Below the pieces are notes generated by a model. That model saw nothing but the letters and a program-made list of their open reading frames with translations, was not told the DNA's origin and made no database searches. A DNA stretch of 53,297 nt from Candidatus Thalassarchaeaceae archaeon (GTDB lineage: Archaea > Thermoplasmatota > Poseidoniia > Poseidoniales > Thalassarchaeaceae), in the NCBI GenBank assembly GCA_030751995.1, contig JASMFB010000003.1, positions 1-53,297 of the forward strand, in the 5' to 3' direction. A program made the position numbers and the translations under genes. Shown in pieces: positions 1 through 53,297 of the stretch. The stretch's first letter is position 1, and each line of letters begins with the position of its first letter.

Positions 1-1989
1 GAAGTATGTGTGCTGTCGACGAGGCATGCCTTGAATCCCCAATCTGTGCATCGGCCAGAAGACCAAGTTGTAAGAGATGAAGCCAGTCATGAAATGTAGA
101 ATTCCTAGTTTTTCATTCATCATTCGACCGGTCGCCTTGGGGAACCAATAGTAGATTCCAGAGTAAAGCCCGAAGACGATTCCACCTACGAACACATAGT
201 GGAAGTGAGCGACGACGAAATAAGTCTCATGTAAGTGTAAATCCATCGCTACAGCGGGGAAGTACATTCCTGAGATTCCACCTAATGTGAATGTTGCAAG
301 GAAGCCTAGTGCCCATAGTGTGTGGGTTCGGTAGACAAGACTTCCACCGTGCATAGTCTGCAGCCAATTGAAAATCTTAATTCCAGTTGGAACGGCCACA
401 AGCATCGTCGTCAGCATCGTGACGAATCGCAGAACTGGGCTCATTCCTGAAGTGAACATATGGTGCCCGTAGACAATGAACCCAACAATGCCAATGCCCG
501 CGAGCGCGAAGACCATTGACTTGTAGCCGAAGATTGTTCGTCGCGCACTTGTTGATAGCACCTCAGAAATTACACCAAAGGCTGGCAGCACAACCACGTA
601 CACCTCGGGATGGCCGAAATACCAGAACAGGTGACTCCAGAGAAGCGGATCGCCTCCTGCTGCCGCTTCGTAAAACACAGTCCCTATCGTCCGGTCTAGT
701 AAGACTTGAATCAATCCAATTCCAAAGGCGGGAATTGAGATGAAAAGCATCAGTGTGGCAATCAGCATTGACCACGAGAATAGTGGCATATTCATCCAAC
801 CCATGCCGGGCGCACGCATCGTGCAGAACGTGGTCATGAAGTTGATTCCAGAAATGGTGGATGAGGCGACAAAGAGAATCTGTCCAGCCACCCATAACGT
901 GACTCCGGAATGAGCTGCATGTGAGACAATGTAAGGCGCGTACCCGGTCCACCCCGTATCTGCCCCCTGTCCACTGAAAATTCCAGTGAAGATGAGAATC
1001 GCCCCGGCAGGGTTGAGCCAGAACGCCAGTGCGTTCAAACGTGGTAGGGCTAAATCAGGCGCTCCAATTTGCAATGGAACAATCCAGTTTGCAAATCCAG
1101 CAATCATTGGCATGGCTGCGAGGAAAATCATCGTCGTACCGTGCATGGTGAAGAACTGATTGTATTCATCCTGAGTCAGGAAATCGTTTCCTGGTGATGC
1201 AAGTTGAACCCGGAAAATTAGGGCGAACATACCCCCTACTCCGAGGAAGAACAGACCGTTGGCCATGTACAACGAACCGACATTTTTGTGGTCCGTACTG
1301 GTGATAAAATCACTGAACCATGGCCAGAAGTTCTCCCAAGCAAACGCGTCTGGACTCTGTCTGTAGAATACCCAAATCACACATCCGAGGGTTATCATCA
1401 CCATCAGGAGAATTGCTGTAGCAAGAACAGTCAATCCACTTGCTTGTTCCGATGGTTGTGGACCAACATCTAGGGTTAGACGACCATACATGTCGCCTCC
1501 ACTGGTTCCATCGCCGTTGACTGAATTTGTGTGAAGAACGAATTTAGCCCCCCCTTCTGATGGGGCGGTCCATTCGACTTGCCACTGGGTTTGATCATTG
1601 CCTTGCCCAGTGTCATCAGCATCGATACCGTTGTGCGTGACACTGCCGTCAGGATTTTCCTTCACCGAGTCATCGACAGCTGCAAGAGAACCTGCACTAG
1701 CCCAGAGATGGAACCCCCCGAGTGCTGTTGCTCCAGGATCCGTGCCCGACGGGCCACCAGTGAATGTAATGTTGAGCGTGTAGGTTGCTCCACCTTCCAA
1801 CTCCGCAGGGAGCCCTTCGAGACTGGGCACAACCTCTTCGCTTGGACTCTGACCGTGACAGGCACACCCATCATTCTGGACGCCAGATACACCAAACGGA
1901 TACGATTGGGCACTAGGTGCAAGTGCCACCGCAATCAAGAGAATGGCAAGGATGGCTATGGCACGAGGATTCCTAAACGCTTTCAACAT
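1..1989 (-). CDS. coxA: Heme-copper (cytochrome c) oxidase subunit I, A1 type, with N-terminal exported Reeler-like domain; 3' end lies outside the window
   Basis: Manual translation (not in ORF track): open frame from ATG at 1989 with SD GAGGTGA. Motifs TSTDHKNVG, GAPDLALPRLN (D-channel Asp), WYFGHPEVY, YGHHMF, AVPTGIKIFNW (K-channel Lys), VVAHFHYV, GMPRR. Confidence 0.97.
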   Translation of the reverse strand, partial: MLKAFRNPRAIAILAILLIAVALAPSAQSYPFGVSGVQNDGCACHGQSPSEEVVPSLEGLPAELEGGATYTLNITFTGGPSGTDPGATALGGFHLWASAGSLAAVDDSVKENPDGSVTHNGIDADDTGQGNDQTQWQVEWTAPSEGGAKFVLHTNSVNGDGTSGGDMYGRLTLDVGPQPSEQASGLTVLATAILLMVMITLGCVIWVFYRQSPDAFAWENFWPWFSDFITSTDHKNVGSLYMANGLFFLGVGGMFALIFRVQLASPGNDFLTQDEYNQFFTMHGTTMIFLAAMPMIAGFANWIVPLQIGAPDLALPRLNALAFWLNPAGAILIFTGIFSGQGADTGWTGYAPYIVSHAAHSGVTLWVAGQILFVASSTISGINFMTTFCTMRAPGMGWMNMPLFSWSMLIATLMLFISIPAFGIGLIQVLLDRTIGTVFYEAAAGGDPLLWSHLFWYFGHPEVYVVVLPAFGVISEVLSTSARRTIFGYKSMVFALAGIGIVGFIVYGHHMFTSGMSPVLRFVTMLTTMLVAVPTGIKIFNWLQTMHGGSLVYRTHTLWALGFLATFTLGGISGMYFPAVAMDLHLHETYFVVAHFHYVFVGGIVFGLYSGIYYWFPKATGRMMNEKLGILHFMTGFISYNLVFWPMHRLGIQGMPRRQHTYF

Positions 1990-1998
1990 AATATCACC

Positions 1999-2634
1999 TC
2001 AGGCGTGTACCTCGACAACAGCCGTCATGTAGCCGTGATCCTTGCCACAGTACTCAGTACACATGAGAAGAGAAGATCCAATCTCGTCAGTACTAGGAGT
2101 ATGATAGAGTCGAGTGTACATCCCGGGTTGGGTATCTTCCTTAAGGCCCCAATCAAGGAAGAATGGCGCATGTGTAACATCCGTTGAAGTCATGTTGAAC
2201 ATGTAAGATTCCCCGGCCTTCAATCGAAGCAGAGGTCTAGTCTGACCCTCAACATCAATATTTGATACTTCACAGATATCCGCATCCAAATCACCGCAGT
2301 CGAAAGCCCAACTCCACTGGCTTGAATTTACTTTCACTTCGTGAGCGTCAGGATCTGCAGTCCACATCTGATCTATGGGGCCCCAAGCGATGAATGTCAG
2401 ATAGACGATGAGGATGAACGGCACTATCGTCCAAGTCAATTCCATCTTGAGATTATCGTTTTCTGCGGGAAATACGCCGGGAGTAAAGTTGTCGATATTG
2501 TTGTCACTACCATCTTTGGAACGGAAGACGAGGGAATTGTAGAGTAACCAAACTACGACGATAATGAGGACGATGAGTGCCCAGAAATTGAACACATCAA
2601 ATAGTTCCCAGAACACCTCGCCGCCTGCCTCCAT
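1999..2634 (-). CDS. coxB: Cytochrome c oxidase subunit II (CuA)
   Basis: Two TM helices, ELTWTIVP, QWSWAF, DVTH and CuA motif CTEYCGKDHGYM; stop codon overlaps the coxA SD. Confidence 0.96.
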   Translation of the reverse strand: MEAGGEVFWELFDVFNFWALIVLIIVVVWLLYNSLVFRSKDGSDNNIDNFTPGVFPAENDNLKMELTWTIVPFILIVYLTFIAWGPIDQMWTADPDAHEVKVNSSQWSWAFDCGDLDADICEVSNIDVEGQTRPLLRLKAGESYMFNMTSTDVTHAPFFLDWGLKEDTQPGMYTRLYHTPSTDEIGSSLLMCTEYCGKDHGYMTAVVEVHA

Positions 2635-2767
2635 TGTCTATCCTCAGCCGGCCCGGAGAGAGGACGCTATATGAGCGTTGTCTGGCCCCCCGTAGGGGGG
2701 TCAGCAAAATGAATTGAAACTCAATATCCAGCCGATTAAATCAAGAATCAACCATGTCCATTGTCTC

Positions 2768-3091
2768 ATGATGGGAGATTGGCCCGACGGACTTCTACGT
2801 GAGGACGAGGATGGTGTGATTTTGGCCGTCGCCGTTCAGCCCGCCGCTAAACACGTAGGAATCGCTGGAATCGATAATTGGCGAGGCCGTTTGCAGGTCG
2901 CCGTCAGGACCCAACCACAGAAAGGAGCTGCCAACGAAGCCGTCCGTGAGTTGCTCTCAGAAGCGTTCGACACACCACTTGCATTCGTCAATATCGTTGC
3001 TGGCCACCGCTCACGCCAGAAGTCGATTCTCTTCAGTGAAACCCCACTCTCAAAGATTGAATCATACTTGGGGGCTTACCTTGCCGAATGA
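2768..3091 (+). CDS. DUF167/UPF0235 (YggU-like) protein
   Basis: VAVQPAAK...PQKGAANEAV...IVAGHRSRQK pattern; start moved to ATG 2768. Confidence 0.85.
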   Translation: MMGDWPDGLLREDEDGVILAVAVQPAAKHVGIAGIDNWRGRLQVAVRTQPQKGAANEAVRELLSEAFDTPLAFVNIVAGHRSRQKSILFSETPLSKIESYLGAYLAE

Positions 3092-3557
3092 CCGAGACGC
3101 GCGTTACACTACAGCGGGACAAGCATTGGGCCAAGCCCGTTTTCGAAATCGACCACCATCATCTGGAGGCTGCGGGTGCCCCATTTTGGTTGAAGGAAAA
3201 AAGGATGTGTTCGCACTCAAAACCATGGGATTCACAGGGCCCATTGAACAAGTGAATAGGGGTTGGGATCAATCCCGATTGGTCACCTATATTTTCGAGA
3301 CTTATGGAATTCTCAACAAGGTGGACCAAGGTGCCTCAGTAATTTTGCTCATGGATTGGGATAGAACCGGCGGTCGCTTGCAACGAAAAATCGGTGAGCG
3401 ATTGCAAGCCTTTGGAATGCGCATTGACAATGAGACGAGAATGGAACTGGTTCGTGCCATGAAACCTGAAGGTCGTACTGTAGAGGGATTGAAGGCCCAC
3501 GCTGAAAAATTACGTCCATACATCAATCAATCAGACCCGGGAACAGAAGAAGAGTAA
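3081..3557 (+). CDS. Small stand-alone Toprim-domain protein
   Basis: ILVEGKKD and LMDWDRTG (DxD) Toprim motifs; probable TTG start overlapping the upstream gene. Confidence 0.85.
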   Translation: MPNDRDARYTTAGQALGQARFRNRPPSSGGCGCPILVEGKKDVFALKTMGFTGPIEQVNRGWDQSRLVTYIFETYGILNKVDQGASVILLMDWDRTGGRLQRKIGERLQAFGMRIDNETRMELVRAMKPEGRTVEGLKAHAEKLRPYINQSDPGTEEE

Positions 3558-6437
3558 TTACTCGATTTGGATGGCTATTCGAAGATCCAAGCGCCCTTCT
3601 AATCCATCCCTAATCTGATCCAATTCAGCAAGTCTTCTGGCCAATTCATCCTGTAACTTGGTGATGAGGCTATTCTTCATCCGAACCCAACGGGGATCCG
3701 GCATCCTACCTTCTGAGCGAGCGGTCCAATCCGCATCTGCTAGTTGGGCCATTTCACGCATAATCCTTCGATGCCATGCATGTTCTGCATTGTCACGCAA
3801 CTCACCGATTAGCGGCAACAGACGAAGCCGTTCGCTCTCCAATAATGCTCCTTCAATCGGGTCCAACAATGCTTGTAGGTCACTCTCTCGAACTACTTCG
3901 CCCCCGCGTAAGAGTTGCAGTGGTTCGGCTCCATCATCTAGTACAGGTACACCCCCAGCATCGAGATAAAGCCAGCGTCTGACTGTGGTTCTTGTTAGAC
4001 TGTCAACAGTCCAATCTATACATACACACCATGCAGCTTCTTCTGGTGTAGAATCGTCACGTTCAACTCGTAGAAACAGCGGCGAACTATCTTCAATTTC
4101 TGTGAGTAATCGAATGAGTGGGTGATGAGGTGTGATGAAGATGTGCTGGGGATTTAGTCTAGCCAAGTCTCGCTCAAAGATGACATGGAACCAATGAGGT
4201 CCTGAACTATCTGCAGACGTGGTGATGGTTTCCATCCAACCCACAGTATCCCGATCAATTCGTTGATTGTCCATGGCCCGTTGGGCCAATTCATGAACCA
4301 AATCTGCCTCCAGTCCGAGCATCCAAATTCCCGGCTCGCGAGTGGGGTGCAATTGGGCATGTTCTCCAAGTTGGTACATCATCCAATCTTGCAATTGTTG
4401 GGCGCCGACACCTAGGTGATGACGATGAACCGAATTTCGAAGCGCGGAAATTCCCGGGTCGGGCCCGACCCATTCACGTTCTTCATTTGCGCGTTCTTCA
4501 AGCCACAACTCTCGCCTGTCGAGTAGTGTCATAACACCATCTACATCTTCATTCGAAGCATCCGCAGCAGAAACCATTCGCAATCCAATTGGACGATCCA
4601 GTTCAGTTCTAGCCACCATTCGCATGGCCTGACCAAGCATCGGATCAAGCATACCGAGTGCATCTTCAAAGAGTCGAATTCGGTGATACAGACGATGCAG
4701 GATTGCTGCATCAATCGTTCCTTCGACAGCAAGATTGAGAATCTGAATTTCCTCTGCCGTTTGACCGAATCGATCTAACCTACCGATTCGTTGTTCAATC
4801 CGCATGGGATTCCATGGCAGATCGTAATTGACCAATCTGTGGCAGTGTTGTTGGTCCAAACCTTCACTGCCCACTTCGCTTGATAACAACACATCGAATT
4901 CACCATTTCTAAATCGTTCTCGAATAACATCTCTGTCTTGCATCCGCGTTCGACCTGTGATGACCTCGCAACTGATTCCATCAGCAGTCAGACGTCGTTG
5001 CAGGTGCTGGAGAGTTGCATGGAAATGGCTGAACAGCAGAATTCCACCAGTTTGGTCATCGTTAAGACTTTGTTCAATCCATGAGATGAATGCATCATAT
5101 TTTGAATCAGTTTCACCCAGCGCTTCGGCAGCATCAATGAGTTCGTTCAAGTTCCCAAGCCGACGAAGCATTCGAATTTCGACTTCTTCCAAATCGATGT
5201 CATCTTCTGCTTCATCCATATCGTCCAGAACTTCACGTGCCTGAGAGTGCAATTGGCGCACAACGTGTCCTGCAAAGGCAGGCAAGCAAGAAGAAGCCAT
5301 CCGTTCAGGCACAATCAATGCCCAATCGAAGACCTCCCCCTCAGGATGCCTCATTTGTATGAGAGTCCTTGCCCATGCTCGTGCAGCTTCGTAAAGTCGC
5401 CACTCCTCGGGTGTGAGCGTGATGTCGAGAGTGATTGCACACCGACGGGCCATGTGCCAGTCCAAATCCCGACGTCTGGTTCGTACCAGAAGATCGTTCA
5501 AGGGTCTTAAGCGTCGAATCAAATTCGCCAATCGTCGCCTTGAATTCTCTATTCTCTGTTCATTCCAAGCATCTTCGTCCTGAATCAAATTGATTGCCTC
5601 GACAAGTCGGGGGTCACCTGCAAAACCAATCGTATGCTGAAGCGATTGGAAGTGATCAATCGCTCTGGGTAGATTTGGCACCGGTCGTGAAATACCATCC
5701 AACACATCGTTGAGCATTCGTGTTGGCCTCATTGTGCGGAAGAATTGTTCGATTGTCGGCCATCGGTCTGGTGCCAATAAACTGAGTTGCACCCACAATT
5801 CCTCTTCTCGTAAATTGACAGGGGTTGCAGTCATCAGTACACTTTGACGTGAGCGCATGGTCAGTAATTGCGCGGCATCGTGCAACCGACTGCGCGGGTT
5901 TCGACAATGGTGTGCTTCATCGATGATAGTCAACATCACCTCGGGCAACGTATCCATCAATTGCTCTAGAGTCGCCGACCTTCGCAGAATTCCATGACTA
6001 ACGATGACAATTCTTGGCTCCCCCTCCGACAATCTCTCGACGATTCTCAATAGACGACGACCACTGTCAGCCACCTCGGCCACAAGGTCTCCTCTGTGGT
6101 GTAATTCTTGCTTCCATTTTGAACGTAGGGAGCCAGGGCAGGCAATGATGATGGCACCGGTTTCACCGGTTGCGTGGAGTCTACGAATGATTCTAATTGC
6201 AGAGATTGTTTTTCCAAGTCCAACCTCGTCAGCAATCAGGATTCCTTGCCAAGGAGAGCTTGCCAAACGAGCCGCAGGTAGATGCTGGTGTGGTTGGTCC
6301 TCCCATCGACCAAAGGCGTGCATGGGTGCTGCATCACTGGCCGGATGCTTCAGAAGAAGATCGGTCCATCGGAGGTCCGATGGTAGATTATCGGCCGCTG
6401 CCGAGTCTACATCATCTCTTGTCCCGGAGACGGCCAT
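3558..6437 (-). CDS. SNF2-family (RapA/HepA-like) SF2 helicase
   Basis: ADEVGLGKT, IIDEAHH, MTATP, SEVGSEGLD, NYDLPWNP, EQRIGRLDRFGQ. Confidence 0.93.
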   Translation of the reverse strand: MAVSGTRDDVDSAAADNLPSDLRWTDLLLKHPASDAAPMHAFGRWEDQPHQHLPAARLASSPWQGILIADEVGLGKTISAIRIIRRLHATGETGAIIIACPGSLRSKWKQELHHRGDLVAEVADSGRRLLRIVERLSEGEPRIVIVSHGILRRSATLEQLMDTLPEVMLTIIDEAHHCRNPRSRLHDAAQLLTMRSRQSVLMTATPVNLREEELWVQLSLLAPDRWPTIEQFFRTMRPTRMLNDVLDGISRPVPNLPRAIDHFQSLQHTIGFAGDPRLVEAINLIQDEDAWNEQRIENSRRRLANLIRRLRPLNDLLVRTRRRDLDWHMARRCAITLDITLTPEEWRLYEAARAWARTLIQMRHPEGEVFDWALIVPERMASSCLPAFAGHVVRQLHSQAREVLDDMDEAEDDIDLEEVEIRMLRRLGNLNELIDAAEALGETDSKYDAFISWIEQSLNDDQTGGILLFSHFHATLQHLQRRLTADGISCEVITGRTRMQDRDVIRERFRNGEFDVLLSSEVGSEGLDQQHCHRLVNYDLPWNPMRIEQRIGRLDRFGQTAEEIQILNLAVEGTIDAAILHRLYHRIRLFEDALGMLDPMLGQAMRMVARTELDRPIGLRMVSAADASNEDVDGVMTLLDRRELWLEERANEEREWVGPDPGISALRNSVHRHHLGVGAQQLQDWMMYQLGEHAQLHPTREPGIWMLGLEADLVHELAQRAMDNQRIDRDTVGWMETITTSADSSGPHWFHVIFERDLARLNPQHIFITPHHPLIRLLTEIEDSSPLFLRVERDDSTPEEAAWCVCIDWTVDSLTRTTVRRWLYLDAGGVPVLDDGAEPLQLLRGGEVVRESDLQALLDPIEGALLESERLRLLPLIGELRDNAEHAWHRRIMREMAQLADADWTARSEGRMPDPRWVRMKNSLITKLQDELARRLAELDQIRDGLEGRLDLRIAIQIE

Positions 6438-6490
6438 AGGCCAAACGGTCGAGCGGGCGTTCTTGAACCCTCGGACGGGGATTCCCTTTG

Positions 6491-6934
6491 TTAGGGAAGT
6501 TGAACGCCATTTTGTTTGACTGTATTCAACACAACGTGCGTCACAGTTCGGATAATTCCTTCACTGGATAACACGGTCTTTGATAGATCATCCAAGTGCG
6601 CACGGTCGCGCACGCGGGCGAGAACCATTGAGTCAAATTCCCCCGTGACATCGTAGATTCCAAAGACACGAGAATCCTTGGCGATTCTTCGTTGAACCTC
6701 CATCAGTTGACCTTTCTCTATGCGAAGGCCACAGAGTACCGTCATGGTCCACCCCACCTTTTCAGCATCGATGTGAACACCATATCCATGTATGACTCCC
6801 ATTTCCTCCATCCGTTTGACACGATTTGACACAGTGCCGAGCGCCACACCAACCTCCTCTGCAATCGAGCGCATCGAAGTTCGCGCATCGGCCAGCAGAA
6901 CGGCAAGGATCCGCCGGTCGACGTCGTCAATCAT
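6491..6934 (-). CDS. Lrp/AsnC family transcriptional regulator
   Basis: N-terminal HTH DDVDRRIL...DAR...IAEEVGV...RVKRMEEMGVI; RAM domain YDVTGEFD. Confidence 0.95.
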   Translation of the reverse strand: MIDDVDRRILAVLLADARTSMRSIAEEVGVALGTVSNRVKRMEEMGVIHGYGVHIDAEKVGWTMTVLCGLRIEKGQLMEVQRRIAKDSRVFGIYDVTGEFDSMVLARVRDRAHLDDLSKTVLSSEGIIRTVTHVVLNTVKQNGVQLP

Positions 6935-6964
6935 AATTCGCGGTATTCACGACAGACCTTGAAT

Positions 6965-8017
6965 CTATGTTGGAGGCTCTTTGTAGAGTGTGAGGTCGAG
7001 AACCCAACCACCCATTTCGTCGACTTCAATGCTCCATTCAGTTTCAATTGTGGCAATGTTCACTTCGTTCAATCCTCGCTCTGGTTTGACGCGAACGACA
7101 ATCGTTCTTTCAGTTCCAGCCGGCAAATCAATCTCCCGAATTTCCTTCGCCAATCTCCACGGGGGTAACACGCGAACCTCTCGTAGATGCAAATCTCGCA
7201 GACCCGCTTTCAAGTAGGCAATGGGTCGTCCCTCTGTATCCCGACTACCCCGTAATCGCGGTAGCATAACCTCGCGTTTCCATTCGGATCTAACGATAAC
7301 TGTCAGGCCAAATATGATGAATCCCAAGGCGAGAAGACTGGACGCTCGGTGCCCAGAATCCTTCGGTCCATTGTCGGAGAGCGGGACATTCATTGCGAGC
7401 AAGGCATGATTCTCTTCGGTCATCATATCTGAGAGGAGAATTACAAATCGAAGACGTTCAGAATCATCACTGGTCAATCCGTTTCCAGGGACGAGTTCAC
7501 GCTGAATCGTTCCATTCTCATTGGTAATGGGCGTTGGGTCGTACAGTCGAACAACAGCATGTTGCGAAGGTGTCCGTCCAAACATCTCAACCCCATCTTC
7601 AATTAATATCAATCGTAAAATCCCATTTTCAATTTCAGATAGAATCTGGATATCGACAGTCACATTGAGCGTTTGTTCATCAGACCATCGAACCATTGCA
7701 TGCAGTTCTGCATTGGCTGGTGTTGATGCGTGATCGACTACTTGTAATTCTCCAAGTTCGAGATAACGGTCGTTGGTCTTCAGCGTTCCCAACCCACTGT
7801 CTTCGGGGTGCCACGAAATTCGCAGCACCTCATCGAGTGGAACCTCATCATTTACATCTGTGGGAAAGTGTTCGATAAATCGAGGAATGTCACCTTCCGA
7901 ACTACCCTCTAATTCCTCTACGTTCTCCGGGATTGTCCACAATCCCCACCCCACCATAGCGAGTAGAACGAATGCAACGCAGATGGGTGCCCAAGACCCC
8001 ACCTTGTCCGCGTCCAT
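6965..8017 (-). CDS. Hypothetical membrane protein (two TM segments flanking an acidic domain)
   Basis: Long ORF with two hydrophobic segments; start uncertain (8074 overlaps upstream gene, 8017 preferred). Confidence 0.7.
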   Translation of the reverse strand: MDADKVGSWAPICVAFVLLAMVGWGLWTIPENVEELEGSSEGDIPRFIEHFPTDVNDEVPLDEVLRISWHPEDSGLGTLKTNDRYLELGELQVVDHASTPANAELHAMVRWSDEQTLNVTVDIQILSEIENGILRLILIEDGVEMFGRTPSQHAVVRLYDPTPITNENGTIQRELVPGNGLTSDDSERLRFVILLSDMMTEENHALLAMNVPLSDNGPKDSGHRASSLLALGFIIFGLTVIVRSEWKREVMLPRLRGSRDTEGRPIAYLKAGLRDLHLREVRVLPPWRLAKEIREIDLPAGTERTIVVRVKPERGLNEVNIATIETEWSIEVDEMGGWVLDLTLYKEPPT

Positions 8018-8055
8018 GCACAATGCGAGTGGTCGATGGCGCATGAATGTCGCCA

Positions 8056-9672
8056 CTACAGCCCCAGTTTCCATTTGAGGATGAATTGCTCTGACTCAGA
8101 CATCATGAGACTGAGCTTTCCAGCCAACCAAGCGGGAATATTTTCACCGGCATAGTTCAGCAATATTCCACCATCGCGTTCATTCTGAAAGACATCACCC
8201 AACGTCGAGCGTCCTGGTTCTTCCCCATCCAGCAGCCGTTTGAGTAACGTTTTGTCTATTTCGAATCGATGATGCTGTACGCGATTCGCTAGAACGTGGA
8301 GCCCAGTTGAGACCAATCGATTGTGCCCACCCCTCAACTTCCAGACCGGTTGACCTGCTTGCAAAACTCGCATCGGTTGCCAATGGCCACCGGGATAGAG
8401 GCGATTCTTAGCAGTCAACCGAGGTGCGGCCCACATCCAATCTCGAATTCCTTCCGTACTGATGTGTGCAAAGTGCCCTCTCCTCCACATTGCCAGTCCT
8501 TGTGATTCGATGCCCCATTCATCAAACAGCACCATATCTTCTTGCTCTGCAATTCGTAGGTCTTTCTGCCCGGGGGGTTTTGGTTCAATTGGTTTTGGTT
8601 CTCTTCCTTCATCTCGCGGGTGTGCGCGCGTGGCGCGAGCCGAATCATGTTCGATTTCTGTTTGAGTGAAGATAGCTATGAAGAAACCAGAACCGTCATT
8701 TTCATCATTCCATACCCGAATACACGATTTTGTCAATTCGGTCATTCCAGAACGCGTTTTGAGTCCCGGAAACATTTCCTCACGATTAACTTCAGATAGG
8801 GACAACCAAGGAAAGCGTTCGAGAACCATCTCGACGACTTGCTCATTTTCCTGGGGGTCGATGGAACAGGTCGAGTATACCATTCTCCCCCCGGGTCGAA
8901 GAAGAAGAGCACCTCTAGAGAGAATGCCCGCTTGAAGTCGCGACATTTGCATCCCATGCAGAGGTTTCCACTTCCTCCAGACATCGGTATTCTTCCGAGT
9001 CGTCCCACTTCCCGTGCAAGGTACATCAACCAATATCCGATCAAAGCCCGGCTCAGCTACACGTGGAAAGTGACGGCCATCTTCACGAACGACAACCATG
9101 TTCAGATGCCCTGAACGCTGAGTGTTCGAGACTAGATGATTGGCTCGTCCCGGATTGGGTTCATTTGCCACAACCAACCCTTGCCCGCAGAGCGATTCTG
9201 CGATTTGAGTGGCTTTTGATCCGGGGGCTGCACACAGGTCGAGAACCCGATGATTTGGTTGTACATCTAGAGCCTGAACAGGCATCATCGATGCCGCTTC
9301 TTGTTGGGTAATTCGTCCGGTTGCGTGTAGAGCTTGAATCTTTGAACGCAGTCCGGCATCTGGACACTTTGCCTTCTCCCAAGGAAGGGTGTATGCACCA
9401 CCCATTCCTGTGAACCATTCAATTGGCATTGCTCCCATCTGTAGCAATTCTGCACGTGTCCATTCCAAATCTGAACGACAGGGGTTCATTCGAACGGTTT
9501 CAGGAAGCCTCGGCGTTGCTGAATCAAGCCAAATGTCGAGTTCACCGGGTCGGAGTTGTTCCACCAGTTTGGCCAACTCACTAGCCGCAGCATGGGCGCG
9601 CCAATCCGAAACCATCTCGCCCATATCCATATGCGAAGTGATGCCAAACTTCAGCGCATCGGCCACGCCCAA
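8056..9672 (-). CDS. RsmB/NOP2/NSUN-family RNA m5C methyltransferase
   Basis: QEAASM, VLDLCAAPGSK, LVDVPCTGSG (motif IV Cys), YSTCS (motif VI Cys). Confidence 0.93.
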   Translation of the reverse strand: MGVADALKFGITSHMDMGEMVSDWRAHAAASELAKLVEQLRPGELDIWLDSATPRLPETVRMNPCRSDLEWTRAELLQMGAMPIEWFTGMGGAYTLPWEKAKCPDAGLRSKIQALHATGRITQQEAASMMPVQALDVQPNHRVLDLCAAPGSKATQIAESLCGQGLVVANEPNPGRANHLVSNTQRSGHLNMVVVREDGRHFPRVAEPGFDRILVDVPCTGSGTTRKNTDVWRKWKPLHGMQMSRLQAGILSRGALLLRPGGRMVYSTCSIDPQENEQVVEMVLERFPWLSLSEVNREEMFPGLKTRSGMTELTKSCIRVWNDENDGSGFFIAIFTQTEIEHDSARATRAHPRDEGREPKPIEPKPPGQKDLRIAEQEDMVLFDEWGIESQGLAMWRRGHFAHISTEGIRDWMWAAPRLTAKNRLYPGGHWQPMRVLQAGQPVWKLRGGHNRLVSTGLHVLANRVQHHRFEIDKTLLKRLLDGEEPGRSTLGDVFQNERDGGILLNYAGENIPAWLAGKLSLMMSESEQFILKWKLGL

Positions 9673-9703
9673 CCTTCAACGGCCGTGAATGAAAGGACAC
9701 ACC

Positions 9704-10852
9704 ATGGCGAGTGCCACAACCCTGGTCCTGACGGTGGCCCTACTCCTCGTCCCAATCCTACTCCTAGTTAGAGATTGGATGCCGGCATGGTCACACAAGA
9801 TCCCCTTTGCAATCATATCATTGGCAATTCTATTGCGAATTCACGCATTCTGGACCATCAATCTGACCGATGCACAGGTGGTTGGGTATCTTCCGGAAGA
9901 TGTATCTGGATTGGCAACAATCTTGCATATCTTCGATGGTCCATCTGGCCTCATGCTCGGGTTGCTTCTCGGATTTTCCGCAGGTATCGCTTTGGCTGTA
10001 CCGAACCCGATTGAGCATCGTTGGGCGACCCTTTGTTGGATCTTGCTATTAGGGTGGGGCATGGATTCAGATGCATTTGCTACCATTGCTTCAACACCCC
10101 TGACCAATCATCCTTCGACATTGAATTGGTATAGTGCCATCTATCCGTTCCTAGGATTGGGATTATCTCTCCTTGTTATTCCCACTCTGGTTAACATAGA
10201 CACCGCTTCCACTCCGCGACTTGTCGCTGCAATTAGCATATGCATCATCTTCCTGGATATTTCATCCAGTCCCGTCGCATGGATGTTAATGGGCCTAATG
10301 GCACATCGACAGTCTTCTTTGAGAATACACACCAGTCGTGGCGCTGCATCACATCGTCGTTGGCTGGGTCTCATGACGACATTTTTCCTTTCGGCAGTGT
10401 TGCTCATCATCGGTTTGTCGTGGTCTTCGATATTCGATGGAATCTGGATTTCAATTTGGCCTTCACGTTGGGCCATCGGTTGGATACTATTGTGTGGGAT
10501 TGGTGGTGCCATGACGCCGACCATGGGTTTTGATGCAAACCCCCGTCCAGAGGCTTGGGGGTTCCATACGGGAATCATACTAGCACCGGCACTCATGCCT
10601 GGAATCGCATTGATTCAACATGCACAACTGCCAATTTTCGTCATCGCAATCGTGATGCCCATTATCGCAACACTTCCCGAATACAGACCTTCAATCGATT
10701 GGAAGCGACGTGGTTTGGAAGCCATTCTTCTCATCTCAATTCTACCATTCGCACTCTTCCTAACGGACACCGTTCCTGTTTCATTGGTCGTTGTAATCGC
10801 ACTTCTTCCTCTGCTCATTAAATTCAAGCATTCGGTGGGTGAAGAGGAGTGA
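9704..10852 (+). CDS. Hypothetical polytopic membrane protein
   Basis: Around ten hydrophobic segments; no recognised motif; ends VGEEE. Confidence 0.75.
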   Translation: MASATTLVLTVALLLVPILLLVRDWMPAWSHKIPFAIISLAILLRIHAFWTINLTDAQVVGYLPEDVSGLATILHIFDGPSGLMLGLLLGFSAGIALAVPNPIEHRWATLCWILLLGWGMDSDAFATIASTPLTNHPSTLNWYSAIYPFLGLGLSLLVIPTLVNIDTASTPRLVAAISICIIFLDISSSPVAWMLMGLMAHRQSSLRIHTSRGAASHRRWLGLMTTFFLSAVLLIIGLSWSSIFDGIWISIWPSRWAIGWILLCGIGGAMTPTMGFDANPRPEAWGFHTGIILAPALMPGIALIQHAQLPIFVIAIVMPIIATLPEYRPSIDWKRRGLEAILLISILPFALFLTDTVPVSLVVVIALLPLLIKFKHSVGEEE

Positions 10853-10950
10853 AGAAACATACATTTCACACATTGGTTCATCCCGAACGGTTATACCTGT
10901 ATCGTCTCCGATGATGGCTCTGTAACCATAGGTTGCAGGATGGGATCCAA

Positions 10951-11313
10951 ATGACAACACAGCGAAAGCCGGCTCGCAGGTATGCATCTGAGAGCGAGGT
11001 AAAGAGAACGAACGCAGTAGAGACTGCAGTGAAACTGACACAATTGACCGACCGTGCTCGTCGTACAGGTGCTGCACAAGGACCACTGGTCCCAGTAGAA
11101 GCTCTCATGACCATTGAGTCCGATGCTTGGGTTTGGCAGACTGTGGATCGCAAAGTCCTCGAAAAACTCAGCCACCGTCTGGTGCTACAGACCGAGGATG
11201 GACGCCGTCGCGAACTCTTCATGACCAACGGAATTGATTCAGCAATGGATGCCGCAAGTCGGATTGTTGAATTCAATAATGGCGTGGTCCTAATCGAGAC
11301 TCTCGACCCCTGA
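10951..11313 (+). CDS. Hypothetical protein
   Basis: Protein-like ORF filling the gap; ATG at 10951; followed by a hairpin. Confidence 0.7.
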   Translation: MTTQRKPARRYASESEVKRTNAVETAVKLTQLTDRARRTGAAQGPLVPVEALMTIESDAWVWQTVDRKVLEKLSHRLVLQTEDGRRRELFMTNGIDSAMDAASRIVEFNNGVVLIETLDP

Positions 11314-11321
11314 AAGGGGTC
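11305..11321. terminator. Hairpin GACCCCT-GAA-AGGGGTC over a stop codon
   Basis: Perfect 7-bp inverted repeat at a gene end; terminator role is inferred. Confidence 0.4.
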
Positions 11322-11348
11322 ATTTCCCAATATTATTGGATTCGGCGT

Positions 11349-11374
11349 CTTGAAATACGAAAGGTGGGTCGGCG
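11349..11374 (+). promoter_or_regulatory. Putative promoter CTTGAAATA-N8-GGGTCGGCG
   Basis: Same two elements and spacing upstream of aEF-1alpha; 32 nt from the first element to the ATG suggests a leaderless transcript. Confidence 0.6.
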
Positions 11375-11380
11375 AACCGC

Positions 11381-11587
11381 ATGGCTGTAAAGAAGTCGAA
11401 GAAGAAGGGCGGCCCCAACATCCAGCAGGCCGCTGGTCTCATTCGCTATTTCGATGAAGAGAGCGAAGATGCTATTCAGATTTCCAAGGGCGCACTCTAT
11501 TTCGCTTGTATCTCGGTGAGTATCGTCATCTACCTGCTCAACCATGGTGTCCTACAGTGGGCATGGACACAATTGACTGGATTTTGA
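11381..11587 (+). CDS. secG: Preprotein translocase subunit Sec61beta
   Basis: AAGLIRYFDEE motif followed by one C-terminal TM helix. Confidence 0.92.
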   Translation: MAVKKSKKKGGPNIQQAAGLIRYFDEESEDAIQISKGALYFACISVSIVIYLLNHGVLQWAWTQLTGF

Positions 11588-12562
11588 TTACTCCTCTTCG
11601 GAGAGATCGACAAACGGAATCTCATCCATTTCGATTGCCCCATGGGTTCGTACAGATTCATCGGGCAACTCTTCTAGTTCCAGTACGGTATCTGAAAGGT
11701 CGATATCGTCGGCTTCGATTGCAGCCATCTCCTCTAATACATCCCCTCCCTCGTGTTGAGCAGAAACTTCGGTTCTCGGATCTGCTTCGATGATGTGCGC
11801 TTCTGCACGTGATAATGCACGTTCAACTCCAGTTGCAGAACGATCATGCAGAGCATCGCTCGCGATATCACACTCCGCAAAGGCAGCGATGATTTCTTCG
11901 CCAGCAAGATCACCACTCCAACCATCTGGAGCCTCTTCGGCAAGCGTTGGCATTTCTTTCTCAAGTGTTTGAGCCTTTGAGCGGATTGCATCGATTGAAT
12001 CAACCAAATCTGAATGTCCTCGTTCGATGAGTGCATCCCATGCATTTTTTTCATCACTGGCTGAGACGCCTGTCGCTTTGGCAAATCGACCCATCCACTT
12101 TGCCTCCCATGGATTACGCCCAACTGCCGCGCACAAATCGAAAGCAAGTCTTGCGCGACGATTGAGTGGACCCGTCATATGAATCGAATTCAGAAAACAA
12201 GAGGAGAAGAGCCCAAATCCCCAATAAGAACGACTCTCAATGGTCACGCTCATCTCAAAATCAGAGACGACGATTTTCCATCGTTGTTGATCAAATCCAG
12301 GTATTTCGATGACCCGCGGAGGTTCGTGGGCTCCAAAACAGCGAAGCAGAGAATCCCCGACATCACCCAGAAACAGACTTCCTTCGGCCCCCGGATAATT
12401 TGCGTGACGAAGTCGACCTTCATCATCGATTTTCATCTCAGGGTCACCGGAACGAACCTGTGCAAACAGTTGACTCTCTAGAGTATCAAGTTCGACTTCG
12501 CTGATGATATCCTCTCCTCTATTGGCCCACTCTTGACCTTGCGAGAAGAAGAACAACTTCAA
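11588..12562 (-). CDS. Hypothetical acidic protein
   Basis: 324-aa ORF with acidic C-terminus ending LSEEE; start uncertain. Confidence 0.75.
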   Translation of the reverse strand: MKLFFFSQGQEWANRGEDIISEVELDTLESQLFAQVRSGDPEMKIDDEGRLRHANYPGAEGSLFLGDVGDSLLRCFGAHEPPRVIEIPGFDQQRWKIVVSDFEMSVTIESRSYWGFGLFSSCFLNSIHMTGPLNRRARLAFDLCAAVGRNPWEAKWMGRFAKATGVSASDEKNAWDALIERGHSDLVDSIDAIRSKAQTLEKEMPTLAEEAPDGWSGDLAGEEIIAAFAECDIASDALHDRSATGVERALSRAEAHIIEADPRTEVSAQHEGGDVLEEMAAIEADDIDLSDTVLELEELPDESVRTHGAIEMDEIPFVDLSEEE

Positions 12563-12598
12563 TACGTCCCACTGTTTGTACGGTTCGGAGCGGGAATC

Positions 12599-13072
12599 AT
12601 GGCGAAGAAGAAGTCCTCGGGCGATGAGAAAGCAATAGAGAATCTACAAGCGGTACCAGGTGTCGGAAAATCAACAGCACAGAAGTTGGTCAATTCGGGC
12701 ATCCGAACGTCCAATCAATTGGCCAAAGCGAGCATGAAGAAACTTCTTGCTGCAGGTCTCTCATCTGGAATGGCTACGAAATTAGCCGCCGCTGCAGTCA
12801 AAAGTGCGGGCAAAAAAGCGGTCTCGAAAGCGAAGGCGGCTCCGAAGAAGGCCGCAACCAAAGCGAAGACGATTGCCATGTCTGCCAAGACTGCTGCTGC
12901 CAAGGGTAAGGCCAAAGCAAAGAAGGCCCTTCCTGCCAAGAAGAAGGCCCCAGCCAAGAAAAAGGCAGCCGTCAAAAAGAAGGATGCCAAGACAGTGGAA
13001 GTTCGAAGCAAGACCATCCCAACTCCGGATTGGAGAGCCCTAACAAAAAAGTGGAAGAAGAGCGATAATTAA
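12599..13072 (+). CDS. Helix-hairpin-helix protein with histone H1-like Lys/Ala/Pro tail
   Basis: HhH motif LQAVPGVGKSTAQKL, then KAAPKKA / PAKKKAPAKKKAA repeats. Confidence 0.85.
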   Translation: MAKKKSSGDEKAIENLQAVPGVGKSTAQKLVNSGIRTSNQLAKASMKKLLAAGLSSGMATKLAAAAVKSAGKKAVSKAKAAPKKAATKAKTIAMSAKTAAAKGKAKAKKALPAKKKAPAKKKAAVKKKDAKTVEVRSKTIPTPDWRALTKKWKKSDN

Positions 13073-14157
13073 TCTTCAGATTCTTCGTCATTATCTTGAG
13101 CTCGACTTGCTGCTTGTGCACGATGGTAAATCTCTCGTAGGCTCTGGTCACTGATTTCAAGATAGACTCGAGTTGTTGAGATATTGGCGTGTCCGAGAAG
13201 CCGCTGAATACTGACAAGATCCATTCCTCGTTCTAGGAGTCCCGTAGCGAAATTGTGTCGCAGTGTATGGGGGCTCAATTTGGAACGTGGAATATCGGCC
13301 GCATCGGCCAATGAATCCATCAACTTCTGTACAGCCCGTGGAGTTAATCGTCTACCTCGTCGGTTCAGAATGAGTGCATCCCGATGTTCGTCTGAAGGCA
13401 CATGTCGGGAGACAATAATCTCTCGAATTTGCCCATAGGCTTCAATCGCAGCCACTGTTGCCTCAGTGAACAACACCAAACGATCCTTGTTTCCTTTGCC
13501 TTCACGTACCGTTGCAGAAAGATCTTCAAAATCCATTGAAGAACGATTGAGTGCACAAAGTTCGGAAACGCGAATTCCGGTATCAAGGAAGAGAGTGATG
13601 ACCACATTGGCAAATGGATTCTCGCTCGTAGCCGCTGCTTCCTTCAACCGTTCAATCTCTCGATGTGTCAGAGTTTTGGGCAAACTTCGCCCCTTTTGTG
13701 GACGGGTAACCCATTCAGGAATTCTATGTCCTACCCAATTCAACAGATGACTAACCGAAGCCAGTCTTGCATTGATTGTTGATGCCGCCAAATGAGAGAT
13801 CGATTGAACCCAAATGTCGAGGCGCCCATTGTTTGGGTCTACCCAACGTGCGAGTTCTTTGATTGGAATTCCCTGCAAAGCATCCCATGAAGGGGGCAAT
13901 TCACCAGGCAACACCGTCAACAGGAATTGTTTGGTTGCTGTTCGATAGGAACGAAGAGTGTGTGGACTTTTCTTTTCACTAATCATTTGCATTTCATAAC
14001 AGCCGTGCCAAGGCATTTCAGCCAACCTTACGAGTCTACTTGGGAGACTATAGGGCACGCCTAACGCTTCTTCTGAAAAAGGAGTCGCGAATTGACCATT
14101 TCTTGCTGGATCTGACCAGCCATTTTCTGTTGTTTCTCGTTGATTTTCATCCTGCAT
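13069..14157 (-). CDS. xerA: XerA-like tyrosine recombinase
   Basis: Complete catalytic set: TGIRVSEL (R), GKGNKDR (K), HTLRH (HxxR), LLGH, TRVY (Y); housekeeping context. Confidence 0.85.
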   Translation of the reverse strand: MQDENQRETTENGWSDPARNGQFATPFSEEALGVPYSLPSRLVRLAEMPWHGCYEMQMISEKKSPHTLRSYRTATKQFLLTVLPGELPPSWDALQGIPIKELARWVDPNNGRLDIWVQSISHLAASTINARLASVSHLLNWVGHRIPEWVTRPQKGRSLPKTLTHREIERLKEAAATSENPFANVVITLFLDTGIRVSELCALNRSSMDFEDLSATVREGKGNKDRLVLFTEATVAAIEAYGQIREIIVSRHVPSDEHRDALILNRRGRRLTPRAVQKLMDSLADAADIPRSKLSPHTLRHNFATGLLERGMDLVSIQRLLGHANISTTRVYLEISDQSLREIYHRAQAASRAQDNDEESED

Positions 14158-14300
14158 GCTTCTACCGTCCTAGGGCCGAACGGCCCCTGCAATCCCATCC
14201 CCGAAGGGATTCGGCAGTCAGGGGGTGAGGGTATCAATGCTACGCAGACCCATTCGGATTATCCGCCCTTATGGCGCGTGATTCAATCTTGCCGAGCACT

Positions 14301-15575
14301 TCAGCGGCGTCGATATCGCCAATGGAATTCCGGTGTCTGGGCTGCCCAAGCAGCTTCATTCTCAGCGAAATCTTCGATTTCCCATGGCTGTTGTTTCTCG
14401 GGTGCAGTGAATCGAGCGTCAATCGTTTGCTGAATCAGTGGACGAATTCGCTGGTACAAGGTTTCAATCTCTCCGTAGAAAATGAGTTCATCCGCTTCAC
14501 GTAGTACAAGATCTTCAGAAGGATTCCAGATGTGGGCTCCAGCTCTTCCAATCGCAGCTATGGTCCCATCATCATCAAATGTCATCAAATCACCTAATCG
14601 ACGTCCCACAAGTTCAGGATAGCGTCTAACTTTCAGCGATAGTGTACCATGCCCCTCTTTGTTTGAAAGCAATTGGTTCAGATCGACGGGCGTAAAGGCG
14701 TGTGCTTCGGCTACGTGAGCCATAATGTGGCCTGCGACATTTATGCCACTCGCTTTCTCGATTCCCTCCAAACCCGGGCTTGAGTTCACTTCGAGAAGCA
14801 ATGGCCCCCGGGCGGATTCCAGCAGATCTACACCGGCGATATCCAATCCGAGAAGACGGGCTGCCTTGCATGCGATACGTGCGTAATCATCGGGCAAGTC
14901 AATACTCTCAACACTGCCACCTAGGTGGAAATTAGAACGGAATTCACGACCATGTGCACGCCGACGCATGGCCGCAACGACCTTTCCGCCGACCACTAGA
15001 ACTCTAACGTCACGACCATGGCTTTCTCGAATGTATTCCTGCACCAGAACACCTTCTGGGTTATCTGCCAATACTTTCCAAGCGATTTCACTTGCTTCAC
15101 GCTCTGTGTGGGCCAGGTATACACCACCGCCTTGCGTACCCTCAAGTTGTTTGATGATACAGGGAACCCCTCCAACTTGACGAATAGCTCGATCTACATC
15201 CCGCCAGTCACGAACGAGTACTGCAGTTGGAACTGGAATGTGATTTGAGGAGAGAATTTGGGCAGCGTGCAACTTATCACGACTGTTCTTAATTCCATCA
15301 CTGGTGTTCGCGACATATGTTCCCATGAGTTCAAATTGGCGAACAATCGCTACACCGTGATCGGTAATTGAATATCCGATTCTTGGAATGACTGCATCTA
15401 CTTCGACATTCCAACCCTCATGCAGAATGCGTCGCCCGTCATTTCCAACAGAGACAGATAACTTGGTTGGGTCCAATACATCGACAGAGCAGCCGAGGGC
15501 ATTTGCTTCCTCTACAAGACGTCGTGTAGAGTACAGCCGGGGGCCGCGAGACAGGATGGCAACGCGCAGTGTCAT
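14301..15575 (-). CDS. rimK: RimK-family ATP-grasp alpha-L-glutamate ligase with C-terminal TrkA-C/RCK_C-like domain
   Basis: YSTRRL, VIPRIG, SRDKL, GTQGGGV, VQEYI, FRSNFHLGG, GVDLL, EVNSSPGLEGIE; C-terminal LVGRRLGDL...IAAIGR...P..DLVLREADELIFYG fits RCK_C. Confidence 0.88.
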   Translation of the reverse strand: MTLRVAILSRGPRLYSTRRLVEEANALGCSVDVLDPTKLSVSVGNDGRRILHEGWNVEVDAVIPRIGYSITDHGVAIVRQFELMGTYVANTSDGIKNSRDKLHAAQILSSNHIPVPTAVLVRDWRDVDRAIRQVGGVPCIIKQLEGTQGGGVYLAHTEREASEIAWKVLADNPEGVLVQEYIRESHGRDVRVLVVGGKVVAAMRRRAHGREFRSNFHLGGSVESIDLPDDYARIACKAARLLGLDIAGVDLLESARGPLLLEVNSSPGLEGIEKASGINVAGHIMAHVAEAHAFTPVDLNQLLSNKEGHGTLSLKVRRYPELVGRRLGDLMTFDDDGTIAAIGRAGAHIWNPSEDLVLREADELIFYGEIETLYQRIRPLIQQTIDARFTAPEKQQPWEIEDFAENEAAWAAQTPEFHWRYRRR

Positions 15576-15707
15576 CGGACCCCGGCGGAACGGCTTCCGT
15601 TTTGAGTCCTACGTAAGAAAACCGCGTGACCGCGCGCCCGCTCGCATGCCCGCTCGCGCGCGTGTGAGAAGCGAGGCTTTGAAATGGCGTCAGGTAGTCG
15701 ACGATTC

Positions 15708-16910
15708 ATGCAGCCGGTCGCCGGACCCTCTGGTTCACCCGTCTCCGGACCCTCTGGGGCCCCTAGAGTAGCGGGGCCAAGCGGAGCTCCAGCGGGGCCA
15801 AGCGGTCCTCCAAAAGACGTCAATCCAGCACAATTTGACCCTCTTGCAGAGATTGAAGACGCCCGTGCTCGAAGACAAGATCGTGAAGAGCGCCTTGAGA
15901 CACTGGAGAAAAAGCGTAACAGTGCTCGTACCAACGTCTACCTCTTCCTAGCTATCACCGTTATTTTAGGAATATTCTCATTCTTCCCCGGGCCGATCCA
16001 TGGCGATGTCTCAGACAATCCACAGGCCCAAATGAGCCCGAACGAAGCCGAGGCTTGGGTTCGTGACGGTGGAGATAATGAATACCGTGACAAAATTTGG
16101 GATGGCTCAACCAATGCTAGTTCGGCACACATGAACATCTACATCCCTCCTCCGTTGCCTGATATGGGTTCAACCACTGCCGTCCGTGTCGATGTCACTT
16201 TCTTTTCATATCGCAATTCGGGCTCAACAGACTTCAAGGCCGGAATGTTCGATGGAGAATGTGGCGTTCTCCCAGCACACGAGTCTTTGCATGCGGATTC
16301 TTGGCACCTCAGTGAGGAAGACCTCGGTCCGGGTGAGAGCGTGGAATTCACTTTGTATACACAGCCAGGGAAGAAATGTATCCTAGTTGAATGGGTCGAG
16401 CCCGTAGCGAACCCTGGAACTCTCGCCACGATGGATGTGGAGGTTGCAATATATTGGCCGCGCATGTTCACGGTTCCAGTGGGCCTCATCACCTTCGTAA
16501 TGGCTGGTTTTGCCTTCATCGGAGCACAGAAAACGGGCAAGGTGTACAAGGGACTCAAGTACCCCGAAGGTCGCCCTGAAAAGAAAGTAGAAGAAGAGGT
16601 TCTAGAAGCCGCTGAAGCAGAACAGCGTGGAGATCAATTGGGCGTCCCTGAGGTTGAGACACCCGAAGATGCTGATGCTGTTGTTGTTGAGGGCCCATCC
16701 CTGGCTGAGGCTGCGGCAAGCCCTGAACAGGATGATTCAGCCCCTGTTTCTGAAGAACCGACGACAGAAGATTCGCCATTAGAAGCGGAACCATCGGCCG
16801 CAGAAGAAGAACCAGAAAAGGCCGAAAATACCGCGGCAGCATGGACCGATGAACAGTTGCTTGGTGCTGGGTGGTCGCAAGAACAGATTGATGCCATGCG
16901 AAATGGCTGA
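15708..16910 (+). CDS. Hypothetical two-TM membrane protein with GPSG repeats and acidic tail
   Basis: Two hydrophobic segments. Start moved to ATG 15708 because a TTTGAAATG-N8-TAGTCGACG promoter-like element overlaps ATG 15684. Confidence 0.8.
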   Translation: MQPVAGPSGSPVSGPSGAPRVAGPSGAPAGPSGPPKDVNPAQFDPLAEIEDARARRQDREERLETLEKKRNSARTNVYLFLAITVILGIFSFFPGPIHGDVSDNPQAQMSPNEAEAWVRDGGDNEYRDKIWDGSTNASSAHMNIYIPPPLPDMGSTTAVRVDVTFFSYRNSGSTDFKAGMFDGECGVLPAHESLHADSWHLSEEDLGPGESVEFTLYTQPGKKCILVEWVEPVANPGTLATMDVEVAIYWPRMFTVPVGLITFVMAGFAFIGAQKTGKVYKGLKYPEGRPEKKVEEEVLEAAEAEQRGDQLGVPEVETPEDADAVVVEGPSLAEAAASPEQDDSAPVSEEPTTEDSPLEAEPSAAEEEPEKAENTAAAWTDEQLLGAGWSQEQIDAMRNG

Positions 16911-16996
16911 AACCTTCTCAGAACGCAGTATTGGTTCACACGTTGAGCGAAGAGGTTGAAAGCGGCAGGCATCGCCATCCTCTCTGAGGATGGCCT

Positions 16997-19051
16997 ATGG
17001 ACGAAGACGAACTCTCCGCCATGACCGTTGTCAAACTGAAGGAACGACTCAAAGAACTGGGATTGCCAACCAGTGGGAAAAAGGCAAACCTCATTGCTCG
17101 ACTATTGGAATCAGATGCAGAAGAAGAAGCCGTCCTCATCCTAGATGATGATGAAGACGATTTCACACACACCTCAAAATTTGACTCTGACGAAATTATA
17201 GAAGCGGAAGTTTTTGAGGCTGAAATCCTCGAAGAGGAGGATGAATGGGATGCTGTGGAAACTCTTCCAAGTTCAATCAAAATGAGTCCTGCTCCATTGG
17301 CATCTCGTCCAGTATGGTACAAGGATGGAACGACAATAGCTACTCTTCTCGTAATCCTATTGCTGGCTGGAGCCGGGGGTTGGTGGTACTTCAATGAAGA
17401 TGCAGTCGCTTTCCAAACCGCCCAATCTCGCTATGGTGATAATCTTCAATTCACAGTTACCAATGGCTTGCTCTTGGCAGAAGGCGAAGACATGGTTGGA
17501 TACATTAGAGATGCTGCAGGAGGTGGCTTGGATCAAGTCTGTGGAAAACTTCAAATCGATTTTAGTGGAACTGGATCAGCCTCAATCACTGATGGTTCAC
17601 TAACCGATCTCAAAGATCCAGGTGACACATATCTAGAGGGTGCAGTCATGACCAATGGTGCCTATGGGCGAACATGGAATGCTGTCGAGTCGAATTTGGT
17701 CTATGACCTCAACGCCGATCTGGAGGGATACACATGGTCTGCTATCAATCAGGATTCTTGTAGCACAAATACGGTTTGGACAAAGAGAAACAATCAGTTA
17801 GACATCGAGATGACTCAATGGAATGAAATTACAGAACGAAAATTACTCCGTTCCGACACCACAGTTGGATTCGTCGATTCAGATGGCCAACTATCTAGTG
17901 CCACCACCACTACCTTTGGTGGCATTGTCGGTTCCGACACCGTTTCCAATTTGATTGAGGATGCTCTGTTGCCACTACATCCAGTAAATCTGTACGATAT
18001 CTTCCAATTGACAATCCTCACTGAAGGCCTCACAGGCGAATATGGGGATTGGGCATGGGAAGTTGGTTCCACTAGTACAATTGGCGGCCAGGATGCAATT
18101 CAAATTTTCATGCACCACATCGATATCGGTAAATGTCTCGGTCGAGCCGAGATGGCCTTGTGGGCAATTCCAGGGCAACCCTTGCCTGCTAGACAGGTCG
18201 TTGAGATGTCCATCGACAAATCGGGGACACACCCCGCCTGTTCTTTCGCAATGTCTGAGGCAATCGAACTTGCCTTTCCAGAGGGGACCTTCACAGCTCG
18301 ATACACGATTGAGCAAACCTCATTCAAGCAAGGAAGCGAGGATGTGAGATGGCAGCAAGGCTACGCAACCCGTCCACTTGCTGGTCAAGACGTTCCCTCG
18401 GATTGTCGGCAGAGCATACCCCACGATGATTGTGTGCCATGGGCCACCCATATGTGGGACAATTCCTCAACGCGACCATTCACTCTAGAGCAAGCGGTGA
18501 CTTGTGTGGCCACCGATAGTGATGCCTTTGGAGCAGCCCACACCGCCCTCAATAGCGATGGGTACGTCTTTTCTGCGTTGGACGATCGTACAGGAAATTC
18601 TCCGGTGTGGAATCTTTCATGGGTCAGTTCCGTTGAAGCCGGTTGGGTCCGAGTAACATGGCCAGGTGGCGAGAATTGCTTGAATTCAGGGGATGGCCCA
18701 ATCAGTGGCGATGACAAACCCGAACATGCACGAGATCGAATTCCAACCACTCATAGAATCGCCGCACTAGAGAGCCGCATGATTTCATCCACATTGTATC
18801 CTGATCTGTATCCTCAAGTTACGACATCCGGGGTTCTTCGCGATGATGTACAGATTGGATACGCATTGGTTGTTCCAGAGGATAACGCTGTTTCAGAATG
18901 GTTGGATGAAATCGACTTCTTCGAGGGCCAAGTCACAGTTTATCTTGAACGCACTTGGACCTCAGGAGATACAGATCATAGCCTTCGAGTTGGAATGGAT
19001 GGAAAGACTGGGCGTATGGTGGGGTGGGCTCAAACTTCGACACCGTCCTAA
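16997..19051 (+). CDS. SAP-domain membrane-anchored protein with large extracellular domain
   Basis: N-terminal SAP motif LSAMTVVKLKERLKELGLPTSGKKANLIARL, acidic linker, TM IATLLVILLLAGAGGWWYF, about 550-aa Cys-containing C-terminal region. Confidence 0.88.
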   Translation: MDEDELSAMTVVKLKERLKELGLPTSGKKANLIARLLESDAEEEAVLILDDDEDDFTHTSKFDSDEIIEAEVFEAEILEEEDEWDAVETLPSSIKMSPAPLASRPVWYKDGTTIATLLVILLLAGAGGWWYFNEDAVAFQTAQSRYGDNLQFTVTNGLLLAEGEDMVGYIRDAAGGGLDQVCGKLQIDFSGTGSASITDGSLTDLKDPGDTYLEGAVMTNGAYGRTWNAVESNLVYDLNADLEGYTWSAINQDSCSTNTVWTKRNNQLDIEMTQWNEITERKLLRSDTTVGFVDSDGQLSSATTTTFGGIVGSDTVSNLIEDALLPLHPVNLYDIFQLTILTEGLTGEYGDWAWEVGSTSTIGGQDAIQIFMHHIDIGKCLGRAEMALWAIPGQPLPARQVVEMSIDKSGTHPACSFAMSEAIELAFPEGTFTARYTIEQTSFKQGSEDVRWQQGYATRPLAGQDVPSDCRQSIPHDDCVPWATHMWDNSSTRPFTLEQAVTCVATDSDAFGAAHTALNSDGYVFSALDDRTGNSPVWNLSWVSSVEAGWVRVTWPGGENCLNSGDGPISGDDKPEHARDRIPTTHRIAALESRMISSTLYPDLYPQVTTSGVLRDDVQIGYALVVPEDNAVSEWLDEIDFFEGQVTVYLERTWTSGDTDHSLRVGMDGKTGRMVGWAQTSTPS

Positions 19052-19134
19052 TGTTTGAAAAAACCCCATTTCAGGCTTAATTTGTCCCGTCACCCTCAAG
19101 AGCGCAGCAAGAGCGGAAGCAATTGGGATGCATC

Positions 19135-20064
19135 ATGGATGAGGAAGATGTGCTGCCCGAGGCGGTAGCCGCGCCCTTGGTGGTCGAATTCACTGAGGAG
19201 GAAATAGAAGGTCCCGTATCTGACCCATTGAGTTCTGCCGAACCCCGTCCTGAAATTGAACTCCCAAGAGGGAGACCGACTCCTGCGAATCGCGGGCGTG
19301 TCGTCACTGTCATGAATCAGAAAGGTGGTGTCGGAAAGACGACCACAGTCATCAATGTCGCAACACATCTCGCTATGCATGGCGTCCGAGTCCTTGTGGT
19401 CGATTGCGACCAACAAGGAAATTGTGCTACGGGCCTTGGAATCGACAAGAGTCGTGTCAAGCATACGACTCGTACTCTATTCACTGACCCAGAACAGGCT
19501 CCTGCCTGTCGACATGCTACCGCAGTCCCCGGCCTTCACCTAATCGTGGGCGAGCGCTCATTGGTTGGACTTGAGCAAGAACTCTCCACCCGACTCGGTC
19601 GTGAGCGTTGTCTATCTGAAGGTCTTGAGTCACTGTTGCCACACTACGATCTCATCCTACTCGACACCGCGCCCAGTCTGGGATTGGTAACCATCAACGC
19701 CCTAGTTGCCAGTGATGGCGTATTAGTCCCTGTACAAACTGAATTCTTCGCATTGGAAGGCGTTGCCATGTTATCTTCGACCATTCGAGAGGTCCGCCGT
19801 CGCCTCAATCCGGAACTTGGTTTTGATGGTGTCATGATGACAATGCATGCTCCAACCTTGTTGAATGGTCAGGTGCAGGGACAGTTGAAGGAAACATTCA
19901 ACGATTTGATTGTTGAACCACCGATTCGTCGTAATATCAAACTCGCTGAAGCTCCAAGTGAAGGCATTCCTATACATATCCACGCACCGGAATCAAAAGG
20001 TGGGAAGGATTATCGCGAACTTGCGGTTAATCTTGCTCAGCGGTGGAATCTCACCTTGGAGTGA
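19135..20064 (+). CDS. parA: ParA/Soj-family ATPase (ParA1) with acidic N-terminal extension
   Basis: Deviant Walker A NQKGGVGKTTT, VVDCDQQGN, ILLDTAPSLG, PVQTEFFALEG, IRRNIKLAEAPS. Confidence 0.95.
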   Translation: MDEEDVLPEAVAAPLVVEFTEEEIEGPVSDPLSSAEPRPEIELPRGRPTPANRGRVVTVMNQKGGVGKTTTVINVATHLAMHGVRVLVVDCDQQGNCATGLGIDKSRVKHTTRTLFTDPEQAPACRHATAVPGLHLIVGERSLVGLEQELSTRLGRERCLSEGLESLLPHYDLILLDTAPSLGLVTINALVASDGVLVPVQTEFFALEGVAMLSSTIREVRRRLNPELGFDGVMMTMHAPTLLNGQVQGQLKETFNDLIVEPPIRRNIKLAEAPSEGIPIHIHAPESKGGKDYRELAVNLAQRWNLTLE

Positions 20065-20069
20065 ATCTA

Positions 20070-20483
20070 ATGACCAAAAAGCGCGTTTTGGGCCGGGGCC
20101 TCGATGATTTGCTGGCCCAACACGATCAGGATTTACCATTCCTAGATGCCTACGGTCCCTCGATTGGCGATTCCGAAGGTTTACCGACAGGTACCGGGGC
20201 GGACCCTGTTGAACAGTTGATGGAAGCCATCACGCGCCTCTTGCAGGCCGAAGGCCACCAAAATTCCGAATTGATTACACGTGAAGCGAAGGAAAATGGC
20301 GTTCAAATTATTGTACAGAGTGGCGGGGAGAAATTACCACTTGTCCCCTCCGATTTGGGTGCACCTGGATTTGAAGAAGGGATTTTGGCCACAGATAGAA
20401 GCGAAGCCTCTGTCACCATTGTCCAGTGGGGTATCCCAGCTCGTCGCCTACTCGAACGTCTTTGTGAACATTGGTCTGGGTGA
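20070..20483 (+). CDS. Small ParA partner with ParB-type N-terminal peptide and no ParB CTPase domain
   Basis: Begins MTKKRVLGRGLDDLL; SD GGAGTGA overlaps the parA stop; 137 aa; no GxxR box seen. Confidence 0.8.
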   Translation: MTKKRVLGRGLDDLLAQHDQDLPFLDAYGPSIGDSEGLPTGTGADPVEQLMEAITRLLQAEGHQNSELITREAKENGVQIIVQSGGEKLPLVPSDLGAPGFEEGILATDRSEASVTIVQWGIPARRLLERLCEHWSG

Positions 20484-20487
20484 TTAT

Positions 20488-21387
20488 TTGAGCATCCGTA
20501 GTGCGCTGGTGTCTACCTTCGTTCTTCGACCGAACAAGACCATCTACCGGTTGTTACGTCCATCTCCACTCTTGGCTCGTTTTTTTGTTCATCCACAAAC
20601 ATGGTTTGCGGGGAAGTTGTTCAGTCCGTTCGGAGTCCGCACAGAGAATACTCATTTTGGAGATGTACCGAGTGTTACCTTCACTCCGAAGAAGAACGTA
20701 CGATCAAACACCATCTTCGTGTTTCTACATGGTGGAGGCTACTGCATTGGTTCATCACGCACAACACATCGAATTGGGTTGGCAAATCTAGCCAAGACGA
20801 CCTCCTGTGTCTGTCATTCCATCGACTATCGCTTGGCCCCCGCGGACCCATATCCTGCTGCCTTGGAGGATGCAGCGAAAGCGTGGCAGGAAATCGTTGC
20901 TGAAAATCCAGATTCACAAATAATCCTCAGTGGAGATTCCGCAGGTGGTGGCCTCAGTCTTGCGTTAATGATGCATCTACGCGATGAAGGGTCACGGCTA
21001 CCTGATGCAGCCGTTTTATTCTCACCTTGGACTGACCTAACATGTAGTTCACCGACATACAAGACGTTGGCAAAAGCGGATCCAATGCTGGCTCGTGTCA
21101 TTCCCGATGATTGTGCTGGCCATTACGTCCCTGAATCTGTTAATCGTAAAGACCCATACATCTCTCCAATGTTTGGTGATTTCACCGGCCTGCCAAGAAC
21201 GCTCATTCTCGTCGGCGACCGAGAAGTCCTTCTGGATGATAGCCGAAAGGTTGGAGAGAAAGCCAAGAACGCTGGTGTAGACATAGAAGTCGACATCTGG
21301 CCGGGGATGTTTCACGATTGGTGGTTGTTCGGCCAATCCGTCCCTGAATCCAAGCAATGCCTTCGTAAGGTTGCTGAGTGGATTTAG
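20488..21387 (+). CDS. Alpha/beta hydrolase, HSL family esterase/lipase
   Basis: FLHGGGY, DYRLAP, GDSAGG, GMFH; TTG start at 20488 after GGTGA. Confidence 0.93.
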   Translation: MSIRSALVSTFVLRPNKTIYRLLRPSPLLARFFVHPQTWFAGKLFSPFGVRTENTHFGDVPSVTFTPKKNVRSNTIFVFLHGGGYCIGSSRTTHRIGLANLAKTTSCVCHSIDYRLAPADPYPAALEDAAKAWQEIVAENPDSQIILSGDSAGGGLSLALMMHLRDEGSRLPDAAVLFSPWTDLTCSSPTYKTLAKADPMLARVIPDDCAGHYVPESVNRKDPYISPMFGDFTGLPRTLILVGDREVLLDDSRKVGEKAKNAGVDIEVDIWPGMFHDWWLFGQSVPESKQCLRKVAEWI

Positions 21388-22715
21388 TTTCTAGCAAGTG
21401 AACCCATTGGGTCCCATGGCGACAGAACATGAGGCTCCTTCGATAACGCTGCACGCATCTCATCGGTGAGATACGAAGATGGCGCTGCAATCTCGAACAT
21501 GTACTCATCAAACCAACTATCGTTCATGGTGTAGAAGCCCTTGATACCACTCTTCTTGTCCCCCCAGGAATTCTCAACACGCCATCGACGAGCATCACCA
21601 TCGACAACATCCACACCTGTGAACAGCATTGCATGAGTCATCATGGTCTGATGATATCGTAAGCGATCTGCCTTCTCTAGACCAAATTCCATCCCATACA
21701 TTTCCTTGAATGAGAACAATTCTGCATCCCATAACCCTCTTTGTCGATGCATCTGTTTGCCGACATCACAACCCATCCATACAGGCAATCCATCTTCCAA
21801 CAGTCGCTTAGTGATGTCTTTCATGTCATCCATGCCAATATTGAGGTAGACGACGGGCGGCCCTCCTGCGACATTCTGTAGGAAATCTACGGTGTAGGTT
21901 TCCAATGTCTGATTCCGTGGATCATGAACGAGACAAACATAGTCCTCATAATCAATGGTGACGAATTTCTGAGCAAATTCCTGAGGCGTCATTTCTCCTT
22001 CTCGATGGAACTTGTCATTCTTGTCCCTCCATTGCCAATCAAAGGTCTCAGGTGGAGTCCCAAGGTGGATGCAGAGTACCCGCCAGACATCTGCCAACCG
22101 ACCATCCTTATGACTATCAATTTCTGCATTGGAGGCTCCACTGTCAGTCATATTGCGCAGTTCCATGGCCGATGTTCGAAGCATATGGTTGAGGGCGGCA
22201 TTCATACGACGTGTTGCCGAGGAGGAGTACGATTCAGGGTAGGCCGCCTTGGGGACAAGTCCATGCTTTCGGACGAGATTGACCGCCATGTTCCACTGCC
22301 CCCCATCATCCAATGGGTGGTCGAGAAGGAAGGCGACCGTTCGATCATCTAGCGGCCGGTCTGCGGTTTGCACAATGGCATGCAGAAAGTGGTTCGCCCG
22401 TTCGAATTTGTCCCAAAAATGGATGTGGGCCTGACTGAATTCGAATTCTTTCAACCCCATTTCCTTCATTGCGCCGACCCGGAAAAGATTGAGCATGGCG
22501 AATAGCCAACATCGTCCACTGCTCTTTTGATTTGTCACTTTCCAGTCATCGAGTTTGATTGAGAATGTAAAATCGGTATTGGCGACAATCTCTCGATTCA
22601 ATGCAATGTCCAATACATCACTGGCCGTTACTGCGTTCTGTACGACTTTCGCATTGGGGTCCGCATCAAATGCAGCTCGAAACCGGGCAATCTGTTCTGG
22701 TGTGACGACGGACAT
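21384..22715 (-). CDS. pepC: Aminopeptidase C / bleomycin hydrolase (C1B cysteine peptidase)
   Basis: NQKSSGRCWLF (Gln, Cys), MTHAM (His), VENSWG (Asn), C-terminal PWDPMGSLA. Confidence 0.95.
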   Translation of the reverse strand: MSVVTPEQIARFRAAFDADPNAKVVQNAVTASDVLDIALNREIVANTDFTFSIKLDDWKVTNQKSSGRCWLFAMLNLFRVGAMKEMGLKEFEFSQAHIHFWDKFERANHFLHAIVQTADRPLDDRTVAFLLDHPLDDGGQWNMAVNLVRKHGLVPKAAYPESYSSSATRRMNAALNHMLRTSAMELRNMTDSGASNAEIDSHKDGRLADVWRVLCIHLGTPPETFDWQWRDKNDKFHREGEMTPQEFAQKFVTIDYEDYVCLVHDPRNQTLETYTVDFLQNVAGGPPVVYLNIGMDDMKDITKRLLEDGLPVWMGCDVGKQMHRQRGLWDAELFSFKEMYGMEFGLEKADRLRYHQTMMTHAMLFTGVDVVDGDARRWRVENSWGDKKSGIKGFYTMNDSWFDEYMFEIAAPSSYLTDEMRAALSKEPHVLSPWDPMGSLARN

Positions 22716-22755
22716 TGGCTCACCTATGGTGAGCCGTCCCCTTCACCGGCGACGC

Positions 22756-23322
22756 TTAGTCATCACGCTTGGCCAACAGGGCAGCGGATAGCCCCACTAC
22801 TATGGTGGCAATTAACGCGGGTGCAGGCAATGGTTCATACCCACTATCCATAATTACTGGACAATTGTTTCCACCACTGTCCTCTCCAGATACCCAACAA
22901 TCGGACCAAATTTTGCCACCCTCGGCAAATCCGCCTTCAGGGAATTTCTCATCTTCGCCGTCAGAATAAGTCAGAACGATGTCATAATTGATGTAAGAAT
23001 GCGTTTCAACGGGCGTGATGGTACTCGTCCAATCCGCACCAGATCCATTCATGGCAATTTTCTCTGGTGGATTACAGACACCGCTGTTGATGCATTGCTG
23101 CACAGTCCACTCTACAGTGGTTCCATTTTCAGCAGCCTGACTAGAGAGAACTAGATTGATGGTGAATTCAACCCCGTCAGTAGATACCTCTGGCACTACA
23201 ATAGAATCGATGGGCGTTCCCGCGACGTCAATCGTGCGATTGATTCCCGAATCTCCCCCCGCCATAGCGTAGGGCAGACAGAGGGAAAGTGCCAGAGCCA
23301 GAACGAACAGCCGGCGCATCAT
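22756..23322 (-). CDS. Exported protein with C-terminal sorting-signal-like anchor
   Basis: Signal peptide MMRRLFVLALALSLCLPYAMA; C-terminus LPAP + hydrophobic helix + KRDD. Confidence 0.75.
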   Translation of the reverse strand: MMRRLFVLALALSLCLPYAMAGGDSGINRTIDVAGTPIDSIVVPEVSTDGVEFTINLVLSSQAAENGTTVEWTVQQCINSGVCNPPEKIAMNGSGADWTSTITPVETHSYINYDIVLTYSDGEDEKFPEGGFAEGGKIWSDCWVSGEDSGGNNCPVIMDSGYEPLPAPALIATIVVGLSAALLAKRDD

Positions 23323-23474
23323 GCGATGCCGTTGACGCCATTCATTGAATAATGCTGTTGTGCCACGATTCATTCTGCACCTGTCGTGGCACATAGTTAC
23401 CTCCACAATTATGGGCATTTTCGGAAATCAGTTAGGGTACTCCCTCAATTAGTATGAGCGTGCGCGCGGGTAAC

Positions 23475-23666
23475 ATGGCACAAGGTACTGTCAAGTGGTT
23501 CAATCAGTCGAAAGGCTTCGGGTTCATCGAACGCGAAGGTGAAGGAGACCTGTTTGTCCACATCACGAATGTAGAAGGAAGAATAGAAGACGGAGACTCC
23601 GTAGAATTTGAGGTAGGCGAAGGTCCAAAGGGACCCAATGCCATTAATGTACGCAAGGTCGAGTGA
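23475..23666 (+). CDS. cspA: Cold-shock domain protein
   Basis: GTVKWFN, KGFGFI (RNP1), LFVH (RNP2), [10 protein letters not shown]. Confidence 0.96.
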
Positions 23667-24179
23667 TTATAATTCGAGCTCCCAGAGCTCGTCACCGATG
23701 TGGTGCAACATCTTCACCGCTTTGCCCTTGGTCGCTTCGACCATATCTTCTGAGTCCATCATAGCCCAGCCTATGGCCAGCGGTTTGCCGTGAGTTTGAT
23801 CACGAATCCAGATGAGGTCGCCTGTTTGAATGCAGCCACAAGCGCTGTGAATCCCAGCAGCCATGCAATCGGCCCCATTCATCAAGAAAGGAATCGCTCC
23901 GTGATCGACCTCACACCATTTCAATGTGGGATTCCAGGCAAGAATACCTCGCAGCGTTGGAAAAGCGATGGTTTCGCCTCCCTCGTCCCCAACCTCCATC
24001 CCCAGGGGTGATTTGTTGACGATTAACAAATTCCAAGGACCAAATGTCGCGGTTTCCAGAAAGGCCGAGGAAAGGTCGGTTTCGATGCCAAGTGGTTCCG
24101 TGAGTCGCTGGATGAGCCCCTTGATCTTCTTGTGACGCACCGGCTTGCGGGCCTTGAGTTTCCAATCTTTCTTGGCCAC
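23667..24179 (-). CDS. PUA-domain RNA-binding protein (DUF1947/Tma20-MCT1-like)
   Basis: FPTL, VDHGAIPFLMNGADCMAAGI, KGKAVKMLHHIGDELW; GTG start. Confidence 0.88.
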   Translation of the reverse strand: MAKKDWKLKARKPVRHKKIKGLIQRLTEPLGIETDLSSAFLETATFGPWNLLIVNKSPLGMEVGDEGGETIAFPTLRGILAWNPTLKWCEVDHGAIPFLMNGADCMAAGIHSACGCIQTGDLIWIRDQTHGKPLAIGWAMMDSEDMVEATKGKAVKMLHHIGDELWELEL

Positions 24180-24265
24180 GATTCAAACGGGTGATGGGCG
24201 CTCCTTGAATCCTCGCTTTCATGCAATATGGAGGGTTCATAAGGGACGAGAACATATCTTGGTCC

Positions 24266-24976
24266 ATGTGTGATTTATTCGCAATGAGCTGCAACGACGA
24301 AGACCGAGCAACACAAAGCCTTCCACGCTTTGCTCGATATGCAACGAGAAACCCACACGGTTGGGGTCTAGGTTGGTATGAAAACGGACAAGCCCGAATT
24401 GAGCGTGAGCCCTGTCGAGCCGATTTTTCTGATAGATTCTACGATTCAATCGAAGAAGCACGCTCTACAAACATGATCGCGCATGTCCGCTATGCTACAC
24501 ACGGAGAGCATACGACTTGCAATTGCCATCCTTTCACGCGCCATTACCGTGGACGAGATTGGATTTTTGCCCATAATGGATGGGTGGACGGGGTCCCTGA
24601 CCACCCACTTTCAGAAGGAGACACAGATTCTGAGCAAATTTTCAATCATATCATGGATGAGATTGAACGTTATCAGAGTAGAGGGGAAATTCGAGGCACA
24701 TATCCTGCCCTAAAGCATGCAATCGGAACCGTGTTTGAACGCTATGGCGATGACATCAATCTGAATTTGCTTATCACAGATGGCAACATGCTCTATGTCT
24801 ATCACCACTATCCGGGTAAGCCGATTTATCTGGTGCGCCGTTCAAAGGAATACGGCGATGCTGCACTAGTGTCTACCAGAGAGTTGTCAGGAGAGAATTG
24901 GATTGAACTCGAACCTGATCGTTTATTGGTCTTAGATCGGGGCGAAGTATTCGTGTATTCGACCCCGCTCATTTGA
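24266..24976 (+). CDS. Class II (Ntn) glutamine amidotransferase, YafJ/EgtC-like
   Basis: N-terminal MC, NPHGWG, IAHVRYAT, NCHPF, FAHNG, TDSE. Confidence 0.92.
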   Translation: MCDLFAMSCNDEDRATQSLPRFARYATRNPHGWGLGWYENGQARIEREPCRADFSDRFYDSIEEARSTNMIAHVRYATHGEHTTCNCHPFTRHYRGRDWIFAHNGWVDGVPDHPLSEGDTDSEQIFNHIMDEIERYQSRGEIRGTYPALKHAIGTVFERYGDDINLNLLITDGNMLYVYHHYPGKPIYLVRRSKEYGDAALVSTRELSGENWIELEPDRLLVLDRGEVFVYSTPLI

Positions 24977-25001
24977 TGCTTGGACCTCACCTCGGCTTGC
25001 C

Positions 25002-25601
25002 ATGCCGAGCATCTGGTGCGCGCTTCGAACCTTCGCTGCACATGCCATAGAAATGGGCGGTGAACCCCTCACCAACCCTCGCTTCTTCCTCAAGCCGTGG
25101 GCTGCGCTCGCACAACCCCCGATGGGTTGTGAAATGGAGTTACCTATCCATCTGAATGAGGTCCATCACGAAGTTGAACTGGTTCTCAAATTGGGCGAGG
25201 ATGCGACACTTACTGAAATTGCAGTGGGCCTTGATTTGACAGATCGTTTCACGCAGGACGAGGCCAAGGATGCGGGGATGCCCTGGACGCAATCGAAAGG
25301 ATTTGCGAACAGCGCCATCGTGGGAAATTTCGTCGAACCACCCGTTGGCCTCGACCATCTTCGATTGGAACTCGCGATTAATGGTGAACCACGCCAAGAA
25401 GCATCGATTGGCGAGATGTCGTTCACTCCACTCAATCTTCTAGCCAATCTTTCCCAATGGGCCCCGCTTGAAGAAGGAGATTTGCTGTTCTGTGGCACTC
25501 CATCTGGAATAGGCCCGGTGGCCAGAGGTGACCACGTTCAAGCACGGATGCTACGTGAAGATGGTACCGTACTTTCAGAACTGGACCTAATGTTGGTCTG
25601 A
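25002..25601 (+). CDS. Fumarylacetoacetate hydrolase family protein
   Basis: FFLKP, HHEVEL, GLDLTDR, SKGF, GDLLFCGTPSGIG. Confidence 0.92.
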   Translation: MPSIWCALRTFAAHAIEMGGEPLTNPRFFLKPWAALAQPPMGCEMELPIHLNEVHHEVELVLKLGEDATLTEIAVGLDLTDRFTQDEAKDAGMPWTQSKGFANSAIVGNFVEPPVGLDHLRLELAINGEPRQEASIGEMSFTPLNLLANLSQWAPLEEGDLLFCGTPSGIGPVARGDHVQARMLREDGTVLSELDLMLV

Positions 25602-25602
25602 T

Positions 25603-26010
25603 TCAAGGTGGCACGGATTCGTGCATGTTTAGTACAGCACGAGCCTTGTCAATATCATCCACTGAGAAAGCGAGTTCAGTCGCTCCTTGGATTCTTGACA
25701 ATACGTAAATCGAAGTGATACTAACTCCGGCTTCAGCCAATCGTTCTGAGAATTCAGCCAAAGCACCGGGTTTGTCAGGCATTGATTGAGACAATAGTGC
25801 GGTTGTTGTGTATTGAATGCCCAATGAATTCAATGCCATACGTGCCTCTACGACTTGGTCGGTGACAATTACAACGTTTGTATCAATGGCACACATTGTT
25901 TCAATATTGATGTCGTGATTCGAAAATTCACGGCTCACTCTGGCCAGTTGTCCTGCTTCATCAGGCAATTCTATTTTGAATTCCAGACGTCCTTCACTCA
26001 TGGTCATCAC
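25603..26010 (-). CDS. Tandem ACT-domain protein
   Basis: LPDEAGQLA...DINI and MPDKPGALA...GVSI ACT signatures. Confidence 0.88.
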   Translation of the reverse strand: MMTMSEGRLEFKIELPDEAGQLARVSREFSNHDINIETMCAIDTNVVIVTDQVVEARMALNSLGIQYTTTALLSQSMPDKPGALAEFSERLAEAGVSITSIYVLSRIQGATELAFSVDDIDKARAVLNMHESVPP

Positions 26011-26074
26011 CAGTTTGGCGGGGTCATGTTTTGGCTATTTACCCACCGGATAACAAAAAATCGCCAATCGCGCT

Positions 26075-26100
26075 CTTGAAATAAGGGAAGCAGGTCGCCC
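26075..26100 (+). promoter_or_regulatory. Putative promoter CTTGAAATA-N8-AGGTCGCCC
   Basis: Same architecture as upstream of secG and tuf. Confidence 0.55.
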
Positions 26101-26120
26101 GCTTCCCAGAGGGAAGCAGT

Positions 26121-26510
26121 ATGGCACAATGGCACGGTATCTCACGACGCAAGCCATCCGGTGGTCGTCTCAAGCGACCGAGCAGTTATCGCGGAAAGCG
26201 TCGCACTGAAATTTCATCTGAGAAGCAGTACACCAGAATTGGTGATACTAGTCGCAAGGTGTACCGAAAGCGCTCCGGTTCACAGAGCGTCCGTGTTCTA
26301 TTCGACACCGTCATCAATGTCGCTGACAAGAAGACCGGCAAGGTCATCCAAGCGATTCTTCAATCCGTCTCAGAGAATGCAGCGGATCACAACTTCGTTC
26401 GCCAAAACATCATGACCAAGGGCGCCGTAGTTGAGACCGACAAAGGCCCAGTAAGAATCACCAGTCGACCTGGCAGTCACGGCGTCATCAATGGCGTTCT
26501 GCTAAAGTGA
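26121..26510 (+). CDS. rps8e: 30S ribosomal protein S8e
   Basis: SRRKPSGGR, RQNIMTKGAVV, ITSRPGSHGVINGV. Confidence 0.97.
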   Translation: MAQWHGISRRKPSGGRLKRPSSYRGKRRTEISSEKQYTRIGDTSRKVYRKRSGSQSVRVLFDTVINVADKKTGKVIQAILQSVSENAADHNFVRQNIMTKGAVVETDKGPVRITSRPGSHGVINGVLLK

Positions 26511-26554
26511 AGGTTCACAACAGAGGACATGTTCCCAGTCTCGGAGGACCCGGG

Positions 26555-27001
26555 ATGGCCAACAATCCAGAACGCATCGTCGTTTGGCCTGGTTACTTCG
26601 ATTCAAAGACCAGCCGTCGCGCAGGTCGTCGTGTCTCTAAGGGCCGTGCAGTAACCAATCCTACTCTCGATGGCTTGGCTTATGCAGCGCGCAGTGCGGG
26701 CATTCGCAAGATGAAGAAAGAAGAGAACACCAGCCACCCCTCTCGTCCGAATGAACAGGAGGGCCGCCTATGGATCTCGATTGCAGATGCGCTCTCTGCC
26801 ACCGGAGCAAATTCCAAAGAAGGCGTTCTTCAAGCAATTGGCACAGCATGGAATAGTCAACAATCCGAGATTAAGGCCTCAGAGAAGGCGGCCAAGGTCA
26901 GTGGGCCCAAGACGGGAGACAAGCGCGGACGTAGCCAACGAAAGTCGTTCAAGGGCTCAAAAGGAACCAAACCGAGCGAACGTCGCAAGCGGCGAAAATG
27001 A
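26555..27001 (+). CDS. srp19: Signal recognition particle 19 kDa protein with basic C-terminal extension
   Basis: IVVWPGYFDSKTSRRAGRRVSK..AVTNPTL, HP; follows rps8e as in many archaea. Confidence 0.9.
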   Translation: MANNPERIVVWPGYFDSKTSRRAGRRVSKGRAVTNPTLDGLAYAARSAGIRKMKKEENTSHPSRPNEQEGRLWISIADALSATGANSKEGVLQAIGTAWNSQQSEIKASEKAAKVSGPKTGDKRGRSQRKSFKGSKGTKPSERRKRRK

Positions 27002-27013
27002 GAGTGGGATTGA

Positions 27014-27373
27014 ATGACGAAAATCAATCTCAAAGAGAAACTCTCTCTGTTTTCAGACCACTGGTCTCCCAAGGTCATCGCTGAGATGAATGACTATCAG
27101 TTCAAATTGGTCAAAATCCAAGGCGATTTTGTCTGGCATCATCACGACGACACCGATGAAGTGTTCATTGTGATTGAAGGCACTATGAAGATAGAGTTTG
27201 AAAACGAGACTGTTGAACTGAATGAAGGCGACATGTATGTTGTTCCCAAGGGTGTTGAGCACAAACCCTACGCTGAAGAGGAATGCATGGTCATGCTTGT
27301 CGAACCTCGTGGTGTTGTGAATACAGGCAACACAGAAGGCGACCTCACGGCCTACAATGACGTCTGGATCTAG
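27014..27373 (+). CDS. Cupin-domain protein
   Basis: FVWHHHDDTDEVF and VPKGVEHKP cupin motifs. Confidence 0.92.
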   Translation: MTKINLKEKLSLFSDHWSPKVIAEMNDYQFKLVKIQGDFVWHHHDDTDEVFIVIEGTMKIEFENETVELNEGDMYVVPKGVEHKPYAEEECMVMLVEPRGVVNTGNTEGDLTAYNDVWI

Positions 27374-27378
27374 ATGGA

Positions 27379-28416
27379 TTATTCGACTTCAATCTCTGGC
27401 ATGGGAACCGCCCTAATCCAACCGAAGACATCTGCTTCAACCTGTGTCTGAATCCCAGTCAAGGCGTCGTACAACTCACCTGTTACCGGCCCAACCTCGT
27501 TGTTGTGGTACATAGTGCAGATATCTCCCTGACAAATGGATCCAATCGGGCTAATCACCGCAGCAGTACCTGCGCAGAAGCACTCATCCGCCTGTAGGAC
27601 GAATTCGATTTCGACCTTCTCTTCACGGACTTCGTAACCCTTGTGTCTAGCCAATTCAATGATCGATGCCCGAGTGATTCCGGGCAAGATAGTACCTGTC
27701 AATTCGGGCGTGTATACGATTCCATCCTTGACACAGAAGAAATTGGCCGCCCCCACTTCCTCGATGTAGCGATGCTCAACCGCATCCAGATAGATGATTT
27801 CAGCAAAACCCTCCTTCTTGGCACCCTTTGAAGGCATCATTCCGGGGGCGTAATTTCCAATCGCCTTGACTCCACCTGAGCCACCTGGGCAAGCGCGATG
27901 ATACTCATCGCTCACCTTCAGAGAAATTGGATGCATTCCTCCCTTGAAGTAAGGACCCACCGGGCAGACGTAGACCATGAAAGTGTACTCGGGCGCAGGA
28001 GAAACACCGAGAATCGCCCCAGTTCCCCACAGGACTGGTCGTACGTAGAGAGCGCCCTTGCCTGTCGGGGGTACCCAGCGCGCATTTGCTGCCACGACTT
28101 TCTCAACCGCATCCAAGAACATCTCTTCAGGAATTGGTGGCATACCCAGACGCTTTGCCCCGGTGATGAGGCGAGCAGCGTTTCGCTCGGGCCTGAATAG
28201 AACAATTCCACCATTTACACTTCGTTGCGCTTTCATGCCCTCGAACAGGCCTTGACCGTAGTTCAGCACGCCAGCTGCCGGTGAGATCGTGATATCGCCA
28301 TAAGGCATCATATCACCTATTTCCCATTCCTCTCCAAGTTTGCACTTAGCCACATACATGGTATCGGTGGGCGTGAAGGAGAACGTCAGTGCATCCCAAT
28401 CAATCTGCTCCTCCAT
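27379..28416 (-). CDS. ilvE: Branched-chain amino acid aminotransferase
   Basis: YGQGLFEGMKA, LYVRP, GVKAIGNY (PLP Lys), EEVGAAN, ILPGITR, GTAAVISPI. Confidence 0.95.
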   Translation of the reverse strand: MEEQIDWDALTFSFTPTDTMYVAKCKLGEEWEIGDMMPYGDITISPAAGVLNYGQGLFEGMKAQRSVNGGIVLFRPERNAARLITGAKRLGMPPIPEEMFLDAVEKVVAANARWVPPTGKGALYVRPVLWGTGAILGVSPAPEYTFMVYVCPVGPYFKGGMHPISLKVSDEYHRACPGGSGGVKAIGNYAPGMMPSKGAKKEGFAEIIYLDAVEHRYIEEVGAANFFCVKDGIVYTPELTGTILPGITRASIIELARHKGYEVREEKVEIEFVLQADECFCAGTAAVISPIGSICQGDICTMYHNNEVGPVTGELYDALTGIQTQVEADVFGWIRAVPMPEIEVE

Positions 28417-28558
28417 CGAAATTTCCTCCTGCTTCCCCGTATCTGGTTGAACCCTCAACGCAAGGGGTGGTTCTCAACCATTCCGCCTGCAATTTCTCTG
28501 ACAAAAATGCGCGGGCTACACCCATAGAATTCAAAGACACCCACTGCAAACACGGTTC

Positions 28559-31066
28559 ATGTCCGCCGAAGAGGAGGCCTGCATCGTCGCGGCTTCCTAC
28601 CAGAGTTTCGGATCGAAGACCGTGGTCGAACTCTGGCTACGCGCACGCGAGGGACACTCTACCCTGCTGTTGGTTCATGGATTGCGACCATTTCTCGAGA
28701 TTGCCGTACGTGGGAGTTCAACCGATTTGCCCGATGATATCGATGAGCGGTTGGAGAAGGTTCGCAACGTGAAGGATGTAACTTTGATTCATGACCCTGT
28801 TGACAAATGGACCGACAAAGGGACCAAGCCGCATTGGAAGGTTGAGGTACGCCAGCCCTACAACGTCCCCAAAATTCGTGAGACATTGAGGGGTTATGAT
28901 TGGAAAGTTTCCAGTGCAGACATCATCTTCCCCCAGCGCTTGTTGTTGGAACTCGATTTGGGCCCCCACATAGCATGGAAAGGTGAATTGCTTCCTAGCG
29001 ACGGTGATGCGATTCAGGACGCGGGTGGCCGCGGTCTGTATCCTACCAATCGGGTGGCACGCTGTAATATCGAGGATCTACGTTCCATCGACGCATTCGC
29101 GGCCCCACTCATCACATTCTCATTCGACCTAGAGACTAGCATCGAATCGGGGCACATACTGTGTGCAGCTGCGGTAATTCAACAGAATGGAAAGAGTGAG
29201 ACACACACCTTCAGGGGTGATGAGCGAAAGATGTTGGAGGACCTAACCCGTCTGGTTCGGGACAGTGACCCAGATATCATTACGGGATACAACATCGACA
29301 ATTTCGATTTACCCAAAATCAAGGAACGAATGGAAGAACTTGAGGATGGCAACGACAAGTTGTCCCGCGCAATCCTTGCAGGATGGGGACGTGTTCCAGT
29401 CACAGAAGAGGCCTGCAAGGGCGGTAGGCGCGGAGCCCCAATCATACCAAATCGTCAACAGAATCGAAAATGGACTCTGACCGGTCGTTGTGTGATGGAT
29501 GCTTGGTGGGAGGCGCGCATGACGTTGCGCCCCAAACGTGAGACCCTCAAGTTCGTCTCGGAACTGTTGTTCCCTGACCGTGAGGAATTGCGCAAGATGG
29601 ATGTCGACTCTAGCCGCATGGATGAGGAATGGGCTGCTCGCCCAGATGTCGTTCTCGAGTACTGTGCACAGGACGCTCTGTTGCCCATTGAGATTCTTGA
29701 TGCCATTTCTGCGACCGCACGCAAGGAGGCACTGGCCGCAGTCGGCAAGGTGCCGTTAGAGACTGCAATCATAGGTACCACAAGTCAGTGGGTGGACAGT
29801 TTGGTCATACGCTTAGCCGATCGGGAAAATATCGCCGTGCCGATGACACGTCGTGGTGGCAAGTCCGATGCCATCACCGGAGGTTACGTGCATGAAGTCA
29901 AAGGTGGCCGTGAAGAATGGATTGCCATTCTCGATTTCAAATCGATGTACCCCTCAATAATGATCTCAAACAACATCTGCTATACTACCCGCGTTGACAA
30001 TGACTACACATCTACCGAAGTACACCAATCTCCAAGTGGAACGAAATTCCTGAAAAAAGAGATTCGCGAAGGACTTGTACCCCGATTGCTTGAGGATTTG
30101 ATGGGACAACGCGACCATCACAAGGCGATGATGAAGGGTGCGACTGATGATTCCAAACGTCTATTCCACGATCAGATGCAATTTGCCGTGAAGATTCTGA
30201 TGAACACCTTCTACGGTGTATTCGCCTCTGCATTCTACAGATTCACACACCAAGATATTGGTTCAGCCATCACGGCATGGGCACGTTCCAATATCAAGAA
30301 AATCATCAGCGATTTAGAAGAAGAAGGCCACCCAGTGGTCTATTCAGATACAGATTCTATATTCGTATCGTCACCAGAAGAAGGGAAGGAGGCGCTGGTT
30401 AATTTCGGTCATGAACTGGCTAACCGATTCACCAAGGAGGGCGCTGAACTAGAATTTGAGAAAGGCCTCTCTGTATTCTTCAGTCACGGTGCAAAGAAGC
30501 GCTATGTCGGTCGTGTAGTCTGGCCAGAGGAAGATCTACTCATTCGTGGATACGAAGTCAGACGGACCGACTCCTTTGATTTGCTGAACAAGACGATGAT
30601 GGGTACCTTTGAGCGAATTCTAGACGGCGATGAAGAAGGAGCCTACCAGCATGTCATCAGTCTGATTCGTTCAGTGAAGGCCGGCGAGGCCGATGTGGCC
30701 GATCTCATTCTCAGCCGTTCCTGCAAGGGCAAAGTCCTCAAGGATGGTACTGTTGATTTCTCTGTGTATTCCAATCCCGATGGATTACCTTACGTTCAGG
30801 CCGCAAAGAAACGAATCGCCCGTGGATTGCCCTTTACACCTGGAATGAAGGTCAGTTACATTGTCACGGCTGCAAAGGGTGTTGATGGCCGTCAAACAGT
30901 CGAACCATGGTTGGTCGCAGAGACTGGCGATGCTCCACCTGTTCCTGATTGGTCATTCTACGCTGAACGACTTGCTCGAGCCATGGGTCGCATCACAGAA
31001 GTGTACGGTTGGAGTAAGAAGGATTTACTCCTCGGAAGTCGCCAACAGACCTTCGATTTCTTCTGA
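28559..31066 (+). CDS. polB: Family B DNA polymerase with intact exonuclease and polymerase motifs
   Basis: Exo FDLET, YNIDNFD, YCAQD; Pol DFKSMYPS, KILMNTFYG, YSDTDS, KKRY; C-terminal PIP-like QQTFDFF. Confidence 0.96.
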   Translation: MSAEEEACIVAASYQSFGSKTVVELWLRAREGHSTLLLVHGLRPFLEIAVRGSSTDLPDDIDERLEKVRNVKDVTLIHDPVDKWTDKGTKPHWKVEVRQPYNVPKIRETLRGYDWKVSSADIIFPQRLLLELDLGPHIAWKGELLPSDGDAIQDAGGRGLYPTNRVARCNIEDLRSIDAFAAPLITFSFDLETSIESGHILCAAAVIQQNGKSETHTFRGDERKMLEDLTRLVRDSDPDIITGYNIDNFDLPKIKERMEELEDGNDKLSRAILAGWGRVPVTEEACKGGRRGAPIIPNRQQNRKWTLTGRCVMDAWWEARMTLRPKRETLKFVSELLFPDREELRKMDVDSSRMDEEWAARPDVVLEYCAQDALLPIEILDAISATARKEALAAVGKVPLETAIIGTTSQWVDSLVIRLADRENIAVPMTRRGGKSDAITGGYVHEVKGGREEWIAILDFKSMYPSIMISNNICYTTRVDNDYTSTEVHQSPSGTKFLKKEIREGLVPRLLEDLMGQRDHHKAMMKGATDDSKRLFHDQMQFAVKILMNTFYGVFASAFYRFTHQDIGSAITAWARSNIKKIISDLEEEGHPVVYSDTDSIFVSSPEEGKEALVNFGHELANRFTKEGAELEFEKGLSVFFSHGAKKRYVGRVVWPEEDLLIRGYEVRRTDSFDLLNKTMMGTFERILDGDEEGAYQHVISLIRSVKAGEADVADLILSRSCKGKVLKDGTVDFSVYSNPDGLPYVQAAKKRIARGLPFTPGMKVSYIVTAAKGVDGRQTVEPWLVAETGDAPPVPDWSFYAERLARAMGRITEVYGWSKKDLLLGSRQQTFDFF

Positions 31067-31124
31067 CGCCGTAGGCGTCCATCTTAGCGAATGGTTGATG
31101 ATGGACGAACGCCCCCTTCCATCC

Positions 31125-32306
31125 ATGCGACGCGCCACCGTGCTGCTGGTCACGACTCTTTTCATGGCCACTGCGCTGGCAGGATGTCTTGAAACATTCT
31201 CAAGTGATGCGCCTCCCACGGTTTCGATGTCAGTTTCACCTTCGGGCACTGTCAAAGTAGGTGACAACGTCAATTTCGATGCGACGGGCTCTTCTGACCC
31301 AGATGGCGACCCACTTTCCTTCAATTGGCAATTCGGCGATGGTGATACAGCCAGTGGCATGAGCGCCAACCACGTCTACACATCTCAGGGCACGTTCAAG
31401 GCTAAACTCTGTGTCAGTTCGACGGACTTCGAGATTTGCGAAGAGAAAAACGTTGTTGTCGCTCCAGCCGATGCAGCACTCCCTACAGCATCGATTGACC
31501 ATTACAAAGACGATGACTGCACTGGAGAAGACCCACCTGCTGGTACTCTGATTCTTGCTTGGATTTGTGAAGAGGAGATGGATACCAGCGATGATGTGGT
31601 CGACACGACCACCACCATTCAGTTGGATGGCTCAGAATCCTCAGCCGGTGATTCCAGTTCATATCTCACTGATTACGAATGGGATCTCGACATCAATGAC
31701 GACAGTGATGGCGATGGAGACATGGCCAACGACGTCGATAAGACCGGTGAGAATGCAGAGTGGACCAACGTCTGGCCAGGCGAATACGAGATTCGGTTGA
31801 CTGTCACAGACAACCAAGGATTCACTGACACCATGGATATGGATGTCTTCGTCAATTATCGTGGCGCTTGGGCAGAATTCACTATTGATTCAAATGGCTC
31901 ATCTGGTTCAGGAATAGCCTCTTTCGAATATCCAGTGACCTACAATCAGGATACAGGTAATACAATCCGCTATGTCAAGATTCAATTCACCTATCCAAAA
32001 TTAGACGATGATTGGCCTGCAGGAACATGTTCGGAACAAACAGGCTGTTCCAACAAACTCGATGCCTACGTGTACAACGGTTCCGATTCAGATTCAGATA
32101 CCGAAGAAGTCGCGAATACGACCTACCTTGATGATGAACAGAGAACTGCAGGCAATTGCGATGATGAGGATCGCTGTGTAGAACTTCGATTGAGTACTCA
32201 GCACTTCCGCAATTACCTCGATGGCAGTTGGCGAGTCGATTTGACCAATGAGAAGGCGCATGATACGACGGTCAAGTCGTTCGTCATCAGTTTAGAGTAC
32301 AAATAA
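31125..32306 (+). CDS. PKD-domain lipoprotein
   Basis: Lipobox MRRATVLLVTTLFMATALAGC; FDATGSSDPDGD...WQFGDG PKD repeat; second PKD-like repeat (YEWD...LTVTD). Confidence 0.88.
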   Translation: MRRATVLLVTTLFMATALAGCLETFSSDAPPTVSMSVSPSGTVKVGDNVNFDATGSSDPDGDPLSFNWQFGDGDTASGMSANHVYTSQGTFKAKLCVSSTDFEICEEKNVVVAPADAALPTASIDHYKDDDCTGEDPPAGTLILAWICEEEMDTSDDVVDTTTTIQLDGSESSAGDSSSYLTDYEWDLDINDDSDGDGDMANDVDKTGENAEWTNVWPGEYEIRLTVTDNQGFTDTMDMDVFVNYRGAWAEFTIDSNGSSGSGIASFEYPVTYNQDTGNTIRYVKIQFTYPKLDDDWPAGTCSEQTGCSNKLDAYVYNGSDSDSDTEEVANTTYLDDEQRTAGNCDDEDRCVELRLSTQHFRNYLDGSWRVDLTNEKAHDTTVKSFVISLEYK

Positions 32307-32381
32307 TGCCAATTCAACATTCATTTTGCTACTCAGTGCAACATTTGATGGCCTCTTTGAGAATCTCTCAGCCTACCCTAC

Positions 32382-32433
32382 CTTGAAATAGGGGAGTTGG
32401 GTCGGCGGGCCTGCACATTGAGGTGATATTATG
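32382..32433 (+). promoter_or_regulatory. Putative tuf promoter (CTTGAAATA-N8-GGGTCGGCG) and SD GAGGTGA
   Basis: Same elements as the secG promoter; TGAGGTGATATTATG is identical to the coxA start context. Confidence 0.6.
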
Positions 32434-33720
32434 AGTTCACAATGGGAAGATAAGAAGAAGCCGCACTTGAACATCGTTTTCGTAGGGCACGTTGACCACG
32501 GAAAGTCGACCACTGTTGGTCGCCTTCTTTTGGACACAGGCCACATCGAAGAACACGTGATCGAGAAGAACGAGAAGCTAGCAGCAGAGATGGGTAAGGC
32601 CGGATTCGGTCTCGCTTACGTCATGGACGGTCTGAAGGAGGAGCGCGAGCGTGGAATCACAATCGACGTTGCTCACAAGGAATTGTTCACGCCAAACTAC
32701 TACTTCACAATCATCGACGCACCTGGTCACCGTGACTTCGTGAAGAATATGATTACCGGAACCAGTCAAGCTGACGCCGCAGTTCTCTGCGTAGCAGCAA
32801 ACGACGGTGTTAGCGCACAAACCAAGGAACACGCGTTCCTTGCTAAGGTGCTCGGTGTGAAAGAACTGATTGTCAACATCAACAAGATGGATATCTCTGG
32901 TGTCGATTATTCTGAATCACGATACAATGAAGTCGTTGAAGAAATCACAGGGCTACTCAAGATGTCTGGCTTCAACCCAGCTGACGTACCGATGGTTCCT
33001 TGTTCGTCTTTCAACGGTGAAAACCTGTACAACAAGAGCGACAACATGGGCTGGTACAAAGGTCCAACGCTTTTCGAGTGCATTGACGGTATTCAGATGC
33101 CACCCAAGCCCACCGACCGCCCTCTACGACTTCCAATTCAGGATGTCTACAAGATTAGCGGAATTGGTACAGTGCCAGTTGGCAAGATCGAAACCGGTAT
33201 TCTCAACGCTGGCAAGACAGTTATCTTCAACCCCAGCCAACAATCGGCTGAGGTAAAGAGCATCGAGATGCACCACACGATGGTCGACAAGGCAGAGCCT
33301 GGCGACAACGTTGGATTCAACGTCCGCGGTCTATCCGCACAGGACATCCGCCGTGGTGACATTGCAGGATACTCAAACAACGAGCCAATGTTCGTTCGAC
33401 ACGACGAGACCTTCGTGGGTCAAATCCAGTTGATGGACATCCCCAAGGCTGTTGCAGCGGGTTACACTCCTGTATTCCACGCGCACACGGCTCAGGTTGC
33501 AGTTCGCTTCGTCGAACTCTTGGAGAAGACCTCCAAGGGTCAGAAGGAAGCCAACCCGGCATTCCTTGTGACTGGCGACGCTTGCCTGATTCGGTTCCAG
33601 CCAACCAAGCCGATGGCAATCGAGCAGATGGACGCTTTCCCCGAACTTTGCCGCTTCGCAATCCGCGATATGGGCAAGACGGTTGCAGCAGGCGTTTGCA
33701 TGAAGATTGAGAAGAAGTGA
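32431..33720 (+). CDS. tuf: Translation elongation factor aEF-1alpha
   Basis: [44 protein letters not shown]. Confidence 0.99.
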
Positions 33721-33759
33721 GAAACCCACTGATTCAAACCATCGGACAAGGGATGTATC

Positions 33760-34089
33760 ATGCCAACGGTTACCACTATCAAATTGACTGGTGAGAACCA
33801 CGTGGACATAGACGAAGTCTGTACACACATTCGCAGCATTAGCGAACAGACCGGTGTGAAACTTCGAGGACCTATCCCGCTACCGACTCGACGCTTGATC
33901 GTCCCATGCCGCAAGGCACCCGACGGCGAAGGCAGCGAAACTTGGGATCATTGGGAGATGCGAATACACAAGCGACTCTTGGAATTGGTCATTGGAAAGA
34001 CCACAGATGAGAGTGCACTTCGACAAGTGATGCGTATTCCTATTCCGGACACAGTGACCATCGAACTCAGTCTACGTACCGTCGCTTGA
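33760..34089 (+). CDS. rpsJ: 30S ribosomal protein S10 (uS10)
   Basis: GPIPLPT, RKAPDGEGSETWDHWEMRIHKRL. Confidence 0.98.
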   Translation: MPTVTTIKLTGENHVDIDEVCTHIRSISEQTGVKLRGPIPLPTRRLIVPCRKAPDGEGSETWDHWEMRIHKRLLELVIGKTTDESALRQVMRIPIPDTVTIELSLRTVA

Positions 34090-34095
34090 AACCCT

Positions 34096-34983
34096 TCATT
34101 CTAGGGTCACAGCTTCTGCCCAACCAGCTGCGATGAGAGTCTCAGCCATCAGTGTGACACAGTTGAATGAATCTCCTTCAAGAAGCTCGATTTCTTCTCC
34201 TGATTCATCGAGAATTGGTTCAGGCATATCTTTGAGAATTCGGAGTCGCATCATCGTACCCACTGCGGTTGAATCACCTGATTCATTTTCGTCGGAGGAT
34301 TCATCGCCCCCACCCGTTTCTGAAATCTCTGGATATTCTTCCATCATTGAGATTCTATCCTCTTCGTCAACATCAGGATCCTCCCACTCTTCTTCGGGAT
34401 TCGAAACTTCGATTGGAGGTGGTGGTTGTTCGGTCAATCCTCCTTCGACGAATTCATCCAGTTGTGCATTCCCTGATGGAGTGGTGGGAGTTGGTGTAAT
34501 CGTTGTTTCAAGTACCCCTTCTTGCAATCCTCTCCATGAAACATTTCGTTTGTATTGTTCAATGAGTTCAGATACACCTGAATGGAAGGCACGTTCCGCA
34601 CCATCTTGCCGTTGCCAATCAACTGGCACCATATTCTGACTCGATTCTGCAGCTGCATCTCCGAAGGGTGTACTGGCTAGATTTGCTAGTGCAGCATGAT
34701 TGACAAATGCGGTCAATCGATGCCTGGTTAAATCGGCAACCGCTCTTCGCAGATTTGCTTGACGACGTGACAATGTTTGAGCTCGGGCAGAAAACCCTTC
34801 CAATCGATTGGTTTCAGCCAATTCCATTTCGATTGATTGAAGCAATTGCGAACAGATATTCCAGAAATCGGGCCGAGGCAAATCTACAGGTAGGGCGTGT
34901 TTTGCTTGTTTTCTCAGCAGTGCATGAAGTTGAGCTTCAACAGCTGCAAGTTGAGGTCCCTGTAGTGCTTCTTGCTCAACCAT
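34096..34983 (-). CDS. GINS complex subunit (Gins51-like, A-domain then B-domain) with long acidic linker
   Basis: Helical N-terminus (LPRPDFW...RHRL) and C-terminal B-domain RILKDMPEPILDESGEEIELLEGD...AETLIAAGWAEAV. Confidence 0.7.
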   Translation of the reverse strand: MVEQEALQGPQLAAVEAQLHALLRKQAKHALPVDLPRPDFWNICSQLLQSIEMELAETNRLEGFSARAQTLSRRQANLRRAVADLTRHRLTAFVNHAALANLASTPFGDAAAESSQNMVPVDWQRQDGAERAFHSGVSELIEQYKRNVSWRGLQEGVLETTITPTPTTPSGNAQLDEFVEGGLTEQPPPPIEVSNPEEEWEDPDVDEEDRISMMEEYPEISETGGGDESSDENESGDSTAVGTMMRLRILKDMPEPILDESGEEIELLEGDSFNCVTLMAETLIAAGWAEAVTLE

Positions 34984-35117
34984 ATCCCCACCGCGAACTG
35001 CATCTCCTCCGTGCCGGTACATGAACCATTCACTTCATCAGCGCCCGTAGGGCGCTCTACTCAGTCATCCGTCGTGTTCAAACCCACAGCCGAGGGTGGA
35101 CACCCTGAGGTGAGACC

Positions 35118-38100
35118 ATGCGTGCAGCCCTTCTACTGGTCCTGCTCATGCTCGTGGCTCCCTTTGCTCAAGCCATGGAAAGCCCATATATTGGAGATTC
35201 AGAGATTATTCTCCAATCAAATGGAGACGGCACACTCTCCAATTTATCCGAAAATTCATTCGAGGTTCCAGTCAATTCGACCATTCTCGATGGATGGGTC
35301 AATGTGTCAACTGGCGCCAATGGAAACGGCGGGACAGGTCAACATTGGATGTCTGACGATCCCACACTCAATTTCAGTCACGGTACTTTTGATGACACGT
35401 CGGTTGCTGTTTTTGATCATGAGTTGACTTTGGGCGTCAATCATACGGTTGGTCGACTCGATGATTTGGAATCCCTTTCACTCCAATTCCAACAATACAC
35501 CGTCGGTGGTTCTGCTGACATTTGGAGAATGGCCGAGCCCGGACAATTCAACGGCGCATTTGCAATGAATTACAGCGCCAGACAGGCCGCAGGTGGACTC
35601 ATCCCCTCTCTTCCCACGGATGGTTCATTGATTGCAGCGACTTTGCCCGAGGATTCATTGCCGGCAGGGACCCATGCTTGGCTCACATCACCCCCCAGTT
35701 CCGTGCCCAGTATTGCCAATAACTGGGAATTATCATTCAATCACTGGTATCACTTGCACCACTCAAATTCCAGCACCGGTTCATCAGGTGCTTGGGTTGA
35801 AGTCAGTTTGAATGGGGGGTTGACTTGGACGTATGTCGAACCTGTTGGGGGATACAACTGGAACATCTCCATTTCAGCCCCTGTCCCAACTGGCGCATCT
35901 GGGACTGGATTCGGTGTTTTCGGGGGTCCTAACGCCAGCGGTTGGGTGAATTCAACCTTCGATATTTCACATCTTCACAATTCAAATTCAACAGGTATGC
36001 AACACCGGTTTGTCATTTGGACAGATCCCCTTGGTACTGTTGATCGCCCCGGTTGGTACGTCGACGAGATTACAATTTCTAATGATGGCGAAACTCCGGG
36101 CTCATGGTTCCATGGTTCACTCTTTGGGGAGTATGCAGCTGACGCTTACGCACACCTGACCTTGCCTGTTCAAATCAACACAAGTGGTGGTACTTCGGGT
36201 GCATGGATGGTTCGCTATTGGACTGATTTTGATCTTGAAGGTGGAACTTGGGACAAATTCGAAATTCGAGTCTCCAGCGATAACCTCTCGTGGCATCGAA
36301 TGTCACCAGTCGGCGGTATTCCAGGACCGAATGGCCTCACAGTCTCCGGGAGAACAATCATGGAAGATTCAGGTGGCTGGGTCGAAGTTGCACATCCATT
36401 TCCTTCGGCCTTCACTATTCCTTCCAATGGTAGTTTCATGCTGCGTGTAATTGTTGAGACCGATCAGATGCCATCTTCTGGATACGGCGGAATCATCGAT
36501 CCTCCAGAGGGAGTATTCATCGATGACATCAGCATTACTCGTACGCAAGTAGGGACGACCGACATTCTGTGGTCGGAGAATTTCACAACAAATGCGGGAG
36601 CCTGGCACGACAGGTTACCCGGTGGTTCCTATGATCAATGGCAATATCTGAATAATTGGGGCAACAATGGACCTTCGGAATCGACCTGGTCGTTTGAAGA
36701 CGCACCTTCGATTGCAGATGGTTGGTATGTTCACACTCCGCACGGACAGGCGTGGGAATTTGGCGCCGTGTCCAATGTCAGTGGATGGGGTCCATCTTCA
36801 TGGCCTAGTGGACAAACCGGGGTAGCTATGGGTCTCACGACTCTGCACGCGGCGAATTCATGGTCTCACCTCATCAGCCCCTCCTATCACATTCCACAGG
36901 GTGCTAGTGCACGGGTTGCTTTCGATCATTTCATCTGCGCTGAACCGGGATGGGATGGTGGTGCATTGTACACAAGTGTTGACAACGGCACGACATGGCA
37001 AATATACGGCCAGGACATCCCTCTATTCTACGACGTTCAACATTGGAACAATGCGCAATCGCCATTATATCAGCAATGGGTATGGGATGGATCTAATCAG
37101 AAAGGCGGGAGTTGCACCACCAACAAGTCATTCACGCACGTCGAGGGAGACCTCTCAGGTTTCGGCGGCCAAGATGTCATGTTACGTTTCTCATTCTTCT
37201 CTGACACCTTCATCGAGATGGATGGTTGGTATATCGACGATGTCGGTGTGATTGTTGATTGGTTCGAATCCAATGGATCGTGGACCAGCGACCTCATCTC
37301 CGAAAACTCCCGGGGGTTTGCTCCGACAATAGACATCGATGCCAGCGTCCCGGATGGATCGTGGGTGAAGGCATCATTGGTCGATGCAAATGGTGCGCCA
37401 TTGACGGGTGCGTTTGAGTTTGAGAACCTCACATTTCCAATTCTTCCTTGGGGGGATTCATATCGAATTCGAGTAGAATTCGGCACCAATAATAATCAAC
37501 TCACGCCACGAATTGTTGGATTGCATTCAGGTGCGGTTCGAATTCTGAATACCGCCGATGGAACGAATGGATGGGACATTTCTTCTTCATTGCAACATGA
37601 CAACGTCGTGGGCAACATATCGAACCCGACACTCAATACTGTTCGAATCTCGGGATCCTCCGTCTATGGAGATGCTCCAATTGAAGGGGTGTCGATTATC
37701 GCTGAATCTGCAGGTGCGTTGTATCAACTGTGGGATGGACAAGGTGTTCTCATTGCCAGTGGCATGTTGAACAATCAGAGTGTCGTATTCCCTCATGCCG
37801 CCGTCAACCTTCGACCCACAATCGATCTTCAACCAGGTGGCTGGGTTCGCTATGCCTCGTTCACTGGGCATTTGGGGGCTCCGATGAACAACGGTTCTCT
37901 TGATGTAGGCGGCGATGGAATCATCGATTGGACTTGGGAATATGAGTCTGATGGCTCCTTTGGGTGGTACGATGGAACCCAGCAACAGACATTTCCATGG
38001 ACTTCGAGGTCGATACTCGACCAAGGTATGGCTCTCTACGCAGATGATGACATCACATGGACTTGGGCCAATGGCATTCATGATTCGATGGTAGCTGGAG

Positions 38101-41100
38101 AACTTCGGATTCTAGAATATCCTTGGACAACAATTCAAAATCAATCTGAACCATCGGATTTCTCATTCAGCGACATCGCAATTTCATGGGAATCTACTAC
38201 AACAATCACGGGTTTAGGTCCAGAACTCAGGGATATTCAATCCGATGCCGTCAATGGGACCGGGCCTGCAACTATCTTTTCGGGAGATTTACAGATTCCG
38301 ATTGTCCTTGAAGCGGACCAGGGAGGCGTGGCTCTTGAGGGATCAATCACTCATGCACAACGCATTGTCAATGAGGTGACTTCCGTCCCTCTTGGAACCA
38401 TGGTTCCCGATCAAAATGTAACCATCATATCGCTGCACTCCCATCTCTTTGATCGAGGTTTATTGGATGCAGCCATATTGCGGCTGCATACCAGCAATGG
38501 CCTCGATATAGAAGCGCATATAGACGATTTATCTGGACAACCCATTGCCACGCAGGTGTTCGGTTCTGATGAGATATCACTTGAATCCACCACCGTTTTG
38601 CCCGTGGGTCCCGATGCTTACCAAATTGAATGGAATTTCCATACGGAATGGGCCTTTGATGATCAGGATTGGATCCGCGTTCTTATTGAAGCAATCGAAT
38701 CTAACGGATTCACTCTCGGGCCCGCACACGCGATGATTGGGGGTTCAAATCATCAAGCGATGGAGAACGACCTCGAAGTAATCTCTTGGGAAGTTCGCGA
38801 TGAACAATCCCGCCTCCTTTCCAATACATGGGATGCGAGATATCCACTACACGCAATCGCAGGCTCGACAATTGATGTATCGGGTACTCTACGATTTGAA
38901 GGCCAGGCAAATCAACACCCCGCCATCGACGCTTATCGAGTGGCTTTGGAATTAACCAGTGTCAACGGAACAACTCAATCTATGGGAACAAGTGGTTCAG
39001 AGGGTAGTTTTTCTGCTAGCATTGTACTACCCGACGAACCCGGCAACGTCACTATTTCACCGTGGATTCTGCAAATAGGCCCCCCCGGTGTCTCCACTCT
39101 AGGTGCCGAAGACGCATCTGGTGGCTTGTTATCCATTGAGGTGCAAATCGATTCAGAGGCACCCACACTCGGTCCATTGATGATTTACACCTCGGAAGGA
39201 GGCCAGTTAGCTGATGAAAATATTCTATCTCCCGACAGAATCATCCCATTTTGGATTGACGTTCACGATGCTGAACTGCTAGAACCCTTCGTCAATCTAC
39301 GATGTTGGTTTGAGACCTACGATGATATCGACCATGATGGGATTCCTGACGAGAGTGAATATGGGGATTCATCACAATTCCTCGGAGGTGCTCCCCGGGG
39401 CACCATACACGTCGATTTCCCTGCTGTTAGTATAGCTGGCATGGAAGACGACGATCGAATCTCATGTTTCATCGAAGGTGGTGATTTCGCTGGATACGAT
39501 TTCGTTGGTTCAGGCAGCCCAGGATTTGATACGGATTTGGCAACAATGACCATCCAAACGCAAGACCCAACACAAGTTTCCTTGCCTTCAATCTCCTTGG
39601 ATCGTCACGAAGAGATGTCCTTGTTGCAGGGCATTCAGCACACCTTTTCCTTCACCTTCCAAGATGGAAATGGACTCAATTCCATTGACCTCATAGAATT
39701 CGATATTGCTGGAGATGGACGCGGCATCATCCAATACTACCCTCTGCAGAATTTGCTGACAACTACTGTTGACAGCCCAGTGGTTCCATTGGGTATTATG
39801 ACCGAGTCCATTGGTGACGATGCATACCTGGTCGAACTGTCCTTTGCAATCAATTTGTTCGCCCCCGAAGATTGGCAGGAGGGTGCGTGGGTTCCCTCAC
39901 TCAGGATGATTGAGGAAGGCGAATTGGTTTCAAGCGGCGCGACAAACCTCGAACACCTTGCTTGGGCACTAGATCATCGATTGATGTGGCGTATCGAAGA
40001 GATTCTTGATTTGACCGCTCCATCAATGTCCGCATTTGAGAACCGACTCAATTTACAACCGGGCGATTCGATGTTACTTCGGGCTACTATCGTCCATCGT
40101 GAAGTGAACGAACCTCTGGCGATTGAGATACCTTCATCATCCGAAATCGAAATCTCAATCGAAGGTGGCGTAGTCCCCTATTCTTCTTCTCATAACTCCA
40201 ATGGTCATGGCTTCAATGCAACGATTGAATTTGAATTAGGGAACTGGCATGGCCCGATTCATATGGTACAATTCGGATTGATAAACAAGAGTTTTCTGAA
40301 TTCTAGTTTACCGGATTTGGCCTTTGAAGTTGCAATCGATGATGTAGCCCCTATAATCGAGTTCCATACGACCAGTCTCATCCAACTCCGTTCAGATTCC
40401 CTGAATAATCAGTTGGTGGCATTCTCGATTGAAGACGAAGGCGGAATGGGTGACCAACCCATAGAATTGCATTGGGTTTATCGCCGTGATAGTGTCGATA
40501 TTGCGGGAACCGAGGGGCAGGAATATCTTGGTCTTGGTGTTTATTCAGATGATTCATGGGTCTATTCAAAATATGTTGATTTCAGACCTAATACAGAACT
40601 TGAACTAGGGGACATACTTCTGGTCTGGGTAGAAGGTCAAGACCTAGCAGGAAATGCGCTAGATGGGCCTGGGACACACGATACACCCAGAGTCCCCGCC
40701 TTGGAAATCATGCATTTTACTCCTGAACTTGTTTCAATTTGGATTAATCCGCCTGTGCCAGAAGTAGGTCAACATGTTCGAGTTGATATCCGAGTCAGCA
40801 ATATTGGTAATTTAGGAGGCAGTCTCAACGTTGGCCTTTGGGCTTGGGAGCCACAACCCAATTCTGAATCTCAAATCATACGGCTCAGTAGCCAGAATAT
40901 CTCTCTCGATTCACGCGAATCAATACTGTTGAGTTTTGAATTTGAGACTTGGAGAGAAGGCGATCTTCAAGTGTACATTGTTGTAAATGAGGATGAGGAT
41001 TCTCGATTACCAATAGATATCCCCCCCATTCGCGAAGAAGGTGCTAGCCTCTCGTGGTTTGAGCGCGTATTCGGCGATGGCCCCCTTGTTGTGAGCTTGC

Positions 41101-41291
41101 TCATTCTTGCATGTACTGGACTTGGATTTGGAATGGCCATGCTTTGGTTACGTGATGAGGATAATGAATCAGATGAAGAATGGGAAGACGATGATGAGGA
41201 CGATTGGCCCGAACCCCCTGATGAGTTCCCTGATGAAATTCCACCCCCTTTACCACCCGGCATAGGGGATGTCGATGAAGAGGAAGAATGA
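35118..41291 (+). CDS. Giant (2057 aa) membrane-anchored surface protein
   Basis: Signal peptide; three jelly-roll-like units ending GWYVDEI/GVFIDDI/GWYIDDV; CARDB-like end (VSNIG); C-terminal TM plus acidic/Pro tail ending DEEEE. Confidence 0.88.
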   Translation: MRAALLLVLLMLVAPFAQAMESPYIGDSEIILQSNGDGTLSNLSENSFEVPVNSTILDGWVNVSTGANGNGGTGQHWMSDDPTLNFSHGTFDDTSVAVFDHELTLGVNHTVGRLDDLESLSLQFQQYTVGGSADIWRMAEPGQFNGAFAMNYSARQAAGGLIPSLPTDGSLIAATLPEDSLPAGTHAWLTSPPSSVPSIANNWELSFNHWYHLHHSNSSTGSSGAWVEVSLNGGLTWTYVEPVGGYNWNISISAPVPTGASGTGFGVFGGPNASGWVNSTFDISHLHNSNSTGMQHRFVIWTDPLGTVDRPGWYVDEITISNDGETPGSWFHGSLFGEYAADAYAHLTLPVQINTSGGTSGAWMVRYWTDFDLEGGTWDKFEIRVSSDNLSWHRMSPVGGIPGPNGLTVSGRTIMEDSGGWVEVAHPFPSAFTIPSNGSFMLRVIVETDQMPSSGYGGIIDPPEGVFIDDISITRTQVGTTDILWSENFTTNAGAWHDRLPGGSYDQWQYLNNWGNNGPSESTWSFEDAPSIADGWYVHTPHGQAWEFGAVSNVSGWGPSSWPSGQTGVAMGLTTLHAANSWSHLISPSYHIPQGASARVAFDHFICAEPGWDGGALYTSVDNGTTWQIYGQDIPLFYDVQHWNNAQSPLYQQWVWDGSNQKGGSCTTNKSFTHVEGDLSGFGGQDVMLRFSFFSDTFIEMDGWYIDDVGVIVDWFESNGSWTSDLISENSRGFAPTIDIDASVPDGSWVKASLVDANGAPLTGAFEFENLTFPILPWGDSYRIRVEFGTNNNQLTPRIVGLHSGAVRILNTADGTNGWDISSSLQHDNVVGNISNPTLNTVRISGSSVYGDAPIEGVSIIAESAGALYQLWDGQGVLIASGMLNNQSVVFPHAAVNLRPTIDLQPGGWVRYASFTGHLGAPMNNGSLDVGGDGIIDWTWEYESDGSFGWYDGTQQQTFPWTSRSILDQGMALYADDDITWTWANGIHDSMVAGELRILEYPWTTIQNQSEPSDFSFSDIAISWESTTTITGLGPELRDIQSDAVNGTGPATIFSGDLQIPIVLEADQGGVALEGSITHAQRIVNEVTSVPLGTMVPDQNVTIISLHSHLFDRGLLDAAILRLHTSNGLDIEAHIDDLSGQPIATQVFGSDEISLESTTVLPVGPDAYQIEWNFHTEWAFDDQDWIRVLIEAIESNGFTLGPAHAMIGGSNHQAMENDLEVISWEVRDEQSRLLSNTWDARYPLHAIAGSTIDVSGTLRFEGQANQHPAIDAYRVALELTSVNGTTQSMGTSGSEGSFSASIVLPDEPGNVTISPWILQIGPPGVSTLGAEDASGGLLSIEVQIDSEAPTLGPLMIYTSEGGQLADENILSPDRIIPFWIDVHDAELLEPFVNLRCWFETYDDIDHDGIPDESEYGDSSQFLGGAPRGTIHVDFPAVSIAGMEDDDRISCFIEGGDFAGYDFVGSGSPGFDTDLATMTIQTQDPTQVSLPSISLDRHEEMSLLQGIQHTFSFTFQDGNGLNSIDLIEFDIAGDGRGIIQYYPLQNLLTTTVDSPVVPLGIMTESIGDDAYLVELSFAINLFAPEDWQEGAWVPSLRMIEEGELVSSGATNLEHLAWALDHRLMWRIEEILDLTAPSMSAFENRLNLQPGDSMLLRATIVHREVNEPLAIEIPSSSEIEISIEGGVVPYSSSHNSNGHGFNATIEFELGNWHGPIHMVQFGLINKSFLNSSLPDLAFEVAIDDVAPIIEFHTTSLIQLRSDSLNNQLVAFSIEDEGGMGDQPIELHWVYRRDSVDIAGTEGQEYLGLGVYSDDSWVYSKYVDFRPNTELELGDILLVWVEGQDLAGNALDGPGTHDTPRVPALEIMHFTPELVSIWINPPVPEVGQHVRVDIRVSNIGNLGGSLNVGLWAWEPQPNSESQIIRLSSQNISLDSRESILLSFEFETWREGDLQVYIVVNEDEDSRLPIDIPPIREEGASLSWFERVFGDGPLVVSLLILACTGLGFGMAMLWLRDEDNESDEEWEDDDEDDWPEPPDEFPDEIPPPLPPGIGDVDEEEE

Positions 41292-41319
41292 ACATCAGGA
41301 ATTTTGTCGCCGACTTATC

Positions 41320-41401
41320 GCAGGGGTTCCCGAGTGGTCAAAGGGGGCGGACTCAAGATCCGCTGTCAAGCGCTTCGCAGGTTCGAATCCTGCCCCCTGC
41401 A
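41320..41401 (+). tRNA. tRNA-Leu(CAA)
   Basis: Acceptor GCAGGGG/CCCCTGC-A, anticodon arm GCGGA-CTCAAGA-TCCGC, long variable arm, GGTTCGAATCC; no intron; CCA not encoded. Confidence 0.97.
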
Positions 41402-41402
41402 T

Positions 41403-41435
41403 CAATTGAAAAATTGATTTTCCAATTGAAAAATT
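41403..41435. repeat. Tandem 13-bp repeat CAATTGAAAAATT (x2), each quasi-palindromic
   Basis: Copies at 41403 and 41423 (20-bp spacing), between the tRNA and the metal ATPase. Confidence 0.75.
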
Positions 41436-41501
41436 CAATAATTGCAATTACCAAACCATCACGATAGCGAGGTTCAAACCCCCCGCACCTTTCGCAGAGT
41501 C

Positions 41502-44195
41502 ATGGACGGACCCGACGATTTCATCCTCGTAGAGGATGATGAAGAGATTTCCCCTCCAGTTGAACCACTTCCAGAATCCACACCGAAGTTGGAGAAAGTC
41601 GCTCTAAGTGAACGCCTTTCTCGTCTTTCCAAGGGCCTTTCAAGCCAGGTTGAGGCAGTCAAGGATCGACTCAAGCCGAGAATGGTAGATGTCGAGGCTG
41701 TGGCCACTTTGGAAGCCGAGGACCTCTCTCTAGAAATCGATGGTGTTTACACCTTTGAATGGCCGTTGAAAGGTATGGATTGTCCCGATTGTGCTGCAAA
41801 GGCGAAGAGGGCGACTCAAAGATTGCCAGGCGTCAATAAAGTCATCATTTCTGCAACTATGGGAACTGCCTCAATTTCCATTGATTTAGGGGTCGGCCAT
41901 ACGTCCAAAGCCTCCTCACTTCTGAGCAGCCTTGGACATGAACCTGACCTACCGTGGCAACGAATTCAAGGTGTGACAGCCACGGGCCTATCTGAGAAGA
42001 ATGGTGTAAGTCGAACTGAACTCAGACAATTGCTGATGCAAGTCCCTGCAATCTTGGATGTACGATTTGAGGATGCCAGCGTAGAATTACAAATTGTACC
42101 CAATCTTGAACAGAAACTCACGGTTGAATTGGAGAATGGATTGGAGCGAATCGTAGGTTCATCTGTAATTCTGAAAGAGGTTCAAAATCAACGATTGGAT
42201 TCAGGTCAATGGCGCCTTGTATCGACCATTCCTGCTATAGTCATTCTAGGCATCATAATTGGAGCGAAAAGCCTCAATGAGAATGTGTTGATGTCTCTTA
42301 CGTTGCTCGGTGTTGCACTGTCCGGTTGGCGAATGTTCTTTGACGCATGGGGTGGCTTAAAGAACAAAGAATTGGGATTTCAATTGTTGACATCTCTTGC
42401 AGTTCTTGGCGCCCTATTCGGTCAACATTGGTCTGAAGCGTTGATGGTTTCCATCCTCGTTGCAATTTCATCTCATATGGAGGAATCAGCACTGAAAAAG
42501 GCTAGAGAAGCGATGCAGGGCGGCCTCGATCGATTACCACGTCGCGCGCGAAGAGCCACTGAACCAAAGAAGATTACCGGCATTTCCATTGCCACCATCA
42601 CCACCAGTATCCGTCAAGCAGCCTGTTCACAAGATGATACGGTTGAAGATGACAACATGGTTCCCATAGAACTGCTTGAAGTTGGCGACAGAGTGGAGAT
42701 TCGTAGTGGCGAAATCGTTCCTGTTGATGGGATTGTCAAGGAAGGCATTGGTTCGCTGAATCGCGCTCCATTGACGGGCGAAAGTATCCCTATACGCGTT
42801 GCAAAGGGAGATGATGTGCATGCAGGTCTCGTACTTGATCGGGGCCCGATTGTGGTCGAAGCGACTGCCATCGGAGCAACTACTCGCCTCTCAGGCTTGA
42901 TTGACGAAGTTCGAACATTCAGGGACCGCCCCCCTCGCGTACAAGCAACGGTTGAATCATTCTCACAATGGTGGGTCCCTATCGTCTTGATTGGCGCTCC
43001 ACTCATTGGATTGATAACTGGAGATGTCCGAACGACGCTCCTCTTGTGGGTCGTCGCTTGTCCTTGCGCTCTGTTGCTTGCCGCCCCTGTTCCTCATGCA
43101 GCAGCTCTCTCAACCGCTTCATTATCTGGAGTTGTTGCTCGTGGGGGCGATGCGTTAGAGGCCGCTGCTAGAATCGATCTAGCGTTGTTGGATAAAACTG
43201 GGACACTGACTAGTGGCCACCCCCGTCTCGATGAGATCCGCATCCTCAAAGGACAGAAACGCGATTCCATCTTGCGATTAGCTGCCGGACTAGAGCAACG
43301 CTCTAATCACCCATACGCTGCTGTCATATTGCGTGAGGCTGAATCTGTTGGCACTGAGAGTGTGAAATCCCTCAAGGATGGGGATGCTGGTGTCGAGGGA
43401 ACACACAAGGGCAAGAAGGTCTTGTTTGGTCGAAAGGATTGGTTGATTCGTGAAGGCGTTGAGATTGCTGATGATTTACTTGCAGACCTTCAGGCTGAGC
43501 ATGGCCTCTCATTGCTGGCCAAAGATGGCAAAGCCATTGCCGCATTCACATTCATTCACGACGATTTGCGACCGGGAGCGGCGGAAATGATTCATGATCT
43601 ACAATCGATGGGTGTAGCGGTCGAACTTCTATCTGGTGATGCTCAAGCCGCTGTAGAGCACCTCGGGAAACAGGTGGGCATTCCTCCAATGCATTGCCGA
43701 GGAGAAATTGATCCAGAGGGCAAGGCGATGTGGGTTGAACGACGAAGCCAAGGACGCCGTACCTTGATGGCCGGGGACGGTTTCAATGATGCAGCGGCAT
43801 TGGCGGTTGCCGACCTCGGTATTGCTGTTGGAAGTGGAGAACAGGTCAATTTAGATGCTGCCGACGTTCTAGTGCCTGGCGAAGATCCGCGCGCAATAAC
43901 CACGTTGATTCGCATCGCCAAGCGAACTCGAGCAATCGTCCAATTCAACATAGCGATTTCAGTTCTGGTAACGACCTTACTGGTCATTGCCGTTATCATG
44001 GGAATTACAGACAACCTCGCCGTCGGAGTGGCGATTCACGAAATGAGTGCCTTCATCGTAATTCTAAACGGCGCGTTTGTAGCCATTTCTGGGAATCGAT
44101 TTTCACTTGTTTGGTCGGTGTTCCAATCCCTTTTCAATGACTACGTTGAGGCTTTGAAGTTGTTAACATCCAAACCAATCCCAACGGAAGCCTGA
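41502..44195 (+). CDS. Heavy-metal-translocating P1B-type ATPase
   Basis: HMA GMDCPDCA, TGES, VACPCAL, DKTGT, HP, GDGFND, final-helix HEMS. Confidence 0.95.
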   Translation: MDGPDDFILVEDDEEISPPVEPLPESTPKLEKVALSERLSRLSKGLSSQVEAVKDRLKPRMVDVEAVATLEAEDLSLEIDGVYTFEWPLKGMDCPDCAAKAKRATQRLPGVNKVIISATMGTASISIDLGVGHTSKASSLLSSLGHEPDLPWQRIQGVTATGLSEKNGVSRTELRQLLMQVPAILDVRFEDASVELQIVPNLEQKLTVELENGLERIVGSSVILKEVQNQRLDSGQWRLVSTIPAIVILGIIIGAKSLNENVLMSLTLLGVALSGWRMFFDAWGGLKNKELGFQLLTSLAVLGALFGQHWSEALMVSILVAISSHMEESALKKAREAMQGGLDRLPRRARRATEPKKITGISIATITTSIRQAACSQDDTVEDDNMVPIELLEVGDRVEIRSGEIVPVDGIVKEGIGSLNRAPLTGESIPIRVAKGDDVHAGLVLDRGPIVVEATAIGATTRLSGLIDEVRTFRDRPPRVQATVESFSQWWVPIVLIGAPLIGLITGDVRTTLLLWVVACPCALLLAAPVPHAAALSTASLSGVVARGGDALEAAARIDLALLDKTGTLTSGHPRLDEIRILKGQKRDSILRLAAGLEQRSNHPYAAVILREAESVGTESVKSLKDGDAGVEGTHKGKKVLFGRKDWLIREGVEIADDLLADLQAEHGLSLLAKDGKAIAAFTFIHDDLRPGAAEMIHDLQSMGVAVELLSGDAQAAVEHLGKQVGIPPMHCRGEIDPEGKAMWVERRSQGRRTLMAGDGFNDAAALAVADLGIAVGSGEQVNLDAADVLVPGEDPRAITTLIRIAKRTRAIVQFNIAISVLVTTLLVIAVIMGITDNLAVGVAIHEMSAFIVILNGAFVAISGNRFSLVWSVFQSLFNDYVEALKLLTSKPIPTEA

Positions 44196-44255
44196 CCCTG
44201 TCCTGTCGCCGCCTTGATATACGCGATAGGCCAAGCGGTTTTGAGGGGGGGTACG

Positions 44256-44720
44256 ATGGGCAAGATTCGTGTCGATGGCCGCACCATGTCGCTATCACAC
44301 CCAACCCGTCTTGCAATGTATGAAGAACTCCTAAATGCCGAAGAAATGTCTACCGTGATGCTCCAAAAGAGTACAGGGGTGACTCGCTACCATCTTTACC
44401 ATCATTTGCAATCTCTCGAGAAGAATGGATTGGTTGAGAACCATCGTAACGAAGGTCGTGCGCGATGGTGGAGGGTCACAGAAAGAGTGACCCTCACACC
44501 TGCCGCAGGCAACGATTGGTTGGACAATATACCAGCAGAAGTTCAATCACTACTCCAATCTGGCGCTAGAATGCATTACATCGCAATACCTTCTGGTCGT
44601 GATGTTACCACTGCGAAAAAAGCATTGGACACAATCGCGGAGATGTATGGTGCGGAAAAGACAGGTGTTACACTAATGCCAAATGGCATTCTTGTTCTAG
44701 GTCCACCGAAACGCTCCTGA
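44256..44720 (+). CDS. ArsR-like winged-HTH protein
   Basis: LSHPTRLAMY...LYHHLQSLEKNGLV...GRARWW. Confidence 0.82.
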   Translation: MGKIRVDGRTMSLSHPTRLAMYEELLNAEEMSTVMLQKSTGVTRYHLYHHLQSLEKNGLVENHRNEGRARWWRVTERVTLTPAAGNDWLDNIPAEVQSLLQSGARMHYIAIPSGRDVTTAKKALDTIAEMYGAEKTGVTLMPNGILVLGPPKRS

Positions 44721-44732
44721 GTAGGCGATACC

Positions 44733-45128
44733 ATGAGTGATGAAATCCGAGAAATTGAATCGAAGGTTGCACCACCTACGATTAATTGCCCTAACTGCGA
44801 AAGCATGCTTCCTCACGAACTTGGCGAAATTACATGCGTCGTATGTTCAGCGATTTCACGCATTGATCACAAACCAACTCGCGATAATTGGATAGACGAG
44901 AAAGTCAGTTGCCCAAATTGTCCGAAAATTCTCCGTGTCGGTGTTGATGAGAGACCCTGTGCCCTACGTTGTTCGGGCTGTGAGACCGTATTCAAGATTA
45001 CACCGAGCATTGTCAAAGTGGAAGTCTCTTGCCCGTCATGTGAGCGCCAACTTCGTATTCGTCCGCGTCCAGGGCGCCGTCGATTAGATTGCCCAGCATG
45101 TTCGGAATCATTCCATGTCACTTTCTGA
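44733..45128 (+). CDS. Triple zinc-ribbon protein
   Basis: Six CxxC motifs (CPNC/CVVC, CPNC/CSGC, CPSC/CPAC). Confidence 0.85.
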   Translation: MSDEIREIESKVAPPTINCPNCESMLPHELGEITCVVCSAISRIDHKPTRDNWIDEKVSCPNCPKILRVGVDERPCALRCSGCETVFKITPSIVKVEVSCPSCERQLRIRPRPGRRRLDCPACSESFHVTF

Positions 45129-45249
45129 GTAGATATTGGTTCATATCGCAGCATCCCAGAGGGTCTGATAATCCACCTGCGAAGATTGTTCAAACCTGTG
45201 GCGGTTAAGTATCAGAAGAATTCGAATGCGAACTGGGGATGGGACCCTA

Positions 45250-47775
45250 ATGAGTGTCAGCAGGGATAACTTAGCGGAACTAAGAGCACGGCATACTGCC
45301 GGGAAATCTGGTTCATCTGAAATACGCACACCTTCGCTTGACGACGTCCAGTCTCTCGATAATCGACTCAATGAAGAGCGAAGGATGCGGACTTCGCTAA
45401 AGAGAGAACGTCGACTTCGATTACAAGAACAGGCTGAGCGCCTTTCTGGAATGAAGAGTGCTCTTGCAAAAACAGCTGGAATGCAAACAGAAGGCGCACT
45501 TGCTGAGATAGAAGCCGAACTTCGTTCAGACATGGAAAACGAACTTGAGCGTCTTGAAAGAGACGTACTAGAGCGCGAAGAAGCCGCACTTCGTGAAGAA
45601 ATGAAACTACGACTAACCCGAGAAGAAGAATCCATACAATCTCGTCTTGAACTGGAATCCACTCGCCGCTTAGAAGCGCGTCGTGATCAACTCCGAACTC
45701 AATTGAAAGATGAAATGGATACTGAATTTGAGCGTCGTCGAGCATTCCTTGAGGAACGCCTTGAAATTGAAGCAGGCCAAGAAATGCAGCGACAGATTAG
45801 CGACATCGAGGATCAACTCAAAGGTGAAATGGCTAATCGTCTCGATGAAGAAGAAAGTTCCCAGGCCCGCAGAATTGAAGATGCGCAGCAGGCCCGATTA
45901 GCAGAGCGCGAAATCCAACTTCGAGACGGGATTCGCCGTCGCCTAGAACAGCAACTCCGCCAACGTCTTCGCGAGCGCGAAGCGCGCTTGCGTGCGGAAT
46001 ACGAACGACGCGCACATCGACTAGAAGAGCAAATTGCACAGGAACTTGCAACAGAACTTGAAACACGCCTCACACAAGAGACCGAACGCCTCGAGGGTCG
46101 AATGCAAGAAGATCTTGAACTTGCAGTTGCACGAAGACGTGAGGAACTTCAGGCATCGATTCTCAAGAGTCTTGATTCCGAATATGGCGAACGCCTAGCC
46201 CTACGCAAGCAGAGACTTAAGGAGCGATTCGACGTATCCTTTTCCCATGCAATCGATGAGATTGATCGTGCTTTGCACCTCGAACTTGAAGATACAGTTA
46301 GTGAAAGAATAGATTCAGAATTTGATCAGTACCAGACTGACCGTGACGCCGAAATCACTCAACACTTGAGCCAATTCAGACACGATCGCGAACTTGACCT
46401 TCGCGAACAGTTGGATACTCAATACGATGAAAAGAAGACTGAATGGATTTCACAGATTGAGTCTGAGTACACTGCTCGCCAGCAGGCATCCGAGCGTCAG
46501 ATTATGGCGGAAATCGATTCAAGAATTCGAAATGAGCGAATCGCCCAGGAAACAAATCTCGATCTCATCAAACAAGAGACCAGTCTTGACCTTGAAGTGG
46601 AAATGGAGGCCGAGTTGGCTTCCTTCCGCGCTCAAAAGGAACAGGAAGTTGCAGAACAACTTGAACGCCAAGTTGCCAAGCGTGAAGAAATCATGCGCAA
46701 CAAAGCTCTCATCGAAGTCAGGAGAAAGGAGAGCGAGATTCGTGCAGAAATTGAAGCACAACTCGCCATCAAGCGTGCAGAAATTCGTGATCGCTTGAAC
46801 CAACTCGAATCACGTGCCGAGGAATTCCGTACAGCAGCCGAAGAGAAACTCCGTGTTGAACTTGAAAAGGGCCTCATCACTGAAGAGGATTTAGAGGCCG
46901 AGGCCGAACTCAAGCATGCTGAAGAAGAAGCTGAACTTGAAGGACAGGATGGTCGATTGGACCGCCGGCAGGCTTGGATGGATGCTCTAGCAGGTGCCAA
47001 AGGACAGATGCCGGGTACAGCTGCAGGCGCCGCACCCGCATTAGGTCAAGCCCGAGGTGGTTTGGGTAGTCTTGCACGCCCAGGTGGTCTAGGATCTGCA
47101 CCGAAACCAACTGGTGACGACTCACCGAAAACCCTCGCCGCTCCAGTACGAGCTCCAGTTCAACGAACAGGCGGTCTTGGCTCAGCACCCTCTGCTGCAG
47201 GCGCAGTTACAACCGGAGGGCTAGCTTCTCTGAAGCCCGTCCGCCAGCCGATTCAATCACCAATTCCTGAAGTGGAACCTCCATCCGAATCCGAACCTAT
47301 GTCGGAAGAAGAATTCGATACAGAGCCTGAACCAATTGTTGAAGAGAAACCCTCTCTAACTCAGACAATTCTCGATGCGATTTCAGAAGATGATTCGACA
47401 CCTGTGGTAACAACCCCCTCCTCTGAATCCGAAACACCAGATTTTGCTGATATCACACCCTCATCTCGAGGGCCACCCGGCGGAGGTCGCCTTGTTCGTG
47501 AAGGCGCCCCAGATAAACCCGCCAAAGGCCCACCAACCCGCGGACCTCCAGAATTGGATAGTGAGACACCATCAGAGGAAGAGGACGAGGACGAGGCTCT
47601 CCCAACCCTTACGCCAGTGCTTCGCCCGGTTCTACAACCAACGCCCCGAAAGATACTCACTCCAGCGGATACTGATCAATCTGAAGAACCCGAAGAGAAT
47701 GAAGTCACAATCCTGAAACCGGTTACCCGTGCTGTATTGAAGCCGGTCTCATCCGACGCTTCGGAAGAAGAGTGA
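45250..47775 (+). CDS. Long E/R-rich coiled-coil protein with disordered Pro/Gly/acidic tail
   Basis: About 530 aa of charged, nearly Pro-free helix; no TM and no Walker motif; start 45226 or 45250. Confidence 0.88.
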   Translation: MSVSRDNLAELRARHTAGKSGSSEIRTPSLDDVQSLDNRLNEERRMRTSLKRERRLRLQEQAERLSGMKSALAKTAGMQTEGALAEIEAELRSDMENELERLERDVLEREEAALREEMKLRLTREEESIQSRLELESTRRLEARRDQLRTQLKDEMDTEFERRRAFLEERLEIEAGQEMQRQISDIEDQLKGEMANRLDEEESSQARRIEDAQQARLAEREIQLRDGIRRRLEQQLRQRLREREARLRAEYERRAHRLEEQIAQELATELETRLTQETERLEGRMQEDLELAVARRREELQASILKSLDSEYGERLALRKQRLKERFDVSFSHAIDEIDRALHLELEDTVSERIDSEFDQYQTDRDAEITQHLSQFRHDRELDLREQLDTQYDEKKTEWISQIESEYTARQQASERQIMAEIDSRIRNERIAQETNLDLIKQETSLDLEVEMEAELASFRAQKEQEVAEQLERQVAKREEIMRNKALIEVRRKESEIRAEIEAQLAIKRAEIRDRLNQLESRAEEFRTAAEEKLRVELEKGLITEEDLEAEAELKHAEEEAELEGQDGRLDRRQAWMDALAGAKGQMPGTAAGAAPALGQARGGLGSLARPGGLGSAPKPTGDDSPKTLAAPVRAPVQRTGGLGSAPSAAGAVTTGGLASLKPVRQPIQSPIPEVEPPSESEPMSEEEFDTEPEPIVEEKPSLTQTILDAISEDDSTPVVTTPSSESETPDFADITPSSRGPPGGGRLVREGAPDKPAKGPPTRGPPELDSETPSEEEDEDEALPTLTPVLRPVLQPTPRKILTPADTDQSEEPEENEVTILKPVTRAVLKPVSSDASEEE

Positions 47776-47781
47776 TGCAAA

Positions 47782-47804
47782 CGCACCCCCCCCATAGGGG
47801 TGCG
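47782..47804. terminator. GC-rich hairpin CGCACCCC-N7-GGGGTGCG
   Basis: 8-bp inverted repeat 6 nt after the stop of the coiled-coil gene. Confidence 0.45.
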
Positions 47805-47862
47805 ATTCATCGTCTGAACCAACGATGCGTTCTTTCAAAGGGGGACGTGTATTCGTCCATCC

Positions 47863-50262
47863 ATGCGCGCGCGGGCAATAGCGTTATTCTTCGTGCTTCT
47901 CAGCTCACTGGTAATGCCATTATTACCAACGTCCTCTGCCTCAATTGAGGATCTTGGAACTGCCGGAAAAGTAGCGGAATTAGATGCACCATCCATCGGT
48001 TGGTGGACTCTTGACAATGGAAACATCCTAGTTGCAACATCCAATGGTTTGGTAACAGCCTATTCAGTTCAGACGAATGGAAGTTATGCCGAAGTTTGGA
48101 CTGTAGACGCAAACACGACACTGTATGGTGGTGCATACAATTCAGTGGACAAATTGTTGGCCGTCGGCACCTCATCGGGAGCCGTCGTCGTATCGATAGA
48201 ATATATGGATGAAATCTATCGATTTAGTGTAGGACAACCTGTAGATGCTTTGGCTTGGGACCGCGACGGTGATCTTTGGGTTACCATGCGAACATCAAAA
48301 CAAGCGATAGAGTGGGATGGTGAATTCAATACCCCCTCGGGAATTTCAACAAGCACCCACACCAACGGTATTACTGATGTGATTACCCTTTCAGATGGGA
48401 AGATTCTCACATCTGGTCGTGATAAGCAGATTCGAATTCACGATGAAAATGGCACATTCATCCAAGTACTGGCGAATTCAACTGCGCCACTACTGAAAAT
48501 CATCGCCAGTGCAGATGAGTCGCTATTGTTCAGTTTGACCGACACCTGCAAAATGGACATTAACAACACCTCAAGTTGGGCTCGAGAACATTCCTTGAAT
48601 CTATGTTCAAACGGTCAAGGGCGCTCAATGCACGAATTGGGTGAACGCTTCATGGTCGGTATGTCAAATGGCAAAACATTCTCTGTGGATCTTACCACCT
48701 TTTCAAAACAACAGGAATTCACTATTCAGGGAGAAGTGGTAGGTTTCCGTGCAGCGACAGGTGAAGGGGTGTATGTCCTAACATCGTTCAGTAGCACTTC
48801 TGAGATACATCTCCTCGATACAGACCGTGACGATGATGGCGTTGTCGATGGAGTAGATGTGTTCCCTGATGACCCAACTGAGTCGGCCGATTCAGATTCA
48901 GATGGTGTTGGAGATAATGCAGATGAATTCCCTCTCGATGGAACTGAGTCCGCTGATTCCGATGGAGACAATGTTGGAGACAATGCAGATGTGTTCCCGA
49001 ATAACTCGGCGCAGCAAACCGATTCAGATGGTGATGGGTATGGTGACTATGAATACGGCCAAGATGGAGATAAATTTCCTAATGATTCCACTCAGTGGAA
49101 CGACACAGATGGCGATGGTTATGGGGATAGCCAAGAAGCAGGAGCCACAGAACCAGATGCTTGCGTCAATCAATCAGGCAGTTCGACAATGGATCGCCTA
49201 GGCTGTCAAGACACGGATGGGGACGGTTGGTCGGACCCAGGCAATGGTGATGAAGCACACCCCTCTGGAAATGCTGACGCATTCTTCATGGAAGGCAATC
49301 AATGGCGTGATTCGGATGGAGACGGCTATGGCGACAATCTGACCGGATTCCGAGGTGACGCATGTCCGACACTTGCAGGAACGAGTACTCGTGCAATATT
49401 GTATGACCCAGGCATCAATAGTTACACTTCAATCAATCGTTATGGTTGTGTTGACGATGATAATGATGGTTACGATGACAATACCGAGTCGGCGTTTGGT
49501 GAATGTACGATGGTCGGTAATCGCACCGAATGGCTTGATCATGACCGAGATTGTGCTGGAAGCAACAGCGATTACAACGACACAGATCCTGAAATTCAAA
49601 CTCTAGCGGATCATTGTGCAAAACATGTGAATGATACAGAATCGTGTACTGAACTAAGTGACACTTCCGATTTAGATAATCTCACGTACTTGGAAGAAGA
49701 AGAAGGTGTTGATATGATGGAATCTGTCAAGGAATTCGCTGTGATAGCGGCATATCTTGTCGGCGCTATGGCAGTTGCCATGGTAGCAATCGTTGGTTCC
49801 ATGAGGATGATTGGTCGTGCTCGAGACAAGCGCAAACCCGATGCCCAATACACACACCAAGATGCGACCAAAGAATTGGATGCATGGGAAAGTGGAGACG
49901 ATTTTGAAACTCGGGGCGGCATCGATGAGCAGAAAGGATGGGGCGACGAGCCTATTGGTGATGGAGAAGAAGAATCCTCAACAGATGATGATTTGGAGAC
50001 TGACGAAGAATCCGAATCAGAATCCGAATCGGAGTATGTCGCAGAAGAGATGGCTGTTCCCGACTCATCAACAGACGATATTGCTGAAGTTGAAGAGGAC
50101 GAATCAGCATCGGGTGATACTCCCGAATCCAGCCCTGAGCCCACGACTCAACAACCACCAGACGAAACTCCCCCATTGCCTTCAGGTGGTCTTCCTGAGG
50201 GTTGGACTATGGAACAGTGGCGATGGTATGGGCATCAATGGCTTGAACAGAACAAAGACTGA
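47863..50262 (+). CDS. Surface protein: beta-propeller plus thrombospondin type-3 Ca-binding repeats, TM anchor and acidic tail
   Basis: Signal peptide; WD40-like ILTSGRDKQIRIHD; many DxDGDGxGD/DxFP repeats; TM; ends GLPEGWTMEQWRWYGHQWL. Confidence 0.88.
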   Translation: MRARAIALFFVLLSSLVMPLLPTSSASIEDLGTAGKVAELDAPSIGWWTLDNGNILVATSNGLVTAYSVQTNGSYAEVWTVDANTTLYGGAYNSVDKLLAVGTSSGAVVVSIEYMDEIYRFSVGQPVDALAWDRDGDLWVTMRTSKQAIEWDGEFNTPSGISTSTHTNGITDVITLSDGKILTSGRDKQIRIHDENGTFIQVLANSTAPLLKIIASADESLLFSLTDTCKMDINNTSSWAREHSLNLCSNGQGRSMHELGERFMVGMSNGKTFSVDLTTFSKQQEFTIQGEVVGFRAATGEGVYVLTSFSSTSEIHLLDTDRDDDGVVDGVDVFPDDPTESADSDSDGVGDNADEFPLDGTESADSDGDNVGDNADVFPNNSAQQTDSDGDGYGDYEYGQDGDKFPNDSTQWNDTDGDGYGDSQEAGATEPDACVNQSGSSTMDRLGCQDTDGDGWSDPGNGDEAHPSGNADAFFMEGNQWRDSDGDGYGDNLTGFRGDACPTLAGTSTRAILYDPGINSYTSINRYGCVDDDNDGYDDNTESAFGECTMVGNRTEWLDHDRDCAGSNSDYNDTDPEIQTLADHCAKHVNDTESCTELSDTSDLDNLTYLEEEEGVDMMESVKEFAVIAAYLVGAMAVAMVAIVGSMRMIGRARDKRKPDAQYTHQDATKELDAWESGDDFETRGGIDEQKGWGDEPIGDGEEESSTDDDLETDEESESESESEYVAEEMAVPDSSTDDIAEVEEDESASGDTPESSPEPTTQQPPDETPPLPSGGLPEGWTMEQWRWYGHQWLEQNKD

Positions 50263-50511
50263 TCAGTGGAATACCACTGGTAGATTGTTCCGTAGTGAAG
50301 CATAATCTCCACCAGAGTACGCCCCACCAGTTTCTTTCAATGCAGTGGAAATGAGCCACAAAAGATCGTTCCAGTCCCCTGCTTCAGCGTGCAACTCAAT
50401 TTCATTTGCCGCAGCTAAGTCAAGAAGAATTCTAGCATTGCTTCCTCCATCCATCAGCCCACGGAAAAGCGTGGGTGCATCGACAGAATAAGCAGGAGGT
50501 TGACCCTTCAA
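50263..50511 (-). CDS. Small hypothetical protein, possibly a degenerate PIN-like fold
   Basis: TTG start 1 nt after the upstream stop; YSVDAPTLFRGL...ILLDLA...IEL resembles a PIN N-terminus. Confidence 0.55.
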   Translation of the reverse strand: MKGQPPAYSVDAPTLFRGLMDGGSNARILLDLAAANEIELHAEAGDWNDLLWLISTALKETGGAYSGGDYASLRNNLPVVFH

Positions 50512-50512
50512 T

Positions 50513-50755
50513 TCAACCACCGTAAGGAGAATGTCCCAATCTTTCAACAAGCGCTTCGACATCTGTTTGACCAATATCTCGTAGTCGACTTCGTAGTTTA
50601 TCTGCCTCAGCCCGAAGCTGTGCCATTCGATATTCCTGTAGCACTTGCGCTAGGAGTTCATCTACACTGTTGTGGTTGCCCATTGCTCGCATTGAATTCA
50701 GTTGTCGCCTTACATCAAAGGAGACACTTACAGAGGTCATGTTCGGAGAACCCAT
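50513..50755 (-). CDS. Small ribbon-helix-helix-like DNA-binding protein
   Basis: SD GGTGA; MTSVSVSFDVRRQL...SVDELLAQVL strand-helix-helix pattern, then a coiled segment. Confidence 0.65.
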   Translation of the reverse strand: MGSPNMTSVSVSFDVRRQLNSMRAMGNHNSVDELLAQVLQEYRMAQLRAEADKLRSRLRDIGQTDVEALVERLGHSPYGG

Positions 50756-50814
50756 GTTGTCACCGATGCGAAGCCCTGCCCGAAGCAACTTGAGCGTGTC
50801 GGTCTTTTGTGAGG

Positions 50815-51771
50815 CTAATCACTGGTTCGGAGTTGATGTTGTCGAAGGCGACTCGGTTCGTTGATACCGTATTTTTGCCGAATCTTCAGCACGCGCCGAT
50901 GCGCTTCCTTTGCAAGTGCCCAGTATTGCTGACTACCTTTGTTCGAGCGAGTAGGCCTCTTCAATACAGTAATTGGCGCTCCTTCTGAAGGAGCTGCAGC
51001 AATATCGATATTTCTTGGAATGACCGTATTGAAAACTTGTGTAGTGAAATGTTTCCTAACTTCATCAACAACTGTATTACACAACGTGGACTTTTGATAC
51101 ATCGTCAATGCAATTCCGAATAATTTTAGATTGGGATTAATTCTTTTTTGAACCATTTTGATTGAATTCATCAATTGACTCATACCCTCCAGTGCGTAGT
51201 ATTCGGTTTGAACAGGAATCAACACCCAATTCGCTGCAGCCAATGCGTTGATTGTGAGTAGGCCAAGGCTGGGGGGTGTATCGATGATAATGTAGTCGAA
51301 TTCATCGTAGGCTGGACCCAATCCTTCTTTCAGGCGCGTTTCCCTACCAATCCTTGTCGCCAACTCTATCTCCGCACCTGATAACTGAATATTGCTTGGA
51401 AGAATCCACAGATTCCTCACACCCATCGTTTTCGGCGGATTCTTGTCGGGATTGGATTGCCTCCACGCATCATGCATGGAATCTGTAATCATTTCCGGTG
51501 CGATGAGATAATCCTCTAAGATTGGCAATTCTTCGCCAAGGTCATTCATGAGGAGATTATACACGGTCCGATCCAACTTGCTCTTGTCAATTCCAAAAGA
51601 TGTTGATGTGTTTCCCTGAGGGTCGAGATCTACGAGTAAGACCTTTGCAGGAGGGAAACCATTGCCCTTGTCTCCTTTTGCCAAGGCTGTTGCGATATTG
51701 ACAGCGGTGGTAGTCTTCGCACATCCACCTTTCTGATTGGTGACTGCGATGACCATCTTGTAAGGATTCAT
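50815..51771 (-). CDS. parA: ParA/Soj-family ATPase (ParA2)
   Basis: NQKGGCAKTTT, LVDLDPQGN, IIDTPPSLG, PVQTEYYALEG, IPRN; SD GGAGG. Confidence 0.95.
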   Translation of the reverse strand: MNPYKMVIAVTNQKGGCAKTTTAVNIATALAKGDKGNGFPPAKVLLVDLDPQGNTSTSFGIDKSKLDRTVYNLLMNDLGEELPILEDYLIAPEMITDSMHDAWRQSNPDKNPPKTMGVRNLWILPSNIQLSGAEIELATRIGRETRLKEGLGPAYDEFDYIIIDTPPSLGLLTINALAAANWVLIPVQTEYYALEGMSQLMNSIKMVQKRINPNLKLFGIALTMYQKSTLCNTVVDEVRKHFTTQVFNTVIPRNIDIAAAPSEGAPITVLKRPTRSNKGSQQYWALAKEAHRRVLKIRQKYGINEPSRLRQHQLRTSD

Positions 51772-51863
51772 ATCAACAACCTCCTGTAGAACACAACGTC
51801 CTCAGACAAGCCCCTCTTTCAAACACTCGCATAATCGAGTGGCCGCCAATCGTTTGCTGAAGA

Positions 51864-52859
51864 TTACTGAATGACCGGAACAGGTACTTCAGAGAGAATC
51901 TTGCGCATGATGTGCATGCCTGTAATCCCTCGAATCTTTGCTTCAGGTTTGAGCAATACACGGTGACTGCAAACTTGGAGAGCAACGCGCTTGATATCAT
52001 CGGGAATCACATAGTCTCGACCATCAATGGCGGCGGATGCGCGGCCGGTCTTGAAGAGTGACTGACTGGCTCGAGGCGATGCGCCCGTAATCACTCGGTG
52101 GTCCTCGCGAGATCGCTGAACAACTTCAACGATGTAAGATAGGATTGCAGGGTCCACGTGCACGGTTTCCAGCGCCTTTTGCATGGCAACGACCTTCTTC
52201 GGCGACGTAATCTGTTCGACATCGTGACCATCCTTCCCTCTCAACTTACGTCGAGCAAGAATGGCCTTCTCTTCAGCACGATCTGGATAACCCATTGACA
52301 TCTTCATCAGGAATCGGTCCATCTGTGCTTCTGGCAACGGATAGGTCCCTTCTTGTTCGATTGGGTTCTGGGTTGCCATTGTAACGAAAGGAGCAGGCAA
52401 TTTGTGGGTAATACCCTCAATGGTCACCTGTTTCTCTTCCATTGCTTCCAGAAGTGCGGCCTGAGTCTTGGGTGGTGCACGGTTGATTTCATCACCGAGC
52501 AGTAGGTTTGTGAACAGAGGACCAGGTCGGAGTTTGAACTCACTTGCTTGTTGGTCATACATGTAAGTCCCCATAATATCAGATGGTAGTAAATCAGGCG
52601 TGAATTGCACACGCTTGAATTTGCAGCCAAGTGACTTGGCGAATGTATTAGCAAGCAAGGTCTTTGCCAGACCTGGGAAGTCTTCCAAGAGCATATTTCC
52701 ATTGGACAAAATACCTACTGTTACACGCAGCAAGTTTTCCTCCTTGCCGATAATGACTTTCGCAACCTCGCCCATCAGTGTGTGAGAAATTTGACTGACA
52801 GTTGAGATTAGGTCCTTCGTACGGCCAGTGCCTGCTGCTTGTGCCATCCCTGCTGACAT
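51864..52859 (-). CDS. moxR: MoxR-family AAA+ ATPase
   Basis: EDFPGLAKT, RVQFTPDLLPSDI, DEINRAPPKTQAALLEAMEE, NPIEQEGTYPLPEAQMDRF, GASPRA. Confidence 0.95.
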   Translation of the reverse strand: MSAGMAQAAGTGRTKDLISTVSQISHTLMGEVAKVIIGKEENLLRVTVGILSNGNMLLEDFPGLAKTLLANTFAKSLGCKFKRVQFTPDLLPSDIMGTYMYDQQASEFKLRPGPLFTNLLLGDEINRAPPKTQAALLEAMEEKQVTIEGITHKLPAPFVTMATQNPIEQEGTYPLPEAQMDRFLMKMSMGYPDRAEEKAILARRKLRGKDGHDVEQITSPKKVVAMQKALETVHVDPAILSYIVEVVQRSREDHRVITGASPRASQSLFKTGRASAAIDGRDYVIPDDIKRVALQVCSHRVLLKPEAKIRGITGMHIMRKILSEVPVPVIQ

Positions 52860-52958
52860 GGTACCATCTCGGGTGTTAACCCACTACAGGACCATTCCAA
52901 TTCGTACTTCAACGTTACCGCTCTGGGGGTCACTGTATCATCGAACAAATCAACGGTA

Positions 52959-52976
52959 CATTCCAACGGTGGAATG
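52959..52976. terminator. Hairpin CATTCCA-ACGG-TGGAATG downstream of aIF5B
   Basis: 7-bp perfect inverted repeat 15 nt past the aIF5B stop. Confidence 0.35.
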
Positions 52977-52991
52977 CTATACTGCGCCCCA

Positions 52992-53297
52992 TCAACGGCC
53001 CCAAAAATGGTCCTCTGCTCTATGCAGTGTCGTGAGTTCGTCGAGAATCTCTTGTTCGGAAGAAGTGAGCTCAAGTTTCCTCAGTCTCCGGGCATGGCTT
53101 GCGGGTACATCTACTAGAAGAATATCCTCTTCGTCAATACCACGTCCAACAGTTGCCCCTTCGATTGCAACCGCAACTTCGTCTCCTTCCTTTGCTTCCT
53201 TATGAGAAGAATCTCCAGTTCGAATGGATTTGATTTGACCTATACGCGTTCCGTCAATTGTCAGGAGTCGTTGCCCGACATGAAGACGCCCACCTAG
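52992..53297 (-). CDS. infB: Translation initiation factor aIF5B (IF-2), C-terminal fragment
   Basis: Manual translation (not in ORF track): IGQIKSI...EAKEGDEVAVAIEGATVGRGIDEEDILLVDVP...DHFWGR*, matching archaeal IF5B domain IV. Confidence 0.9.
   Translation of the reverse strand, partial: LGGRLHVGQRLLTIDGTRIGQIKSIRTGDSSHKEAKEGDEVAVAIEGATVGRGIDEEDILLVDVPASHARRLRKLELTSSEQEILDELTTLHRAEDHFWGR

Follow-up and report, generated by a model that had tools for sequence, protein, structure and literature searches.

Why does subunit I of a haem-copper oxidase begin with a domain predicted to be exported, and what might such a domain do for the enzyme? The gene in question, coxA, lies at one end of a 53,297-nucleotide stretch of DNA from Candidatus Thalassarchaeaceae archaeon (contig JASMFB010000003.1), referred to here as the window. 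An earlier note, made from the sequence letters, had described a fusion of the oxidase subunit to a Reeler-like domain with a C-x-CH motif, and had left its cofactor as either a shortened haem-c site or a metal/disulfide site. We confirmed that the fusion is real. The domain is probably an exported, cytochrome f-like module with a covalently bound haem that would feed electrons into the CuA centre, a reading drawn from sequence, modelled fold and gene context.

The coxA open reading frame occupies positions 1 to 1989 of the reverse strand and encodes 663 residues before it runs off the window; full-length relatives have 770–786 residues. Residues 237–662 match the Pfam family COX1 (PF00115, E 8.4e-139), as expected of a haem-copper oxidase subunit I with a 12-helix core. 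Since the TDHK motif occupies residues 232–235, the core is preceded by an N-terminal extension of 231 residues. The open upstream frame is thus as the earlier note had it, with a length of 231 rather than about 225 codons. The extension comprises a signal peptide, a beta domain of ~145 residues and one extra transmembrane (TM) helix, by which these additional residues would be tethered to the catalytic subunit (Table 1). The proposed start is supported by its context, which had been said to be identical to that of tuf: two copies of the 15-mer TGAGGTGATATTATG are present across the window, one at 1987–2001 (reverse strand) and one at 32419–32433 (forward strand), ahead of the EF-1alpha/tuf open reading frame, compared with no occurrence in 100 shuffles. 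A 164-nt contig from an RNA library also covers 1890–2053 with no differences; this is weak evidence, as the RNA-library contigs reach only parts of 1–2700 and such libraries can contain DNA.

Table 1. Features of the coxA–coxB end of the window (residue numbers refer to CoxA unless CoxB is named).
Feature	Position	Strand	Evidence or remark
Start context: coxB stop TGA, GGTGAT Shine-Dalgarno-like box, coxA ATG	1987..2001	-	15-mer shared with the EF-1alpha gene
Sec-type signal peptide, residues 1-29, predicted cleavage between AQS and Y	1903..1989	-	hydropathy peak 4-32
Predicted mature N-terminus, Y30-P31-F32-G33	1891..1902	-	its alpha-amine may ligate haem, as the N-terminal amine does in cytochrome f
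Predicted exported beta-sandwich domain, residues 30-175	1465..1902	-	choice-of-anchor V, Reeler-like, cytochrome f-like fold
C42-A-C44-H45, proposed covalent haem-c site and proximal His	1855..1866	-	invariant in 90/90 fused forms
His119 of 'VTH', candidate distal ligand	1633..1635	-	His in 90/90 fused forms
Predicted extra TM helix, residues 186-208 (by eye)	1366..1434	-	hydropathy peak 181-211; R210 after the helix
CoxA core from TDHK (residue 232) onward	1..1296	-	PF00115 E 8.4e-139; C-terminus cut by the contig end
coxB, subunit II, cupredoxin CuA domain only	1999..2634	-	PF00116 E 4.3e-6; TIGR02866 E 3.6e-27, below its cut-off

Hydropathy peaks at residues 4–32 and 181–211 agree with the signal peptide, whose sequence is as the earlier note had quoted it, and with the extra TM helix that it had placed before the core; the first helix of CoxA itself starts at residue 240. 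The extra helix would bring the chain back to the cytoplasmic side ahead of CoxA helix I, and so the domain would sit outside, on the CuA side. The predicted cleavage site is fixed across the family. Four positions ahead of an invariant Gly, 105 of 108 family members have A, S or G, and the pair at -4 and -6 satisfies the signal-peptidase rule in 100 of the 108, so that cleavage is predicted exactly three residues ahead of the Gly in 100–105 of the 108. In the fused forms this Gly is G33 (90/90); P31 is kept in 87/90, and 85/90 have Y, L or F at position 30. In cytochrome f, the alpha-amine of residue 1 is a haem ligand, and a fixed cleavage site is consistent with a free N-terminus that matters in the same way; the structural alignment described below likewise begins with Y30 opposite residue 1 of cytochrome f.

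The domain belongs to the NCBIfam family NF041895, choice-of-anchor V or MXAN_6652, as had been suggested: it scores 83.9 bits (E 1.1e-23) against a curated cut-off of 42 bits, with residues 21–168 aligned to positions 3–144 of a profile of 150. The one-line description of NF041895 names neither a function nor a cofactor. Proteins of this family usually end in a C-terminal sorting anchor, in whose place the fused copy continues with a TM helix and then all of CoxA; a PGF-CTERM is present in 4/120 family members and an LPXTG-type anchor in 2/120. The fusion was recognized by motif in 87 of 90 matches, and C42, C44, H45 and H119 are invariant in all 90 fused sequences compared. Thus the fusion, the C-x-CH and the second His, on whose conservation the earlier claim depended, are indeed conserved. 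Because the domain reaches 83.9 bits in NF041895 and keeps these four residues in 90/90 sequences, its features are beyond chance. Positions 1855–1866, to which GCACHG had been assigned, hold the CACH; the Gly codons on either side fall immediately beyond these limits.

The motif of the window domain is C-A-C-H, and canonical CxxCH is absent from it. Within the wider family, C-x-CH is found in 137 of 149 representatives. Eight more have C-x(2,4,5,6,8)-CH, with the CH fixed and the first Cys shifted; one of these is a canonical CSQCH and seven are C-x(4-8)-CH, all at the same place. Of the last four, three are fragments truncated at the N-terminus and the other is a protein that lacks a signal peptide. 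A spacing that varies in this manner (n = 1–8) is typical of haem-c attachment sites. The second His is less strictly kept in the family than in the fused forms, with His at position 119 in 111/120 members. We also considered the CxCH as a Rieske box II and rejected this assignment: a box I Cys-x-His is missing from the domain, and beyond the motif no Cys is conserved.

The N-terminal 226 residues matched no Pfam family at E <= 1, a phmmer search of the domain against PDB sequences gave no match at E <= 10, and the ESM Atlas returned only Reeler-tinged hypothetical clusters. An AlphaFold (AF2) model of the domain has a pLDDT of 88 and a second model a pLDDT of 86. Against 48,161 PDB chains, the same two cytochrome f representatives came top with both models, with Z 9.8 and 9.2 for the first (133 and 129 residues aligned) and Z 10.7 and 10.2 for the second (145 and 138 residues). 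The next chain, a reeler, had Z 8.5, and a Z of ~10 is only ~2 units over the common beta-sandwich background. The modelled fold is therefore best described as a beta-sandwich like that of the large domain of cytochrome f.

Foldseek, by contrast, ranks the reeler of F-spondin first (E 1.5e-6) and not cytochrome f. The A1 profile also relates the domain to the F-spondin reeler (E 0.006), and the Pfam Reeler model PF02014 matches 39 of 120 family members, though not the window domain itself (no match at E <= 1). The Reeler-like character proposed in the earlier note thus emerged from both the HMM and the Foldseek searches, and these results support a distant, superfamily-level relationship to Reeler. 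The two differ where the putative cofactor would be: the profile alignment to F-spondin leaves out the CxCH segment, and the His of the TH is not kept.

If the motif attaches haem, the host should be able to mature it. Its own genome encodes a CcmF-like and a CcmC-like protein, a CcmA-B fusion and a CcmE with a CPSKY motif, so that the cytochrome c maturation genes that the earlier note had proposed to look for are present; the closed genome G027 has the same set. Class I cytochromes c (PF00034 and PF13442) were found in none of five Poseidoniales genomes, which include the host's own and two that are single contigs. Of four exported or membrane CxxCH open reading frames scanned in G027, two are thioredoxin-like and none matches a cytochrome family. 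The Ccm system thus appears, on sequence searches, to be kept without a canonical substrate. According to the part of Gupta et al. 2022 available to us, CcmABCEF is enough in archaea, and its loss goes with that of cytochromes c (PMC9084895). Across 151 Thermoplasmatota genomes, 42 encode both a choice-of-anchor V protein and CcmE, 8 the former without CcmE, 9 CcmE by itself and 92 neither one, numbers that overstate the link because related genomes are not independent. The absence of a CcmE match from 8 of the 50 choice-of-anchor V-positive genomes counts against the haem reading; PF01578 proteins were present in all five of these eight that were tested.

Gene context points in the same direction. 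A paralog that stands alone, anchored by a TM helix at its C-terminus, opens a conserved operon. The genes with it encode a Rieske protein, a cytochrome b (PF00033, E 3e-41) and a PDWY-bearing protein that resembles subunit IV, and this operon was found in the host's own genome (in part), in G027 and in G003. Other paralogs are located on large surface proteins or beside unrelated genes; two family members in G027 are surface proteins of ~880 residues.

On the receiving side, CoxB has 211 residues, two TM helices and a cupredoxin domain alone, which bears out the earlier statement that subunit II carries CuA only. In a 26-sequence alignment H155, C192, E194, C196, H200 and M203 of CoxB are invariant; we take these to be the CuA ligand positions.

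Four findings lead us to favour haem c over a metal or disulfide site: the spacing of C-x(n)-CH varies, the fold resembles that of cytochrome f, the Ccm system appears to lack a canonical substrate, and a paralog lies in the Rieske/cytochrome b operon. What we observed directly is the fusion with its conservation, the family assignment, the likeness of fold, the patterns across genomes and gene neighbourhoods, and the Ccm genes; the mechanism that follows is a proposal. The preprotein would be cut by signal peptidase after Ser29, to go by the sequence rule, and the archaeal CcmABCEF would then link haem covalently to Cys42 and Cys44, within a C-x-CH that is unusually short. His45 would serve as the proximal ligand, and the sixth ligand may be either the alpha-amino group of the new Tyr30 N-terminus, as in cytochrome f, or His119. 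Topology, paralog context and the analogy to caa3 oxidases suggest that the domain would lie beside the CuA domain of CoxB at the outer face. The domain may receive electrons from a cupredoxin, or from the f-like paralog that would belong to the Rieske/split-cytochrome-b complex, and hand them on to CuA.

Several observations count against the haem reading. C-x-CH is not an established haem-c motif, and the Ccm system of E. coli reportedly failed to mature an engineered CXCH site. Position 119 is Q, F, S or R in 9/120 family members, and the anchored members and the ~880-residue surface proteins would also suit an adhesive or structural role. Moreover, a built-in inlet would be unnecessary if the encoded cupredoxins reduced CuA directly, as they could. 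Our literature search returned nothing on CXCH maturation by Ccm or on Poseidoniales together with cytochrome c maturation, and none of the choice-of-anchor papers listed dealt with type V.

Cytochrome f is the best structural match of both models (Z 9.2–10.7), and the proposed module shares with it a signal peptide with a fixed cleavage site, a C-x(n)-CH near the predicted mature N-terminus, a fold that is a beta-sandwich and not helical, and a TM anchor after it; the stand-alone paralog in an operon with Rieske and split cytochrome b and the encoded cupredoxin partners add to the likeness. It differs in having C-x-CH instead of CxxCH, a conserved second His, a motif ~12 residues from the N-terminus (~20 in cytochrome f) and, in the window copy, a fusion to an oxidase subunit. 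It is also shorter, ~145 residues compared with an aligned cytochrome f span of chain residues 1–249, and presumably lacks the small domain of cytochrome f. The cytochrome f model PF16639 had no match at E <= 1 in six-frame searches of five Poseidoniales genomes, including the host's own.

Other oxidases offer functional parallels. As in caa3 oxidases, a c-type haem entry domain would be built into an A-type oxidase at the outer face near CuA; this is an analogy of function, for here the domain precedes subunit I, joined to its N-terminus by an extra TM helix, and is not attached to subunit II, it is a beta-sandwich and not a class I cytochrome c, and subunit II has CuA only. Also in the haem-copper oxidase superfamily, qNOR is NorB with an N-terminal NorC-like extension that keeps the cytochrome c fold and has lost the haem. 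It too has an exported domain, formerly for electron entry, and one TM helix ahead of the catalytic subunit, whereas in our case the fold is another one and the putative haem ligands are invariant. Sulfolobus CbsA (cytochrome b558/566, from the cbsAB-soxLN locus) binds haem b non-covalently in a DOMON-like fold. It is likewise an exported protein of archaea, rich in beta structure, with a single haem and an anchor at its C-terminus, is encoded with Rieske and cytochrome b genes, and replaces cytochrome c1; its haem b is non-covalent, in contrast to the covalent haem proposed here.

Of the competing explanations, a copper site holds up best, although we regard it as unlikely. Cys42, Cys44 and His45, perhaps with His119 or the N-terminal amine, would bind Cu, either as a Cox11-like Cu(I) chaperone that loads CuB in the adjoining subunit I or as a copper redox centre. 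Cox11 is a beta-sandwich with a CFCF motif, which a membrane-tethered beta-sandwich with C-x-C recalls. Furthermore, the Cox11/CtaG model PF04442 had no match at E <= 0.01 in six-frame searches of all five genomes, coxA included, so no known CuB chaperone appears to be present. YcnI, a copper-binding beta-sandwich that uses its N-terminus, is among the weaker fold matches (Foldseek E 3e-4, VIA Z 6.6), and a fixed mature N-terminus would suit an amine-ligated copper site equally. On the other hand, the first Cys moves by 1–8 residues while the CH stays fixed, a behaviour not usually expected of a Cu(I) site but typical of haem c. A copper site would also leave unexplained both the complete Ccm system without a canonical substrate and the paralog that heads the Rieske/cytochrome b operon. 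Sco1/SenC chaperones are encoded in all five genomes, and, as a weak point, Cox11 is outside the top 50 fold matches of either model.

An adhesive or structural module of the Reeler type, in which the Cys pair would form a small disulfide loop and the domain would serve assembly, S-layer contact or supercomplex docking, seems to us somewhat less probable still. The nearest relatives with solved structures are eukaryotic Reeler domains of the adhesion type, and some family members have cell-surface anchors or lie on the ~880-residue surface proteins. In the portion accessible to us, a 2023 paper calls the reeler an N-terminal adhesion module, and describes it alongside the DOMON and cytochrome b561 redox domains of CYBDOM proteins, in which its function is given as unknown (PMC10691727). 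A disulfide loop would nonetheless need neither an invariant His by the Cys pair nor a second His, and F-spondin, in the profile alignment, lacks the CxCH segment and the TH His. The repeated fusion or operon linkage with two respiratory complexes, together with the co-occurrence with Ccm, points instead to electron transfer.

A haem-binding domain that acts as a sensor, in haem or iron handling, or as an outlet to external acceptors is the least probable of the three. It would suit the paralogs on large surface proteins and beside unrelated genes, and no domain–CoxB contact emerged: a complex prediction of residues 30–184 with the CoxB soluble domain (86–211) and haem, run without controls, gave an ipSAE of 0.00 twice, which speaks neither for nor against such a contact. 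Yet both cox operons concerned in the host's own genome, and at least two further Thermoplasmatota families, retain the domain fused to CoxA, for which electron delivery to the oxidase is the simplest explanation.

The cytochrome f-like haem module invites a broader interpretation, which, taken as a whole, is possible but somewhat doubtful. The prokaryotic choice-of-anchor V/Reeler superfamily may be the missing wider family of cytochrome f, that is, widespread beta-sandwich c-type cytochromes with a minimal C-x-CH and possibly ligation by the N-terminal amine. In Thermoplasmatota they would provide both the high-potential haem subunit of a b6f-like Rieske/split-cytochrome-b complex and a built-in oxidase inlet, and would be the only c-type cytochromes in some of the most abundant archaea of the ocean. 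Cytochrome f of cyanobacteria and the Reeler domain of eukaryotes, which has no haem, would both have descended from this family. The fold of cytochrome f is commonly regarded as having no relatives, and where it came from is an open question; our literature search found no paper on relatives of cytochrome f, none that joins the reeler domain with cytochrome f and, among the papers listed, none that joins it with CXXCH.

If this broader interpretation is true, the shared fold, the shared position of the Cys-Cys-His and the shared gene context would provide a testable answer on the origin of cytochrome f. C-x-CH would join the haem-c attachment motifs, and pattern searches for CxxCH miss it. 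As far as its accessible text goes, a survey of archaeal cytochromes c from 2015 reports those of Thermoplasmatales in only two single-cell genomes (PMC4429474). A haem on the domain would explain why a full Ccm system is found in the small genomes of Poseidoniales and would point to a redox function in the ancestry of the Reeler domain. Lastly, for archaea that count among the major aerobic heterotrophs in surface seawater, it would define the route by which the oxidase receives its electrons.

Subunit I usually has a conserved TDHK motif close to its start. In the CoxA of the window this motif occupies residues 232-235, so the protein carries an N-terminal extension of 231 residues, slightly more than the ~225 given in the earlier note; the COX1 domain (PF00115) matches residues 237-662 (E = 8.4e-139). 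Hydropathy and the ORF translation bear out what that note had described in the extension, small numbering offsets aside, namely a signal peptide, a beta-rich domain and an extra TM helix before the core. Of the GCACHG that it had read, CACH lies at the positions given for it (see table), the flanking Gly codons falling outside them. The signal peptide and the extra helix together predict that the beta domain is outside the cell and that the chain is back on the cytoplasmic side where CoxA helix I starts. The coxA start context, TGAGGTGATATTATG, overlaps the coxB stop codon. Its identity to the EF-1alpha (tuf) context, offered in favor of this start, was reproduced: this 15-base stop/Shine-Dalgarno/ATG element has one other exact copy in the window (0/100 shuffles), at 32419-32433 before the EF-1alpha gene (ORF 32431-33720). 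Parts of the extension are covered by contigs from RNA libraries, one of which runs across the coxB-coxA junction (1890-2053) without a difference. As DNA can be present in such libraries, expression is only weakly indicated. Subunit II has CuA only, as had been proposed: a family-profile search of CoxB found no cytochrome c domain beside its cupredoxin domain, and H155, C192, E194, C196, H200 and M203, which we take to be the CuA ligand positions, are invariant in 26 sequences.

Coordinates of CoxA and CoxB features in the window, of the Rieske/cytochrome b operon in related genomes, and of Ccm loci in the window's own genome (G000)
Feature	Location	Strand	Details
CoxA ORF	1..1989	minus	663 residues encoded, open at contig end
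CoxA Sec-type signal peptide	residues 4-32 (hydropathy peak)		predicted cut between AQS and Y30
CoxA beta-rich domain	residues 30-175		followed by short linker
CoxA extra TM helix	residues 186-208		strongly hydrophobic; R210 after helix
C42-A-C44-H45	1855-1866	minus	in CoxA ORF
His119 (VTH)	1633-1635	minus	in CoxA ORF
CoxB	1999-2634		211 aa; two TM helices, cupredoxin domain
G027 operon (L052/L053)	879234-885470		complete
G027 operon gene 1			choice-V protein, 279 aa
G027 operon gene 2			membrane protein, 149 aa; weak DUF7318 match
G027 operon gene 3			Rieske protein; CTHLCC ... CICHSS
G027 operon gene 4			cytochrome b, 289 aa, 4-helix N part; PF00033, E 3e-41
G027 operon gene 5	879655-882444		929-aa protein
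G027 operon gene 6			ferredoxin, 135 aa
Operon copy, locus L096	3780-9652		~930-aa protein at 3780-6608
Scattered Ccm genes, L007 (G000:C77)	1321-3275		
Scattered Ccm genes, L008 (G000:C105)	1492-1866		
Scattered Ccm genes, L006 (G000:C87)	1318-3546		

A search with CoxA residues 1-232 returned 90 database matches, among which 89 have C-x-CH within the first 110 residues, 88 have the CoxA motif T[DN]HK and 87 have both. The exceptions are P0089, which is not a CoxA, P0040, whose CoxA motif was missed by the search pattern, and P0091, a sequence without the domain from a short contig, which has only 36 residues ahead of its CoxA motif. When the window was aligned with 89 matches, leaving out P0091 (n = 90), the fusion, the CxCH motif and the second His all proved conserved, as the earlier note had anticipated: C42, C44, H45 and H119 are invariant (90/90). 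Pro occupies mature position 2 in 87/90, and Y, L or F occupies residue 30 in 85/90; full-length fused CoxA measures 770-786 aa. A second operon of cox genes in the window's genome, coxC-coxB-coxA (L002 (G000:C98) 1-3417), encodes a CoxA that has its own choice-of-anchor V (choice-V) domain (GCNCH). About 0.8 kb upstream of that operon (G000:C98:16111-16518) lies the gene for a cupredoxin of 135 aa whose C-terminal anchor is PGF-like. Fused CoxA also occurs outside the order, in the Thermoplasmatota genomes G080 and G097 (two copies), and all 61 genomes sampled from the order contain 3-10 choice-V copies each.

The choice-V identity suggested for the domain was upheld by NF041895 (E = 1.1e-23, 83.9 bits against a cut-off of 42); the window's own domain had no match in Pfam or in a PDB sequence search. 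A full HMMER scan of 1.84 billion representatives gave 398 relatives at E <= 1e-3. Near-invariant in a 120-sequence family alignment, in protein numbering, are G33, G41, C42, C44, H45, P61, Y70, G92, F93 and G100 in the first half, and H119, G130, W136, W140, P143, N155, V157, G159 and D166 in the second. The suspected Reeler likeness was recovered by HMM and by structure: PF02014 is matched by 39/120 members, the F-spondin reeler is the sole PDB match of the alignment profile (E = 0.006), and F-spondin reeler structures are on top in Foldseek with an AF2 model (E = 1.5e-6). On these profiles and this model, the choice-V family is a distant relative of the Reeler domain.

The Cys-Cys-His site was surveyed in 149 of the best 150 family representatives, P0089 being left out. 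C-x-CH is present in 137. The other 12 comprise three fragments truncated at the N-terminus, one sequence with no signal peptide, and eight with an invariant CH whose first Cys is 2 (CSQCH), 4 (in three), 5, 6 or 8 (in two) residues further upstream. CSQCH has the spacing of the canonical haem-c motif. Known haem-c sites vary as CX2CH, CX3CH, CX4CH and CX15CH, with Cys-His fixed and the first Cys floating, a behavior not known of copper or Rieske sites. Judged by its sequence, the choice-V site looks like a haem-c site. A reading of CxCH as Rieske box II was ruled out because no other Cys is conserved in the family alignment.

We compared an AF2 model of residues 25-193 (pLDDT 88, pTM 0.83) with 48,161 PDB cluster representatives. 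Cytochrome f ranked first (2jxm_B, Z = 9.8, 133 residues aligned, rmsd 3.2) and second (4ogq_C, Z = 9.2, 129 aligned), followed by the F-spondin reeler (Z = 8.5). A model of a stand-alone paralog (pLDDT 86) again placed cytochrome f first and second (Z = 10.7, 145 aligned; Z = 10.2, 138 aligned; next 8.5), so that in two models cytochrome f outscores the reeler, a true sequence homologue. Because its lead over the generic beta-sandwich background is only ~2 Z units, cytochrome f is not among the Foldseek matches listed for the AF2 model, and a PetA N-domain HMM found nothing in five genomes, we call the domain cytochrome f-like in modeled fold and layout, not a PetA family member.

In the structural alignment, cytochrome f residue 1 faces model residue 6 (Tyr30), where the alignment begins and where the mature protein is predicted to start. 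The N-terminal sequence was sufficiently complete in 108 members. Of these, 105 have A, S or G four positions ahead of the invariant Gly33, and in 100 the -4/-6 pair obeys the signal-peptidase rule, a pattern that predicts a mature start always exactly three residues before Gly33. Mature residue 1 is variable, and residue 2 is Pro (37) or Ser (34). Since the mature start is constrained relative to an invariant Gly, it suggests that the free N-terminus is itself functional; cytochrome f is the classic case, with the alpha-amino group of residue 1 as the sixth haem ligand. The position of His119 is His in 111/120 family members and Q, F, S or R in nine. The putative sixth ligand would be either the N-terminal amine or His119. 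In a further paralog of the window's genome (L004 (G000:C99) 1039-2049, 336 aa, GCTCH), which has several TM helices at its end and adjoins a gene resembling pntB (transhydrogenase beta subunit) by eye, the second conserved His is apparently Gln or Ser.

An operon at L001 (G000:C26) 1-1916, in the window's genome, starts with a choice-V protein of 272 aa that has a TM anchor at its C-terminus. Next come a membrane protein of 149 aa and a Rieske-type protein that is truncated where the contig ends. The operon is complete in the closed Poseidoniales genome G027 (see table), and in G003, a closed genome belonging to the other large family of the order, its first five genes are found again in unchanged succession. 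Given this conserved position and the topology, the choice-V protein would be the counterpart of cytochrome f or c1 in a complex of b6f type with a split cytochrome b. The window's genome also encodes cupredoxins, which classically act as partners of cytochrome f. The ~930-aa protein starts like cytochrome b C-terminal/subunit IV with the Qo motif PDWY, continues with a large, probably external insert, and ends in cytoplasmic 4Fe-4S (Fer4) and CCG (HdrD/GlpC-like) domains; with the ferredoxin, it makes an unusual link of the Rieske/cytochrome b complex to cytoplasmic iron-sulfur chemistry.

Cytochrome c maturation (Ccm) genes, which the earlier note had proposed looking for, are present: the window's genome (71% complete) encodes a CcmF-like protein (756 aa), CcmC (226 aa), a CcmA-CcmB fusion (417 aa) and CcmE (124 aa, ending in the archaeal C-P-S-K-Y motif), and closed G027 (1.6 Mb) has the same four. 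The fusion is one ORF joining the CcmA ATPase to a CcmB-like membrane part. The available text of Gupta et al. 2022 (PMC9084895) describes CcmABCEF with a CXXXY CcmE as necessary and sufficient in Methanosarcina, and archaeal Ccm machinery as either complete or lost along with cytochromes c. None of five Poseidoniales genomes, including two single-contig ones, gave a match to the class I cytochrome c domains (PF00034, PF13442). A rough gene census of G027 counted 1,368 ORFs, 11 of them with CxxCH; by eye, seven resemble cytoplasmic zinc-finger or iron-sulfur proteins. The other four, exported or membrane-bound by look, were family-scanned: two are thioredoxin-like (AhpC-TSA/Redoxin), and two had no cytochrome family match and no counterpart in the window's genome. 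In five G027 ORFs an initial signal peptide precedes a choice-V C-x-CH domain. With class I cytochrome c absent and the scanned CxxCH ORFs matching no cytochrome family, these proteins are the obvious candidate Ccm substrates.

One of the two thioredoxin-like proteins, a membrane protein of 490-540 aa (G027 715316-716782, L044; G000:C155:4358-5977), has a CSNCH active site in both genomes and a WCKPCK paralog; this candidate apocytochrome thiol reductase is a false positive in CxxCH cytochrome counts. Two G027 surface proteins of ~880 aa (781964-784603, L048; 1531267-1533921, L085) open with a choice-V C-x-CH domain and continue into TSP3, PKD or BiPBP-like repeats. Large proteins of the cell surface also display the putative haem domain.

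Among 151 Thermoplasmatota genomes of at least 85% completeness, choice-V scored above cut-off in 50 and CcmE in 51 (both 42, choice-V only 8, CcmE only 9, neither 92), a consistent pattern but not statistical proof, since the genomes are related. PF01578 (CcmF/CcmC/CcsA-type) proteins occur in 5/5 tested of the eight choice-V-only genomes, and no genome among those searched had the domain with a clear absence of haem-handling protein. In G073, from another Thermoplasmatota family, CcmE had no match and three PF01578 proteins are present; a stand-alone choice-V protein (GCTCH, 332 aa; L094 (G073:C3) 207-3444) is flanked by a 151-aa cupredoxin-like gene and a gene for a 614-aa protein resembling multicopper oxidase by eye.

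Drawing on the fusion, its topology and conservation, family membership, fold resemblance, Ccm genes and operon context, we consider the extension to be, with fair probability, a covalent-haem, cytochrome f-like inlet module feeding CuA. C42 and C44 would hold the haem, H45 would be its ligand, and the domain would take electrons either from a cupredoxin or from the f-like subunit of the Rieske/cytochrome b complex and pass them to CoxB CuA. Our confidence goes no further mainly because no experimental precedent for C-x-CH haem attachment was found in the literature searched, and E. coli Ccm reportedly did not mature an engineered CXCH site. A copper site, serving as a Cox11-like CuB chaperone or as redox copper, is possible: Cox11 is absent from 5/5 genomes, and the tethered beta-sandwich with C-x-C has the copper protein YcnI among its weaker fold matches; yet Sco chaperones are present, and the floating first Cys, the orphan Ccm system and the Rieske-operon paralog would go unexplained. 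A purely structural Reeler-type module is improbable, as it accounts for neither the invariant His residues nor the respiratory contexts.

The proposed relay role of the haem-bearing inlet is that of the cytochrome c domain in caa3 oxidases, here mounted on subunit I. qNOR likewise has an electron-entry-type domain on its catalytic subunit, a NorC-like one that is haem-less. The one-line NCBIfam description of NF041895 gives no function, and fused proteins in databases are annotated 'cytochrome c oxidase subunit I' or hypothetical. The literature searched held no link of the Reeler/choice-of-anchor V family to haem or cytochrome f and no published description of the CoxA/choice-V fusion. A CxxCH-based 2015 survey of archaeal cytochromes c, in its available text, places Thermoplasmatales cytochromes c in only two single-cell genomes (PMC4429474). 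A built-in c-type cytochrome inlet of an oxidase is an already known kind, of which we rate this domain a new form, with a substantial chance of its marking a new class of cytochromes that is related to cytochrome f.
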